The position numbers and the translations under genes were made by a program. The notes beneath the pieces are model-generated. The model saw only the letters and a program-made list of their open reading frames with translations. It ran no database searches and was not told the DNA's origin. Shown here piece after piece: positions 1-64,000 of a stretch of 64,000 nucleotides of DNA (positions are counted from its first letter, which is position 1; every line of letters starts with the position of its first letter). Origin of the DNA: Pseudogymnoascus verrucosus (taxonomy: Eukaryota); assembly GCA_001662655.1 (NCBI GenBank), contig KV460242.1. One strand, written 5' to 3'.

Positions 1-228
1 CCCCCTCTAACTTACTTATATTTGTCTAATTAGACGTTTAGCAGCAAGATCTATGTTTAGTTGGTATTGTCTCTTAGCAGTTAAGTAAAATCTATCGTTG
101 ATTTAAAGTTAAGACACTTTACGCATGGCTGATTTAACTCCTAATCTAACTGCTACGCTAAACCTAATATAATTGCACTTACTGCATTTAGACGCCTATT
201 TGAGTTAAATCGCCTTCCTCCTTATATA
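1..228 (-). mobile_element. Terminal ~228 bp of a putative DUF3505/TLH-type element, copy A (continues off the left edge)
   Basis: Gap-free match to 1510-1737 at offset 1509, with both transitions and transversions. It ends in CCTTATATA and abuts the truncated DUF3505/TLH ORF at 229. Confidence 0.6.
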
Positions 229-1445
229 GAGGGCTATTAAACCTATCTAACCCTTTTAAGCTCTATAAGATCATAGACATCATTAGCACGCTTATTTTCT
301 AGACCTAGGTTTCATTGTCTTCTCCTAACACTAATAATTAGAGCATATCCTCTAGTAGCTGCTTCTACTCTAGGTTAAATTTAGTTAGTTTATAGCAATC
401 CTTTATCCTATTACTCTATTTACTGTTAGTAGTTTCATGTGTCCTACCTCTTTCCCTAACTATGTCTAGAAGAAACTCTTCATTATTATCTACTAACTCT
501 TTATTACTCCTATTAACATTACATTTAAGAGCCTCCCTCTCCTTCTAAGCTATATATACTTGTAATAAATAGCAAGCAAATCGTTTTAAATAAGTAATGT
601 ATTAATCTAAACTATCCTCGTTCTATAGCTGTACTATAGGTTAGTTTTTAACCTTCTTAGTTAAGTTAGTAGTTTGCAACTAATATAGGTTGTCGTCATT
701 TAAGCTGCCTAACCCATCTATAGCGCCCTTAACTATAGAATTAACGATTTCTCTAGCGCGTTAGAGCTACTTATCCTTTTAGTTAGGCAACCTACTTATA
801 TAAGTAATACGTCTAATATTACAACTGCTAAAGTGTAGCTGCTACTATATAAAGTTCTACTAACTAGTATTATTGCTCTTCTTAGTCTTAGAATCTACAA
901 TCTTAAGCTGCCCCTTGTCCTACTTGTCTATTGCTATAAAATCCTATAATAATTAGTCTTAGAGTAATGCATCTTCGTTATCCTTAATATTAGAATTATT
1001 CTCCTGTTCCTTACTAGCTACAATAAAATATTTCTAGAATCTAGCCCTAAAGAATGTCTATACTGTTACCTCTTTCTAATGCACTAGATCCTCTTTTAAA
1101 TGAAACTACCTATGAATTTTACAGTGCCTTTAAATTGAGTTCTTTAATACTACAATCGTATTATAGTCGTTGTACTAGAACCCTATCATTAGTTCTCTAA
1201 GCGCTTTAAATGGTAGTCCACCTAATTTAGGAAGTGGAATATTTTTTAGGTTGCATAATATAAATTCCTTATACTTTTTAAGTAGTAGTCTTCGTCTTTC
1301 TATGCCTAGATTATAGACCTTATATAGATGATAATTAAAACCTTAGATAGCTGTATAATGTAGTTTATACAGCAAAACCCTATACTCTACATTATATTTA
1401 AATGTATCGTTATCTTAGACGTTGACGTTATTAACCCTACTATCC
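229..1445 (-). pseudogene. RIP-inactivated N-terminal ~400 codons of a DUF3505 (OrsD-like) / telomere-linked RecQ helicase-type protein
   Basis: De-RIPed minus-strand reading: YNVEYGVLLCKLHCTAI..HL..VH..GFQCNDC..KNSIRGHCKIHGW..WKEVTVQTFFG..YFIV, then TGWW..W..HF, SLDRYITYLKRFACYLLRV and DRFDSPL, where it is cut by copy A. Many TAG/TAA stops. Start position approximate. Confidence 0.75.
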
Positions 1446-1468
1446 TATTTAATGGTTGCTTATTAAGT

Positions 1469-1508
1469 AACCCTAAGTTAGTAGATATAACCCTAACCTC
1501 AACCCTAG
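1469..1508 (+). repeat. Degenerate telomere-like CCCTAA hexamers
   Basis: AACCCTAA at about 1469 and 1489, and AACCCTAG at 1501, lying between the element end and the DUF3505 ORF start. Confidence 0.45.
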
Positions 1509-1509
1509 A

Positions 1510-1737
1510 CCCCCTCTAACTTACTTATATTTAGCTAATTAGACGTTTAGCAGCAAGATCTATGTTTGATTAGCACTGTGTCTTAGTAGTAAAGCAAAAG
1601 CTGTCGTTAATTTAAAGTTATGTTACATTACACGTAGCTGTTTTAACTTCATTTTTAACTACTACGCTAAACCTAATCAAAATGCGCTTACTGCATTTAG
1701 ACGCATTTTTAAGTTAAATCATCGTCTGCCTTATGTA
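1510..1737 (-). mobile_element. Terminal ~228 bp of a putative DUF3505/TLH-type element, copy B
   Basis: Diverged direct repeat of 1-228. It ends in CCTTATGTA and directly abuts mid-gene NACHT coding sequence at 1738. Confidence 0.6.
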
Positions 1738-3250
1738 AAGGACGCATCTTAGAACACAGCTGTTGCAATCATCCATGGCCTACTATATCAACTTATCAGC
1801 TAATACCCCTAACTTTTACATCATGTATTTACTCTATAGAAAATACAACAGGATGCTTTATTTAATAGCAACTCCTTTGAATGCCTTTAGAGGATATTCT
1901 AGACAATGCTAGAGGACCTTAGGACGGATTTAATCTACATCCTTAACGGACTAGATAAATGCGCTAATGATTCTCTTACAGGTCTACTTTAGAAGATCAA
2001 GATTCTCTTTATAGAGAGCCTAGAGAGGCATAAACTAAGACTTATCATTCTTAGTTAGAGACACCCTAACTTCCTCGAGAGGATGCTAGGTTCATTCGTT
2101 TGGATCGACCTAGATTCTAATTAAGTTAACAATCGACCTGATACTAATGCTTATATCACCTCTTGGGTTGCGCAGCTTGCTAAGCGAAAAGGGATTTCTA
2201 CGAGCCTTGTTAAGCATATCGAAGAGATATTTTAGAAGAAATTAGAAGATACATTCCTCTAGGTTAGTTTCATAGCTAATGACCTTAAGAAGCAGACAGT
2301 ATCCGGCATCGAGAAGGCATTGCACACCCTCCTAAGGGGCCTCGATGAGATTTATGAGCGAATATTGCTAGGTATAAAGCTAGATGACACTGCCATCATC
2401 GCAACTATGCTATAATGGATTTCACTAGCTATGAGTCCATTAACAGTGCCCTAGCTAGCTGAAGCCATGCGAGTTCAAGCATCTAGTTATCTGTTAAAAG
2501 AAGAGCTCTACATGATCTATATTGAATCTTGCGGTTACTTACTTCAGGTTTCTTGCCTAAGCGATCCTGATGAGTCGTCCTAAGATTCGGAAGTCTCACT
2601 CAGTCCTAGCGTAACCTTTGTCCACTAAAGCGTTAAAGACTTCATTTTCAAGCTACCTAAGCACCACATGGTCTTGGCTTTTCAGGTGAATAAGGCATAG
2701 GGTGATCTTAACATCGCCTGTCAATTGCTATCTTCTATGTAGAACGAATGGCTTGAATGTGTTAAAGACATACATGAATCTATATTTCCTGAGGGTATGT
2801 TCCGAGAGATCGATGCATACCCCCTAGCACAATACGCACGACTGAATTGGGACCTTCACTTGAAACAGCTACAAGATAAGAGCCTTTTGCACTTAATCGA
2901 TAGGAACGCGTTTTTTTTCTTAGATTCGTCTACTGTTAGAGACAAGTGGCAGTATGCGAGCGGTACCCTAATCTCTTACAGAGAAAAAGCAAATTTGCTT
3001 CAATTTGCTTGCGAATTTGGACTTCTCGCTTTGGCGAAGAAGTTCCTGAAACGAAAGAGACTAACCTCGCCATTCACGTTCTAGCAATATATCAACCACG
3101 AGGGCTCCAGCTAGTCGGCGCTATGTCTTGCAATTGATAGCGGAAATATTGAGCTAATCCAGCTTCTTTTAAGCTACAAGGTGAATATACTATGGAAAAC
3201 CTATAATAAAAGTGGTGCTCTGCATTCAGCGTTAAGAAAACGGCGATCTT
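1738..3250 (+). pseudogene. 5'-truncated, RIP-damaged NACHT NTPase-ankyrin (fungal NLR-like) gene
   Basis: De-RIPed: KDASRNTAVAIIRGLLYQL; IYILDGLDEC (Walker B); TFLWVSF; LPKGLDEIYERILL; LQWISLAMSPLTVPQLAEA; VTFVHQSVKDF; YPLAQYARLNWDLHL; ankyrin-like LLQFACEFGL. Walker A is absent and there are many stops. Confidence 0.85.
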
Positions 3251-3313
3251 AACTCAAGCAACCTTCAAAGCATTCAAGAACCCGAGCCCGACAGTCTGGC
3301 AGGCTGTGAGAGT

Positions 3314-3463
3314 GAGACGTACGGCAACCGGATACACTGTTACTTAGTGGTTTCCCTAGCTAGGCGGCCACCCCATGCATATAGATTAACGAAGGAGCTT
3401 CTGGAGGCGCTACGTGATGCTGTCAAAGGTCACAAGTCGTTTCTTGAGGATGGGAAGATTCTT
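3314..3463 (+). pseudogene. Fragment of a fungal-type protein kinase (FunK1 family)
   Basis: ETYGNRIHCYLVVS..RP.HAYR.TKELLEALRDAVKGHKSFLEDGKIL, breaking just before the expected HRD motif. Confidence 0.7.
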
Positions 3464-3523
3464 CGTTTTTCCCTAGTCACTAATCTATGTTCTCTAGATA
3501 CAATTGCTGATGCGGAGCAGGCT

Positions 3524-3750
3524 CTAATTGGGCCCTGGCCGCTGGACCGAAGGCTCAAGATATTGAGGCTGTATCAACGCAAGTAGATGTGCGATAGTGT
3601 TGAGGCTTTCACGCTAGCTCCCCTGACCCGTATCTTGAAATGGAGCTACGAAGAAACCTAAGTCCTAATAGCAAAGATTAGGAGTGATTTGCGCAACAAA
3701 AAGAACCATTTGCATATTGCTTTTCACTTTGTATATAGGCGGAACCTGTT
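3524..3750 (+). pseudogene. C-terminal fragment of a LaeA/TAM-like SAM-dependent methyltransferase
   Basis: LIGPWPLDRRLK..(*)MCDSVEAFTLAPLTRILKWSYEET(*)VLIAKIRSDLRNKKNHLHIAFHFVY.RN; internal stops and no N-terminus. Confidence 0.75.
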
Positions 3751-5457
3751 AGCACATCCTTCAGAGATATATTACAGAGTATAAAGTCTGTATTTAATTA
3801 TAATAGCTGTGAACATATAGATTTAGGTAGGCTTTAATTTCATAGAAAAGCTGCTGTAGTGCCAAGAAGGCAGGATAACGCAATCTATGTACGCTGTTTA
3901 GCGCCAACTGATTAAGGTTCGCGGCCCCTTACTAAGCTGCACATGTATCCACTAATCCACCTAATAGTGCCACCTACACCAGCGAATCATCCCTCACCCC
4001 ATAGTACCACCGATGGTGTCGATGAACCCTCACTACCCTATTGTCTCACCTGATGGTCTCAATAAACGCTTACCACTACGTATGCACCCACGGAGCAATC
4101 CCTTAGAGGGCATTTAGCCGTATAGGCTCATTTAACTGTCCCGCCAATGTCGTCCAACACTAAGGGCTGTTGCGCTAGTGAGGCGGTAAGTAGTGTTTAT
4201 GTGTCTAAGCAGTCCAATGTAAGGGCGAATAAGACGTTAAGTGGCAGGGAAAACTTGAACCATACAATCATACTCCGACTGTATCATTAGTGTGAGAGTG
4301 AACCTAGTAGGGCACTGTCAGTTGACCCTAGACGACTGACCCTAGATCTTAACCTAGCTGGCCACTGTCTATTGATCGATTTTATGTTTGGCTCAGCTAG
4401 CTTTAAGACAGTTTCATTAAATAATTCGTCAGTCATCGACAGCTCAACGAGCAGATAGAAAGCAGCTGGAACTCCTACAGTCTAACAGGCTAAGCAAAGT
4501 TTGTGTCAATTTTGTGTCACTCACGCATCATACAGGAATAAGTCAAGTTAAGTTCATTGTAAGCATATTAAAGTAAGCGCATTTAATTACCTAAGGCTAT
4601 AATATTCGGCAGATCAAAGGCTATCACCCATCACTGATAATGAAACACCAATCCCTTTATCGTACCGTGTCTCAATAAACCTTCAGCCACATCAGACGAA
4701 AACGACCCACAACTGTTTCACCTGTCAAAAAAGCTTACCACTCCCATCAGCCCGAAATGTTAGAATTTCGCCCCTAAAATACCTCAGCTACAGCTTCTGT
4801 CTCGGGGGACAAGATCAGGGTCTAGTTAGTCATACTTAATTTGTCACTCAGCAAAAACGGCGGGGTGCGGGTCTTAGTACAGCTCAGGGTACGACAGCTA
4901 CGGTCCTGTTACAGCTGTCACAAGCTCGATGTCTTACCCATGGTAAAGGGATTAGGGGTGTCTTAGGAGCTCAGCTTCAATATTAACGCCAGATCATCAC
5001 GGGATTTCCTTACAATAACTCAAGAGTGTAGATCACGGCTAGATACGCAGCACTGGCTTTGTCACGAACAGGGCCTCGGCCTCTTAAGACGCCCATCCAA
5101 GGTCTAGGAATATAATACATAGGCTTGTTTAGGTGTTGTCATTCACTAATATTGGCAGATCGGTACATGGCTCTGTCTAATTACTACATATTCGGATAGA
5201 TATTGCCTCAAGCCGCCCCTGCTCAGTAAATATCATGTCTTAGAGATGCCGATAGTAGAAAAGAAATCCAAAAAAGGTAGACGGCTAGCTTGCTCTTGAT
5301 CATAGCATTTCAGAGGTTATATAAGGTTGTTTGAACGCCCCCCGCCAGACCACACTTAGTACGGTTACGCAGCAGCAGTTACGCAGCAGTAGTCATCACA
5401 CAACAGAAAAACATCCTATTACTTCTCGCCTTTTTTATCACTCTTACCACCGCTACA

Positions 5458-5640
5458 ATGAAGATTGTAGCCATCCTCTCTCTCGTCTCTGTAGTCTCTG
5501 CCTACATCCTAGGCCCGGGAGGCATCGACTTAGCCCCCTTGTTAAGAAAGCTACATGCGCCCTTCCCTGCCTAGCAGCTGCCATGCATAACGCCAAGTGC
5601 CACGGACGCTATGAACCGTTGGTAACGACGTTCTGTGACC
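5458..5640 (+). pseudogene. Frameshifted small secreted Cys-rich protein (CFEM-like) 5' fragment
   Basis: TATA-like TTATATAAG near 5317; signal peptide MKIVAILSLVSVVSA; after a frameshift, KKATCALPCLAAAMHNAKCHGRYEPLVTTFCD. Confidence 0.45.
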
Positions 5641-5686
5641 GTAGGAACCCAGGGGGAAGGCTGGGCTTAGCTTAAAGGAGGGTCAA

Positions 5687-5957
5687 CCTTCAAAGTGAAC
5701 CAAACCACATTCTGCCTCTGCAACTGTCGCTATTGTCAGGTCACGTAGAGGGGCTTGACTTGAGCAAAACAAAGGTTTAGCTCTCATGACAGACGTCAAA
5801 GTCCAGGCCATTGCTATTAAGAGCTATTAAGAGTAATGGCCTAGACTTTAACATCCGTCATTAGGGAGCTAAACCTTAGTTCTGCTCGAGCCCTTCTAGG
5901 TGACCTAACAAGAGCGAGAATTGTAGAGGCAGAATGTGCTTTGGTTCACTTTGAAGG
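5687..5957. repeat. 271-bp imperfect palindrome (foldback/MITE-like)
   Basis: CCTTCAAAGTGAACCAAACCACATTCTGCCTCT at 5687 pairs with AGAGGCAGAATGTGCTTTGGTTCACTTTGAAGG ending at 5957; pairing continues inward to a centre near 5822. Confidence 0.85.
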
Positions 5958-6186
5958 GAAAGGGGAAGAAGCTTTTATAGATCTCGTACATCTCTGCGTC
6001 AAGAAGGTGAGACACTGCTGACGTGTTCTGGAGTCTAGAAGGACCATTCGTTTATCGTGGCTAAAACCGTTGGGACTGTGCTACATCTCAGCTTTGAAAT
6101 GTAAGACTCTAAGGAGGTGATACCTTGTAATCACCCTACCACGTTTGATTTTGGCTCAAATCGCATGCAACTAACTCTCATTACAG

Positions 6187-6274
6187 TGCCTCCGCCGCCA
6201 AGGACGCTGTTGGTGACAAGATCGACGAGAGCAAGCACGATGGCAAGGCCGAAGCCCACAAGCAGCAGATCTAA
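6187..6274 (+). pseudogene. grg1: Orphan last exon of a glucose-repressible protein Grg1/Ccg-1 gene
   Basis: Branch site ACTAAC and CAG acceptor, then ASAAKDAVGDKIDESKHDGKAEAHKQQI*. The upstream exons are not present. Confidence 0.75.
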
Positions 6275-6678
6275 AGCGTCTCTGCGGAAGGAACGGATCT
6301 AGGGAAGCAGATACTATCACGGCTTTGCTTGTTGAATGAAATGCAAAGTTAGATACCCCTATTCCTTGGCTCGTGCATATCGGATCAAGCAATGAATCAG
6401 CTGTTCACGTTCCCCGAGTGCATCGACTCTTAGACCAGTAACCCTCGATCGACCCCTAACAACCATCGAAGCAAAGCACATATTGAAGCTCCACACCGTT
6501 GTCCACCCGTATCTCGCCGCGTTATTCACATCCGAAATTGACGTCGAAATTGTGGAATGAGAGGTGGCTTCCTGCGTCACTCGTGATTTGTGTCTATTGA
6601 ATTCGTGAGCTGAGTTGGGACTGTCTCGTACGGAAATGTCCGTGACGAGGCTCATCAGTGGCAACTTCCGGAGCGAGT

Positions 6679-7060
6679 TCATCCTGCTATCGGACTTCTT
6701 CGGCTCCTTATAAGTGTTCCGTGCCGAATGAGTCCGGCATGTGTAGAAGTGACTACTCCCTGCTTCACCACCAATCTCGCCAGCTCCGTCTTAGCTTGAC
6801 CTATCTCTGATGCAGGTGTCTTCTTGCTGCTCTTTCCATTCTGACACTTCCCTTCTTCATGAGAACGGCCAAGCTCCCGTTTCCGATTTGGAGATAAAAT
6901 TCCCAGTAACGCTCTTAGACGAACGAACTCGGCTCGTTCAAAGTCAATCCAGGTAATCCCTGGTCGATCCGGGTGGATGAGAATGTTCCGGGCTGCAGGA
7001 TCACCCTGCAATACTCCCAGCTGATGTATGGCATGGCAGATGGCGTCGTCAGCGAGTCCT
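6679..7060 (-). pseudogene. C-terminal fragment of a protein-kinase-like protein
   Basis: AIHQLGVLQGDPAARNILI..ITWIDFERA (degenerate HxD..N and DFx motifs); the N-lobe is missing. Confidence 0.6.
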
Positions 7061-8650
7061 CGGAAAGTTGGCCGGTTACGTGCCTTAGGCAACCGGTCCT
7101 GAAACCTCTCTTTATCTTGTCTCACTTCTCGTGGCAGAATGAGGCGTCTCATCAGCTCCGTCATCACTTTATATCTTCGGTATTGCCTTCGATATTGTCT
7201 TTGATAAGTTAATCATGTGGTGGGAATGGGATAGTCAACTGACAGAATGATATGTTCGTGTTGTACGAAATCGCCAAAGACAGTGGCCTTTGCGAGTAAA
7301 AGCAGCAGAGCAGCAGACAAATGGTGGTGCCACGACAATCAAAACATGTTTTAATCAACGTCATGTCTCAGTCCCTTTCCAGCAACGAGCCCTTTACCGG
7401 CTAGATTGAATTCATTCGTTAAACTGTTGATTAGATAGGTCGCAGAGAATCTAGAGCCAATATTTACGTATTTTGTGTCTTAAAAGGTGCTGTTACACCG
7501 GTTTATCGATCCAACGCCCACAAGAATGGCTAACGGGCTGTTTCACGCTATATCAATCTCCCGAAGTCTGTTGGCTTTAATTGTACTCACATAACAGAAA
7601 AGTAGGACGAAAATGTATATGCCTGCATGCAATCGCCAGAAAGATAAATGCATCATGGCTACCATGGCTTGCTGGTCGGCGCGGCTGGAACGCGAATTAC
7701 TTCATGATTGGTATTACAACGGCTAAATTGTCTAATTAACGATATTTCAACTTATACAACAGGACAAACTGCCAACTCTCTGTTTACTTGTCTAGGCAGC
7801 TGTGTTTTATGGCGCTAGGTGCTCTCTTTGGACCATCTTGCAGTTGTGCCTTATGTATCTCCTACTCTTTTTAACCCTTAGTGGCAACAGTCTCGCGGAT
7901 CGTCCACGTCACGCTGTATCTAGGCCGAGACATCAACCCTGTGAAGGGATACAACAGATATCTACTGCATCAACTGTAACATGAAGCTCAGAAAGGATAA
8001 GAACGGCACTTTCGCCGGCCTCTGCCTCTCTCCTGATATTTATAACTTGCACAATACAGAAGGCAACCCTCTTTCTGAGAGTTGATCACTAGGTTACACA
8101 AAGATCCTAGTACAAAACACAGTGACTAGACACAGGGACTAGAAAAGTGGACGCTTGCCCCGATCTCGGTAGTTTCTTAATCTCGCTCAAAGACTGTGTG
8201 ACACTAGCTTCCCATGCATATTGATGGGTTTGCACAAGTGAGCTACAGAAAATATATGCCTAAGATGTGTGGCATACAGCATGTCGAAATACTACCATAT
8301 GAATGGTAGTTAGTAACAGTATGGCGTTCGGCCATTATAGAGCGAAGGGGGAAGAGTGGATGGTGGCGGGTAGACCTGAAGAGCTTAATTATCACCGATC
8401 AATGTAAACCCTGTGCGTTCTCCACGGAGACCAGGAGGTCTATCCCCAGTTTTCAGCAACTGCCTGTGTACAGATCGGCAGTCGCGTACATTGCTGGCAC
8501 ACCCCTACAAATTCTAAGACTGGCGTACCACACCACGTACATATTGTTGTCGATTTACTCACTGTGCAGGTATCGATGTTAATTGGACAACATATAAGTG
8601 ACGACTAAAAGAAGAAGTTTCAGATCCAGCTTCATTTCGCCACCGCTCTT

Positions 8651-8790
8651 GTTGTATTACGTTCAGCTTGTCTNNNNNNNNNNNNNNNNNNNNNNNNNNN
8701 NNNNNNNNNNNNNNNNNNNNNNNNNNNNNNNNNNNNNNNNNNNNNNNNNNNNNNNNNNNNNNNNNNNAGACAAGCTGAACGTAATACAAC
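8651..8790. other. Assembly gap (94 N, 8674-8767) flanked by perfect 23-bp inverted repeats
   Basis: GTTGTATTACGTTCAGCTTGTCT-[N]-AGACAAGCTGAACGTAATACAAC. Confidence 0.9.
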
Positions 8791-9107
8791 CTTCTACCAA
8801 TTAGGTCCAATATCTCGTCTTAGGAACCTGTCTTGCATCTTTACGCGGTGTTGCGTTGTTGGAACATATTTTACCATTGCGGAAATTGTTTGGCGGTACT
8901 ATCTCAGCTGTGCTGTCATATCTTACCAAGATCGTCATAAAAAGGTCAAATAGACACTGTTGGTCTTATGGACTACTTTACCTTGGATTTTGTCTATAGG
9001 GGTTGAGCAAATATAAATAGCTCGCTGTCGGCCCAGCAAATATAATTTTTCATACACGTCCATCGCATCTCATCTCAAAGTAATATTAAGCAATCATATT
9101 TAGCACA

Positions 9108-9924
9108 ATGAAGCTTTCTGCAAGCCTTCTTGTTGTGGCCTGTGCCATTGCCAATGCGCATTGTATGTATCATCAAAACCATAAATCGGCTTGTTAAGAA
9201 GTGCGAACTATTCTTACTGGCATTTAGATACATTCCCCAAGCTTATTGCAGGAGGCGTGACGACTGCAGACTGGCAATATGTTCGCATGACAGCAAACCA
9301 CTTCGATCGCTCTCCTGTTACGGACGTCAACAGCGTCGATATTCGCTGCAATCTCGATCCATCTCTTCCCGCTACCCAGACTATGCCCGTCGCTGCCGGC
9401 TCCCAAGTTGGTTTTACCGCCAGTCCTCCCATATTTCATAGCGGTCCCCTCCAGTTTTACATGGCCAAGGTGCCCAGTGGCCAGACTGCTGCGAGCTGGG
9501 ATGGGTCTGGTGAGGTCTGGTTTAAGATCTATGCTCTTGGACCAACAATTACCCCATTATCCATTACATTCCCCGCCCTTTGTAAGTTTACCACACCTCA
9601 TTTACAAAATTCCCAGGACGATCTAATTCTAACCCTCAAACAGTTATGGAGAGAGTATACGTCACAATTCCGAAGTCCCTCCCCTCTGGCGACTATCTTC
9701 TCCGCGTTGAACACATCGGTTTGGACTCTGCCATGTTCCCTGGAGCAGAATTTTTCGTATCATGTGCTCAAATAACCGTCACAGGAGGTGGCAGTGGAAA
9801 TCCTGGCCCTCTTGTCTCTTTCCCGGGAGCTTATAGTCCGACAGACCCTGGTATCAAGTATAATATCTGGGCTCCCTTCCCAACTAGCTACAATCTCCCA
9901 GGCCCAGCTGTTTGGTCGGGTTAA
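9108..9924 (+). CDS. AA9 lytic polysaccharide monooxygenase (3 exons: 9108-9162, 9228-9581, 9644-9924)
   Basis: Signal peptide MKLSASLLVVACAIANA followed by His1 (HYTFPKL); DIRCN; IFHSGPLQFYMAK; WFKI; IPKSLPSGDYLLRVEHI; SCAQITVTGGG; PGAYSPTDPG. GT-AG introns; TATA-like sequence near 9011. Confidence 0.93.
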
Positions 9925-10133
9925 AGGGAAAGGGAAACGGAAAGAGACCTTGGCCATGAGCGAGCTATTAGGACTATATATGAGGAGAAGATCATAAGGA
10001 TTTGAGAAGGAAGTTGGTTCCTTAGGTCAAAACGATACGGGGAATGAAGCTGATTCTTCAGTTAAATTGCTACATCAAGGTCACATGGTTAGTTTTGGTG
10101 AATTCCATCTAAATAATTCGTCATAATGCAGGC

Positions 10134-10360
10134 CTAAACACCTTTCTGAGCTCCATGATCATGTAATATCTTTACAACATCGAAATAATGATTCTGTGAT
10201 GCACGCGTCACCGCCGTCTTTCCCTGCCAGCCTGAAGCCGTAGCTCCCCCCTCAAGCAATAACTTCACAACCGAGTCGCGCCCGGCCCAGGATGCCCGGA
10301 TCAACGCCGTGAGCCCAAAGTCATCTTTCCCATTGACATTGACACCGACGTCATAAACAA
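10134..10360 (-). pseudogene. Ankyrin-repeat C-terminal fragment
   Basis: VNVNGKDDFGLTALIRASWAGRDSVVKLLLEGGA..GKTAVTRASQNHYFDVVKILHDHGA*; no credible start codon. Confidence 0.7.
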
Positions 10361-10564
10361 CCAATTTCGCGATACATACTACAATATAACCCCGATTTTC
10401 TGTATTGTGCAATCATCAAAGATGCCGTATGTTAACCTTATGCTTGATCATTTTGCCTCTACTGATCCTCTAAAGTTCCCTATTAGCTATAATGGCCACG
10501 GCAATCCTTGCTATCACTGCCGTAGTCAACGGCGCTGCTCTTCCCGTAGAAATCGTCGCTGAAA

Positions 10565-11040
10565 ATGGAAGTTGAAGCTGAAGATGCGATCGTGGTCGCG
10601 TCGGAAGGGGAGGAGAGCAACGGCCGCTGGCAGCGACGTCTGCGAAAGCCAAGCACGAAGGCGAAACAGGATGGAGAGGCTCAGAGCTCACTCGACATGG
10701 TGCTCCCACCTTCTAGGAAGCGACTGAGAGGCGTTTCCCGGAACGCGACAACCCCTGATACACAAAACGATGAGATGGGCAGAGACGGAGGACGCACGAT
10801 GCTACAGACACTACAGGAACAGATGAACGAGCAGACGGGCATTCTTAAAATTATCCTCGAAGCCTGGACGAAACAAGAAGCACACAATAAGGCGATGAAG
10901 GCGGAACTGGGTCGGGTTAAGGACGAACTTCAAGCGGTCAAGGATGAGCTGAATCGGACCAAGCAGGAAATGGTGGAAGGCATGGCGGCTCTAACCTCAG
11001 GACAAAGCAGCCCTAGCCCATCCTATGCCGATGTTGCTGC
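10565..11040 (+). mobile_element. Truncated ORF1 (gag-like) of a Tad1-type non-LTR retrotransposon
   Basis: Coiled-coil heptads (ELGRVKDELQAVKDELNRTK) followed by QSSPSPSYADVA, a pattern typical of fungal LINE ORF1 N-termini; the similarity stops abruptly. Confidence 0.6.
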
Positions 11041-13182
11041 TCACGTCTGCGTCCAGAACCTCCACCTTGTCGACAACCGACCCCCCGACAAATGAATCTC
11101 AGTGTTAAATCGATTCCCACGTTCCCACATTTCAATTCTTTTACGCTGTTACTCTTCTCAAAATACTGACTATGTCATGTATTGTAGGTCGAAAATTATC
11201 TAGAGTCTTACTCGACTTTAAGCATCAATCTACCTCATATTGTTCAACTAGATACAGATATACTCCTAGATAGGAAACCCCATGCCTACTGTCATGCGTC
11301 ATATCTGTGGGTCCTACTTTATTATTTTTTTGGTATCGCGGTGCTGTAAAAATGGTAAATCACGCCCCCTAATGTTAGATAAACAGGGCTTACCACGCCT
11401 GCATGCATGCTTTCGTCGTGGGATACGCAAACACGAGACCCTAGGAATGGGATGCAACGTCGAACCTCTAGGAGTCCTAGAGGTTGAAGAATGCGGTTCT
11501 AGAGTTAGAGTTGCAAGTTAGAGTTGCAGGTTGAAGCACTGGATTTCGACGATCTCGCCTCGCTTATTTAACTAATGACATACAGCGTTCGTTCGAATGT
11601 ATAACCTAGTTACGCATTTAAGAATAGCGTATATAAGTTAAATGCACTCTACTTAGTCTTTATAGCTTATAAAAGTTTAGTTGTAAATGGAAAGGTAAAC
11701 TAAGGCTTTAGTAAACAAGATTAGATAATTATGTTATTTTATCTTCCCTATCTTATAGAGAGTTAAGAGGAACATCTAATTAGCACATTATAAAAGGGTA
11801 GGAGCTAAGGGCATAGGGAGCCTTATATAGCCTAGATATTATAGTAGGTTTCTACAACCCCTATACTAACATATTAATAAATGGAGTAATCTAGGTTATA
11901 GTGTTTTAAACGTAGATTATAGGGATATAGGCTTACTTAAGAACGCTCTTAAGAGAAGTCTCTTAGAAGGATTCTCCTAGAAGTAATAGGCTCCTAGAAG
12001 AGTTCTCTTAGAAGAGTTAGTCTACTAGAAGAACTCTCCTAGAAGAGAATTTACATAATTAGATATATTAGATATATAGATAACGTATTTCACATACGAG
12101 TGGCGCACACAAACGAGTAGCGCACTAAAACACCAAAAACGCGTTAACTTACTTACATAAACAATGGCACTACTAACTCAACCTAAGTCCTCTAATTAAG
12201 AGGGTAGGATACTTCTAGCTATTTAATCAATTAAAGAAGGCCATATTCAAAGTGTTCGAGCTGCTGTAATGTTGTACGATGTCCCTAAAACAACACTTAG
12301 ACGACGCGCCCGTAGTGGTATTTCTCGACGCAACTCTACCCCTAACTTACAAAAATTGACTCTGTACGAAGAGTCAGCTCTTGTTTAGTATATCCTTAAC
12401 CTAGATTCGCGTGGATTTCTGCCCTAGCTACAAGATGTGTAAGAAATGGCTAACCTTCTACTCTCTAAACGAGGCAAGGGCCCTGTTAGGAAGAACTAGA
12501 CTATAAACTTTATAAAGCGCTATATGGAAATTAAAGCAAAGTTCAGTTAGAAGTACGATTATAAACGAGTAAAATGTGAAGATCTAAAGATAATTAAAGG
12601 GTGGTTCTCCCTTATACGAAACACAGTTGTAAAATATAGAATTCTAGAGTAGGATATCTATAACTTTAATGAAGTAGGTTTCGCAATAGGAGTTATTGCT
12701 ACTATAAAGGTAGTTACAAGCTTAGAAGCAAAGAGCTGTCTAAAGACTATATAGCTAGGGAATAGAGAGTAGGTGTTAATTATCTAAGGTGTTAATTTGT
12801 ATAGATGGGCACTCCTGCTGTTCATTATTTTCAAGGCGTAGAATCACCTCTCTACATAGTATAAGGACTTAGGATTGCTAGACAATTAGGTAATTACACT
12901 AAGTAAGAATAGGTGGACCTTAAATTTAATTAGGTACGAGTAGATTTAACACTTCGATTAACATACAAATGCTTGTACAATTAGAACCTATCGCCTTCTT
13001 ATTCTTAACGGACATAAGAGCCACCTCTCTACTCAATTTCAACACTACTGTATAGAACGGAAGATAATCACCCTCTATATGCTACTACACTCCTTGTACA
13101 TTCTTTAACTACTTAACGTTAGCTGCTTTGCTCTACTAAAGCTTTCATACAGACGTTAGATTAAAACCTTCATACAGAATAG

Positions 13183-13662
13183 TGTTACAGCTAGGGTTTT
13201 TAGCGACACTATCGCCGATACCCTAAGTATAGTAGCAATGCACATGTTAGCGATTTAGCCGCTCTTAAAGCAGGGTTAGTTATCAGGCACCTAATGAGCG
13301 TCTAGTACCTAGGTTTACAGGTACTAGAAGACAGTTAGGCACCTAGGAATTAGGAGGTACTAGAGTTGCAGGTACTAGAAGCAGCACAGGTACTAGAATA
13401 GCACTTACGTAATAGAACTATAAGAACTGCTAGAACTCTTACAGTTCCTATAGTTCCTCACAGTCCCCTTTAGCACGACGCTACTATATAAGTAGATAGA
13501 TAGTTCTTAGATAGGAGCTTCGTGCTCAACTCAATATAGTATTTGTTATATACTATAACGTGTTTTACAAAAGCCTTTGTGTCTGATCCCCTGCCTCCTC
13601 TATTAAGTAAACTAACGTAATGAAACCTTTATAAGTCTTATAGTTTAAGACCTAGCGTTACA
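13183..13662 (+). repeat. 5' LTR
   Basis: TGTTACA...CGTTACA; TATATAAG near 13486; internal GGTACTAGA repeats. Confidence 0.95.
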
Positions 13663-13708
13663 CTTTAAGCACCACTTCTACAAGGTACTGGCTTATACAC
13701 AAAGCAAC

Positions 13709-15598
13709 ATAGCTAGAAACAATTCCACCTCTAACGTAGGGACGAAAGGGAAGGCGGCTATAGAGCCTGTCCCTTCGCCTACTACTACGCCTACGCCTAG
13801 AGGGCCTCACCCCTTAGACAAACTTAAGATTGCATTCCTAGACACCTTTAACGGGGACTGTAAGAAGCTTAAGAGCTTCCTCATCTAGATAGAGTTGTAG
13901 ATAGCCTTTAACGCTAAACACTTCGCCTTTAAAGTGCAATAGGTCTTGTAGGCTGTAGCCCTCTTAAGGGGTGCTGCCTTAGACTAGATTACTAACTACC
14001 TAACCAACTACATAAGCCACTATGCAGCTAACGGAAGGGTCACTACGACAGCCAATTAGGGAACTAAGGATATCTTCATTACTTAGGTAGGTTTTGTTAA
14101 ACAGCTTAAGGCGAACTTTAGAGATGTTAATGAGAGAAGGAACGTAGTGCAAGCCATTTAGGCCCTTAGACAGAAAGGGTCTACAGTCATGTATACTGCT
14201 AAGTTTTAGTAGCATGCCCCTCTTACCCATTAGGGAGACAAGGCTATATATAACTAATATTATAAGGGGTTAAAGGATTATGTAAAGGATAAGATTTCTC
14301 GATCTAACAAACCAGATGACCTTAAGGAACTCATTAAGATGGTATAAAAAATCGACAATCGTTGCTACAAACGCCAACTTGAAAGACGAGGAGGAACATC
14401 TAGCTACTAATAGACCTAAAAGAGGAGAACTTAGAAGAGTCATTAGCCTTAGCCCATAGAGCTTAACGCTATGTTTAAGCCTAGTAGGAGACCCTACAAC
14501 CTAAACAAGGAGTAACAGCTTAAGGAACAGTTGTGCTTTAATTGCAACAAGCTAGGCTATATAGCCTAAGACTACAAGCAACCTAAGAAAGGGAACGGAG
14601 GACATAAGAAGTTTAGGAGACAACTTAACGCTACCTAGAAGGGACAGCTAAACGCCACGTTTGTAAACAAACCTAATTAGGGAATTAACGGCGTTAGCAC
14701 CCTAGAAGGGCAGAGCTTAGACAACAAAGATCTCGACGATTTCAACGCATTACTTAAAAAGGAGAATGAACTCCTAAACAAGGAACTAACGGAATCCTAG
14801 AAACTCTAGTTAAAGGAGTTTAAAGAAGACGCAAAGGAGATTGCATTTAAGGAGAATCTACTAGGAGTAGTTAACGTCTATAGACAGGCTATGCTCTAAA
14901 AGGGAACTCCCTAAGCAATTCCTATACCACCACCCCTAATAGGATAGATAGGTACTTAGTAAGACTAGGAAGTTGCAGTTCGCGCCATAAGGTGTCGCCC
15001 TAGGTACCTATAAGGAAGGGAGCCCTAAGGAGTAAACCACACCTCTAAGGAAGCTACTATGTAGTTGAAATACAAGCTTGCAGAATATAACGCGCAAGAT
15101 GAACAGTAGGAAGACACTTAGGGCCTAGAACCCTAGGAACTACAAGTAGACTAAGCTGCTATAGACTACGAACCTACTAATAGAGATGTAGAAAGGTTAC
15201 GTGTAACTATAGAGAAATCCAAGCTTATAGGCAAGACAAAGGAGGAACAGGAATTAACAAAGTTAGATGCATTAAGGATTGATCACCCCTAGCACCTATA
15301 CATATTCTAGGAACACTATAAGTACAATGACTATAAGAGTCACCTATGGAAAAAGACCTAGTATCGACTATTTCTGAAAATTGCACCGTAGGTCTACTTT
15401 ACAGATATAAACCAAATTCATGCCCTTAGACAAAGTCAGTCTAAAGGAGAACTACCGTTAAAGAAACAACAATAGGTATACGAGAAATACCTACACCTAC
15501 TAGATGAAGCAGAAGGATAGGGAGGACAATCTTCCTAAGGACTGCCTATAGAGGATAATGAACATTACTATTACTCCTTAGACGAGTTAAAAAACTAG
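13709..15598 (+). pseudogene. Retrotransposon gag (RIP-damaged) with CCHC knuckle, ending at an AAAAAAC-TAG slippery site
   Basis: De-RIPed: PDTFDGD..KLKSF, LRQKGS, YYKGLKD.VKD and CFNCNKPGHMARDC (about 14534-14575). Start codon inferred. Confidence 0.8.
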
Positions 15599-18500
15599 GA
15601 GTCCTTGACGGTAGGCCACTAGCAAGTGACAAAGAGAGGCCTAGTACAAAGCAGCTATGCGCTATAGGAGGCAGCATGTAGCTATATATAGTTGCTAAGA
15701 TACAATAGCAACACCTCTAAGCTATAATTGACTTAGGAGTAACGGGCAACTTTATAACAAAGAAAGTAGCAGACACTTAAGGTTTTAAGACGCAATTGAA
15801 AACCGATCCTTACCTACTAATAGTTGTAGATAGAGAGCCCATCTCAACTAACAAGGGGATAGTGACCTACAAGACAGTCCCATTAGAAATAGTTATGCTA
15901 CGTAGACATAAGGAAACGATCCAATTCGATATTATACACATAGACAACTATGTATATATCCTTAGTATGCTGTGGCTTAAGAAACACAACCCCTAGATTG
16001 ACTAGTAGAACAAGAAAGTTATAATGAGCTAGTGCATATGTAAACAACAAACAGATACGCTACAACGGGAGAAACCATCCTAGGGCTAACGCGAGGTGTA
16101 TGCGACCTCTATAGAGCCTAGTGACCTAGCCTAGGCACCCTTACTAACGAGTATACTAGTAGAGTATAAGGAATACAAGCAGCTATTCTAGGAAGGCCCT
16201 AAGAATGAGGTGCTTCCTAAGCACTAACTATAGGATCATGTAATACCTTTAGAAGAAGGAAAGAGTCTACTGTTTAGACTAATATACTAGATGTTAGCAG
16301 ATGAACTAAAACTGCTAAAGGAATACATTGACGATAACCTTAAGAAAGGATTTATTAGGCTATCTAAATCTCCTATAGGAAGCCTAATGTTATAGGTTCC
16401 TAAGAAGGATAGAAGCAAACGACTATGCGTAGACTATCGAGCATTAAACAACATAACGATAAAGGATTAATATGCCTTACTGTTAATTAATGAGTTACAT
16501 AACAGATTCTAAGGAGCTAAGATCTTCACTAAGCTAGATCTACGTAGCGTGTACAACCTAATCTGGATAGCTAACGGCAAGGAGTAGAAGACAGCATTCT
16601 GCACCCGCTATAGCCTATTCGAATATTAAGTCATGCCCTTTAGGTTAACCAACGCCCCTACATCTATATAACGCTTAATAAATGACGCTTTGTATAAATA
16701 TCTAGACATATTCACCATTGTTTACCTAGACGATATACTAGTATACTTAGCAAACAAGGACAAACATGCTTAGCATGTTAAGCTCGTCCTCTAGAAGCTA
16801 AAGGAATACAACCTACTATTGAAGCTAGAGAAATGTAAGTTCTATAAGAACTAAGTTAAATTCTTAGGCTACATTATTAGAATGCACGGCATTAAGATAG
16901 ACTAAGCAAAGGTCACAGTAGTGTTAGAATGGCTAACACCAACTATAGTCAAGGAAGTGCAAGCCTTTTTAAGCTTTGCTAACTTCTACTGTTAGTTCAT
17001 TACAGGATATTCTAAGGTAGCTTAACTACTCATAGAGCTTACTAGGAAGGATCTTGTGTTTAAATAGACAGACAAAGTAGAGACTGCCTTCTAGGAACTT
17101 AAGACGAAGTTTATAGAGGCACCCATCCTTACAACATTTGACCCTATAAAGAAGATCGTCCTTAAGACAGACGCTTCTAACTTCGCGATTAGAGCATGTC
17201 TAAATCAACTAGGCGAGAACAGTAAGTTCAAACTAATCGCGTACTACTCTAGGAAACTGTCACCTATAGAGCTCAACTACAACATCTACAACAAGGAGCT
17301 ACTAGCTATTGTCGTTGCCTTTAAGCAGTAGCGTGTATATCTTAAGGGATCCACCTACACTATATAAGTGTAGACGGATTACAAGAACCTTATATACTTT
17401 ACTACGACTAAGGTTTTAAACTGTAGACAAGTCTGCTAGGCAGAAACCCTTATAGCCTACAACTTCACAATAACCTATTATAAGGGCTCTAAGAATGTAA
17501 GAGCAGATGCTCTTAGTAGAAGGACTGACTACGTTAGCCTAAAGGAAGAAAGACCTAGAGCAATATTAAAGAAAACAGACGTAGGAATACAGTACAACAA
17601 GTTGCTAGCAACGATCTCCATCGTTAAAGATATAGAACTTAAGGAAAGACTTAAGAAATCTTATGTAACAGACAAATGTGTAAAGAGAGTCTTAACTAAA
17701 GTTGAAGGTGACTTTGCCATTAACGAACAAGGGTTAATCCGTTACAAAGGATTAGTGTATGTCCTAAGTTAAATGAGACGTCTACTAGTGCAAGAACAAC
17801 ACTCATTGCTAGCACATAGTCATTAGGAAGTAACACGAACCTTTAAACGAATTACTAGACACTACTACTTCCTAGGTAAAAGGAAGCAGGTAGAAACAGT
17901 AGTAAGAGAGTGCAACATTTATAGCAAGTCAAAATCCAATAGGCACTTGCCTTACAGACAACTCAAGTCAACACTAGTACTAAAAGGAGCGTAGAAATCA
18001 ATAGCTTTAGACTTCATCGTTAAGCTACTACCCTCTAAAGACCTGTTAACAGGAATAGAATACAACTCTATCCTTGTTATAACAGAAAGACTCACAAAGT
18101 ATAGGAAATTCGTACTATATCTAGAAGCTAGCGACGCTAAGGCACTCGCGTATACCTTCATTTAAGTCATATTAGCTGATTATAGGATGCTAGAAGAAAT
18201 CATCTTAGACAGAGACAAGCTCTTCACTTTGAAATTCTAGAAATCGTTAATGGCTCTACTAGGAACAAATCACAAGCTATTAACAGCTTTCTACCCCTAG
18301 ACAGACAGCCAAACAGAAAGATTAAATCAAACCCTTAAATAGTACTTGCGAAGTTATGTCAATCATTAATAGGATAATTAGGTTCAGATTTTACCCATCG
18401 CACAGTTTGTATATAACAGCGCAATAGTAGAAGCAACGAAAGTCTCACCGTTCTTTGCTAATTATAGCTACTAGCTAGAAGCATATAGGCAACTAAGACT

Positions 18501-19130
18501 AGATGAAGCATAAGCTAAACAAGCCCTAATTGTAGTAGAACAACTGAAATCGTTCTATAAACAACTTACGACGGACATCTAATTCTTAAATGAACGATCT
18601 ACTACATATGCAAACAGGAAGTGCAGTATAGAACCTACCTTTAAGGAGGGGGATAAAGTATACCTACTCTAGAAACACATTAAAACGAAACGACTAAGTA
18701 CAAAGTTAGACTTTAAGAAATTAGGACCATTTAAGATATTAGAGAAAGTCAGCTTAGTTAATTACAAGCTGTAGCTACCTAAGGACTCTAGACTCCACCT
18801 AGTGTTTCATGTCTTATTATTAGAACTAGCAAGAGGGAATGCCCCGATTGCGACTAACACTGAACTCCAACCTAAGAATGAGATTATTAAATATAAGGTT
18901 AAGGCGATCCTAGACAGAAGGTTAGTAGGACGTTAAGAAGAGTTTTTAATTAAATGGAAAGGTTACGAACCTATAGACAACTTATAGGAGTTAAGAAGGA
19001 ATCTCAGCTGTCTAGAGTTGTTAGTAGAGTTCTACTATCGACACCCTAATTTAGCCAGTATAACGGCGACAAGGCTGCATAGTTAAAGGTTAAGAAATCT
19101 AGTTCGGGGTTAGGGGCCTTAGAATTTATA
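15595..19130 (+). pseudogene. Retrotransposon pol (PR-RT-RNaseH-IN-chromodomain), RIP-damaged
   Basis: IDSGATGNF (about 15730); CVDYRALN; MPFGLTNAP; VYLDDIL (about 16721); TDAS.FAIGA; YDKELLAIV; ADALSRR; integrase SDRD; GPFKI; chromodomain YEVEAILD..FLIKWKGY..DNSWE (about 18890-18990). End approximate. Confidence 0.9.
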
Positions 19131-19570
19131 GTAGGCGGAGAAGCAGGCAGGCGAGCTGCTTTTGCTAGGGCTACGCGTTCACTTGCTTTAGCTTCTTCTA
19201 GCTTATTAAGTGTCTAAAGCCTATAGCGCAACATCTCCCCCCTACGACTCTTTAACAGACGTTGTTGCTTAGAGACGCAGAGCTGCTTTGCTATAGCCTC
19301 TTAGGCCTAGGAAATGGCAAGCTCTATCTCTTGCAACAAGCGTTCCTCTTTACGCTAGAGGCGTTCCTAATCTCTAAGAGAAGGACTAGCGGCGTTACAC
19401 TTAACGTTTGATTTTATGCATTTAGCGCATCGTCTAGAATCGCTAGACATAACGCATTTCGTTTCACGACGTTCACATTAAGTACATAGGGACATTTCGA
19501 CCCTAGTGGCAGCAACATAGAGAGTAAGGAGATAACGTTCTTTAATTTTAGTATGTTTAGAAGAAGACAT
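19004..19570 (-). pseudogene. Antisense accessory ORF of the chromovirus (189 codons) with a Zn2Cys6-like Cys cluster and coiled coil
   Basis: ATG at 19570 is in frame with TGA at 19004. De-RIPed: MSSSKHTKIKER..EMSPCTRCERRETKCVMSSDSGRCAECIKSNVKCD..DWERLQREEERL..GGEMLR.GLQTLDELEEAE. Confidence 0.75.
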
Positions 19571-19683
19571 AGTCGCAGCCTAACCTGCCCCATAGATAGT
19601 AGTAGGCATCACCCTACTTAAGTAGTTAGCAACTTTCTTAGTTAGCGAGTCCTAGGGACTAGGCCTCTTAGGGAGGGACCTAG

Positions 19684-20163
19684 TGTTACAGCTAGGGTTT
19701 TTAGCAACACTATCGCCGACACCCTAAGTATAGTAGCAATGCACATGTTAGCGATTTAGCCGCTCTTAAAGCAGGGTTAGTTATTAGGCACTTAATAAGT
19801 GTCTAGTACCTAGGTTTACAGGTACTAGAAGACAGTTAGGCACCTAGGAATTAGGAGGTACTAGAGTTGCAGGTACTAGAAGCAGCATAGGTACTAGAAT
19901 AGCACTTACGTAATGGAACTATAAGAACTGCTAGAACTCTTACAGTTCCTACAGTTCCTTATAGTCCCCTTTAGCACAACGCTACTATATAAGTAGATAG
20001 ATAGTTCTTAGATAGGAGCTTCGTGCTCAACTCAATATAGTATTTGTTATATACTATAATGTGTTTTACAAAAGCCTTTGTGTCTAATCCCCTGCCTCCT
20101 CTATTAAGTAAACTAACGCAACGAAACCTCTATAAGTCTTATAGTTTAAGACCTAGCGTTATA
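19684..20163 (+). repeat. 3' LTR
   Basis: Collinear with 13183-13662; the differences I can see are C>T/G>A. Confidence 0.95.
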
Positions 20164-20930
20164 AATAGGCTAAACCATATCATAAAGCTTAAGTTCCTCT
20201 CTACATTTAAAGAAGCATTTAAAGCTACATTTATAGAGCAGAACATTAAGAGCGGATTCTAAGCTATAGGGCTAGTTCCATACAAGCTGTAGAATGTCCT
20301 CTCTTACTTAAATCTACACTTAAGGACTCTAACCCCTCCTATAGTTAAGAGTAACAACTAGACCTTAAAGACTCCTTAAACTATAAGGGAGCTTAACTTT
20401 TAAACAGAGCACATTAAGAACTACATTATACAACATTAGAACAGCTCTCCTACCTTAATTAATGATGCTGTTAGCTGCCTTGTTAAAGGGGTAGAAATGA
20501 TAATGCATTCTGCTATTCTACTTAAGGTAGAAGTTAAGGCTCTATAGGCTGCAAATGAACAGAAAAAGAGGAGGGAAAGGAAGCGTAAGAGGCGTATAAT
20601 GCAAGGGGGTAGTCTCTCTGTACGAGATGTAGAGGATATACTTTAGAGTACTAAGGTTAATGCTTAAGTCTATATAGAGGTAGTAAGTAAGACTACTTAG
20701 CAGGAGGGTTCTATAGGCTGATAGCAGTAATGTAGCACATGTGGTAATATAGGGCATAATGCTCGTACGTACAAGAGGCGCTAGGAATCAATTGTAATGG
20801 AATAAGGGTCATTATGTAGGGTAGTAGTAGTATAGTAGTAGTAATAGTCACATTTTAGTGTTTTAGTGCGCCACTCGTTTGTGTGCGCCACTCGTATGTG
20901 AAATACGTTATATTATTATATCTATTACTA

Positions 20931-23078
20931 ACGTATTTTATAAGCAAGTAGCCTATATAAGTAAGTAGCCTATAAAAACACTAAAACGCGTTAACTTAAT
21001 AGAAGTTAATATAACACAACTAACATAAGCCTAATCCTCTAATTAGGAGGGTAGAATACTATTAGCTATTAGTGTAATTAAACAAGGCTAGTTTTGTAGT
21101 GTTTAAGTAGCTATAGCATTATATAATATACCTTAAATGACACTACGTTAACGAATTAAAGGAATGACTTCTAGATGCAACTCTACCTCTAGTTTATAGA
21201 ATTTAACTCTATATAAAGAGTTAGCTCTCGTTTAATATATCCTTAACCTAGATTTATATAGATTTCTACCCTAGCTATAAGCTATATAAGAAATGGCTAA
21301 CCTTCTACTCTCTAAACAAGGTAAGAGCCCTATTAGGAAGAACTAGACTAGTAACTTTATTAAGCGTTATATAGAAATTAAAGTAAAGTTTAGTTAGAAG
21401 TACAATTATAAACGAGTAAAATGTAAAGATCTAAAGATAATTAAAGGGTAGTTCTCCCTTATATAAAACATAGTTATAAAATATAGAATCTTAGAGTAGA
21501 ATATCTATAGCTTTAATAAAGTAGGTTTTATAATAGGAGTTATTACTACTATAAAGGTAGTTATAAGCTTAGAAGTAAAGAGCTATCTAAAGACTATATA
21601 GCTAGGGAATAGAGAGTAGGTGTTAATTATCTAAGGTGTTAATTTATATAGATAGGCACTCTTACCGTTCATTATTTTTAAGGCATAGAATTACCTCTCT
21701 ACTTAGTATAAGGACTTAGAATTACTAGACAATTAGGTAATTACACTAAGTAAGAATAGGTAGACTTTAAATTTAATTAGGTATAAGTGGATTTAACACT
21801 TTAGTTAACATATAAGCACTTATATAATTAGAACCTATTGCCTTCTTATTCTTAACGGACATAAGAGCTACCTCTTAGCTTAATTTTAGTACTACTACAT
21901 AGAATAGAAGATAATTACCCTCTATATGCTACTATACTCCTTATATATTCTTTAGCTACTTAACGTAAGCTGCTTTACTCTACTAAAGCTTTTATATAAA
22001 CGTTAGATTAAAACCTTTATATAGAATAGGCTAAACTATATTATAAAGCTTAAGTTTCTCTCTACATTTAAAGAAGCATTTAAAGCTATATTTATAGAAC
22101 AGAACATTAAGAGTAGATTCTAAGCTATAGGGCTAGTTCTATATAAGCTATAGAGTGTTCTCTCTTACTTAAATCTATACTTAAGGACTCTAACCCCTCT
22201 AATAGTTAGGAGTGACAATTAGACTTTAAAGACTCTCTAAACTATAAGGGAGCTTAACTTTTAAATAGAGCACATTAAGAACTACATTATATAACATTAG
22301 AATAGCTCTCCTAGCTTAATTAATAATGCTATTAGCTACCTTGTTAAAGGGGTAGAAATGATGATGCATTCTGCTATTCTACTAAAGGTAGAAGTTAAGG
22401 CTCTATAAGTGTAAGGGTTTGGTGGAAGCGTGCTACGGCTGTAGGCTCCGGTAACAGAAATGGTATTCAACAGACTAATCTCTAAGCCCTCCCTATAGGG
22501 GGCTTAGCTACTGTTATCTACTGCTTCGCAGTCGGGTCCCCGCCGACTCGGCGGCGGGTCGGTGGTACGTGCCATCCTCTTACTAGCTATAGGGCATAGG
22601 GCGTATAGGTGCATGGGCGCGACTGCCACGGGATGCCTAAGGCACCGATCCCCTAGCCCTAGTCCTCGGGCCCGCGTCGCCCCCGAGTCGGGCCTCCTGC
22701 CGTACCTGTGACAATAAGTAGCAAATGAACAGAAAAAGAGGGAGGAAAGGAAGCGTAAGAGACGTATAATGTAAGGGGGAAGCCTCTCTATACAAGATGT
22801 AGAGGATATACTTTAGAGTGCTAAGGTTGATGCTTAAGTCTAAACGGAGGTGGCAAGTGAGAGTAGTCGGCAGGTGGGCTCTAAAGGCCAATAGAAGCGC
22901 TATAGCTAATGTGAGAAAATAGGACATAATACCTATACGTGCAAGAGGCGCTAGGAATCAATTACGATCGAATAATGGTTATTATATAGGGTAGTAGTAT
23001 AGTAGTAGGTAGTAATAGTCAATTTTAGTGTTTTCGTGGGCCACTCGCTTGTGTGGGCCACTTGCTTGTGAAATACGT
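20931..23078 (+). mobile_element. pogo/Fot1 DNA transposon copy 2, heavily RIP-damaged, containing a solo LTR
   Basis: TA target duplication (20929-30 and 23079-80); right TIR ...GTGGGCCACTTGCTTGTGAAATACGT and a RIP-mutated left TIR; the body aligns with copy 1. Confidence 0.93.
22410..22713. mobile_element. Solo LTR (304 bp, GC-rich) of a second retrotransposon family
   Basis: TGTAAG...GTGACA bounded by a 5-bp target duplication ATAAG (22405-09 and 22714-18); the transposase sequence resumes exactly after it. Confidence 0.88.
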
Positions 23079-24260
23079 TATATAAGTCTCTTATATATAA
23101 CTTTGCCTATATAGGCTAAGCTATAGAAGTAATAGCTATAGAGTTGTAAGTTAGTGCTATTTATAGCATCTTTTGTGTAGTGCTATATATAGACTAGTTT
23201 TCTAGTACTAACTTAGTACCACGCCTATAGCTACGACATAATATAGGGTAGGAGGATGTATCTCTATATATTTTATCCGTTTATATTACGCGACATGCGG
23301 GGAAACCTCCCCTACAGGAATGATCCGATATTAAATCCCTGTCGTTTAGCAGTTAAGTAAGTGACATTCGGCATCACCTAATTAAGGCCTATAAGCCGAC
23401 GCCTCTACTAGTCGTACTTGTCGCACTCATTGTTAATTGGAAGAATCTCAATACCCTAGCTTAGATAGTGTTGGCGTGCTCTGGCAGGCAAACCGTAATT
23501 GCAGATCTAATTCCACTTTGTTTGCTAGTGGGGGCGCCCGGCGGGGGTCAGCTGCGTAGTGTTGGTAGTTGGTTGCGGGGTTTGCACCATCTAATCAATG
23601 CGATTGCGGGGAAGCAAGAGAGACAGTCGAGCACTTTCTCTTTCGTTGCAGAAGATGGATAGAACACCGTAAAGAGATGCACTAATGCAAAGAGACTCAT
23701 AGAAGCAATATCTCATTCTACCTGGTGGGGAAATCACTGCATGATTTGGCGTTTATATCTCATATGCGAATAGATCTTGATATCACGACTTCTTAGCTCA
23801 CGACATTTATTGCGTAATTACTAGCGACAGAGACTAAGTTTATACTCGTTACAGAGTAATGAAGTCTGTATTTGACTGTAATAGTCATGAACCTCTGTCT
23901 ATATCATGAAAATGCTCAAAAATCACTCAGATAAGCAGGGGTAATATAATCGCAGCTAATGAACTTATCCCTGTTCGGTACTCGGAATATCCTACGGAAA
24001 ATTATTGGGCTATAGGTTATAATATAGGCTCAAAGAGGTGATAAATGGACATGTTTATTTTCCGTAGACAAGCTAGCCCCGCTACCAGTGGGGACTATGA
24101 ACTTCTGATTTCCCACGAACGGAAGGTCGCATGGATCGACAATCTTACCCCTCTCTTCCTATAAAGTCATCAATGTGACGCAAGAATGCCTAGCAGCGAA
24201 GCAGATATCAAGTACCTGAAATTCGACAGACATATACTTGCCTAGAAGAAGCCATCCATC

Positions 24261-26112
24261 ATGGTTACCTTTCAAGTGTATCTACTCACTGCCCTCGCCC
24301 AGTTGGCAGTATCTACAACGGTGAGGACCTCTACTCCTCCTATGGGCTGGAATAGTTATAACGCCTACAACTGCAATCCGACAGAGGATATTATGAAAAC
24401 AAATGCCCAAGCTCTTGTCAGCTCTGGTCTATCGAAGTTTGGGTACACATATGTCACGACAGATTGCGGATGGGCATCGTCAACTAGGAATCAGCAGGGG
24501 CGTCTTCAATGGGATACGTCCAAGTTCCCCTCGGGAGGCAAGGAACTGGGCGATTTCTTGCACGGCCTAGGTCTAAAATTTGGAGTCTATTCTGGAGCTG
24601 GGTATTACCAGTGCGGATCGACGGACATTCCCGCTTCGCTTGGTACGCATAGTTGACCTTGGACTACGGCCCGCTCACTAACTTGGCCTCTTGTGCAGGC
24701 TACGAGATTATTGATGCCGAAACCTTTGCCAGCTGGGGCGGAGACTTTCTCAAGTAAGATATAAGCTTTTTCGAGGGTAAACTCCGTTCTTACTGCACTA
24801 GGTACGACAATTGCTATTCAGTATCACCAACAAATATGGTGGACTACGACTCACAAGGAGCGGTATCGTCGGATCGCTTCGACGCAATGGCCCAAGCCCT
24901 GAACGAGACCGATCGCGACTTCATATATGAAATCTGTCAGTGGGGATGTGGGACAGACTTGGGCATTTGGTATGGTCAATCCTAAGCACTGAGAGCAATC
25001 ATATTTTTCTAATCGTAAGATAAGGGCGGCCGCTGACGCCACTACTTGGAGAATTTCCAACGACATCTCAAACAACTGGGCAAGTATCTGGCGTATTACG
25101 AATCAAGTCGTCCCATATTACGAGTACACCTCACCAGGCAGATATCCTGACATGGACATGCTGATGTACGTCTCATCTATCACGATTTAACATTTATATT
25201 AACAGTAGCAGTGTGGGACTAAACGTCCTCTCGGCTGAGGAGGAAAGGTTTCACTTCGGCATGTGGGCTATCAATAAGTCACCTCTTACTCTAGGACTCC
25301 CAATATCCGACGCAGCGACCTCAAGTTTGCAGATAGTTTCAAACCAAGAGGTAATCTCAATCAACCAAGACTCTCTAGGAAAACAGGCCGAGATAATTCG
25401 CCGATACACTGAAGAGGAATGGGATATCTGGGCAGGCGAGCTTTCGGGTTCGCGCATCGTTGTCGGGCTCGCAAACTGGCATAATTCGTCACAGTCTGTT
25501 TCTATTGACCTTGGCGACGTTCTCGGCATCTCATCAGCCAAGGCTCGCGACGTGTGGGCTGCTGCGCACCTTGGTGTGCTCTCTGGGACCTTTACAACAA
25601 CTCTCGCAGCGCATGAACTGAAGCTGCTGGTGCTTTCAGACATCGTAAAATCCACTACAGTTCAGCAGTCCAAAGGTTATTACGCAGCCACTAATGCCAC
25701 CATTTCTGGAGCCGCAAAGCATATTGCATGCTCTAGCACACAGTGCCTTCCCTCAAAAGCAAAGGTCGGCAATATCGGATTAGGGTCAAGCGCAGCAGCT
25801 GCGACATTCACTGGCGTCAGCGCAACTACCGGCGGGCGGAAACTCCTTGGAGTAGACTTCATTAACTATGATGTTGCGCTCGGTTCCGCCTGGACCGACG
25901 GCACGAACACGAGGAACATGACCATTTCGGTGAACGGAGGTACAGCCAAGCGATGGGCTTTCCCTATCTCCGGGGGGAATTGGTACGACAGCGGCCGGAT
26001 GCTTGTCGAGGTGGACGGTTTTCAGGCAGGACGAAACAACAAGGTCGTTTTCAGAGCATCTGGGACGACAACTTGGGCCCCAGACCTGGTTGGATTCGAA
26101 GTCTTTGAGTAA
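24261..26112 (+). CDS. Secreted GH27 alpha-galactosidase (AglD-like) with a C-terminal CBM35-like beta-sandwich; about 5 exons
   Basis: Signal peptide; TPPMGWNSYN; TTDCGW; LKFGVYS; LK|YDNC; WRISNDI; YPDMDML; HFGMWAINKSPL; INQDSLG. Confidence 0.93.
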
Positions 26113-27584
26113 CGAGGTCGGCAGCGATTATCAGTACGGTGCCGCAATTGTCGACGCTTCGATTTGCCACAACGCTGTTTGAGATCAGAAACAGTAGGCC
26201 AAAATATAGCTAGCACGTATATATGAATAATAGTAGCATGGTACGATCCTGACGTGCCAGAACTCGGCAGCGGATACTCTCCTAGACGGAAGTCTATGGT
26301 GGACGTAGGGATCGAGTCGCTCAACTCATCCATCTCGCGGGACCAAATCTTGCGTCTGTTGCAAGCAAAATCAAACCAGTTGTAAGAGGCCCGCCATACG
26401 ATATAGTCAATTTTGCGACTTTCTGAAAAATTCTTAGGTTGTCTTTAGAGACCTATATAATCCTCAAGCTATTACCAACGTTGCCACTTTCAAAGTTAAG
26501 CAGTTCTGGGCTACTGGCGATGTCATATGCCACTCAACTGCGCCCTTCGACCCTAATGCTCACACCAGCTACGGAGTCAATGCCGCTGAAGCCGCTGCAT
26601 TTGTCGCCGCAACATTGGGGTAAGCTAGAACTTGTCCATAGACAGGCGGCATCATGCAAAGGGGTATGTGTTACGAACACTGAGTGGCCTGTAGGACGGC
26701 GGGCCGGGTGGGGGCGACGTACTTCGACACCACCTGTGTGACTGTGACCAACCTGGTTGTCTCACCCTAGCACTGTCGAATCTCGTTAACCGAAGCCCAC
26801 AATCAACAAGGGGTCCTCCCTATTATCGGGTGAGAGCCATTCACAGGGCCTGAATAATTGCAACTTTATGGCATGCAAATCCTGGAAATTGATTTCATAG
26901 ATCGCCATAGCTTATAGTTGCGATGCCGTGTTGTCGTCGTCGTGCCTCGTCGCTGTTGCATCATAGTGAAACCCCGGGGTGGGCGGAAGCGGGAGGCTCC
27001 ACGGATCTTCGCGATAAGCAAAAGTGCATGACTGAAAGGCCGTAAAATCCGGATCAAGCTTCGCGGTCTAGAACTTGAGCTACCACTATGTGGCCCGTGC
27101 GTCTGTCTGCAGCGGCGCCCATGTCCAATAGTCTAAAACAGGCCAGGGGAATTCAGGGGTCTTGACGTATACTTCGTAGTTATCGAAGTCACGACAATAA
27201 TACTATGAAGGCAATACTAGTCCGATTGAACTCAAATTAAATTAGAATATAGTATATATCTAGTATTAACGTATCAAATATTCAATTATAACAATGCCAT
27301 AGCAACTCCTCGGCTTCTGATGTTGTTGCGGAGAGAGCCTTCAGAATCGTGGCGGGGATGTCTAGCTCGTGTGTTTAATTACGGCTAAATATCCACCTAA
27401 TCTGCTGTTGGACAATTTTATATTGTTTTGATGCCCCTCGACTCTCTGGTAGGTAAGGTTGCCTAGTTGTGTCAGAGCGGGTAGGATCCATAATATTAAC
27501 TATGTCAAGCCCATCTATACCCCTTTTTTTGCTGATGATTGATTCTTTAATCCTTCATCGTCTCCCATACGTTCGTTACAAGTC

Positions 27585-30500
27585 ATGGCGATCATGGCCT
27601 CGTCAAGGGCGTCGCGAACCTTGCTGCTTCGTTGCTCGTTGCTCTTTTCTTTTTTCCTATTCGTTATTCTCCAAAGCGTTATTCCATCTGCTGCTGCACA
27701 GAGCCATAGCCACCGAAGCCTGAACCACCGAAACACCGCAGGAACTAGCAATATCGATGATGCACAGGCGCTTGTGAATGAGGCGTTGAAAGGTATTGCG
27801 GCAGCAAATAAACTTCGTGTGGAAAACCCAAGGCGCGACAAATCCGGATACCGCCAAGGCGCTTTCGAAAGTGCCGCGAACGTCCAGAGATCGAGCAGCT
27901 CATTTGAGGCTCGCAGCAATGCGTCTTCGATTGACTATGTCATTCCCGAGAGCGTCATCACCGCTGCAAAGTCCCTTGCCGAGTCTCGCAGCCATACAAG
28001 GGGCGCGACCATTGACAGTGTGGCGAAGGCAGCAAAGCTCAAAGCGCAGTACTGGCCAAAGAGAAGCGATGCGGACACAGCAAGCCACTCTGCAAGGGAC
28101 AGCGGCAGCCTCGAAACGCGGGCTTCTGCATTCTGGATGGAAAATATGAGCATGAATGGACGTAGCCCTTTGGCCCCATCAGACTACGTCGTGAGTCTTT
28201 CTACCGAAACGTTATCTCGTCGCAACTGACAGAAATAGGTCTTCAGAAACGTCAAGGACTACGGGGCTGTCGGTGACGGGGTTCACGACGACACGGCTGC
28301 AATAAATTCTGCCATCTCGTCAGGATCCCGTTGCGGTCAGGCATGCGGTTCTAGCACAATTCTCCCAGCTGTTGTATATTTCCCTTCTGGCACTTATCTC
28401 ATTAGTGGTTCCATCACGCAGTACTACAACACCCAATTACTTGGCAATGTGAGTAAATCTTGTTCTCTGCTTGACGGCTGCAACTGAAATTTCAATGCTA
28501 ATGACTTCAATAGCCATTGAACAGACCAACCATTCTTGCTGCATCGAGTTTCGTGGGGTTGGGAGCGATTTCTTCTGATGTACATGCTACTGATGGCTCC
28601 GTGTGGTGAGTATTCGGTCTAACCGCACTACCAGGAGCGATGGCAATTCTAACAGAAGTTGATAGGTACACGCCTCAAAACAATTTCTACAGATCTATCC
28701 GCAACTTAGTAATCGATATAACTAATACTGATCCTAATGCATATGTTTGTGGTATTCATTGGGAAATTGCCCAAGCTACCGACCTTCAAAATATTGACTT
28801 CTACATGAAATCTGGCACGACTCAACAGGTAGACTTCCTATGATACGTGTGAGGTTTTTATACAGAGCTCAACTGACAAGTTGCCAAGGGTATTTATATG
28901 GAAGATGGAAGCGGTGGCTTCATGACTGACCTTTACTTCAGTGGAGGAAACTTTGGGTTTGTTGACTCCTGCTATATACATACTGACACTTCACTGACAT
29001 ATTTCAGTGCCTACTTTGGTAACCAGCAATTCACAACCCGTAATCTTCTTTTCAACGGCTGCAAGACTGCAATTCAAATCTTCTGGGATTGGGGTTGGAC
29101 TTTGCAAGGGATCGCGGTTGTTTCTGGAACCACAGGGATTACAGTTACCGGCGGAGTAAGTAGAGTACCCCTAAATATACTTGTTGGTGCTCATATGGTT
29201 TTAGGCGGACACCTCACACGGCGGCGCAGGTGTGGGCGCAATGCTTATCACCGATTCCACATTCTCCGCTCTCGCTGTTGGTATCTCAACATCGCTCCTG
29301 ACGGGTGCCCCTACAAATGTGGTGGTCCAGAACACTGTTTTCACCGGCTGCACCATCGCCATCCAAGATGTACAAGTGCCACAAACATTGGTGGCCGGCA
29401 GCACCTCGAGTGTTAAACTCGCATCGTGGGGCATGGGCAACCTCGTTCAAGGCACCTCAAGCACAGCATCTTTCCAAAGCGGAAAGACCATCGCAGCACC
29501 AAGCAGAGCTGCAAGTCTTGTCGATTCCTCGACCAACAATTTTTTCACCCGTAGTGCTCCGACTTACGAAGATATTGCTGCGTCATCTATGGTCAACATC
29601 AAGTCTCAGGGCGCAAAGGGAGACGGCGTCACTGATGACAGTGCAATCATTAATCAAGTTCTTGCGGCTGCTGCGAAATCCAACTCCATCGTATTTTTCC
29701 CATTTGGTATCTACTTGGTCAAAGACACTGTCAAGGTCCCCGTCGGGTCTAGAATTGTTGGTCAAGCGTGGTCGCAAATTATGGCATCTGGGACTAATTT
29801 CCAGGATATGTCACAACCTCGTGCTGTTGTGAAAGTCGGAACTGCCGGGGATAATGGAGTTATTGAGATCTCTGACATGATGATCACCGTCTCTGGCGGT
29901 ACTGCAGGTGCTGTGCTGATTGAATGGAATGTCCATGAATCAACCCAGGGGTCTGCTGCTATGTGGAGTATGTGATTCAATTGCAAATACAAGGGCTCTG
30001 CTAACATATAAGATACGAACATGCGTGTTGGTGGAGCTCGAGGATCCCAACTCCAAGCCGCTAATTGTCCTAAACTGAGTGGGGCCGTCAAATCAGCCTG
30101 TGTTGCAGCATCGCTGCAATTGCATTTGACCTCTAGCTCTTCGGCTTATCTCGAGAATATCTGGGCATGGACAGCAGGTTCGTTTCTCTTCGTCATGTGC
30201 AGTTGTAGTACTTGATGCTAATTGGTGTGAAACAGATCACGATCTCGACATCACTTCACAAGCCCAAATAGACGTCTATTCTGGAAGAGGTTAGTGTTCC
30301 ATCCTGTCTCATGACTAATCTTCTTTTCAACCCTTCGTCCTATATTAAACGATGGGTTTAATTCAATCGTATAGGTATTCTCATTGAGAGTAAAGGACCC
30401 ACGTGGCTATGGGGCACCGCATCTGAACACAATGTGTTATATCAATATGCACTCTCGAATGCCAAAACAACATTCCTCGGCTTGATACAAACTGAGTCGC

Positions 30501-31936
30501 CATATTTCCAACCCGCACCTAAAGCCCCACTTCCTTTCACTCTCGGAAATTTTGCGAACGACCCGAGCTTCTCTGATTGTTCTTCTACCTCAACTACTTG
30601 TGCTGTCTCATGGGCGCTTCATATCGTCAATTCAGCAACAACTTACATCTACAGTGCCGGGCTTTACAGCTGGTTTAATGGCTACTTGCAAGATTGCTTG
30701 AATACAGAAAATTGCCAAACTAGACTGATTAATATCGAATCCAGCTCTGATCTTTGGATCTACAATTTGATGACAAAGGGGGCACTTGAAATGATTAGTC
30801 CATTGGGGGAAACGCCCACGTACGCCTCGGACAATATGAATGGATTCATGTCTACGGTAATGGCCTGGCTTGAGGGATCCTCAAGAGTCGTTGGATCACC
30901 ACCCCCGACTACGTGTCAAACAGTTTCTGGAATGGCCTCACCAACACCTGCAAACTCCGTTTGCGGACTAAAGGGTAGTTCATATACGCTCTCCGGTGCT
31001 GGAACCCTTGCTGGATATGTTGCTGGCAGTCCTTATGTTGTAAGTCTTGCCGCTTGTAGCGCAAAATGTCTAGCAACTTCTTGCTGTACAAATGTCTTTT
31101 TCATCCAAGGCAGCAATTGTAACTTGCATTATGGTCCTAGGGCTCTTTTGAGTGGTGTCGGATCGTTCAGTTACTACGATGCGACCTGCTTTACCTGTGG
31201 AGAGCTGAGCTGTACCTCGACCTCAACAACAGCTACACCCACTTCCACAACTCACACGACAACGTCCACACCTTCCTGTAGAACAGTCTCTGGTCTCGCC
31301 TCGCCAACTCCCTCAAGCGCCATTTGTGGACTTAAAGGCACATCGCATGCTGCACCAGGTGCTGGATCTATTATAGGATATGGTATTGGCAGCCCTTATG
31401 TTGCATCTCTTGCTAGTTGCAGTGCACAGTGTCTGGTAACTTCCTGCTGTACGAATGTCTATTTCATTCAAGGATCAGCCTGCAACCTGCATTATGGACC
31501 GAACGCTTTTGATCAGGGTGTTGGAGTTGGAAGTACCCAGTTTGAATTTTACAACGCTTCCTGTTTTACTTGCGGAACTCTACCAAGCTGCACCTCAACC
31601 TCAACCTCAACTACGCCTACTTGTAAAACAGTCTCTGGTATCATCTCACCAACTCCCTCAGCCGCTATCTGCGGAGGTAAGGGTTCTTCACTCGCCGCTT
31701 CCAATGCTGGAACTATTGTTGGATATGTCGCTGGTAGCCCTTACGTGGCAAGTCTTGCTGCTTGTAGCGCAAAGTGTCTAGCAACATCGTGCTGTACAAA
31801 CATCTATTTCATCCAGGGGAAAAATTGCAACTTACATTATGGACCGAAGGCTTTTAATAGCAACGTTGGTAACCCATTGTTCAACTACTATGATGCGACT
31901 TGTTTTACTTGCGGATCGTTGAGCTGCTCTAAATAG
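27585..31936 (+). CDS. Secreted GH55 exo-beta-1,3-glucanase-like protein (multi-exon) with three C-terminal Cys-rich repeats
   Basis: FRNVKDYGAVGDGVHDDTAAIN; VYFPSGTY; QNNFYRSIRN; GNQQFT; GAKGDGVTDDS; YLENIWAWTA|DHDLD; WGTASEH; IQTESPYFQP. Confidence 0.93.
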
Positions 31937-32049
31937 TTAGGTATATTATCTATTATGGCATGGTGGGCCTAAAATATCTATAACAATATAATACCACAGT
32001 TCTGCTGCTTTGGAATGCATGAAAACTATCATGGGGTGATCGTAGAAAC

Positions 32050-32330
32050 GCAAATAGAGGTACTCCCACCTAGATACCACGTAGGGAGAGCGAGAGCAAC
32101 GGGCATGATGGGGAAGAGTAAGAGCAACAAGCATGACGGTGAACAGCGAGAGCGACGGGCACGACGGGGAACAACAGGACGTACGATGGGATAGGCATGG
32201 TAGGATGAGCACGATGGGATAGGCATGGTAGGATGGGCATAATGGGAGCACGTATAATAGGATACTATAGGAGTATGCGTAACAGGGTAGGAGTGTGCGC
32301 ATAACAAGAGGAGATGGTAGGTTTCTTATA
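32050..32330. repeat. Degenerate purine-rich tandem repeat (~30-bp unit such as ACGATGGGATAGGCATGGTAGGATGAGC)
   Basis: Two near-perfect units at about 32183-32240 plus decayed flanking copies. Confidence 0.6.
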
Positions 32331-32342
32331 AGCAACTTTAAG

Positions 32343-33100
32343 ATTGACCACGAGACAGGAGCATTTGCACCTATACCAGGCAATGCAGATATTGGCGGAG
32401 CTGGAGTGGGCTTGCGCCTCCCCAAAATGAGGGAGTAAATACTGACTCTGTTACAGGTCATGACAGCTTTCATAATCACAGCATGGATCACAATACTTGC
32501 TTCTACGATGGCATCTTTGCGCAGATGGAAAATGGTCAAGTCTCCGTACTTCATCCGATTCGCACTTGGAACTAAAAACCTCTTAGGCCCACTATGCGAC
32601 TTACAAGCCATTACAGGAGCCGCAATACTTATAGCTGGTTTTTACTCAATGGCAGACCATCACGTACTATCATCGAGAGCTGGTTGGGCCCTACTGGTAT
32701 CTCACTTCGAACTCATTCTGGTCCTAACGCCGTGCTTACATGTACGAGGCTGTTGAAAGCGCCAGGGCTCCTGTTGATGGCCCTTCGATTAGGAGGACTC
32801 CTACTAGCGGGACGTCAACTGACATGGCTCCGACTGGCGCGACTCAAACTGATGCAACGACTCAAACTAATGCAACCACAATCAAGAGGGCCGAAGCCAA
32901 TAAAGACTGGACTGTCTGGCGAGTTTACACACGCAGGGTGTTCATTGTGATAAGCGTTGCGCTCGGCATTGCTTGGTCCACCTCATCCGCCATACTTGAA
33001 ATTCATGGATGGGATGAGAGAGATCCCAATAGGTGCTATGACTATAACCCTAAAGCTCCTCCTCACGATCATTATATTATTACCTATCGACAAACCCGCC
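32343..33100 (+). pseudogene. Frameshifted fungal multi-pass membrane protein of unknown function
   Basis: GNADIGGAG|VMTAFIITAWIT..LCDLQAITGAAILIAGF, then a frameshift in the T-run near 32640 to QWQTITYYH..YWYLTSNSFWS*. Confidence 0.55.
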
Positions 33101-33101
33101 A

Positions 33102-34517
33102 TCACACCTTAATTCTATTCGGTCTAGCCGAACAACCCCGCGCCAGCACTTGAGGCACCGCCGCGAGAGCGAGCAATCGTAACGCCTCCCGCGCACTGGC
33201 TCTTGATCCTTCATATGACACATTATACGCAGGCCCATTCTCATGGGGGATATTGTCCCAATCAAATGTCCCGTCCGCGATCTCCTCCATCACAACCCAA
33301 CTATCTCTATAAGGCAACGCATTCGAATGTTCTACCTCCAGCGTCCCACCATCGAGCCGCACGAACATCTCCCACTTCCTCCCCGGCGACACCTCGACAA
33401 TCAACTCCTTGTCGTCCAGCACCGAGTCGTAGCAGAATACCCCGTCCCTCGACCCCGCCCCGTGGTACAGAGCCTTGAATTCGAACTTCTCTAGCAGCGG
33501 CAGATTCTCCCTTGTCCACTCGAAGAACCTCGGCCACCCGTCCTCGCCATCTAACTTCACCCACGCGAGGTTAAGCTCGCGGATGGACTCCTTGAATCGG
33601 CCGACGTACGCAGTCAGCTGATCCAGCGTGAACCCATTTGTCTCGATCATGAGCGCCTGTACCTTTGGCAGCGGCTTGGTCGTCGCGGCTATGTCATCGT
33701 AGAAGCGGTGGTGCAAGCCTGGGCTGTAATAACTGCAGGCCTTGTAGTTGACAGAGAGCTGCTCGAGGTTGACGCACTTGAGCACGAAGGCTTCGACCCA
33801 GTCCGTCTCCTTGTTCGCGGGGCTGATGGTTAGCTGCAGGGCTGGGATGACGGCGCACGCAGCGTTGAGGAGCGGGAGCGTCTTGTCCCATGGCTTAAAG
33901 GGGGGGGATTGGTCGATGGTGAATGTAGAAAGGGCGATGTGGTGATCGCACAGTTCGGCGCCCCTGATGTTCACCTCCGCTGCGGCGCAGACGACAAGAA
34001 TTCCCTCGACAGTCTGCTGTATGGACCCTTCCCGCTGGCCCTTCTTTTCGACATTGTACGTAAGCCGGACCCCGTCACAATTCTGCAGCATCCCCATAAT
34101 AGCCTTCAACGTGCGGATTTCATATACCTTCTCTGGACTAGCGAGGTGGCCCAGCGCATTGCGCCCCCACCCCGGTGATCTCTCATTCGCCAGCAACTTT
34201 CTCCCCTTGTTCCCCTTTGTCATGGTGATGAGCAGATCCTTAACAAACCTCCTTGCGACGGGAAAGTGCGCGATCGCAAGCATGCGGTGCAGGTCCGCGC
34301 GCATGAACTCGCCGCAGAGCTGGCGGAAGAAGTAGGAGCCGGTGCCGATGTACTCGGTGACGCGGTGGTTAAGCTCGCGGCAGACGAGGCGGAGCGGCAG
34401 AATCTCATTATAGCGGTACTCACGGAGTTGGGTGATGATCTGGTAGAGGAGTTCGATGGGGATTGTGGTGAGCGTGGCGGGCACACTACCAGAGGGTGGG
34501 AAAGAGGCCATTTTCAT
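33102..34517 (-). CDS. F-box protein (intronless, ~470 aa, LRR-like C-terminal region)
   Basis: LTTIPIELLYQIITQL..ILPLRLVCREL near the N-terminus; long GC-rich ORF; ATG at 34517 or 34511. Confidence 0.8.
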   Translation of the reverse strand: MKMASFPPSGSVPATLTTIPIELLYQIITQLREYRYNEILPLRLVCRELNHRVTEYIGTGSYFFRQLCGEFMRADLHRMLAIAHFPVARRFVKDLLITMTKGNKGRKLLANERSPGWGRNALGHLASPEKVYEIRTLKAIMGMLQNCDGVRLTYNVEKKGQREGSIQQTVEGILVVCAAAEVNIRGAELCDHHIALSTFTIDQSPPFKPWDKTLPLLNAACAVIPALQLTISPANKETDWVEAFVLKCVNLEQLSVNYKACSYYSPGLHHRFYDDIAATTKPLPKVQALMIETNGFTLDQLTAYVGRFKESIRELNLAWVKLDGEDGWPRFFEWTRENLPLLEKFEFKALYHGAGSRDGVFCYDSVLDDKELIVEVSPGRKWEMFVRLDGGTLEVEHSNALPYRDSWVVMEEIADGTFDWDNIPHENGPAYNVSYEGSRASAREALRLLALAAVPQVLARGCSARPNRIKV

Positions 34518-35203
34518 TTTGAACACATAGACGACCGAAGAGCAACATGGACGAAATCGTGGCAATGTTCTGCAATCTTATACTTGTAGTGAGTGAGTCT
34601 TCAAGAGATAACCATTTCTCCAGGAAGCACCCAGCCCATCTCGCTTGGTTAATACGGATGCGAAAAAGCGATTACTGAGCGCTCCATCGCCTCAACTGTC
34701 ACATCGTGGCGCTGCCAATCTTCAGTGATTTCCTGCACCCATAATTTTAGGCGCGCAAACGCAAAACAGAGTAGATCAATGATGGTATCCATACTTAAAC
34801 TACCAAAACAATCCAGAATCTAGATGCATTCTATGCCTCTCATCACCTATTCTCTCTAAAATAAGAGAGGTTTTCATCTGTCTTGTGTCGTTTGTAGTTC
34901 ATGCTTTGTGCCACATTACAGGGTGCAGTCCTTTTGGACCTCACCAGCCAGGGCGGCCTGCCGATGAGTCTTGCGGTGAACCATCCCGACTAGAAGCGAA
35001 AGCTTGTCTCCTCCCACCCCACGAATAGCTCAGCGCCTATAGTGTATGAACCACTAGGATGCATTGCCAATAAGACGATATATTACAAGTTAAGCCGATA
35101 TTCACATTATATCGATATATTTTGCTGGGCCCCAACTCGTCCCCACCTGTCCGTGATATGCAGGAATCCTTGAAATGCAGATTTTATTTGTATGTACAAC
35201 ATT

Positions 35204-35520
35204 CAGTGTTTGGCACTGGTAGCTATAGCGTATCCGGGTATATACCTGGGTATATACCTACCTTTTTTATCTGAGAAAACTACTCGGGTATTTCAAGTAG
35301 GTAGGTATATATCCCGTATATTTGCCAATCTTTGCCAAGTATTAGAATCGAACTATGAATATAACCATATGGTGCTCGTGAAATACTTATGATGTAGATG
35401 CCATAACACATAATGAGCGACTCATAATTATCAGATGTGCCTATTGGCCTTGAGGACATTGGCCTTGATGAGGCTGATGAGCCAACTAACCCTACCCTTC
35501 TTCCATCGCTCTATCTCCAG
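35204..35520 (+). mobile_element. Possible left-end relic of a DNA transposon (hAT-like)
   Basis: CAGTGTTTGGCA start; GGGTATATACC subterminal repeats in direct (35236, 35248) and inverted (about 35300-35315) orientation; then an acidic ORF remnant MSDS*LSDVPIGLEDIGLDE. Confidence 0.3.
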
Positions 35521-35574
35521 CCACCAGGCACAATGCTTCCTCTAAGCTCTTCACCGCTGTTTGTTAAATCCTAC

Positions 35575-35855
35575 AGAACTCCATCGAATTGCCTACATCA
35601 GAAGCCGGACTGATTGCGGGGCATATCAACAAATACGAGCCCAGTGCCGGCCGGAGCGAACCGCAAAGGAGATGCTTGATGCACTCGGCAAGATTTATGG
35701 GAACAAGAACAGAAAGAATCGTGCCATAGTCGAGCTGCGCACGTTACGAATGGCAAGGAGACCCTTTGATGATTTTTACGCAGATTTCACTCGTTGCGCA
35801 GCTGAGATTGGGTACTCGGATGACGCCTTGATTCCTCTGCTTGAGAATGCTATAG
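35575..35855 (+). mobile_element. Ty3/Gypsy gag fragment
   Basis: RIAYIRSRT..EMLDALGKIYGNKNRKNRAIVELRTLRM..FDDFYADFTRCAAEIGYSDDALIPLLENAI. Confidence 0.7.
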
Positions 35856-36959
35856 CAATAGGCATTATAGGCATGGGGAACAGCGATAGGAACTATAGCT
35901 ATAAGGGACAGCTATAGAAATTAATTATGCGATGGTGAACAGCAATAGAAATCATGGCGACAGGGATGCGAAACAATAATCGTGATACAGACGGTGACGA
36001 GGCACGTTAACAAGTGTGGAATAAGGTGATTACCATAAGCACGGCAGTCGATTGCCCCACGTAAGGCGGCCTAGGTTGCTAGTTCTCGTTCCATCCTTCC
36101 ATCGTGTGTGGCTTGTAATCGCCGCGAGACGTCGTGTGCGATTTGACCCTAGTCGATCTATGCGATCTATGAGCTCCTTCACGTGGCGAATGTCCTTCGA
36201 TTCGTGCGGCGGGGCGACGCGTATTCCTTCAGGAGTGTAGGAATCCCGTACCCGATATCCATGGATCCTTCCGCCCCCGTTGATGTCATAGACGACTTAT
36301 CGCGATCGGAGAGAACAGTCATGCTTCTCTGACCGAAGTATGCGACAGGCGGCATAAATATCGTTCGGCTTCCGTCACTTCGGCGTGCTTGCAATCGTGA
36401 GATGACCCGCGCAGCCCATTCTCGAAGATTCAGCCCACGCTAGATTATAGTTTAATGCCACAGGGCATTTCTTCTTCGGGTCAGGGATGATTTAACTATG
36501 CGAGTGCATTGGCGGTGGCATTGTCTATTTGGTGGTTCGCCCACGCGTCGCTGCGGTTGGCTCGATCGTTGTTCCAAAAATGGCTTCGTGGCTGAGCAAC
36601 CGCAGATCCCTCAACGTCCCTGTACAACCATCTGTCAGCCGGGAGGTTCCAAGGCTTCACAACTACAACTTTTGTACGAAAACTGCCTTAGTTGGGGTCG
36701 ATCTCAGAATTAAGTTTTCGTGTCCTGCTTCTTTAGGTTTAATAATCGTTATGCTAAGTAGGTATAATGCCTTAGATCTTCAGCTACGCTCCCTGCCACA
36801 GTATGACACGCCTCGTCCGCAGTCTTCTCAGGAAAGTATACCTGTCTTCTTATATCACCAACTATCTCCCGTTGGCCAGTCCTTTTCATTAATTCTCATG
36901 TTATGATTTCTCTCGATACCATTCCGTCGCCGTCCCTCTTGAGCATGACCTGATATCGC

Positions 36960-38396
36960 ATGCTTCTACCATCAGCACTAAAAACACCACCACCCACAAT
37001 GTCGCTGCACTCTCTCCGACTACGGCGCGGACTGGAATCTAATAGAAATTTCTTGATAGGCACCATAGTTGTGTCGTCGGTTTTAGGTATTCTCACAATC
37101 ATCGGGCTATACTTCTTGTTCCGGTATTGTCGCCAGCGACGCCGCAATCGAAGATCCATGAGGAATAGCGCCGAGGAAGCTTGGAAGAAGCAGCACGTCG
37201 CTGGGGCCTGGAGCATCGCCAGCTCGCAGCCAGTATCAGACCTCGAATGCAGCGAGGCAGCATCAGAGTCAGACAACTCGAGCACATGGCGCAATGATCG
37301 GTTCCTGACAGGCTACACTCAAAGAAGTGAATATGTTGCTGTTCGATCGGCGTCTCCGCCCCCAGCACATTTAGCAGGCTACACTCAAAGAAGTGGCTAC
37401 TCAGTGTCTCCGCCTCCCTCGCAACGGCCGGATTCGCCCACATTACCGTTAATGGCAGTACACCACAACAGGAGCGTATCTATGCCGCCTCCGCGCCCAC
37501 CGCGCCCCGACGATATGATCTCTCCACTTACGCCACGCGACATCTCGGAAATACCAGACCATATCCTATATAGCAATGGTTCCATCACCTCTCGAGGCGG
37601 GGAGCAATATCGACCTCACACGCTCCCGGCCACATCTCCCATTTACAGACCCGATGTGCACCCTCCTGCCGAATCGCATCCTCTCCCACAACTCCACTAC
37701 GACTTTCCTATAGACCTATGGAACCAGCCGCCGACACCACCACCTAAAAGCGATAGACGTGTCCCACATGTACGCTCTATTAATCGCAAACGCTCCATTA
37801 ACCGCAAAGTCTCCATCGTGCGCAAACCGGTACCGATACATGTACTGCTCTCGCCACCGAGATATGGCGGCATGGGTGGCCTGAGACGGTCCGACACGGG
37901 GTATTCGTCGCACTATAGCGACGCTTCCAACCTTGAGCGGGCTAATAGCGGAGCTTCAATGGCGGGGAGGCACACATGGTCGCCGCACTCGGCGCTTGAT
38001 TCACTGGCGGCGTATTCTGAGATATCGGCTTCGACGCCCTTTGACAAGAAAGAAGGGCTAGAGCGAAATTTGACGAGGCGGGGTTTCATCAGTGCACGAT
38101 TATCTCACGTTGTAGAGAAAGAGGATTCCAGGGAGGCGGCAAAACTTATGGGTGAAGCAGAAGTTCCTGATTTAGAGTCAGATACAGCAAGCAACGCAGG
38201 GTCGTCGGATAGAGACACGCTCGAGGTAGAGAATAAGGCTGGGGAGGAGTCGCGCGTTAACACACCAGATCCCATACCAGCGCCACTGCGGATAATAAAG
38301 AAGGGGCATGAGTTAGAGGTGCCGATGCTAAAGCTCCCGATGCCGATGAGTTTCGAGGAGAGGAGGGAAATGGGGAGGATATATGCTGTTAGGTAG
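36960..38396 (+). CDS. Single-pass membrane protein with a Pro/Ser-rich cytoplasmic tail, function unknown
   Basis: 478-aa ORF; TM segment FLIGTIVVSSVLGILTIIGLYFLF followed by basic RYCRQRRRNRR; several PxxP motifs. Confidence 0.8.
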   Translation: MLLPSALKTPPPTMSLHSLRLRRGLESNRNFLIGTIVVSSVLGILTIIGLYFLFRYCRQRRRNRRSMRNSAEEAWKKQHVAGAWSIASSQPVSDLECSEAASESDNSSTWRNDRFLTGYTQRSEYVAVRSASPPPAHLAGYTQRSGYSVSPPPSQRPDSPTLPLMAVHHNRSVSMPPPRPPRPDDMISPLTPRDISEIPDHILYSNGSITSRGGEQYRPHTLPATSPIYRPDVHPPAESHPLPQLHYDFPIDLWNQPPTPPPKSDRRVPHVRSINRKRSINRKVSIVRKPVPIHVLLSPPRYGGMGGLRRSDTGYSSHYSDASNLERANSGASMAGRHTWSPHSALDSLAAYSEISASTPFDKKEGLERNLTRRGFISARLSHVVEKEDSREAAKLMGEAEVPDLESDTASNAGSSDRDTLEVENKAGEESRVNTPDPIPAPLRIIKKGHELEVPMLKLPMPMSFEERREMGRIYAVR

Positions 38397-38906
38397 ATGT
38401 GGCCGGCGTAATGGGCGGATACTTGTATTTTATTACCTGATACCATGAATAAATAACACTTTTAAGATATTTGTTGTAGAGGCTCTAGTACAGTTGTGGA
38501 TTCAAAGTTAAAACCTTTACTCACTACAGGATTACAAAGTTACCGTACTCTTGCTAACACGCATGCATCTAGACATAACCGCACTACACCACCTGTCGAG
38601 TACAATAGTATATACTAAATAGAATATCATTTGGCAATACAGTACTCCTCGTCTCCATCTTCACGGGAAGGCAGCCTTTTCAGTCAACCCAAGCCAGTCC
38701 TTTGTCCCGTAGTGCAATATATGTTTTGTAGATCATATTAAATCCGAAGCCACAAGCTGATGTCTCAACTAATAAAAGCAACGTCACTAATAAACCTCGC
38801 CTTATTTCAGAAGACATAAAATGCACATTGCTACTAGCAGAGTGAACTAAATACACGTATCACCATCTGCGCGCTAATTACCTAGTGGCCTTGCCACACG
38901 CGCATC

Positions 38907-41900
38907 TCACTTTGAATTCTCGCCTTCCCAGCCCACCCAGCTCCTTGGCATGACTCTCCAGATCTTGACCTCGCCGCTCCTGAGATCGTCCAACTTAAAG
39001 CTCTCGAGCTTAACCTTCTTGCTTTCCCGTCCTTGTTCCCAAGCACGCACCTTCTTCTTCGGCCCGTCCCACTCCGCGACCACACCAACGTGGCCTTCGC
39101 CCCTCCCGACTTCAGCCGTATACTTGGCATGCATCGGGCCGTGTTTGCCTTGGAACTTGGCATTGCGCAGGGTGATGATATCGCCCGGTCGGATCTCGTC
39201 GAATTGGGACGTCAGTGAGTTCCCGAGATTGCTGTAGACCAAGGCGCCATAGGCTCGTGCGCCAATGGGAAGCAAGGCGTCCTTAAACGGCTTTAGAAGC
39301 TCAACGACTAGGCCGGCTGGGGTGCCGTCTGCGACAACAACTTCCTTCTTGGCCACCACAGCGTCGTGGATACGGCTACCGAAGCGCTCGTGCGCTTCTT
39401 CCAGCTGATCCTGGCGCAGGCGGGAAGGGGGTTGCTCGTGGCGCTGCTCGAATATCGCGTCGGATGGGTTCTGAGGGTCGAACTGAACAGTGACCACGGT
39501 TTGTGAATAGTCGGGGAATAACACGTAAAGATCTTTGGTAGTCACAGACTTCCCGCCTCGTTTGCTAACAGTCGACTCCTCGGATTCATGTAGGAGGTCC
39601 TTTCGCCCATGGAATGCTGGAGGCACGCCACTAGGGTTGGTCCACCATAAGCTGCCTTCCCCTAAATCCACATCGTTTGCGATAAAACCATGGTCCATTG
39701 ACATTCGGTTCAAATCGGTCGATCGCCGTGTTGGTCCCGTACTTCGTTGTACATCCACAGATTGTCTTGGCGCTGCTCTATTAGTTGGAGTAGGGGCAAG
39801 CTCCCGGGGTGGCGGGGGCGGTGCGGCTCTCTCAGCCTGAGCAATGGGAGCGGCGGGTAAGATAGGGGGGGCTGCGTCACGAGGAGGTGGCGGAGGCGGA
39901 GCCCGCCCGTCATGAGGAGGTGGCGCGTGTCGAGGAGGAGAAGTCGAGTACAAGTCTTCGTCATCACCATGGACCTTTCTAACTGTCGCGGCGCTCACAG
40001 GGACACCCGTTTTCGGGGCCGTATACTTGAATGGGTCGTACTCGTCATCCTCTTCATCATAATCTCCCGAGGCCTCTTGCTTTGGTGGTGGTGGCGGTGG
40101 GGGCACGGCCCGTGGCATATCCAAAGACTGGCGAGCATGTGGCGGTGGTTGCGATGGGAGGGGTGGGGGAATGCCACGAGGGGCCGCAACTGGCGGCAGC
40201 GGTGGAGGTGGCCCGGCAGGGGATCCAAAGGAAGACCTCGCCGACTCATCATCGATGCTTGACTCTCTAGCCTGTGCTTTCAATGCATCTTTATGCGTCT
40301 CTGTAGAGGCAATATCTGTGTCATAATCCCCCTCATATTCAGTGACCTCCTCGTCTGTCTCCTCGCTCTGAATGGTAGTGGGCACCGGCGCAACCCTAGC
40401 ATCGCCAGTTGACGCCCGGCTCAGCGAACCTGTCGGCGGCGGGGGCGGTGGAGCACGGGTCTGACCAGAACTGACGACAGGGCTGGAACCAGGAATAGGT
40501 GGAACACGACTCGCTCGTTTGTTTGCACCAGGTGTGGTAGGAGATACAGGGCTTGGTTCATACGACCCAGCTTTTGCCGTTGACAACGCCGAAGGAATTG
40601 GTTTCTCCTCTCTAATAGGAAGGCTCGGAGCCGCGGCTAGCTTGGGTGGAGCTTCACCTGTTGGTGTTTGCGCTGATACCCGGGTAGATAACTCATCGTC
40701 CGATATAGACCCAGCACTTGGAGACAACGCGGTTGCTACGGGTGCAGGGCGAGCTACACATATCAGCATATACTATTTGCGCTCATATCAGACAAACGTA
40801 CATTCAACAGGCACTGGCGGTGGTGCTGGCCTTCCACCGGGCACAGCCGGAGCTTTAAAACTCTCGTGACTCATCGATGCTTCGACATGTTAGATAATTC
40901 AAAAATATGGGCCCAATTTACTTACATCGTTGGGGGGCAGGGCGACGTTCTGAAGGTGGTGGCGCAACAGCCCCAACAGTATCTTCGACATCCGGGATTT
41001 CTTCGGGCTCATGTGTACCTGTCACAATACCAGAAGGCATTTCTTCCGGAGTACGGACCTTGGACAAACCCGGTAGAGCCATGATCGGAACCTGAGGAGC
41101 ACGAGAGCTCGTGGGGCTGCTCTCATCATAGCCGTATTCTCCAGAGGGCCGTGAATCGCCTGAAGCAGCCTTCTTCTTCTTCGGCGCCGCACCTGCACCC
41201 GGCATTGGCATAGGCATTCCACCGGGAGGACCAAACATGCCATGCATGCCCATGCCTCCACTCATTTTTGCCATACGAGCCCTGATCTCCTCCTTTCTGC
41301 GAACTTCAGGGTCAACCTCTTCCTCCTCCTCCTCATCTTCGCCCTCCTCTCCTTCCTCTCTATCGCTCGCAACGTCCTCCTCATCGCCTACATCAGGTTC
41401 GTGTGCTGGGAAAACAGGTCCACGAGCCGGTGGAGGTGGCGCGTGCGATTTAACAGTCGGCTTGGCATCCGAATCTTCAAATCCAGTATCAGGCTCCTCA
41501 GTCTCGTCGCCCGCTCCCGACATATCAGCATCGTTTCCGTCCGCCTCCAGAGCAGCAGCCGGAATAACAGGTGGGCCCTTTGATGACTTGCGTCTCTGGG
41601 GTTGCTGGCGAGCAGTTTCATCTCTGGAAGAATCGATCGATTGCCTACCCACTGTCTCGTGGCTCTCTTGCTTCTCGAGAGGTACTTCCTCGCCGTCTAG
41701 TTGCTCGCCTACGGGCTGAGAGTCGGTGCGCTTCTTTGCGGGGCGCTTCGGCTTTTCCTTCTTCTGTGCAGCATCGGCGTGTCTGGCAGCTTGTTCTGCC
41801 TGTTGCTTCTGTAACAAGGCAATGCGCTCCTTGAGGCTCGTTGGCTTTGGCTGATCCTCTTCGCCCTCTTGGCCAGTCGCGGCGAGTCCTGCTTTCTGCG

Positions 41901-42660
41901 CACTCTCTTGGTTCTCGGTTTCCCTTGCGGCAATCTCAGGGTCTTCCTCTCTCCTGTAAATCTTTGCCACGGGAGTATCGCGAGGGGGAGGGATATAGGC
42001 ATTCTTGCTCGGTGGCGGCGGGACAAACGGCTTCTTGATAAAGCTCGAGCCACCACCCAGTCCACCGGGCTTGAATGGAGCTGGCGGAGGCGCGGCAGAC
42101 TTATTAAATGCGGCGATACGGTCCCTGAAAGACCCCGTTGGTTTATCCGATTCATCTGCAGGGGGCGATCTCGCCGCAGGTGGGGCAGCTGCTCTAGGTG
42201 CTACTTGCGCAGGAGCGGCAGGTTTCTCGACCTGTTTTGGCGCGGCAGGGGCGGATGGTTCAATCTTTGAAGGTGTCGCCTTTACGACTTCCTCGACTAC
42301 GACTGGAGTCTCGGCAACAATGGGCTCTGGGACTGGCTCTGGGACTGGCTCGGCAACAACCGGAGCTGGAACCAGTTCGGGCGCCGGGGGTTGGACAGGT
42401 GCTGCTTGCTCGGCCTCTTTCTTCGGTCGTGCAGAACGGACAGGCCGCGGAGGAGCTTGCGGTTCGTATTTCTCGACGAAATTCCGCGGGAATATGCCCT
42501 CCTGCTTGACCCCCTCGGCGTCCACGTACTCCCCTGAATACCAATCGTCATCCTCCTCCTCGGTAACCGTTATAATTTGGCCATTCGGAAAGTGCAGGTC
42601 GTCTTCGTGAGGGGACGTATATTCGTAGACGGCCTTGACTTTGAAGGGTGGAGCAGGCAT
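38907..42660 (-). CDS. BBC1: Myosin tail region-interacting protein Bbc1/Mti1 (N-terminal SH3 domain; two short introns near 40755-40800 and 40855-40925)
   Basis: SH3 FKVKAVYEY..DDLHF..DDWYSG..GIFPRNFV; SFRDRIAAF; SLKERIALLQ; IRARMAKMSGGMG; C-terminal IRPGDII..HVGVVAEWDGPKKKVRAWEQ. Confidence 0.9.
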
Positions 42661-43415
42661 ATTTGTTGCCTTCGGATTGCCAGCTATAACCAACTACAAC
42701 GTCACCGCTTGTTTATCAACCGACAGCGAACCAGGGCCCAGGTCGGTTGTCGATGTAGCAAGGCCAAGAGCAGCGCAATGATGGGAATAGGTCGTACTAT
42801 AGCAGTTGTGTTTCTAGGGAGAGGCTGTAGATATTGCTGCGGGCGAATCACCCATGTAGCACAGGCAGGACGAAGCTGTGGGATACGTCAGCGGCGAAGA
42901 GCGGGAGGTAATCAGGCGAGATGAACAACAACAAAGCAGCGTCAAGGCGGAAGAGTTGTGTACAGATGAGGATAATAAACTTACCAGGTAGTATAAACAA
43001 TTTATTTGTGCATTCGAAGCAGTTGTAGGTTGATTTATAGGATGGTGAGAAAGAGACTGTGGAAGAGGGAGTGGTGGTGGTGATTGATTGAAGCCTTAGC
43101 CGCAGTAGAGTAGAGTGGGGGACCACACTAAAGTAGGTTATGGCTGAGGCGTTGTGTGTGGCTTGTGGCTGGAGCAATCAATCACCAACGACGACCAACT
43201 GAATTTTGGTGGGGGAGGGGTCGTGATATGATTGATTACATACTTCCAAAACACAGCACGGAGTAGAGTACAGACACCAAGCCACAGTCTGCGACCACGA
43301 CGACGAGAAAACACAACAATATCTCGACTTTGGACTGATTTCACCTACCTACCTGGATGAAGCGTCGAGACATATCTGATCCCCATACACGTATGCGTTC
43401 GTCCGGTCGTCAGCC

Positions 43416-44321
43416 ATGGCCTCCTCTTCGAAACCCGCAAAGTCTATTTTGAAGAAGCGCATCGACGATTCCACCACACCCCAACAATCTAACGCGTCCA
43501 TCGTTTCAGTAGACTCCCCCCTCGCTGAGTCCATTGCGTCAGCCAATCCTGCCCATCTCGCCACGGCTCTGTATCATGCAAACCTCATCCAGCGCCGGAA
43601 AGACCTCGAACTCGACATTCTCTACTCGACCGAGACGCTCATCGACTACCCCACCACCAGCCTCCCCGCCACCTCTCCATCTGCGTCTGACATCTCCACT
43701 GTCAAGCAGCTTTTACGCCCCTTCCAACCCTCAGACTTCGACGCCCTCCTTGAAGAGCGCCGCATAAACAACCGCTGCGCCTACGTGCTCTGCCCCAACC
43801 CCTCACCGCCAGGAGGCTCGAACGGTGGATATAGGCTCTTTGGCACGTCGGGCAGATCAAGCAATTTTCGCATCGTTCCAGCCGCAGAAGCAGACCAATG
43901 GTGCAGCGAGGACTGCGCGAGGAGGGCCATGTACATCAAAGTCCAACTCTCTGAGACGCCGGCCTGGGAACGGGATGGGGGATACGGTGGCGAGCTCGAG
44001 CTTCTCGGCGAGCGTGAAGCGCTCTCTGAAAGGCAAAGGCTCGACGATAGGTTGGCAGACGACTTGAAGAATCTAGAGATTATCTCCGACCCGGAAGGAC
44101 GAGGGGTGGAGGATAGAAGGGACTTGGCGCTGGAGAGGGGTGAGATGGCACCAGACGCTGTGATGAGAGGAGGCCTTGTGGATGTTGAGGTGAGGGAGAA
44201 TGAGATAACTCGACAAGCTGTGCCGCCGAGTTTTGACGATGAGTTCGATGATGAGGATGAGCAGGTCAGGCGGAGGTTTGACGCCATGCATCTCAAGCAC
44301 GAAGGGTATGCTTCAAGGTAA
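43416..44321 (+). CDS. RTR1: Rtr1/RPAP2 family RNA polymerase II CTD phosphatase
   Basis: FQPSDFDALLEERRINNRCAYVLC..WCSEDCARRAMYIKVQL zinc-binding motif. Confidence 0.88.
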   Translation: MASSSKPAKSILKKRIDDSTTPQQSNASIVSVDSPLAESIASANPAHLATALYHANLIQRRKDLELDILYSTETLIDYPTTSLPATSPSASDISTVKQLLRPFQPSDFDALLEERRINNRCAYVLCPNPSPPGGSNGGYRLFGTSGRSSNFRIVPAAEADQWCSEDCARRAMYIKVQLSETPAWERDGGYGGELELLGEREALSERQRLDDRLADDLKNLEIISDPEGRGVEDRRDLALERGEMAPDAVMRGGLVDVEVRENEITRQAVPPSFDDEFDDEDEQVRRRFDAMHLKHEGYASR

Positions 44322-44845
44322 TAAAAGGCATACATAGGATGGTTGTACAGGGAGTTGGATGGCGTTTATAGAAGGCTGGATCATATGGCGTTATCATGTA
44401 TGAGATACCCGGAGCAAGACTCTACAGGCAATACGGAGCATTGTACACATAGTATAGCAGATTCATCCAGATCAAAATTTCAAATTTCAAAAACAGAATT
44501 GAGTATTCATTGTGACTGTGCTACCAGTATTGATGATCTCTACAGGTTGCTAGAGCTGGTGTTCATGGGATCCTAAATGTTAAGTCTGCACGCAATCACG
44601 CTTTCGTTGTCACCATCTGGGGAAAAACTCGTATCGGTCAAGGTGACGGCTGCGACAGCACTTCACACGCACAGCATAGAACAAAAGAAAATGGCAATCA
44701 AGCATCATCTCCCAAGGGAGAATCAGCGACACCTAGTTGGAGGTCATGATCTTACATTGATCTAGTATGCATAACGTTTCCGCCAGACGCCCAGAAGCAA
44801 TGCGCCATTTGCAACCCCTTATCCTCCAAATCCCAAAACACACAT

Positions 44846-45462
44846 TTAATCCTTGCGAGGAGGGCGGTCACCGAAGCGGCGGGGGCCACGCTCGGTAGTC
44901 TGCTGCTGGGCAACGGCGACGATGGACACTGGGATGGAGTCGAACTGGTGACTGTTAGGGAGTCTGTCTGTGACAAGTTGAACGGGTTACTTACGCCGAG
45001 GGTCTTGAGGAGATCCTTGGTCTCCTGGTCGACCTCGAGAGTGCCGGTCTCGGAGTTCTGGGTGAAGTCGAGGGCAGAGACCTCTGGGACGTATTGATCC
45101 TTGCGCTCACGCTCCTCTTCTTGGAGCTTGAAGGAGATACCGCGGACTGGGCCACGCTGGATACGCTTCATCAAGTGGGTGGTGTATCCGGCAATCTAAT
45201 CCACTTGTCAGATTATTTCCCTTGGGGTGTCAAAACAGCAATTTGTCGTACCTTGTTGCGGAGACGCTTGGAAGCAATGATGGCGATCTCATCGCAGATT
45301 CTCTTGTTGGTCTCGAAGTCGAGAGTCAACTTGGGGTAGTAACGCTCAATGATGACCTTGGCGGACTTCTTGACAGTCTGTGTCGCATCTTGTCAGCGTC
45401 TGTTGATTGCAATTATTTTGAGGCACCATGAGAGAACCAACCTTAGTGCGAACGCGACCCAT
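44846..45462 (-). CDS. RPS17: 40S ribosomal protein S17 (eS17), 4 exons
   Basis: [82 protein letters not shown]. Confidence 0.98.
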
Positions 45463-45756
45463 GATTGCGGTTGTCGATGTGAATTGTCGAGAATCTGGTT
45501 GAGGAGCTTGTCGTGTTGTCGTGAAGGTCCTCTGGAAACTTTTTGATATTGTGTGGTGTCGCTTAACATAGTAGGGCAGAAAGGTCTTGGCAACACATTT
45601 TGTGGAGTGCGTTGACGCCTGAGGCTTGAAATAACCACAAGTCACATGATCAACCTCGAATTCTATCAAATAGATAGTCATAACGCAATTCAAAGTTATA
45701 TCTACATCTAGTCTACATATCGTGCTCCCAATAACGTACATCTCTACCCCAGTATC

Positions 45757-47331
45757 CTACTTCTGTTGTGGTTTGCCAGCCAAGAGAGATTCCAGCTGCT
45801 CAAACTCCTCCTTTCCACTTCTCCTCTCATTCGGCCTTGGCGTGGATTGGGACCATCGCTCACTCTCGACATCACGCGCCCTGTCGCCAAATGCATTATC
45901 GGCCTCTGAGCTTAATCCGTATCCCCCGGATGAGGCGCCAGATAGCTGGCGAAATATCGTCTGAGAGGCTGGTCTTCCGCCATCAACCGGACTTCGCGCT
46001 GCTGCGGTAGAAGCTGTGCCCTCGAGAACCGCAACAGCAGCATTCTGAGCTCCAGATACTTGGAGATTAATGCGACCCTTGGAGTCAATGGTGGCAGACT
46101 TGGGGCTAAGGTAGACCTTGGAGCCTCCAACCTTCTCGGGTTCGATGTTAAGGAGCCCTGGAAGTCTGTCCGCGTTGGTCTTTCTGCGGCCGTGGCCAAA
46201 TGTCGAGGTATTGAAGTAGTCCGAAGTCGTTGGGACATCGACAACAATACCTGCCACACCAAGTTTCGGTGCAAAGCTTCCCACAGCTGCGTTCTTGGGG
46301 AGAATAACACGCCCTTGTACAGGTGCATGGTCGTGTTGAGGTCCATAGACAGGATGGTTGGTGATATGCGCACCAGTCCGTAGGTACGACAGGCCCGCGG
46401 AGGGATGAGTCTTTGGCGGGCCGGCGTTGGCGTACGGAGAGCTGGACTTCTGGATGTAATCCTCAGCCTTCACGGTCTTGCCAAACAATGATCCCGACGT
46501 CATGTCGGTGAACAAGCTCTCTGCGACGCTTCCGTAATCATCGTTGACTGATGGGGACGGGGGAAGGTCCAGGAAGTCTCTGATAAGTCTGAATAGTTCA
46601 GAGCGATCCTGTCTCAACGTGCGCAGATACTGTGCCATTTCCTCCTCTGTCATTTCGGTTGCCTTAAGTGGCTCGGGTGCCACTGCCCCAGCCTCCATAG
46701 CCTTTCGCTGAGCATCCTTGGTCTCCTGATCGGCTTTGTAATTCTGCAGAAACTTGCGGAAAGCTGGTCTCCTCTTGGCAACCTCGGTTCTCACGTATTC
46801 ATTGAACTCGCCCTCTGTTTGTCCTGCCAACCACGGCCCGTCAAATTTCCAGCGGTGGTCCTTGTTCGCTATGTCGCCCCCTGTTTCTGTGATATCCGTA
46901 TCCGCTTCAAAGACGCCGCGTCCTGGTGTCCTGCTGGCTGGGCCGTAAGTACCTGCCGTTGCAACTGCAGGTGCCGTCAGAGGCATGTTCAGCTCCTGCC
47001 ATTTGCGGAGGGTGAGGGTGTGGTCAGCCGCGGATCCAAATTCAGTGATGTGATCGTAGGTATCGACAGAGCTGATGCGGATGACTGGAGTCGAGGTCTT
47101 TGTCGTGGAGCGGAGAGGCAGATTGCGCTTGAACCCCCAATCGCCCTTGGAGCGGGATGACGAGGGAGTGCTGATCGAGAGATGGGTCGGGTGAGGGAGG
47201 GTTGCACTATCTGAGCCGAAGGTAGCGTTCGAGGCCATCTCTGAAGCCGGGCGCTGTATTGGCGCTGGGACCGAAAACATTCGGGATGCTCTGAGGAGGG
47301 CTCCTCCTGGGGAGACGGACCGAGATGCCAT
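45757..47331 (-). CDS. MRP51: Mitochondrial small-subunit ribosomal protein Mrp51 (bS1m)
   Basis: LLRASRMFS..SSRSKGDWGFKRNLP..VDTYDHITEF..THPSAGLSY. Confidence 0.85.
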   Translation of the reverse strand: MASRSVSPGGALLRASRMFSVPAPIQRPASEMASNATFGSDSATLPHPTHLSISTPSSSRSKGDWGFKRNLPLRSTTKTSTPVIRISSVDTYDHITEFGSAADHTLTLRKWQELNMPLTAPAVATAGTYGPASRTPGRGVFEADTDITETGGDIANKDHRWKFDGPWLAGQTEGEFNEYVRTEVAKRRPAFRKFLQNYKADQETKDAQRKAMEAGAVAPEPLKATEMTEEEMAQYLRTLRQDRSELFRLIRDFLDLPPSPSVNDDYGSVAESLFTDMTSGSLFGKTVKAEDYIQKSSSPYANAGPPKTHPSAGLSYLRTGAHITNHPVYGPQHDHAPVQGRVILPKNAAVGSFAPKLGVAGIVVDVPTTSDYFNTSTFGHGRRKTNADRLPGLLNIEPEKVGGSKVYLSPKSATIDSKGRINLQVSGAQNAAVAVLEGTASTAAARSPVDGGRPASQTIFRQLSGASSGGYGLSSEADNAFGDRARDVESERWSQSTPRPNERRSGKEEFEQLESLLAGKPQQK

Positions 47332-47810
47332 GGTGAATGATGATGCCCCAGTGCCTTGCCTCACTCTGAGGAGGCAATCTAGGCGTCTATATGCTCAATA
47401 GATCCGGACGAATCCCGGATGGCGCAATCGAGCCGGAAAACTATTCGTAGGTAGCAATTGGCCAGTGTTGCTGGTGTCATTGATGTCTGGAGTTGTCGCG
47501 AGGAATTTAGAAATTAGAAATGCGCTAGTGCGGAAGCTTCCGGGTGCCGACAAGGGGTGATGTCTATGGGAGCTTGGAGACTGACGACGAATAAATTCAA
47601 GAATAAATTCCCACGATTTTATAAATATCATTCTCTGCACTTTGAAGTGTAATTGTTGGCCTTGTATAGTCTGGTAACCGGGATTTTCTCACTAGCACAG
47701 TATGAAGACAACACATTTCCAGCAGCTCTGTATGTACAGCTACTATTTGTCTTAAAGCCAGCTCATTATCTATATACATGAAAATATGGATGGTTCATAT
47801 CTATTCCAGA

Positions 47811-49536
47811 CTATGAGTATCTAAACGGATGCGCCTCGGTATTTAACACATATTCGTCCAGGCTGACCAACTCAGGCTCGCTGAACAACAGATAGAAGTA
47901 TTTCAACGTCTCTGCAAGCCAGAAACTCTCCATGGAATCTTCTTGGGTTGGGTTGACTTCCATCACATCTTTGAGCCTCGCATGTGCAATATCAGTCTTC
48001 GTGTGTTTTGTTATTGCCTGGAACATCTTCCATCCCTTGTCCTGCCACGACGGGTCAGCCGTGAGGCGGTACATGATAAAAACTGACTCTATCGCTTCCG
48101 GACGAAGCTGATAGGAAGAATCATCAACGGTGCGGAAGCCGTTCCCTGTTTTGGTCCAATTGCATGCGGTAGGGTTGTCGCATTTGTCGACGTGGAAGAT
48201 CTCGGGCATTATTCCCGATGGTGTGTTCTCGTACGCCCACACGCATCCATCGGTGAGCTTTTTTGCCATTTCCAGTTCATCCTCGGAGTTGCTGATCCGA
48301 GAACCAAGCCCTACCATCCCGCCAACGAAGCAAGCCAAGTGTTGGACTTCGGTATTGAGCTTTGGAAGTATTGAGTTGGCGTTGTACGTGCCGGAGAAGA
48401 GAATATCAGGGTTTTCCGGGAGCTTGGGTCTAAAGAACAGGTTCTTGCTAAATGTCGAGAGAGCAGTCCGATACATGTTGAGATACTGCTCGGACGAACT
48501 CGACGAGCGAACGAGTAGATGGGTTTTGGGCAGGTACTCATAAGCAGAGTCTAAGGGGTATGTTAGCAAATGGGTACGACCAACAGGTAGCCATCTGAGA
48601 CTCACCTGCAAAGGCGCCGAGCGTATACGAGCTGGTTGAGAACGCCAACTTGGGTCCCTTGCAGTCTACTTGCGATGGCCACATCCCAGGCAGTGAAGAT
48701 TCCATCTGCATATCGTCCAACTGATCTGTGATCTTTTGCACCGCGTCGGCATACTTTGGGTTTCCAGTGACTTGGCTGAGTCGAATAAGCTCCAGGCTCA
48801 AGCTTGCAATCTGGGCGACCAGCACTCCATTGTCACCCGGTAACAACCCATCTACATCCCTCTCCCACCAGTAATAGGGGACTGGGATCCCACTTTCAGT
48901 ATTAAATGCGCCGTAGAGGAAGTCTCCAAGCTCCGTCGCCTTTTTGAGGAGAATTGGGTACTTGTGCCCACTGATATCCCATGCGCCAAGCAACCCACCC
49001 AAATAACGAATATTAACCTCGAAAATAGGGACACGCTCAGCGTTCGGTTTCAAGAAGTTGATTTTCTCCAAGGCTTTGAGTGCATCCTCAAATTCGTCAA
49101 TCATTCCCATTATGTATAGAGAGTCCAGCCCGTCCACTATCGTCGCTGCCCAGCCGGCGAAAGGATCCTTATGCCCCCCCGACAACGGCATTACCTCGTC
49201 GTGGAGCCACGCATGCTTCTTATACCCCTTCCAAGCATGTGCAAACGCATCCTTGACTTCCTCCCGTCGTTGTAGTCGCAATTCCTTGGTGGCAGGGTAT
49301 TCAGATGGAAACGTGGCTTGTATGTTGTACTGCCGGATCTCTGTTAGGGCGGCAGTGGGAGATGGTCGTCCATGGAATGGACGCTCATGGGATGGGCGTT
49401 GGTGTGAGACATTCTGGTGTGGGAATGTGAAAAATAGGACAATTAGAATGATGGTGAGAACCAGATATCTAATCTTTCTCCGTTGCGACAGAATGCGCGA
49501 CTTGGTGGAGGGCGAGAGCGAGAGGTAGTGGAGCAT
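47811..49536 (-). CDS. GH47 class I alpha-1,2-mannosidase (type II membrane protein; intron 48551-48605)
   Basis: AFAHAWKGY..HDEVMP; ATIVDGLDSL; FEVNIRYLGGLL; GAFA|DSAYEYLPK; HLACFVGG; LRPEAIES; MESFWLAETLKYFYLLF; NTEAHP. Confidence 0.95.
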
Positions 49537-50102
49537 TGTGCCGGCTCGGCGCTCTGCCTTGCCTTTTATATTTATGGGTATCACAGCGCCGAAGCTGGTA
49601 GTGATATATTGGATAAGTCGACAGCAAGAACCGGCGCTGTGGTCATGGCGGAAAAAGAGGGAGATTCAGCGTGGTTGTGATGTTGGCGCATGTGTCCTAT
49701 CTTTACACTACACAGTGAGGGATTAGGACTCCAATCTGTTTCTTGTTGGATGCATGACTTACTACTGGTATTCTGAAAGAGTGACAAGACGAATCGGAGC
49801 TGTAAGTCGGCCAGATGAGGGATGTTGATGTTGGTCCCTGAATCCCTCTTGTCGCGGCTGTGGGATCCTTGCGAGGCTGGCCGAGCGCATGGTCTCACGC
49901 GATAACGAATAGCGCGCCAAACCATAGCTTGAACTTTAAACGCTATCGCCAGATAAACCCCACGGGGAACTCTCGACACAACATCAACCTCTCCAAAACC
50001 ACCGCTTCCCCGTTGCCACTACCCACATATTCCAGCTGGGTGTTTATGCTGTAACACCACCACTAGCGTTATTTCGAAATTGACCTCTTCCGTCGGCCCT
50101 TC

Positions 50103-50630
50103 ATGGCGTCCGATTCACGTCACCCCGCCATCAATGCGGGCAACCACAAGGGCTATATGGAATATGCACTCCTGCAGGCCCAGCTCTCGCCTCCAGGACC
50201 AACAAACTTTTGTGTCGGGGCCGTCCTCGTCGATTCAGACAGGAATGAGATATTATCGGCTGGCTACACGAAGGAGCTGCCAGGAAATACACATGCCGAA
50301 CAGTGCTGCTTCATGAAGGTGGCACAACAGCACAACCTCCAGGAGGAGGAGATAAGTCAAGTGCTGCCGAAAAACACTGTCCTGTACACGACGATGGAGC
50401 CTTGCAACGAGAGATTGAGTGGAAACCGGACGTGTGTGGAGAGGATACTGAGGCTGAACGGCGCGATTAAAGTGGTTTACGTTGGAGTTCTGGAACCAGA
50501 AAAGTTTATCGGACAGAATCTAGGTAGGAAAAAGCTTGAAGATGCAGGTGTTCAGGTTACGATTGTTGAAGGTCTCAAGGATCGGATTTTGGAGGTTGCC
50601 ACTGCAGGTCATGATAAACCGGCCGAATGA
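50103..50630 (+). CDS. Cytidine-deaminase-fold DRAP deaminase (Rib2 deaminase domain; riboflavin synthesis)
   Basis: NFCVGAVLV..GYTKELPGNTHAEQCC..LYTTMEPCNERLSGNRTCVERI. Confidence 0.85.
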   Translation: MASDSRHPAINAGNHKGYMEYALLQAQLSPPGPTNFCVGAVLVDSDRNEILSAGYTKELPGNTHAEQCCFMKVAQQHNLQEEEISQVLPKNTVLYTTMEPCNERLSGNRTCVERILRLNGAIKVVYVGVLEPEKFIGQNLGRKKLEDAGVQVTIVEGLKDRILEVATAGHDKPAE

Positions 50631-53600
50631 TGCCGCCCGACCATTATTACTGGAAGCTGGCACCGATTTGGAAGAAAATTACGAACCAGGCTTTCACTTT
50701 ATCGTATAAAATGGAAGTGACTGTCAGCGCCAAGTGATACTAAGAACTATGCTTGGGGTATTCTTCACGGAGATTCTACGTTGGCTTGGAGTCAAAGGAC
50801 CAGCCTCCAAGTTTGGCGTGTTAATCTTCCGTCGGATTACCAAGGGGTATAACTCCATCTTCTCGCTTCTCGAGGGTGGGAGCCTGGCTCTTCAGCCAGT
50901 CAGTGTTGCCGGGCTTGACACGAGCTGGATATCTGCCGCCTTGACATACCCTACTGCAGTTGGGCGTTGCTCTCAGTGACGAAGGGGAGCATCCGGTCTG
51001 CTGGGTAGCCAATGGCCAGCACAATGCCTTAAAATCCGAAGGGCCGAAAAGTTGGGGCTATGGTGAGGCCGTGGATTTGTAAAACTGTCGCCATACCAAC
51101 TAGTTTAGTATAAAATAAAACACAATCAGTTAGCATAGTTGATACTTCGCTCTAGAGTGTTTTATAAAACTTTGTGTAAGCTTTTAGACTTGAATGGTTA
51201 CTTGGAAATGGCTATTTATAATGCTAAAGGTTCTGATGTGATTTTTTTTCTCACATAGAATAAATATTGAATTATATATAATTTACAATAGACACAACAT
51301 GACCCGTATATTTTGATGACACGGAATAAAATAAAATAAAATATACGAATAAATTATGTATATGGCAGTAGAATTATATAATTTAATCATCTTCTCTCTC
51401 GTTCTTATTTGCAACCTCGCCTTCATAACCATTTGGCCATCACGTGACGGAAATGACCAAATCCGAAAGATGGCAAAACGTCGATGTGAGGATCTAGTAA
51501 ATATGATACCTATCCATAGGGATTAAAACATCGGTCACGTCTACTTGGATGTTATGTAAGAGAAACTTTACTTGAGGGTTCCTAGACATCCGAAATAAAG
51601 ATTCATTCAAGTTCGAAACTTCATCAATATCGAAGTTTCAATATGCCTTGGTATTAAGGCTCCAACAAGCCAACCATTCGAAGAGGATAAGGCGGCCTTT
51701 CACAAAGTTGCAACAATGCACAACTACCCCAGGACCCGCCTTCAGTACCAGTCAGTCGGCACTCGTGCGGCACGGGCGTTTGAAACGGCACATCTAATGA
51801 GGTTCATCTATTTCAACCCGGAAGAAGCCATTTCAGCCGTGATGAGGCTTGGGTTCAGGGCAACTGGGGATATCTGCCCCAGATTTTCCACGAGAGCAGG
51901 CTGAAATGGCGCAGGATGTGGCGGCATTAACAACGGGAAACATGCGCCGCGGTAAGTGGAGAATGACGGCCGTGGTAAGGCCGCAGGATGGAATCAGTGC
52001 ATGGGGACAGCTCCCTGGGGATTTGGGAGCAGTGGGAAAGAGGCGCAGTATACTGACCATTCTTAGTTCCTTAGCAAACAAACGGCGCCAGTTTGTCGCC
52101 ACGAATTCCTTGGACCGCGGAAATGAGGCATCGCAGACTCAAGCCAGACTGACACGGATCGCCGGGTGGAGATGGAGCCTCATGGCTCTGGAACATCCAG
52201 ACTCGAAGAGCATCCCATCTGTTTGTGGTTTTCGGAGATGTCACATTTGTGATGAGCGATTGTCAGGCCAAGGCCAAGTCGCAGCGACTGGCTCAGAAAG
52301 GACCCGACCCAGCGATTGACCGGACCCCGCCATGTAATGGGTATGGCGCGCTCCACGCTGGTGCGCCGGGCCTGGCAAACTTATCTCTGGTCTAGCAGCG
52401 CTCGGCTTTCTAGCACTGTCTCGGACGAAAATAGCTGGGATACGATGGTGCGTTCGCTCTAATAGCCCAATTCGGTTGTTCAAACGGATCGAAACAGATG
52501 GCTCCGTGCCTAAGACGGCCTCGAGTCCGAGCAAACGGGAGCTGGGCATCACAGTTGAGGGTTAGCATGGTTACCATGAGGCGGGCAGTTTCTCTCAAGC
52601 GTCGCTGGGGAGTCCCCTGTGTGCACTGGGGGATACTGAAAATCGCCGAAGTCTTCCCCCCCTCGTTCGCGCAGAGCTCGCTGCAACGCCGGCGCCCGCC
52701 ACTGTCTCGGGTATACGAGATGGTCTGGCCGCTACTGTACGAGTACCGCTGTGATGAGGTGGGAAGTGCTGCTATTTCCGGGTATACTGCAGGTACAGTA
52801 CCCACGGGGTTCGTGCTCTACATATTCCGTAGGCGAAGGAAACGCAGTTACAGTGCAGTTCCCCTTGCTTCTTCCTTGGTGGTGGGTGACATGTCAGGGA
52901 CGGAGATGGGATGCAGACGACTGGAATGTGTGTGAGGGGTCATGTCGGGATGGGATGGGGGGGTGATGACGGTGAGTGCGTGATTGTTATCTTTTGTACT
53001 ATTTTGCCCGCCATGGGCGGATACACTGGTGTGATTAGACTGGGCGGGCGCTGGTTGCTATGCCGGCGTGAAGCTGTGATGGTTCTGTCTTTGGCGTGCA
53101 TGTTCTTTAAATGAGATGTTGATTAGGTGATTAAGCTGTATGAGGATCGGCACCGTTGAGCGACAACAATCCACGTGCTCGACCATGATGTCTTGTCTCG
53201 GCAGTGCGACGTGGAGGATGAAGATGAGGAGGAAAGATGGATCTTGTCAAGGTGGCATGATGGGTTTCTTGGTACGGAGAATAATAACCTTTACCCCAGA
53301 GTATCAGGATCGGGAAGGGAAGGAAGGGACGAGATGGATTCTGTAGTATAAGATGAGAAGTCATATGGGATTTGGAGTTGATGGTGATGGCTGAGGTGAG
53401 ATGGGTGGTGGTAAGTGCATTCCTGCTCGGCGACAATAATAGAGAGAGAGTACTCACATACCCCTGCACGCATGTACAGTACAAATCGCTCGTACCATTG
53501 TTATTCTGGCGGGCAACGAATGGGGACCCTGATCAAGCAATCCTTTAATATCGCTTACCCGTATTGACAGGGATGAGGACAGGGGTGTGCCACGTAGAGA

Positions 53601-54770
53601 GACCACTTTCGAGGCACGCTAGGCAAGCTATAGTGGGCTCGATGGCGCGTTGCCATTGGTGTACCTTTCGACTAAACCACAACGGGGTTGGTGATTGGTT
53701 TGTGGCGGGAATGCGGCAATAGGATTGGTGCTGGTGGGGCCCGTGAGGGAGACCCATTTGCGGAGAAGGGAGACAGGGGGGGAGGAGATGGGTCTCTGGT
53801 ACGGATTTTTGTTCTTTTGCTTTTGTGCGCTGTACTTTCTCTCCTACTACCCAGGACGCAGGCTCCAGGACGCAGGCTTGGTATGGGACGCACGTGTAAT
53901 TTGACAATGTATTGTTCCCCCAGGGGGTTGCGCCGACGTACGAGGCGTTTGTGAAGGCGGGATACAGTACTACACCACAATACGACGAGTCCCGTAAAGA
54001 CAGACCAAGAGAAACCGACGATGGTAAGGCACAGACAGACACAGCACAGTCGTGTGGTCAGGCGATGGACCGAGAGCATACGCAATCGAAACCATCTGTG
54101 CGACTAGACGCAAGACATACACCACACACCACACGACGACAACGGGATCGGCTGTTGCACGAGTGTGGTCTGTGGTGCCGTGCGTGGCATCTGTGTGTGG
54201 TGTGTAGGTAAGAAAGAGAAGAAAGGATACTACGAGGAAACAGGAAACTCTCTCCCTTCGAATACTGCGCACTACTGCAGCGACCACGTAGAATTCACCG
54301 CCCAGCTTCTTTAACGGCCAACTTTGGACCCTGAGGGCTTGATGGCTTAGGTTAGGAGGGAAGTTGAGTAGGGCGGCCACTACGCGTACTAGCCACCACT
54401 AACCACTAACCACCACTAGCCACGGGACTAAGTGTACCTTAATAGCACTTTAGGAGATCAACACGTCAGATCCTCATTTCGCTGCTTTTACCGTACCCCT
54501 GTCCACATCTGTCCATCCCTGTCCACCCCTGTCCACCCCTGGTCGTTTGCTGGCCTTATTATTCGCCAATATAGCCATAGCCGTATTGTGAGCGAGTATG
54601 TGCAGTCTTCCAAAGATAGAGCTCACGTGATTGGCTAAATGGACAAACACTCTGCATGTACTTTTATGCGTGTTTACCGCCGAAGAGAGACATCCGCCTT
54701 TCCTCCACCCTCTTACGACTTGCAAAAATACTGCCCATCGCCGCCTTACGCCTTCTCCAGACTATATTCT

Positions 54771-54846
54771 GTACTCTACTCCGTACTCTACTCCGTACTC
54801 TACTCCGTACTCTCCTCTGTACTGTACTCCGTACTGTACTCCGTAC
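54771..54846. repeat. 12-bp tandem repeat (GTACTCTACTCC), about 6 copies
   Basis: Read directly from the sequence; followed by long polypyrimidine and CCATC/CA-rich tracts to about 55610. Confidence 0.85.
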
Positions 54847-56218
54847 ACACCCACAGTTGTTGGTGTGTTTTCTCTCTCTTATCCCACTTATCCCTTGGCG
54901 TCGTTGTTTGTAGCGCTTGTACTGTACATCCCATTTACTACCGCCAAGTACCCCTCTCTCGTACCTTTTCCCGCCCGTTCCCTTCTTCCCTTCCCCTTCC
55001 CTCCCTCGTCCCCTCCCTTCCCTCCTTCCCTTCTCCCCTTCTTCCTCCCTCCCTCACAGTCCCATCCATATCCCCCATCCCATCCCATCCCATCCCATCC
55101 CCCACCTCCTCCATCCACACCCGCCTTACTACTATCTGCTACCATCCTCCGTAGGTATTTCTCATGTACTCCCAACACCCTCTCCACCCACCACGCGCAC
55201 ACAATCCACACACAATCCACCCTCCTCCACCCTCGTACATGTGCATACACACCACCTACACACCACCTACACACACCTACACACGCCCACTTCCCACTAG
55301 AACACTCCTACCCACCCATACCCGTCTTCTCCTAACGGTACTTCACAAGTACTCCCACACCACAGCAACCATCTCGTACACAAACCACCCAAGCAATCTC
55401 CCTCTCCCTCTCGCGCGCCTTGGTTTTTGGGTCTCGCTCCTCCCTCTCTCTATTGATCGACGCCAAAACGCCAACGTGTGTACCTTGTCAACTCAATCCT
55501 CTCCCTCCACCCTTCCACTTCTTCTCCTCCTCTTCTCCTCCTCCTCCCTCTTCACGACTTCACCACCTCACCGTCGCTCTCTCTCTCTCTCCATCACCCT
55601 CCCGCATCGACGAGTTCCATCTCGGTCGCCCTTCAACCTCTCTCGATACGAGGCCTCAGGGAGTCCGGTGGATAATGGTACACGCTTCATGACATTAATC
55701 CAACCATTGCCAATACAACTACCTGTCGCATAAACCACCACCTCGAATCTCTTTGACGATCTATATCGTCTGTCACTCCTTTAGAAATCCGGTCCCATTC
55801 GTTGACCTTATCAAGTGAGTCCATAACTTATCTCGTCGCTGTGCTCAAATGAGTCTTCGTGGAAGCGTCAACAACACACAGTCCGAAGGATATATCCACC
55901 GGTCGGCAAATATCGTGAAACTGTGGTTGCGATAACCCTTGCCAGCCTCATTTGAGCCCTTACATGACTGGTGCTTGTGTGTGGATAGTTACTTACGACG
56001 CATCCATCCAGATACACTCACTACTGACATTTATTGTCATCTACACTCGTTTCAATCGATTTATCTTCAGCTGTCCGTCACCACCAGCGCATCTCGAATT
56101 GTCGTCGCCGTGCTGACCGTCCGTCTAGTTTCAGCGCCCAATTTTCGACGTATTCCCCTCGCAGTCTTCTAGCAATTTGAAATCGTTTACGCCATCGATC
56201 GATATATAAACCGCCATC

Positions 56219-58231
56219 ATGCACGCCAGAACAATCGTTGTGGCCGCCGTGGCCCTGCTCTCGTCGAACGTCATTGCACAGGACAGGCCCAAGTTCTACT
56301 TCCCGCGACAAGTCAAGCGTGAGATCTCCAACACCACGTCCAACTCCGTCGAAGATTCCTCGAGCTCCTCCACAAAGCGCGACCTCCTTGGCGACCTCCT
56401 CGGCGTTTTGACTGGAGGCGCGCCCGTCGCATCCGTCGCGCCCCCGACCTCCGTCGAGGGAGTTGCACCTGGGGTTGTCAAGACTATCATCATCTCCAAC
56501 ACCGTCGTTGTCAACGATGGTATGACCACCACACTGCCCCAGGCTCCTGCCTCGAGTGCCGCTGCCACTACGGCTTCGGGCGTCTCGTCTGTGAAGCCAC
56601 CGTTGATTGTCCTCCCAACCCTTTCCCTGGGCCTGTCTTCGATCTTGGATCCGATCCTCTCGCCTTCGTCCGCTACCGATGGTATTACCGCCCCCAGCGG
56701 TGTCTTGGGCTCCAGCGGTGTCCTCGCCCCCGAGCCAACGGCAACAACAACCTCGACAGACTCTGCCACAGAAACAGGAGCTTCCTCTCCGACTGAAACC
56801 AGCGACGCTGATTTCCAGACTCTTGAGCCCTCCACCTCGTCCGACGGCGGTCTCCTGTCGTCCCTCCTCAGCGGAATTATCCCCGACCCCACGGGCACTG
56901 GAACAGGCACTGGTGCCACCACGACGTTCGCGCCAAGCACTTCCACGGAAACCCCGACAGCATCATCGACCGGTCTGGAGAGCATGATTTCCAGCATCAT
57001 CTCCTCAGAAACTGCCGGACCCGGAACCGGAACTGGAGTTCCAACCACCGCGTTCCCAACAGCATCAGGAACCAACTCCACTACCATTCGTCTTCCACCT
57101 GTCGAGACGGGCGGCGATACCACATCGCTTCGCAACAATGGGACAGCCATTGTGCTCCCACCCACGACCACCCAGAAGCCTACTTCGCTGACGGATATCC
57201 CGACGACCACCCCAGCCGCCCCGACCACCACTGCTACTACTGAGGGTGTTCCAACTACATCTGACTGGGTTGGATCATCCATCCTGATCCAGACGACTCC
57301 GACCGGCCCAAAGCCAACCACCACCACGGCCATTCCCAGCGGAATCCCAAGCACCTTGCCTCAGGTAGTCGCGCCTCTTACCGGCGTGCCAACCGCAAAG
57401 GTGGGATACACTCTGATCCAGGTCGGGTTCACGTACGCGCTGAACTACGAATTCGTCGTTGCCAATTCCATGTCGTCTGCCCAGATCTTCTCATATCTTC
57501 CCAAGGGTATCGCATACGGACTGGAGATTAAGGAGTCGGACGTCATCATGCACAGCCTGCAGCCTTACGACACTTCCAGGAGTCTCGGATATATCACCAC
57601 GCTTGCTCTTGCATACATCCCTACCAAGGTGGTGTCCAACCTCGACATCATGATCCACGTCCCGGTGTCTCGCCTCTACAAGAACCCGTCTGAGCCTGTT
57701 GCCGTTATCATGAGCAGCATCAACCCTTCCATTCCCATCACCGTTGGCTCTGGCCTCGATGGATCCGACCCTGCAGTCCCTGCTGGTGGTGCTGGATCGT
57801 CTCCCACCCCAGGCGGTAACGATAGTGGTACTGAAAATGGTGGAATCTTCGACACCAACCAGAACAACCAGACACCGGGCGCCAAGGGTATGACTGCCGG
57901 AATCGCAACTGGTGCCGTCGTTGCAGCTGCTGCGTACGGTGCGGCCATGTTCTTCATTGCCCGCCGCTACAAGAGACGCAAGCTTTCCCACCGCCGCACG
58001 AGGTCTCTCATGAACCCCGGCGAGATGATGGAAGCTACCGGTGGCAGCCCGGCCCTCCCCGGTGGTGTCTACATGTCTGGCGGACGTCAATCGACTGGCT
58101 CTGGCGAATCGAGCTCCGATGCATCAGCCGACAGACACAGCAGAGGCAGCGGAAGAAGCGCCGGAAACTCTGCCAGGACCGCCCAAATCTCCGGACCAAT
58201 GATGGCAGAGAACTCCCTGGGCTGGAACTGA
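56219..58231 (+). CDS. MSB2: Signalling mucin Msb2
   Basis: Signal peptide; Ser/Thr-rich region; HMH domain LIQVGFTYALNYEFVV..SSAQIFSYLP; TM ending AYGAAMFFIARRYK; C-terminal ISGPMMAENSLGWN. Confidence 0.92.
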   Translation: MHARTIVVAAVALLSSNVIAQDRPKFYFPRQVKREISNTTSNSVEDSSSSSTKRDLLGDLLGVLTGGAPVASVAPPTSVEGVAPGVVKTIIISNTVVVNDGMTTTLPQAPASSAAATTASGVSSVKPPLIVLPTLSLGLSSILDPILSPSSATDGITAPSGVLGSSGVLAPEPTATTTSTDSATETGASSPTETSDADFQTLEPSTSSDGGLLSSLLSGIIPDPTGTGTGTGATTTFAPSTSTETPTASSTGLESMISSIISSETAGPGTGTGVPTTAFPTASGTNSTTIRLPPVETGGDTTSLRNNGTAIVLPPTTTQKPTSLTDIPTTTPAAPTTTATTEGVPTTSDWVGSSILIQTTPTGPKPTTTTAIPSGIPSTLPQVVAPLTGVPTAKVGYTLIQVGFTYALNYEFVVANSMSSAQIFSYLPKGIAYGLEIKESDVIMHSLQPYDTSRSLGYITTLALAYIPTKVVSNLDIMIHVPVSRLYKNPSEPVAVIMSSINPSIPITVGSGLDGSDPAVPAGGAGSSPTPGGNDSGTENGGIFDTNQNNQTPGAKGMTAGIATGAVVAAAAYGAAMFFIARRYKRRKLSHRRTRSLMNPGEMMEATGGSPALPGGVYMSGGRQSTGSGESSSDASADRHSRGSGRSAGNSARTAQISGPMMAENSLGWN

Positions 58232-59146
58232 ACATAATTCCGACAACCATTTCAACCAAATCTCATGCCGCGACATACGATACCCATCTGAGCGCCTGAT
58301 CTTGAGCCCTTGTAACATACTACATGACAGCTGATCGTCACACCGGCATCCTTTTCCTTCGTCGTCACAGTGGGCGGTTGGTACCCGCCAATATTCTCTC
58401 CTGCATCACCAAAGTTCTCTCGCCAACCTTCTTCGGGTGAGGGAAACGATGGGGGATTTTTGTACCTTGCGGAGTTTGAGGAGGTAGAATTGAGACCGGG
58501 TAGAAGAGGGGGCAAGGACGGCACGTTGCCAATTACATACCTGCCGTGTCGTGCCCTGTCCTACGAGGAATGAAAAATTATCTTTCAATTGTCCAGCCGT
58601 ACCTCTGTTGTCGACCGAACTCTTGAAGAAACAGGCCGTAGTAATTTAAGAATAGTTTCCTTCTACCTAAATTTAAGACTTGTATGTACATGAAGTTGCA
58701 ACTCACGGCTATCTTTGTGATATATATGCAAGTGTAATTAAACTGGATCCAATGTCTTTCATCTAGTGTATTTTATGTGAGACCCATTGATGGGCGCGTA
58801 TTTTCGTGGCTTGTGGTGCTGATCGTTTGTTTCGTGAGCAAGGCGTTGCTAGGTCAACCAGGCAACGTTTACCGATGTTGGAGCTTGGTTTATCAACGCC
58901 GGACCGCGGGAACCATCAGGACACTAACTACACCCATTGATATTACAACTTCATATCAAAAGTACACATTCTCTTTGCGAATTCTTGATTTGATCTACTA
59001 TTGAGTAGCATTATATTTCACCATCATCCAAGAAGACCACCATCACTCGCATAGTTTGCGCTGAACGCATGTGGGCTTCATAAACACAACATTCCCTCTG
59101 ACGAGGCACTCCGCATATCCGCCGCTACAACAAACCACAAAGCACA

Positions 59147-62100
59147 ATGTATCGCCCAAATACACCTCCAAACTTCGATCCTCCATCATACGGTGATGAT
59201 GAGAGTTCAACACCAACACACATGTCGAACGATGCGTCCGCCATCCGCCTGTTGACATCAATGGACGACTCCAATTCCTCGAACGCGCGCATGTATGTAC
59301 AGGATCCTGATTTACTACCCCGTCCTCTCGCGGTGCACAAGAAGTCTGTGCAGTTCTCCACGCCAGAACACATTTCTGCCCTCCGTGGCGAAGAAGAAGC
59401 TATCTCGAGCGGCAAGTTGCCAGCTGCGGTGACCAAGCAAGCGCCGCCGAAGCCTCCACAAGATGATCACTTCGTGAACCTCCTCCCCAGACTCCCTGAT
59501 GGACCCTCGCGCAGGAAGTCGCTGCGGAGCCAAGTCAAAGCCCATCTGGCTGCTAACGGTGAGAAGAAGAATGAAAGCTTACCTGTCTATAGTCCCAATA
59601 CCCCGCGCAGATCATACCAGCCTACCGTCATGTCGACGAGCTCGCGCTCTAATTCCATCGTTGATGGAGCGCCAATATTACCACCGGAGAGCTCATACGA
59701 CCCATACACCGGGAGACAGTCGCCGACGCGGTCGTGGACTCCATCCCAAACAGCGTCTGAGAGAGGCAGGCCTCCGTCCATAGCTCAGTATGAGCCGGCG
59801 GATGTGAACGGCTCTCCAAGACCAGGCACACCTTCGTCGAGATACGGCGGAAGCCCGAGGAGACCACTCCCCCCCGCACCACTCTTCTCTGGACCAGGTG
59901 CTGGTGCGCGGAGCTCCACATTCGCAGACGACGCGACTGTTTCAATCGCGTTAGAAACGGAAGGAGATGATGTTTTTGCCCCACAAAGTACTCTTGGGAC
60001 TGACCATGTCCGATCCCAATCTCGCGAGTCCTACACATCAGAGTCGACATTCACCGAGGAGTACGATAATGAGAAGTCCGACTTTGAGCACTACGGGCCT
60101 GCGCCAGATGGGCGACAGGAGCGCCGAGGTGCGCGCCAGGCACAGATGGCCAAGAAGGAGGTGCGCCTCATCAACGGCGAGCTTATCCTTGAATGCAAGA
60201 TCCCCACCATCTTGTACAGTTTCCTCCCCCGCCGCGATGAGATTGAGTTCACGCACATGAGGTACACAGCCGTGACCTGCGATCCTGATGACTTCGTGTC
60301 TAAGGGCTACAAGTTGCGCCAGAACATTGGCTCGACGGCCAGGGAAACAGAGCTCTTTATCTGTGTCACCATGTACAACGAGGACGAGATCAACTTCACG
60401 CGCACGATGCACGCCGTGATGAAGAACATTGCCCATTTCTGCTCGCGCTCTAAGTCGCGCACGTGGGGCGAGAACGGGTGGCAGAAGATTGTCGTGTGTA
60501 TCGTCTCTGATGGCCGGCAAAAGATCCATCCGCGTACGCTCGATGCGCTCGCGGCGATGGGTGTGTACCAGGACGGCATTGCGAAGAACCTTGTCAACCA
60601 GAAGGAGGTGCAAGCGCACGTGTACGAGTATACTACCCAAGTCTCGCTGGACTCGGATCTGAAGTTCAAGGGTGCGGAGAAGGGAATCGTGCCTGTGCAG
60701 ATGCTTTTCTGTCTCAAGGAGAAGAACGCCAAGAAGCTGAACTCTCATCGTTGGTTCTTCAATGCCTTTGGTCGCGCTCTGACGCCGAATATCTGCATCC
60801 TGCTTGATGTGGGTACGAAGCCGACGGGGAACTCGCTATACCATCTGTGGAAGGCCTTTGACACCGACTCGAACGTCGCAGGTGCTTGTGGTGAGATTGT
60901 GGCAATGAAGGGGAAGGGCTGGCTCGGATTACTGAACCCGCTGGTTGCGTCGCAGAATTTTGAGTACAAGATGTCTAATATCTTGGATAAGCCGCTAGAG
61001 TCGGTGTTTGGATACATTACTGTCCTGCCTGGTGCTCTCAGTGCGTATCGTTACCACGCTCTGCAAAATGATCATACTGGTCACGGCCCGCTGAGTCAGT
61101 ACTTCAAGGGTGAGACTCTGCATGGCCAGAATGCCGATGTGTTTACGGCCAATATGTATCTTGCCGAGGATCGTATTCTGTGCTGGGAGCTTGTCGCGAA
61201 ACGAGATGAGAGATGGGTGTTGAAGTATGTGAAGAACTGTAAGGGAGAGACTGATGTGCCTGGTAAGTTTTCTCTATCCCTCCCGCCGGACATATGGCTA
61301 ATAAATCCTCAGACACTGTCCCTGAGTTTGTCTCGCAGCGTCGTCGTTGGCTCAATGGAGCCTTCTTCGCTGCCGTCTACTCTCTGGTGCATTTCAAGCA
61401 GATCTGGAACACAGACCACACCATCGCACGGAAGATCCTCCTCCACATTGAATTCGTGTACCAGCTGCTCAGTCTGCTCTTCACTTTCTTCTCCCTGGCG
61501 AACTTCTACCTCACCTTCTACTTTGTTGCTGGCTCGCTCGCGGATCCCAAAATCGATCCATTTGGCCATAACATTGGGAAGTACATCTTCTACATCCTGA
61601 AATATGTCTGCGTGCTGCTCATCTGCACACAATTCATCCTCTCCATGGGCAACCGGCCGCAGGGCGCGAAAAAGCTGTACCTTTCCAGTATGGTCATCTA
61701 CGCAATTATCATGGTATACACCACCTTTGCGACGATCTACATCGTCGTAAGGCAGTTCACCAGCAACACCATAACTCTCGGGAACAACATCTTCACCAAC
61801 GTCGCCGTGTCCATCGCCTCGACGCTCGGGCTGTACTTCTTCTCCTCCTTCCTCTACCTTGACCCATGGCACATGTTCACCTCCGCCGCGCAGTACTTCG
61901 CCCTCCTGCCCAGCTACATCTGCACCCTCCAGATCTACGCTTTCTGCAACACCCACGACATCTCCTGGGGAACCAAGGGTGACAACACCGTCCGCACCGA
62001 CCTCGGCACAGCCGTCTCCAAACACAAAGGATCTACCGTCGAACTCGACATGCCTAGCGAGCAGCTCGACATCGACTCTGGCTACGACGAGGCCCTGCGC

Positions 62101-62556
62101 AACCTCCGCGATCGCATCGAGGTTCCCGAGGTCGGACCCTCGGAGGAGACCGCACAGGAGGACTACTACCGCGCCGTGCGCACGTACATGGTCGTCTCGT
62201 GGATGGTGGCGAATGCCATCCTGGCCATGGCGGTGTCGGAGGCGTACCAGGGCAAGAACATCGGGAGCAACTCGTACCTAAAGTTTCTGCTTTGGTCTGT
62301 AGCGGCTATCGCGCTGTTCCGCGCGGTGGGCAGCACGACGTTCCGCATCATTGAGCTGGTGGGTATGCTTATTGACGGGAAGGCGAAGTGGGAGAGCGGG
62401 AGCTATAGGTGGGGGGGTAGCTCGGCGGCGGGGAGCACGGTGCTTAGCTCTAAGGCTAGGGGGGGTGGGTTTTGGTCGAAGTTTGGATTTGGGAGTGTTA
62501 AGGATAAGATTAGTGATATCTCGAGTAGTATCGGGAGTAGTGTTTCGAGGAAGTGA
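59147..62556 (+). CDS. Chitin synthase, division 1, probably class II (intron 61263-61312)
   Basis: [66 protein letters not shown]. Confidence 0.96.
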
Positions 62557-63276
62557 GCGAACAGGGTTTGCGGAGGGGTTAATTGGCGATTTGATGGGGT
62601 GGTGTGGAATTTACGGATGGGCAGGGGGGTAGGATATTGGATGGGTTTATGATCTGGGATATGTCTGGTTTTCGGGGTTGGCGTTGGGGGATTTGTGTAT
62701 TATGGTGTAGACTGCTTTGTTTTATATCTGGTTATGAAATGGAGGGGATTGGGGACGAATGAAAGTTTTCGTTAAACGATCAACGGCTTTTTTTGAACAC
62801 GTACCATCAGCCCTAAAGCTGCAACTTGCCAATCGCCGACTCTCAATTGTTACCCGTTGGCTTTACACCAGTTATAACTCTCGAAGTCAGCACAGGTATG
62901 TTTTAAGGAAGCTTGGCAATTGCTATTATCAACCAAGGAGGGGACAAAAGTGTGGGGTACCGCGGCCCTGCGATTACAAATTTTGATCTTCCCGCTCGTA
63001 TCTTTGCCCTATGGCGGCGGGTAGCGGGGTAGATGGAGCTTGCTTTGTCAGGAACGGAGGGTATTGACCGATCTCACTTTCGTAAAACCCGGTGGTGACG
63101 GAGTTGGTTGGAGTTTAGTTGATATGTTGTGTTTGGCCGGTCAGCACTAGTGGTGTATATTATGGACAGATGCCCGCCCCAAAGTGAAGCCAGAGACATA
63201 TCTATTCCTCAAGCCACGAGAATAATTACCAGAAAATTGAACTTTTTATAACGACATCAGCCCACCAATATTCACC

Positions 63277-63878
63277 ATGACTTCCCTCTACGATCAATCC
63301 ATCCCGGTGCTAATCAAGTACCTCAACAACGTCTCTGTAGTCCTCGACAAGTCCATCGCCTATGCAGACGAGAAGGGCATTGCTCACGAGGAGCTCCTCA
63401 CTGCTCGCCTGAGAGATGACATGAGGCCGTAAGTCTAGCTGTCATTCCGTTTCGTAAATTCCTGTGCCATGCCTGGATTGTGCCTAATCTTACAACTCGA
63501 AATAGCCTTCCTTACCAGATCCAGTCCATGTCCAACACCGCTAAGTTCCTCTGCGTTCGCGCCTTCGGAATTGAGAATATTGTCCTAGAGGACAACGAGG
63601 CAACCTTCCCCGAGCTCCGCGCCCGAATTGCCAAGACGATCGAGATCCTCCAATCCGTGGACCCGGCGAAGATCGATGCCAAGAAGGCCGTCGAGGAGCC
63701 TATTATCATGGAGACGAAGATGGGCAACTTCAGGTTTGAGAGCGGGCAGGCGTATCTCAGCGAATATGCCATCCCGAACTTTCACTTCCATTTCTCGACG
63801 GCATACTGCATTTTGAGGAGCCTTGGTGTGCCATTGGGTGCTATGGATTATCTTAGCGGTGTCTTCCACAAGGTTTAG
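63277..63878 (+). CDS. DUF1993 family protein (intron 63429-63505)
   Basis: MTSLYDQSIP..LLTARLRDDMRP|LPYQIQ..EDNEATFPELRARIAKT..YAIPNFHFHFSTAYCILRSLGVPLGAMDYL. Confidence 0.9.
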
Positions 63879-64000
63879 ATTTCAAACTTTAGGTTAGGAA
63901 AATGCATATCATGCACAGCGTCATGATTGTGGCTGTTGAGAATCAAAAGAATTAAACTCTTGTTGTCCTCTATTAATAAAAGGCTGTAATTTATAGCTGG

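Follow-up and report, generated by a model that had tools for sequence, protein, structure and literature searches.

The beginning of the 64,000-nt stretch of Pseudogymnoascus verrucosus DNA analysed here (hereafter the window) carries two dead telomere-linked-helicase (TLH) element copies in tandem, a two-unit stack in which one copy adjoins a NACHT gene without its 5′ half and is itself cut exactly at the terminus of the other copy. In related elements, the orientation-locked stacks, the 3′-cut inner copies, and the telomere on the distal side point to repeated addition to a receding end, and we consider it probable that the chromosome end wore back repeatedly and that a TLH element attached each time by its defined 5′ end. 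Nested insertion into a favoured target accounts for these features less well.

Results

Two TLH copies at the start of the window

When positions 1–232 and 1510–1741 were compared by blastn, they aligned without gaps at 81.9% identity (E 4e-57) and differed by 24 transitions and 18 transversions across 232 nt, which bears out an earlier, sequence-only reading of them as diverged members of one family. That reading had placed the repeat at 1–228 and 1510–1737; the repeat is real and gap-free, but it extends to 232 and 1741, and its left limit (1 and 1510) is the edge of the window and no biological end, since two other genomic copies run unbroken from the equivalent of 1288–1509 into the equivalent of 1–231. 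Both segments lie on the minus strand and represent the 5′ terminal segment of a TLH element. In copy A (1..232, an ungapped 82% match to 1510–1741) the element end falls at 231/232 and the segment leaves the window leftward; in copy B (1510..1741) the end falls at 1740/1741, where the element is fused to a NACHT relic. RIP signatures are strong in both copies and in the intervening ORF, with TpA/ApT at 1.6–1.8 against 0.74 at 24–64 kb, and (CpA+TpG)/(ApC+GpT) at 0.54–0.75 against 1.2 at 24–64 kb. The window also contains an N gap at 8674–8767 and is thus a scaffolded draft.

The relic to which copy B is joined (1742..3300, plus strand, reading away from the junction) is a 5′-truncated NLR pseudogene of the NACHT (NPHP3_N type)-ankyrin kind. 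Its match to Pfam NPHP3_N (E 1.4e-07) covers profile positions 61–163 of 164 alone, in agreement with the earlier proposal that copy B cuts a NACHT gene. The relic also matches Ank_2 (E 1.4e-04) and has 20 TAA/TAG per 524 codons, the stops being of RIP type.

Between the two terminal segments lies the 5′ part of the copy B TLH ORF (233..1453, minus strand), a RIP-killed relic of about 400 codons that was identified by phmmer, tblastn, and a contig of the likely source strain, and that spans the zinc-finger region, a linker, and the first helices of a recombinase-like domain. Its X-read translation, P0001, contains 35 TAA/TAG per 421 codons, and no Pfam family matched the RIP-damaged ORF. Phmmer returned 128 homologues of P0001, aligning to the first ~420 residues of proteins of 1174–1784 aa, and the window ORF aligns from residue ~30 onto the OrsD region of these homologues. 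Homology by tblastn runs from 1405 down to 227; similarity of the ORF to intact proteins reaches the junction (~234/235) and then stops, and one source-strain contig carries the ORF onward past 234. As assembled, the copy B ORF is broken where the terminus of copy A begins. We estimate that the ORF started near 1450, ~290 nt inside the element end, which is close to the ~300 bp given earlier, although no ATG survives. Copy B is a truncated relic of a full TLH gene (OrsD, TLH domain, and RecQ-type helicase): it is cut at about codon 400, ahead of the TLH domain and the helicase, and it is the single TLH fragment present, with no helicase fragments elsewhere in the window, the right side included.

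Telomere-like heptamers, four TAGGGTT when read on the ORF strand, form a cluster (1433..1507, minus strand) that separates the terminal segment from the conserved ORF region. Of the 10 AACCCTA in the 64 kb, four fall within 80 nt at this cluster, and none of 500 first-order Markov simulations of 1–24 kb exceeded two heptamers per 80 nt.

A discrete element end beside unrelated DNA

We took other copies of the element from contigs of the likely source strain (run X1). In contigs 2 and 1 the match to the terminal segment breaks off at 231 and 232, respectively, and unrelated DNA follows. The element end is therefore discrete, recurring at 231/232 beside unrelated sequence, and the common terminus noticed earlier holds; one end (231/232 or 1741) is common to both window copies and three X1 contigs, their neighbours differing. 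A target preference for GYCCTY, also proposed in the sequence-only reading, found no support. The shared sequence ends at 231/232 and not at 228, which places three to four of the six GYCCTY bases inside the element, and the flanks of four copies (X1 and window) differ and have no motif in common. The terminus reads CCTC or CCTT, and the base preceding it is C, G, T, or A across the four copies.

In contig 5 of X1 the terminus (1654–1741 equivalent) leads through 5 nt to ORF position 1099. Here, too, a terminus adjoins a truncated TLH, which gives a second such junction, arranged head-to-tail as in the window. Contig 3 matches the window exactly from 236 onward and spans the junction between copy B and the NACHT relic. 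No X1 contig matched window positions 1–235 exactly, so the A/B junction comes from the assembly alone. Run X2 left 1–233 and most of 1514–1767 without cover; coverage holes are uninformative by themselves. No terminal repeats are visible in the window, nor do its junctions hold telomere repeats. These sequences likewise showed neither a second end of the element nor inverted repeats or a duplicated target.

Orientation-locked stacks in related loci

For comparison we used 80 metagenome loci, some of which duplicate one another (L047/L048, L018/L076, and L020–L022), so that the locus counts overstate independence. A (TTAGGG)n array was found at the contig end in 10 of the 80 loci, always downstream of the ORF (10/10), and none of the 80 had such an array upstream of the ORF. 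More than one TLH copy was present in 20/80 loci, all head-to-tail on one strand with the exception of a small internal inverted piece common to L059 and L060. Inner copies in these stacks are often 3′-cut, and in L007 and L076/L018 the cut coincides exactly with the first base of the next element. The far side of the element in relatives is a variable telomere junction, and the cut-off 3′ pieces did not turn up downstream of the distal copies in L016, L022, and L027, where 0.7–3.1 kb was checked. Head-to-tail stacks, 3′-cut inner copies, and telomeric distal sides lend no support to the nested cut-and-paste topology that had been drawn from the window.

With up to three changes allowed, the 16-mer CCTAACCAATATGAGG was located 29 times, in 24 loci; every match is on the ORF strand, and most are 230–410 nt upstream of the ORF start. 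Similarity starts precisely at the 16-mer in six loci with long flanks, and L021 and L022 are 99.5% alike from the 16-mer base onward and differ in their flanks. The 16-mer is conserved among lineages with proteins only 40–68% identical. Relatives also carry one to three TTAGGG in the same orientation as the window heptamers, mostly 130–275 nt upstream of the ORF start. Between the 232-nt window segment and the 5′ regions of relatives nhmmer reported nothing significant (E above 1), and the first bases of the segment bear a loose likeness to the 16-mer (9/16 ungapped). Pfam matched nothing in four open frames adjoining junctions in relatives. Two candidate features of the metagenome loci were discarded: early "boundaries" obtained by blastn at no less than 75–80% identity were a 42-nt insertion and divergence inside the ORF, and a shared internal site near residue 1130 in three loci gave way to truncations at differing places in the helicase.

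A predicted tyrosine-recombinase fold in intact homologues

In full-length homologues, OrsD/DUF3505 zinc fingers are followed by a middle domain that has no annotation and then by a RecQ-like helicase. A Pfam scan of 15 homologues matched OrsD in 12 and DEAD and/or Helicase_C in seven, confirming the ORF as one of the DUF3505/telomere-linked-helicase type; on the helicase side the models matched in homologues were DEAD, Helicase_C, ResIII, and RecQ zinc-binding only, and no Rep domain was found in them. Integrase-type Pfam families were absent from the matches of 15 proteins scanned at E up to 0.001 and of 21 scanned at E up to 10. A profile search against PDB sequences returned no recombinases; apart from weak zinc-finger rows, its output was limited to one match of acidic low complexity. 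DUF3435 was matched neither in the scanned homologues nor in the precomputed Pfam lists of 83 relatives, so the resemblance to Starships suggested earlier is one of layout, with an ORF near the end that points inward, but not of membership.

An AlphaFold model of the middle domain (mean pLDDT 82.9, poor at residues 478–514 around the putative tyrosine) was compared with 48,161 chains in an unbiased VIA-align search. Ranks 1–16 were all tyrosine recombinases or type IB topoisomerases (Z 11.3–6.7); at the top stood an archaeal Xer, aligned over 170 residues (Z 11.3, rmsd 3.4), and Cre aligned over 236 residues spanning both domains (Z 10.1). The first unrelated helical proteins appeared at rank 17 (Z 6.6), interleaved below with further superfamily members. 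Tyrosine recombinases also made up 13 of the top 14 rows in Foldseek, where the best E was 0.04 and no match reached E up to 0.001. As modelled, the middle domain of the family has a two-domain tyrosine-recombinase fold (core-binding and catalytic), which the window copy lacks. Intact members thus appear to have both the RecQ domain and the recombinase fold that the sequence-only reading had raised for them, the latter judged from the predicted structure.

The catalytic set of tyrosine recombinases comprises, in order, Arg, Lys, His-x-x-Arg, His/Trp, and Tyr. In the TLH family, the motifs GQPxRG, YRH, and YG[VT] are present in that order in all nine long homologues checked, and among 66 aligned middle domains R338 (65), E341 (65), K372 (66), R457 (64), H458 (64), and Y509 (65) are conserved. 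At position 500, 53 of the 66 have R and 10 have H, and the first His of the classical HxxR is weakly kept (H in 18/66, L in 32/66). The equivalence of catalytic residues is putative, assigned from motif order and secondary structure. Our literature search found no paper reporting a recombinase fold in TLH proteins. If the model is correct, the mobilising enzyme may be encoded by the element's own ORF, the relevant part of which is cut away in the window.

Discussion

Origin of the stack

An intact element would have a sharp 5′ (centromere-side) terminus, a leader of ~290 nt holding telomere-like heptamers, one large ORF in which a tyrosine-recombinase-like domain stands between OrsD/DUF3505 zinc fingers and a RecQ-like helicase, and a 3′ region passing into telomere. 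Judging from relatives, the TLH ORF would point toward the chromosome end, and that end would have broken or eroded on two occasions, reaching into the NACHT gene on the first and into the TLH gene of copy B on the second. In each round a new TLH element would have joined the raw end via its 5′ terminus, bringing a fresh telomere-side segment; what is missing from the NACHT gene and from the copy B ORF would accordingly be lost rather than displaced, and would be absent to the left. More speculatively, the element's recombinase-like domain might nick the bottom strand at the terminus, the element-side 3′ phosphate might be joined to the 5′-OH of the bare chromosome end, and the helicase might help to copy the remainder of the element. 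Nicking and joining at the terminus would yield an exact element boundary beside any sequence. We put forward more tentatively, as a possibility, that TLH, instead of being passive, is the only gene carried by an autonomous DNA element with a role in healing chromosome ends. Its zinc-finger, tyrosine-recombinase, and RecQ-helicase protein would cut at the conserved 5′ terminus of the element and join it to a bare or eroded end, thereby stacking copies head-to-tail and providing a fresh telomere-side segment.

Several of these observations would also be expected if a Starship/Crypton-like tyrosine-recombinase element had inserted twice at preferred internal sites, B into the NACHT gene and A into B, with the displaced halves lying beyond the far ends. 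The discrete end beside unrelated DNA, the ORF that starts ~290 nt inside that end and points inward, the CCT-N-AGG-like form of both window junctions, and the predicted tyrosine-recombinase fold of intact relatives with its conserved Arg/Lys/Arg-His/Tyr are all in keeping with insertion, and tyrosine recombinases need short core identities only. We nevertheless regard it as unlikely, given that the four flanks, all of one genome, have no motif in common outside element bases, that adjacent copies have one orientation in 20/20 multi-copy loci (the small inverted piece in L059/L060 aside), and that telomere repeats occupy the distal side wherever a contig end was reached (10/10). Displaced 3′ remainders were likewise unseen downstream of the distal copies in L016, L022, and L027 (0.7–3.1 kb), as were a second end, an inverted repeat, and a target duplication. 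The A/B junction would be absent from the genome altogether if the first 235 bases had been wrongly joined to 236 onward, which we think very improbable. Copy A differs from both other copies at no fewer than five shared positions and so is not their consensus, like junctions are found in X1 contig 5 and several metagenome loci, and the copy B/NACHT junction lies within the exactly matching X1 contig 3. An assembly error would nonetheless account for the start of that exact match at 236, for the depth over 1–167, which is fully explained by two diverged copies, and for 1–235 having no exact contig, and the N gap at 8674–8767 marks a scaffolded draft; a hole in contig cover is no proof.

It is also rather improbable that the stack arose by passive subtelomere dynamics, in which a TLH block was copied from one chromosome end to another by ectopic recombination, break-induced replication, or unequal crossing-over, with no role for its protein, and the boundary is an inherited junction or recombination hot spot. 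Homology-driven copying leaves unexplained one exact boundary beside at least four unrelated flanks in one genome, and equally the truncated ORFs joined at differing positions (235 and 1099 here, others in L007 and L076). The 16-mer kept among lineages at 40–68% protein identity argues for a functional site, and the same ORF conserves what the model presents as a catalytic-looking recombinase domain. In favour of passive copying, the leader contains telomere-like heptamers, subtelomeric blocks with helicase genes have spread between ends in yeasts and filamentous fungi and Y′ elements occur as tandem arrays (summarised in PMC1635262), and the accessible portions of the F. oxysporum and "host-specific subtelomere" preprints read TLH blocks through recombination.

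Relation to known systems

Addition to a receding end has to be set against published descriptions of TLH regions. It is fair to say, as the sequence-only reading did, that TLH genes are usually treated as passive, but defined TLH boundaries and arrays of truncated copies are already published for Magnaporthe and Fusarium. According to the part of Rehmeyer et al. 2006 (PMC1635262) available to us, TLH in M. oryzae is oriented with its 3′ end toward the telomere, seven ends give way to unique DNA, the change falling on the first or second C of the CCTAACCAGTAATA unit, and one TLH ORF was shortened by chromosome truncation. As described there (PMC1635262), TLH region I has a helicase ORF whose 3′ end lies telomereward, as in relatives of the window element, and shares with the window telomere-like motifs shortly upstream of the start codon, truncated ORFs, and a discrete centromere-side boundary, in a unit starting CCTAACC, beyond which the sequence is chromosome-unique. 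The leader there is a tandem HAR-CDEF array, whereas that of the window is a 232-nt unique segment, and the window differs further in having two copies stacked without telomere repeats at the joint, all of them RIP-dead. Within the same available part of that paper (PMC1635262), the non-helicase part of the protein is given no enzymatic role and no origin is proposed for the boundary. The F. oxysporum TLHcr, in the portion of the preprint that we could consult (10.1101/2024.02.27.582403), are units of 6–13 kb at most chromosome ends, single or arrayed and full-length or truncated, whose protein has C2H2 motifs, a "TLH domain", and RecQ motifs; that portion treats the TLH domain as a conserved motif and gives it no fold or function. 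They are reported to be flanked on both sides by telomere repeats (10.1101/2024.02.27.582403), unlike the window junctions, which have none. Two features of a TLH region, a defined centromere-side boundary and an array of truncated units, are both found in the window.

Helitrons encode a Rep (HUH) nuclease and a Pif1-type helicase, have 5′-TC/3′-CTRR ends, and are inserted between A and T. We rejected a Helitron reading of the TLH element, which has a RecQ-like helicase, no Rep domain, and a CCTC/CCTT terminus after C, G, T, or A. "Helitron-like" labels have been applied to B. cinerea Vv3 (10.1101/2022.03.07.483234) and P. tritici-repentis ToxB-HLE (10.1101/2025.11.13.688278), which, as far as the available text of these preprints goes, are, like the TLH element, repeats that bear a helicase or DUF3505, lie at chromosome ends or are tandemly duplicated, and lack inverted repeats. 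Starships and Cryptons are alike in having a recombinase-fold protein that lies near one end and points inward, no long terminal inverted repeats (for TLH, at the visible end), and an exact end beside varied DNA. In Starships a 5′ captain gene encodes a DUF3435 tyrosine recombinase, and both element ends are defined, with short direct or inverted repeats and a target site. The TLH recombinase-like domain differs from theirs in being fused to zinc fingers and a RecQ-like helicase and in matching no DUF3435 or integrase model, and the TLH copies of relatives are stacked and orientation-locked to telomeres, their far end being a variable telomere junction with no second defined terminus.

The Y′ of Saccharomyces cerevisiae is a helicase-encoding subtelomeric unit that forms head-to-tail tandems at chromosome ends and is amplified on telomere failure; its copies are parted by telomere-repeat tracts and spread by homologous recombination. 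TLH elements are likewise helicase-encoding, subtelomeric, and head-to-tail, and differ from Y′ in the telomere-repeat tracts that lie between Y′ copies. A counterpart in the work done is provided by HeT-A/TART of Drosophila and the fungal MoTeR/FoTeR, which build head-to-tail stacks at ends by repeated addition, with inner copies truncated. Telomere-specific retrotransposons attach by their 3′ end and are truncated at the 5′ side, whereas TLH is joined by its 5′ end, is cut at the 3′ side, and has no reverse transcriptase.

Implications for fungal chromosome ends

TLH genes occur at the chromosome ends of many fungi, and their function and their spread to nearly every end have been open questions since the 1990s. 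The window provides the anatomy of such a region at base level, where a single exact end abuts a broken immune-type (NLR) gene at one junction and, at the other, an older copy that is itself broken. Taken together, the predicted recombinase fold, the 16-mer shared across lineages, and the telomere-pointing stacks of relatives turn the "dynamic subtelomere" into a testable mechanism. Should the protein join its own element to raw ends, TLH would represent a mobile element of a new kind, and chromosomes could be capped in a way that is independent of telomerase. Published "Helitron-like" labels on TLH-associated repeats might then need revision. TLH elements would form a new class among tyrosine-recombinase elements and would parallel, as DNA, the telomere retrotransposons of Drosophila, and their repeated addition would explain the loss and replacement of genes adjoining fungal chromosome ends.

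Repeat and gene relics at the window's left end

The segments at 1-232 (copy A) and 1510-1741 (copy B) form a direct repeat with 81.9% identity and no gaps (blastn E 4e-57). The sequence-only reading had described a repeat of 228 bp; its gap-free character is real, the shared sequence reaches 231/232, and its left limit is nothing more than the window edge. Because 24 transitions and 18 transversions separate the two copies, they are diverged family members, as that reading had also held. The repeats are separated by the relic of an ORF on the minus strand (ORF B), in which 35 of 421 codons are TAA or TAG, and to the right of copy B is the relic of a NACHT-ankyrin gene whose 5' part is missing (Pfam NPHP3_N covers profile positions 61-163/164 only), with TAA or TAG at 20 of 524 codons. 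Both copies bear a heavy RIP signature, TpA/ApT being 1.6-1.8 and (CpA+TpG)/(ApC+GpT) 0.54-0.75 for 1-1743, compared with 0.74 and 1.2 in the gene-rich 24 to 64 kb. Telomere-like heptamers (TAGGGTT on the ORF strand) occur four times at 1433-1507; more than two per 80 nt were never obtained in any of 500 Markov simulations.

Elsewhere in the window, 12200-13200 and 13800-14600 hold the RIP-degraded relics of two mobile elements, a DNA transposon of the pogo/Fot1 type (Pfam DDE_1 E 6e-09, HTH_psq) and a Ty3-type retrotransposon represented by its gag (Ty3_capsid E 7e-06); both lie inside the AT-rich 1-24 kb block. An inverted repeat at 5687-5957 has 72-nt arms that are 88% complementary around a 127-nt spacer, together with an inner 25-nt pair, and 94 consecutive N at 8674-8767 mark a gap in this record, which is a scaffolded draft.

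Relationship of the ORF to telomere-linked helicases

When the relic, translated through its stop codons, was compared by phmmer with 1.84 billion representatives, 128 matches were obtained (43 at E<=1e-10 and 7 at E<=1e-30); it aligns with the N-terminal ~420 residues of proteins that are 1174-1784 aa long. OrsD (DUF3505) was N-terminal in 12 of the 15 matches scanned with Pfam, and DEAD and/or Helicase_C was present in 7 of the 15, roughly 700-1300 residues from the start; this domain order is the published architecture of telomere-linked helicases (TLHs). Using tblastn with 13 homologues against the window, we recovered a single ORF fragment, running from 1405 down to 227, and no helicase part to its right anywhere in the window. 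We estimate that the ORF begins near 1450, where no ATG is preserved. This point lies ~290 nt in from the terminus, by which we mean the 5' (centromere-side) end of the element.

Work on M. oryzae (PMC1635262) places the telomere on the TLH 3' side and describes a repeat array with telomere-like motifs that stops 181 bp ahead of the start codon, seven ends at which chromosome-unique DNA takes over at either the first C or the second C of a CCTAACC-starting unit, and one TLH ORF cut by chromosome truncation. A preprint on F. oxysporum reports TLH-containing regions that are single or arrayed, full or truncated, and flanked on both sides by telomere repeats, and gives the 'TLH domain' as a conserved motif without a function (10.1101/2024.02.27.582403). 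Two preprints apply the label 'Helitron-like' to TLH- or DUF3505-associated repeats (10.1101/2022.03.07.483234; 10.1101/2025.11.13.688278). No work linking 'telomere-linked helicase' with 'tyrosine recombinase' turned up in the literature searched, the original 2009 definition of the TLH domain lying outside it.

Predicted fold of the middle domain

Aligned long homologues show, in the stretch that separates their zinc fingers from the helicase, four ordered motifs (GGQPARGxEI, YHK...PK.IPRFLP, DYRH.A..IGR and AG(R/H)......YGV), which we take to resemble the Arg I, hairpin Lys, Arg II-His and His/Tyr segments of tyrosine recombinases; the set is present in 9 of 9 long homologues checked. A search with the middle domain itself returned 83 proteins, named in their sources only as hypothetical or RecQ-type helicase, and a Pfam model covered this stretch in none of the 83. 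Across 66 aligned sequences, Arg (65), Glu (65), Lys (66), Arg-His (64) and Tyr (65) are conserved. The position before Tyr holds R in 53 sequences and H in 10, and only 18 retain the first His of a classical HxxR. Sequence methods (Pfam, and a profile against PDB sequences) detected no recombinase family.

The AlphaFold model of a 552-aa member had a mean pLDDT of 82.9, with low confidence near the Tyr. Foldseek E-values with this model were weak (0.04 at best), 13 of the 14 top rows being Cre, Xer or lambda-type recombinases, and VIA-align on Foldseek's rows gave Z up to 11.3. When 48,161 representative chains were searched independently with VIA-align, ranks 1-16 were tyrosine recombinases and type IB topoisomerases; an archaeal Xer reached Z 11.3 (rmsd 3.4, 170 aligned) and Cre Z 10.1 (236 aligned, both domains spanned). 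The first unrelated helical protein appeared at rank 17 (Z 6.6), with more superfamily members interleaved below. A tyrosine-recombinase fold of the middle domain is well supported by these model comparisons, and a conserved putative active site within it is likely. The tyrosine-recombinase-type enzyme suggested from the window alone thus gains real support from the predicted fold in homologues; the window copy is cut upstream of this domain.

Termini in public sequencing runs

Sampled words of window 1-4000 were present at 95% in public run X1, the likely source strain, and at 15% in X2, a related organism, and contigs of both runs were aligned to window 1-5000. In two X1 contigs, the equivalent of 1288-1509 is continuous with that of 1-231 or 1-232, and beyond 231/232 they enter DNA resembling neither the window nor each other. 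A third contains the segment's last 88 nt, 5 nt more, and then the ORF from position 1099 onward; this is a second terminus abutting a 3'-truncated copy of the same ORF, again head-to-tail. Another X1 contig extends the ORF beyond 234, and longer copies therefore exist. Most differences are T or A in the window against C or G elsewhere (the counts listed for X1 include T>C 139 and A>G 116), which is the pattern that RIP mutation of the window copies would be expected to leave. Since no X1 contig matches 1-235 exactly (the exact contig starts at 236), the junction between copies A and B is given by the assembly alone.

With these X1 termini adjoining unrelated DNA, the earlier suggestion of a mobile element with a defined end has found real support. 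Its GYCCTY target motif was not upheld: when four flanks were aligned at the terminus, the bases in common all belonged to the element. A 7.4-kb X2 contig carries an ORF copy ~85% identical to window 234-1513 and continues at both sides; the 232-nt terminal segment had no X2 match at >=80% likeness.

Boundaries and stacks in metagenome relatives

A scan of metagenome contigs yielded 80 loci with TLH relatives, each oriented with the ORF on the plus strand; because sister samples contributed duplicates (L047/L048, L018/L076 and L020-L022), some of the loci counted below are not independent. A (TTAGGG)n tract stood at the contig end in 10 of the 80, each time downstream of the ORF, and was found upstream or in the opposite orientation in none. 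The position of the telomere-repeat junction varies from family to family, which looks like variable truncation. Five loci (L006, L019, L024, L032 and L064) have TAACCGCT or near variants within ~100 nt of the telomere repeats; this short motif just inside the junction recurs across several TLH families.

The 16-mer CCTAACCAATATGAGG, with <=3 changes allowed, matched 29 times in 24 loci, on the ORF strand in all. It lies mostly 230-410 nt upstream of the estimated start (~2.4-2.6 kb in one family), and three matches within ORFs are probably due to chance. In six loci with long upstream DNA, alignment similarity begins exactly at the 16-mer and unrelated DNA precedes it; L021 and L022 are 99.5% identical from its first base on, and their flanks differ. 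In many loci there are also one to three sense-oriented TTAGGG units, which for the most part stand 130-275 nt ahead of the start and resemble the heptamer cluster of the window. No homology between the window's 232-nt segment and the relatives' leaders was detected by nhmmer (E above 1), and the segment's first bases (CCTC.../CCTT...) bear only a loose resemblance to the 16-mer.

More than one TLH copy or fragment occurred in 20 of the 80 loci, on one strand throughout except for one small internal inverted piece common to L059 and L060. Inner copies are often cut on their 3' side, and in L007 and L076/L018 the inner ORF is open up to the exact first base of the next element. An AT-rich, RIP-like copy of terminus and leader lies directly upstream of a TLH terminus at L015 6880-7185, which is a stack whose inner copy is reduced to ~300 nt. 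At L055 1350-1660, two complete tandem TLH units are separated by about five copies of a ~40-nt repeat with GGGTTAACCC, which looks like a head-to-head telomere half-repeat pair; after these repeats come two copies of a variant terminal 16-mer. In one TLH lineage (L002, L006, L012, L015, L044 and L077), the protein alignment is broken by ~250-360 nt at reference residue ~942-946, which probably represents an intron, or else a small insertion, of conserved position.

Origin of the stack

Four traits of the window stack recur in the relatives: all copies point the same way, the inner copy is cut on what in the relatives is the telomere-facing side, the outer copy begins at the break with its exact 5' terminus, and an adjoining gene is cut likewise. 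These are the outcome expected if the chromosome end had been worn back repeatedly and a fresh TLH element had each time attached by its 5' end. The nested topology of the sequence-only reading, in which cut-and-paste elements insert into one another, predicts mixed orientations and displaced remainders; the relatives show neither, the check for remainders covering 0.7-3.1 kb, and this topology is not supported. Passive recombination, as the process that built the stack, does not explain the boundary, since it leaves one exact end beside many unrelated sequences unaccounted for.

Attachment by the 5' end would mirror the behavior of Drosophila telomere retrotransposons, in which the 3' end is the one that attaches and truncation affects the 5' side. 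The obvious candidate for the joining enzyme is the conserved recombinase-like domain predicted in the element's own protein. In tyrosine-recombinase chemistry, the element-side 3'-phosphotyrosyl link can be resolved by any 5'-OH end; joining of this kind would place a precise element end next to DNA of any sequence. We are confident that the window holds the defined 5' end of TLH elements stacked head-to-tail, and we moderately favor terminal addition as its history; catalysis of the joining by the element's own protein is a tentative proposal drawn from the modelled fold.

Taken overall, the original observation was largely right. The window object belongs, as a dead representative, to an already known kind of subtelomeric unit; what is new, and testable, is the predicted recombinase fold together with the base-exact anatomy of the junctions.
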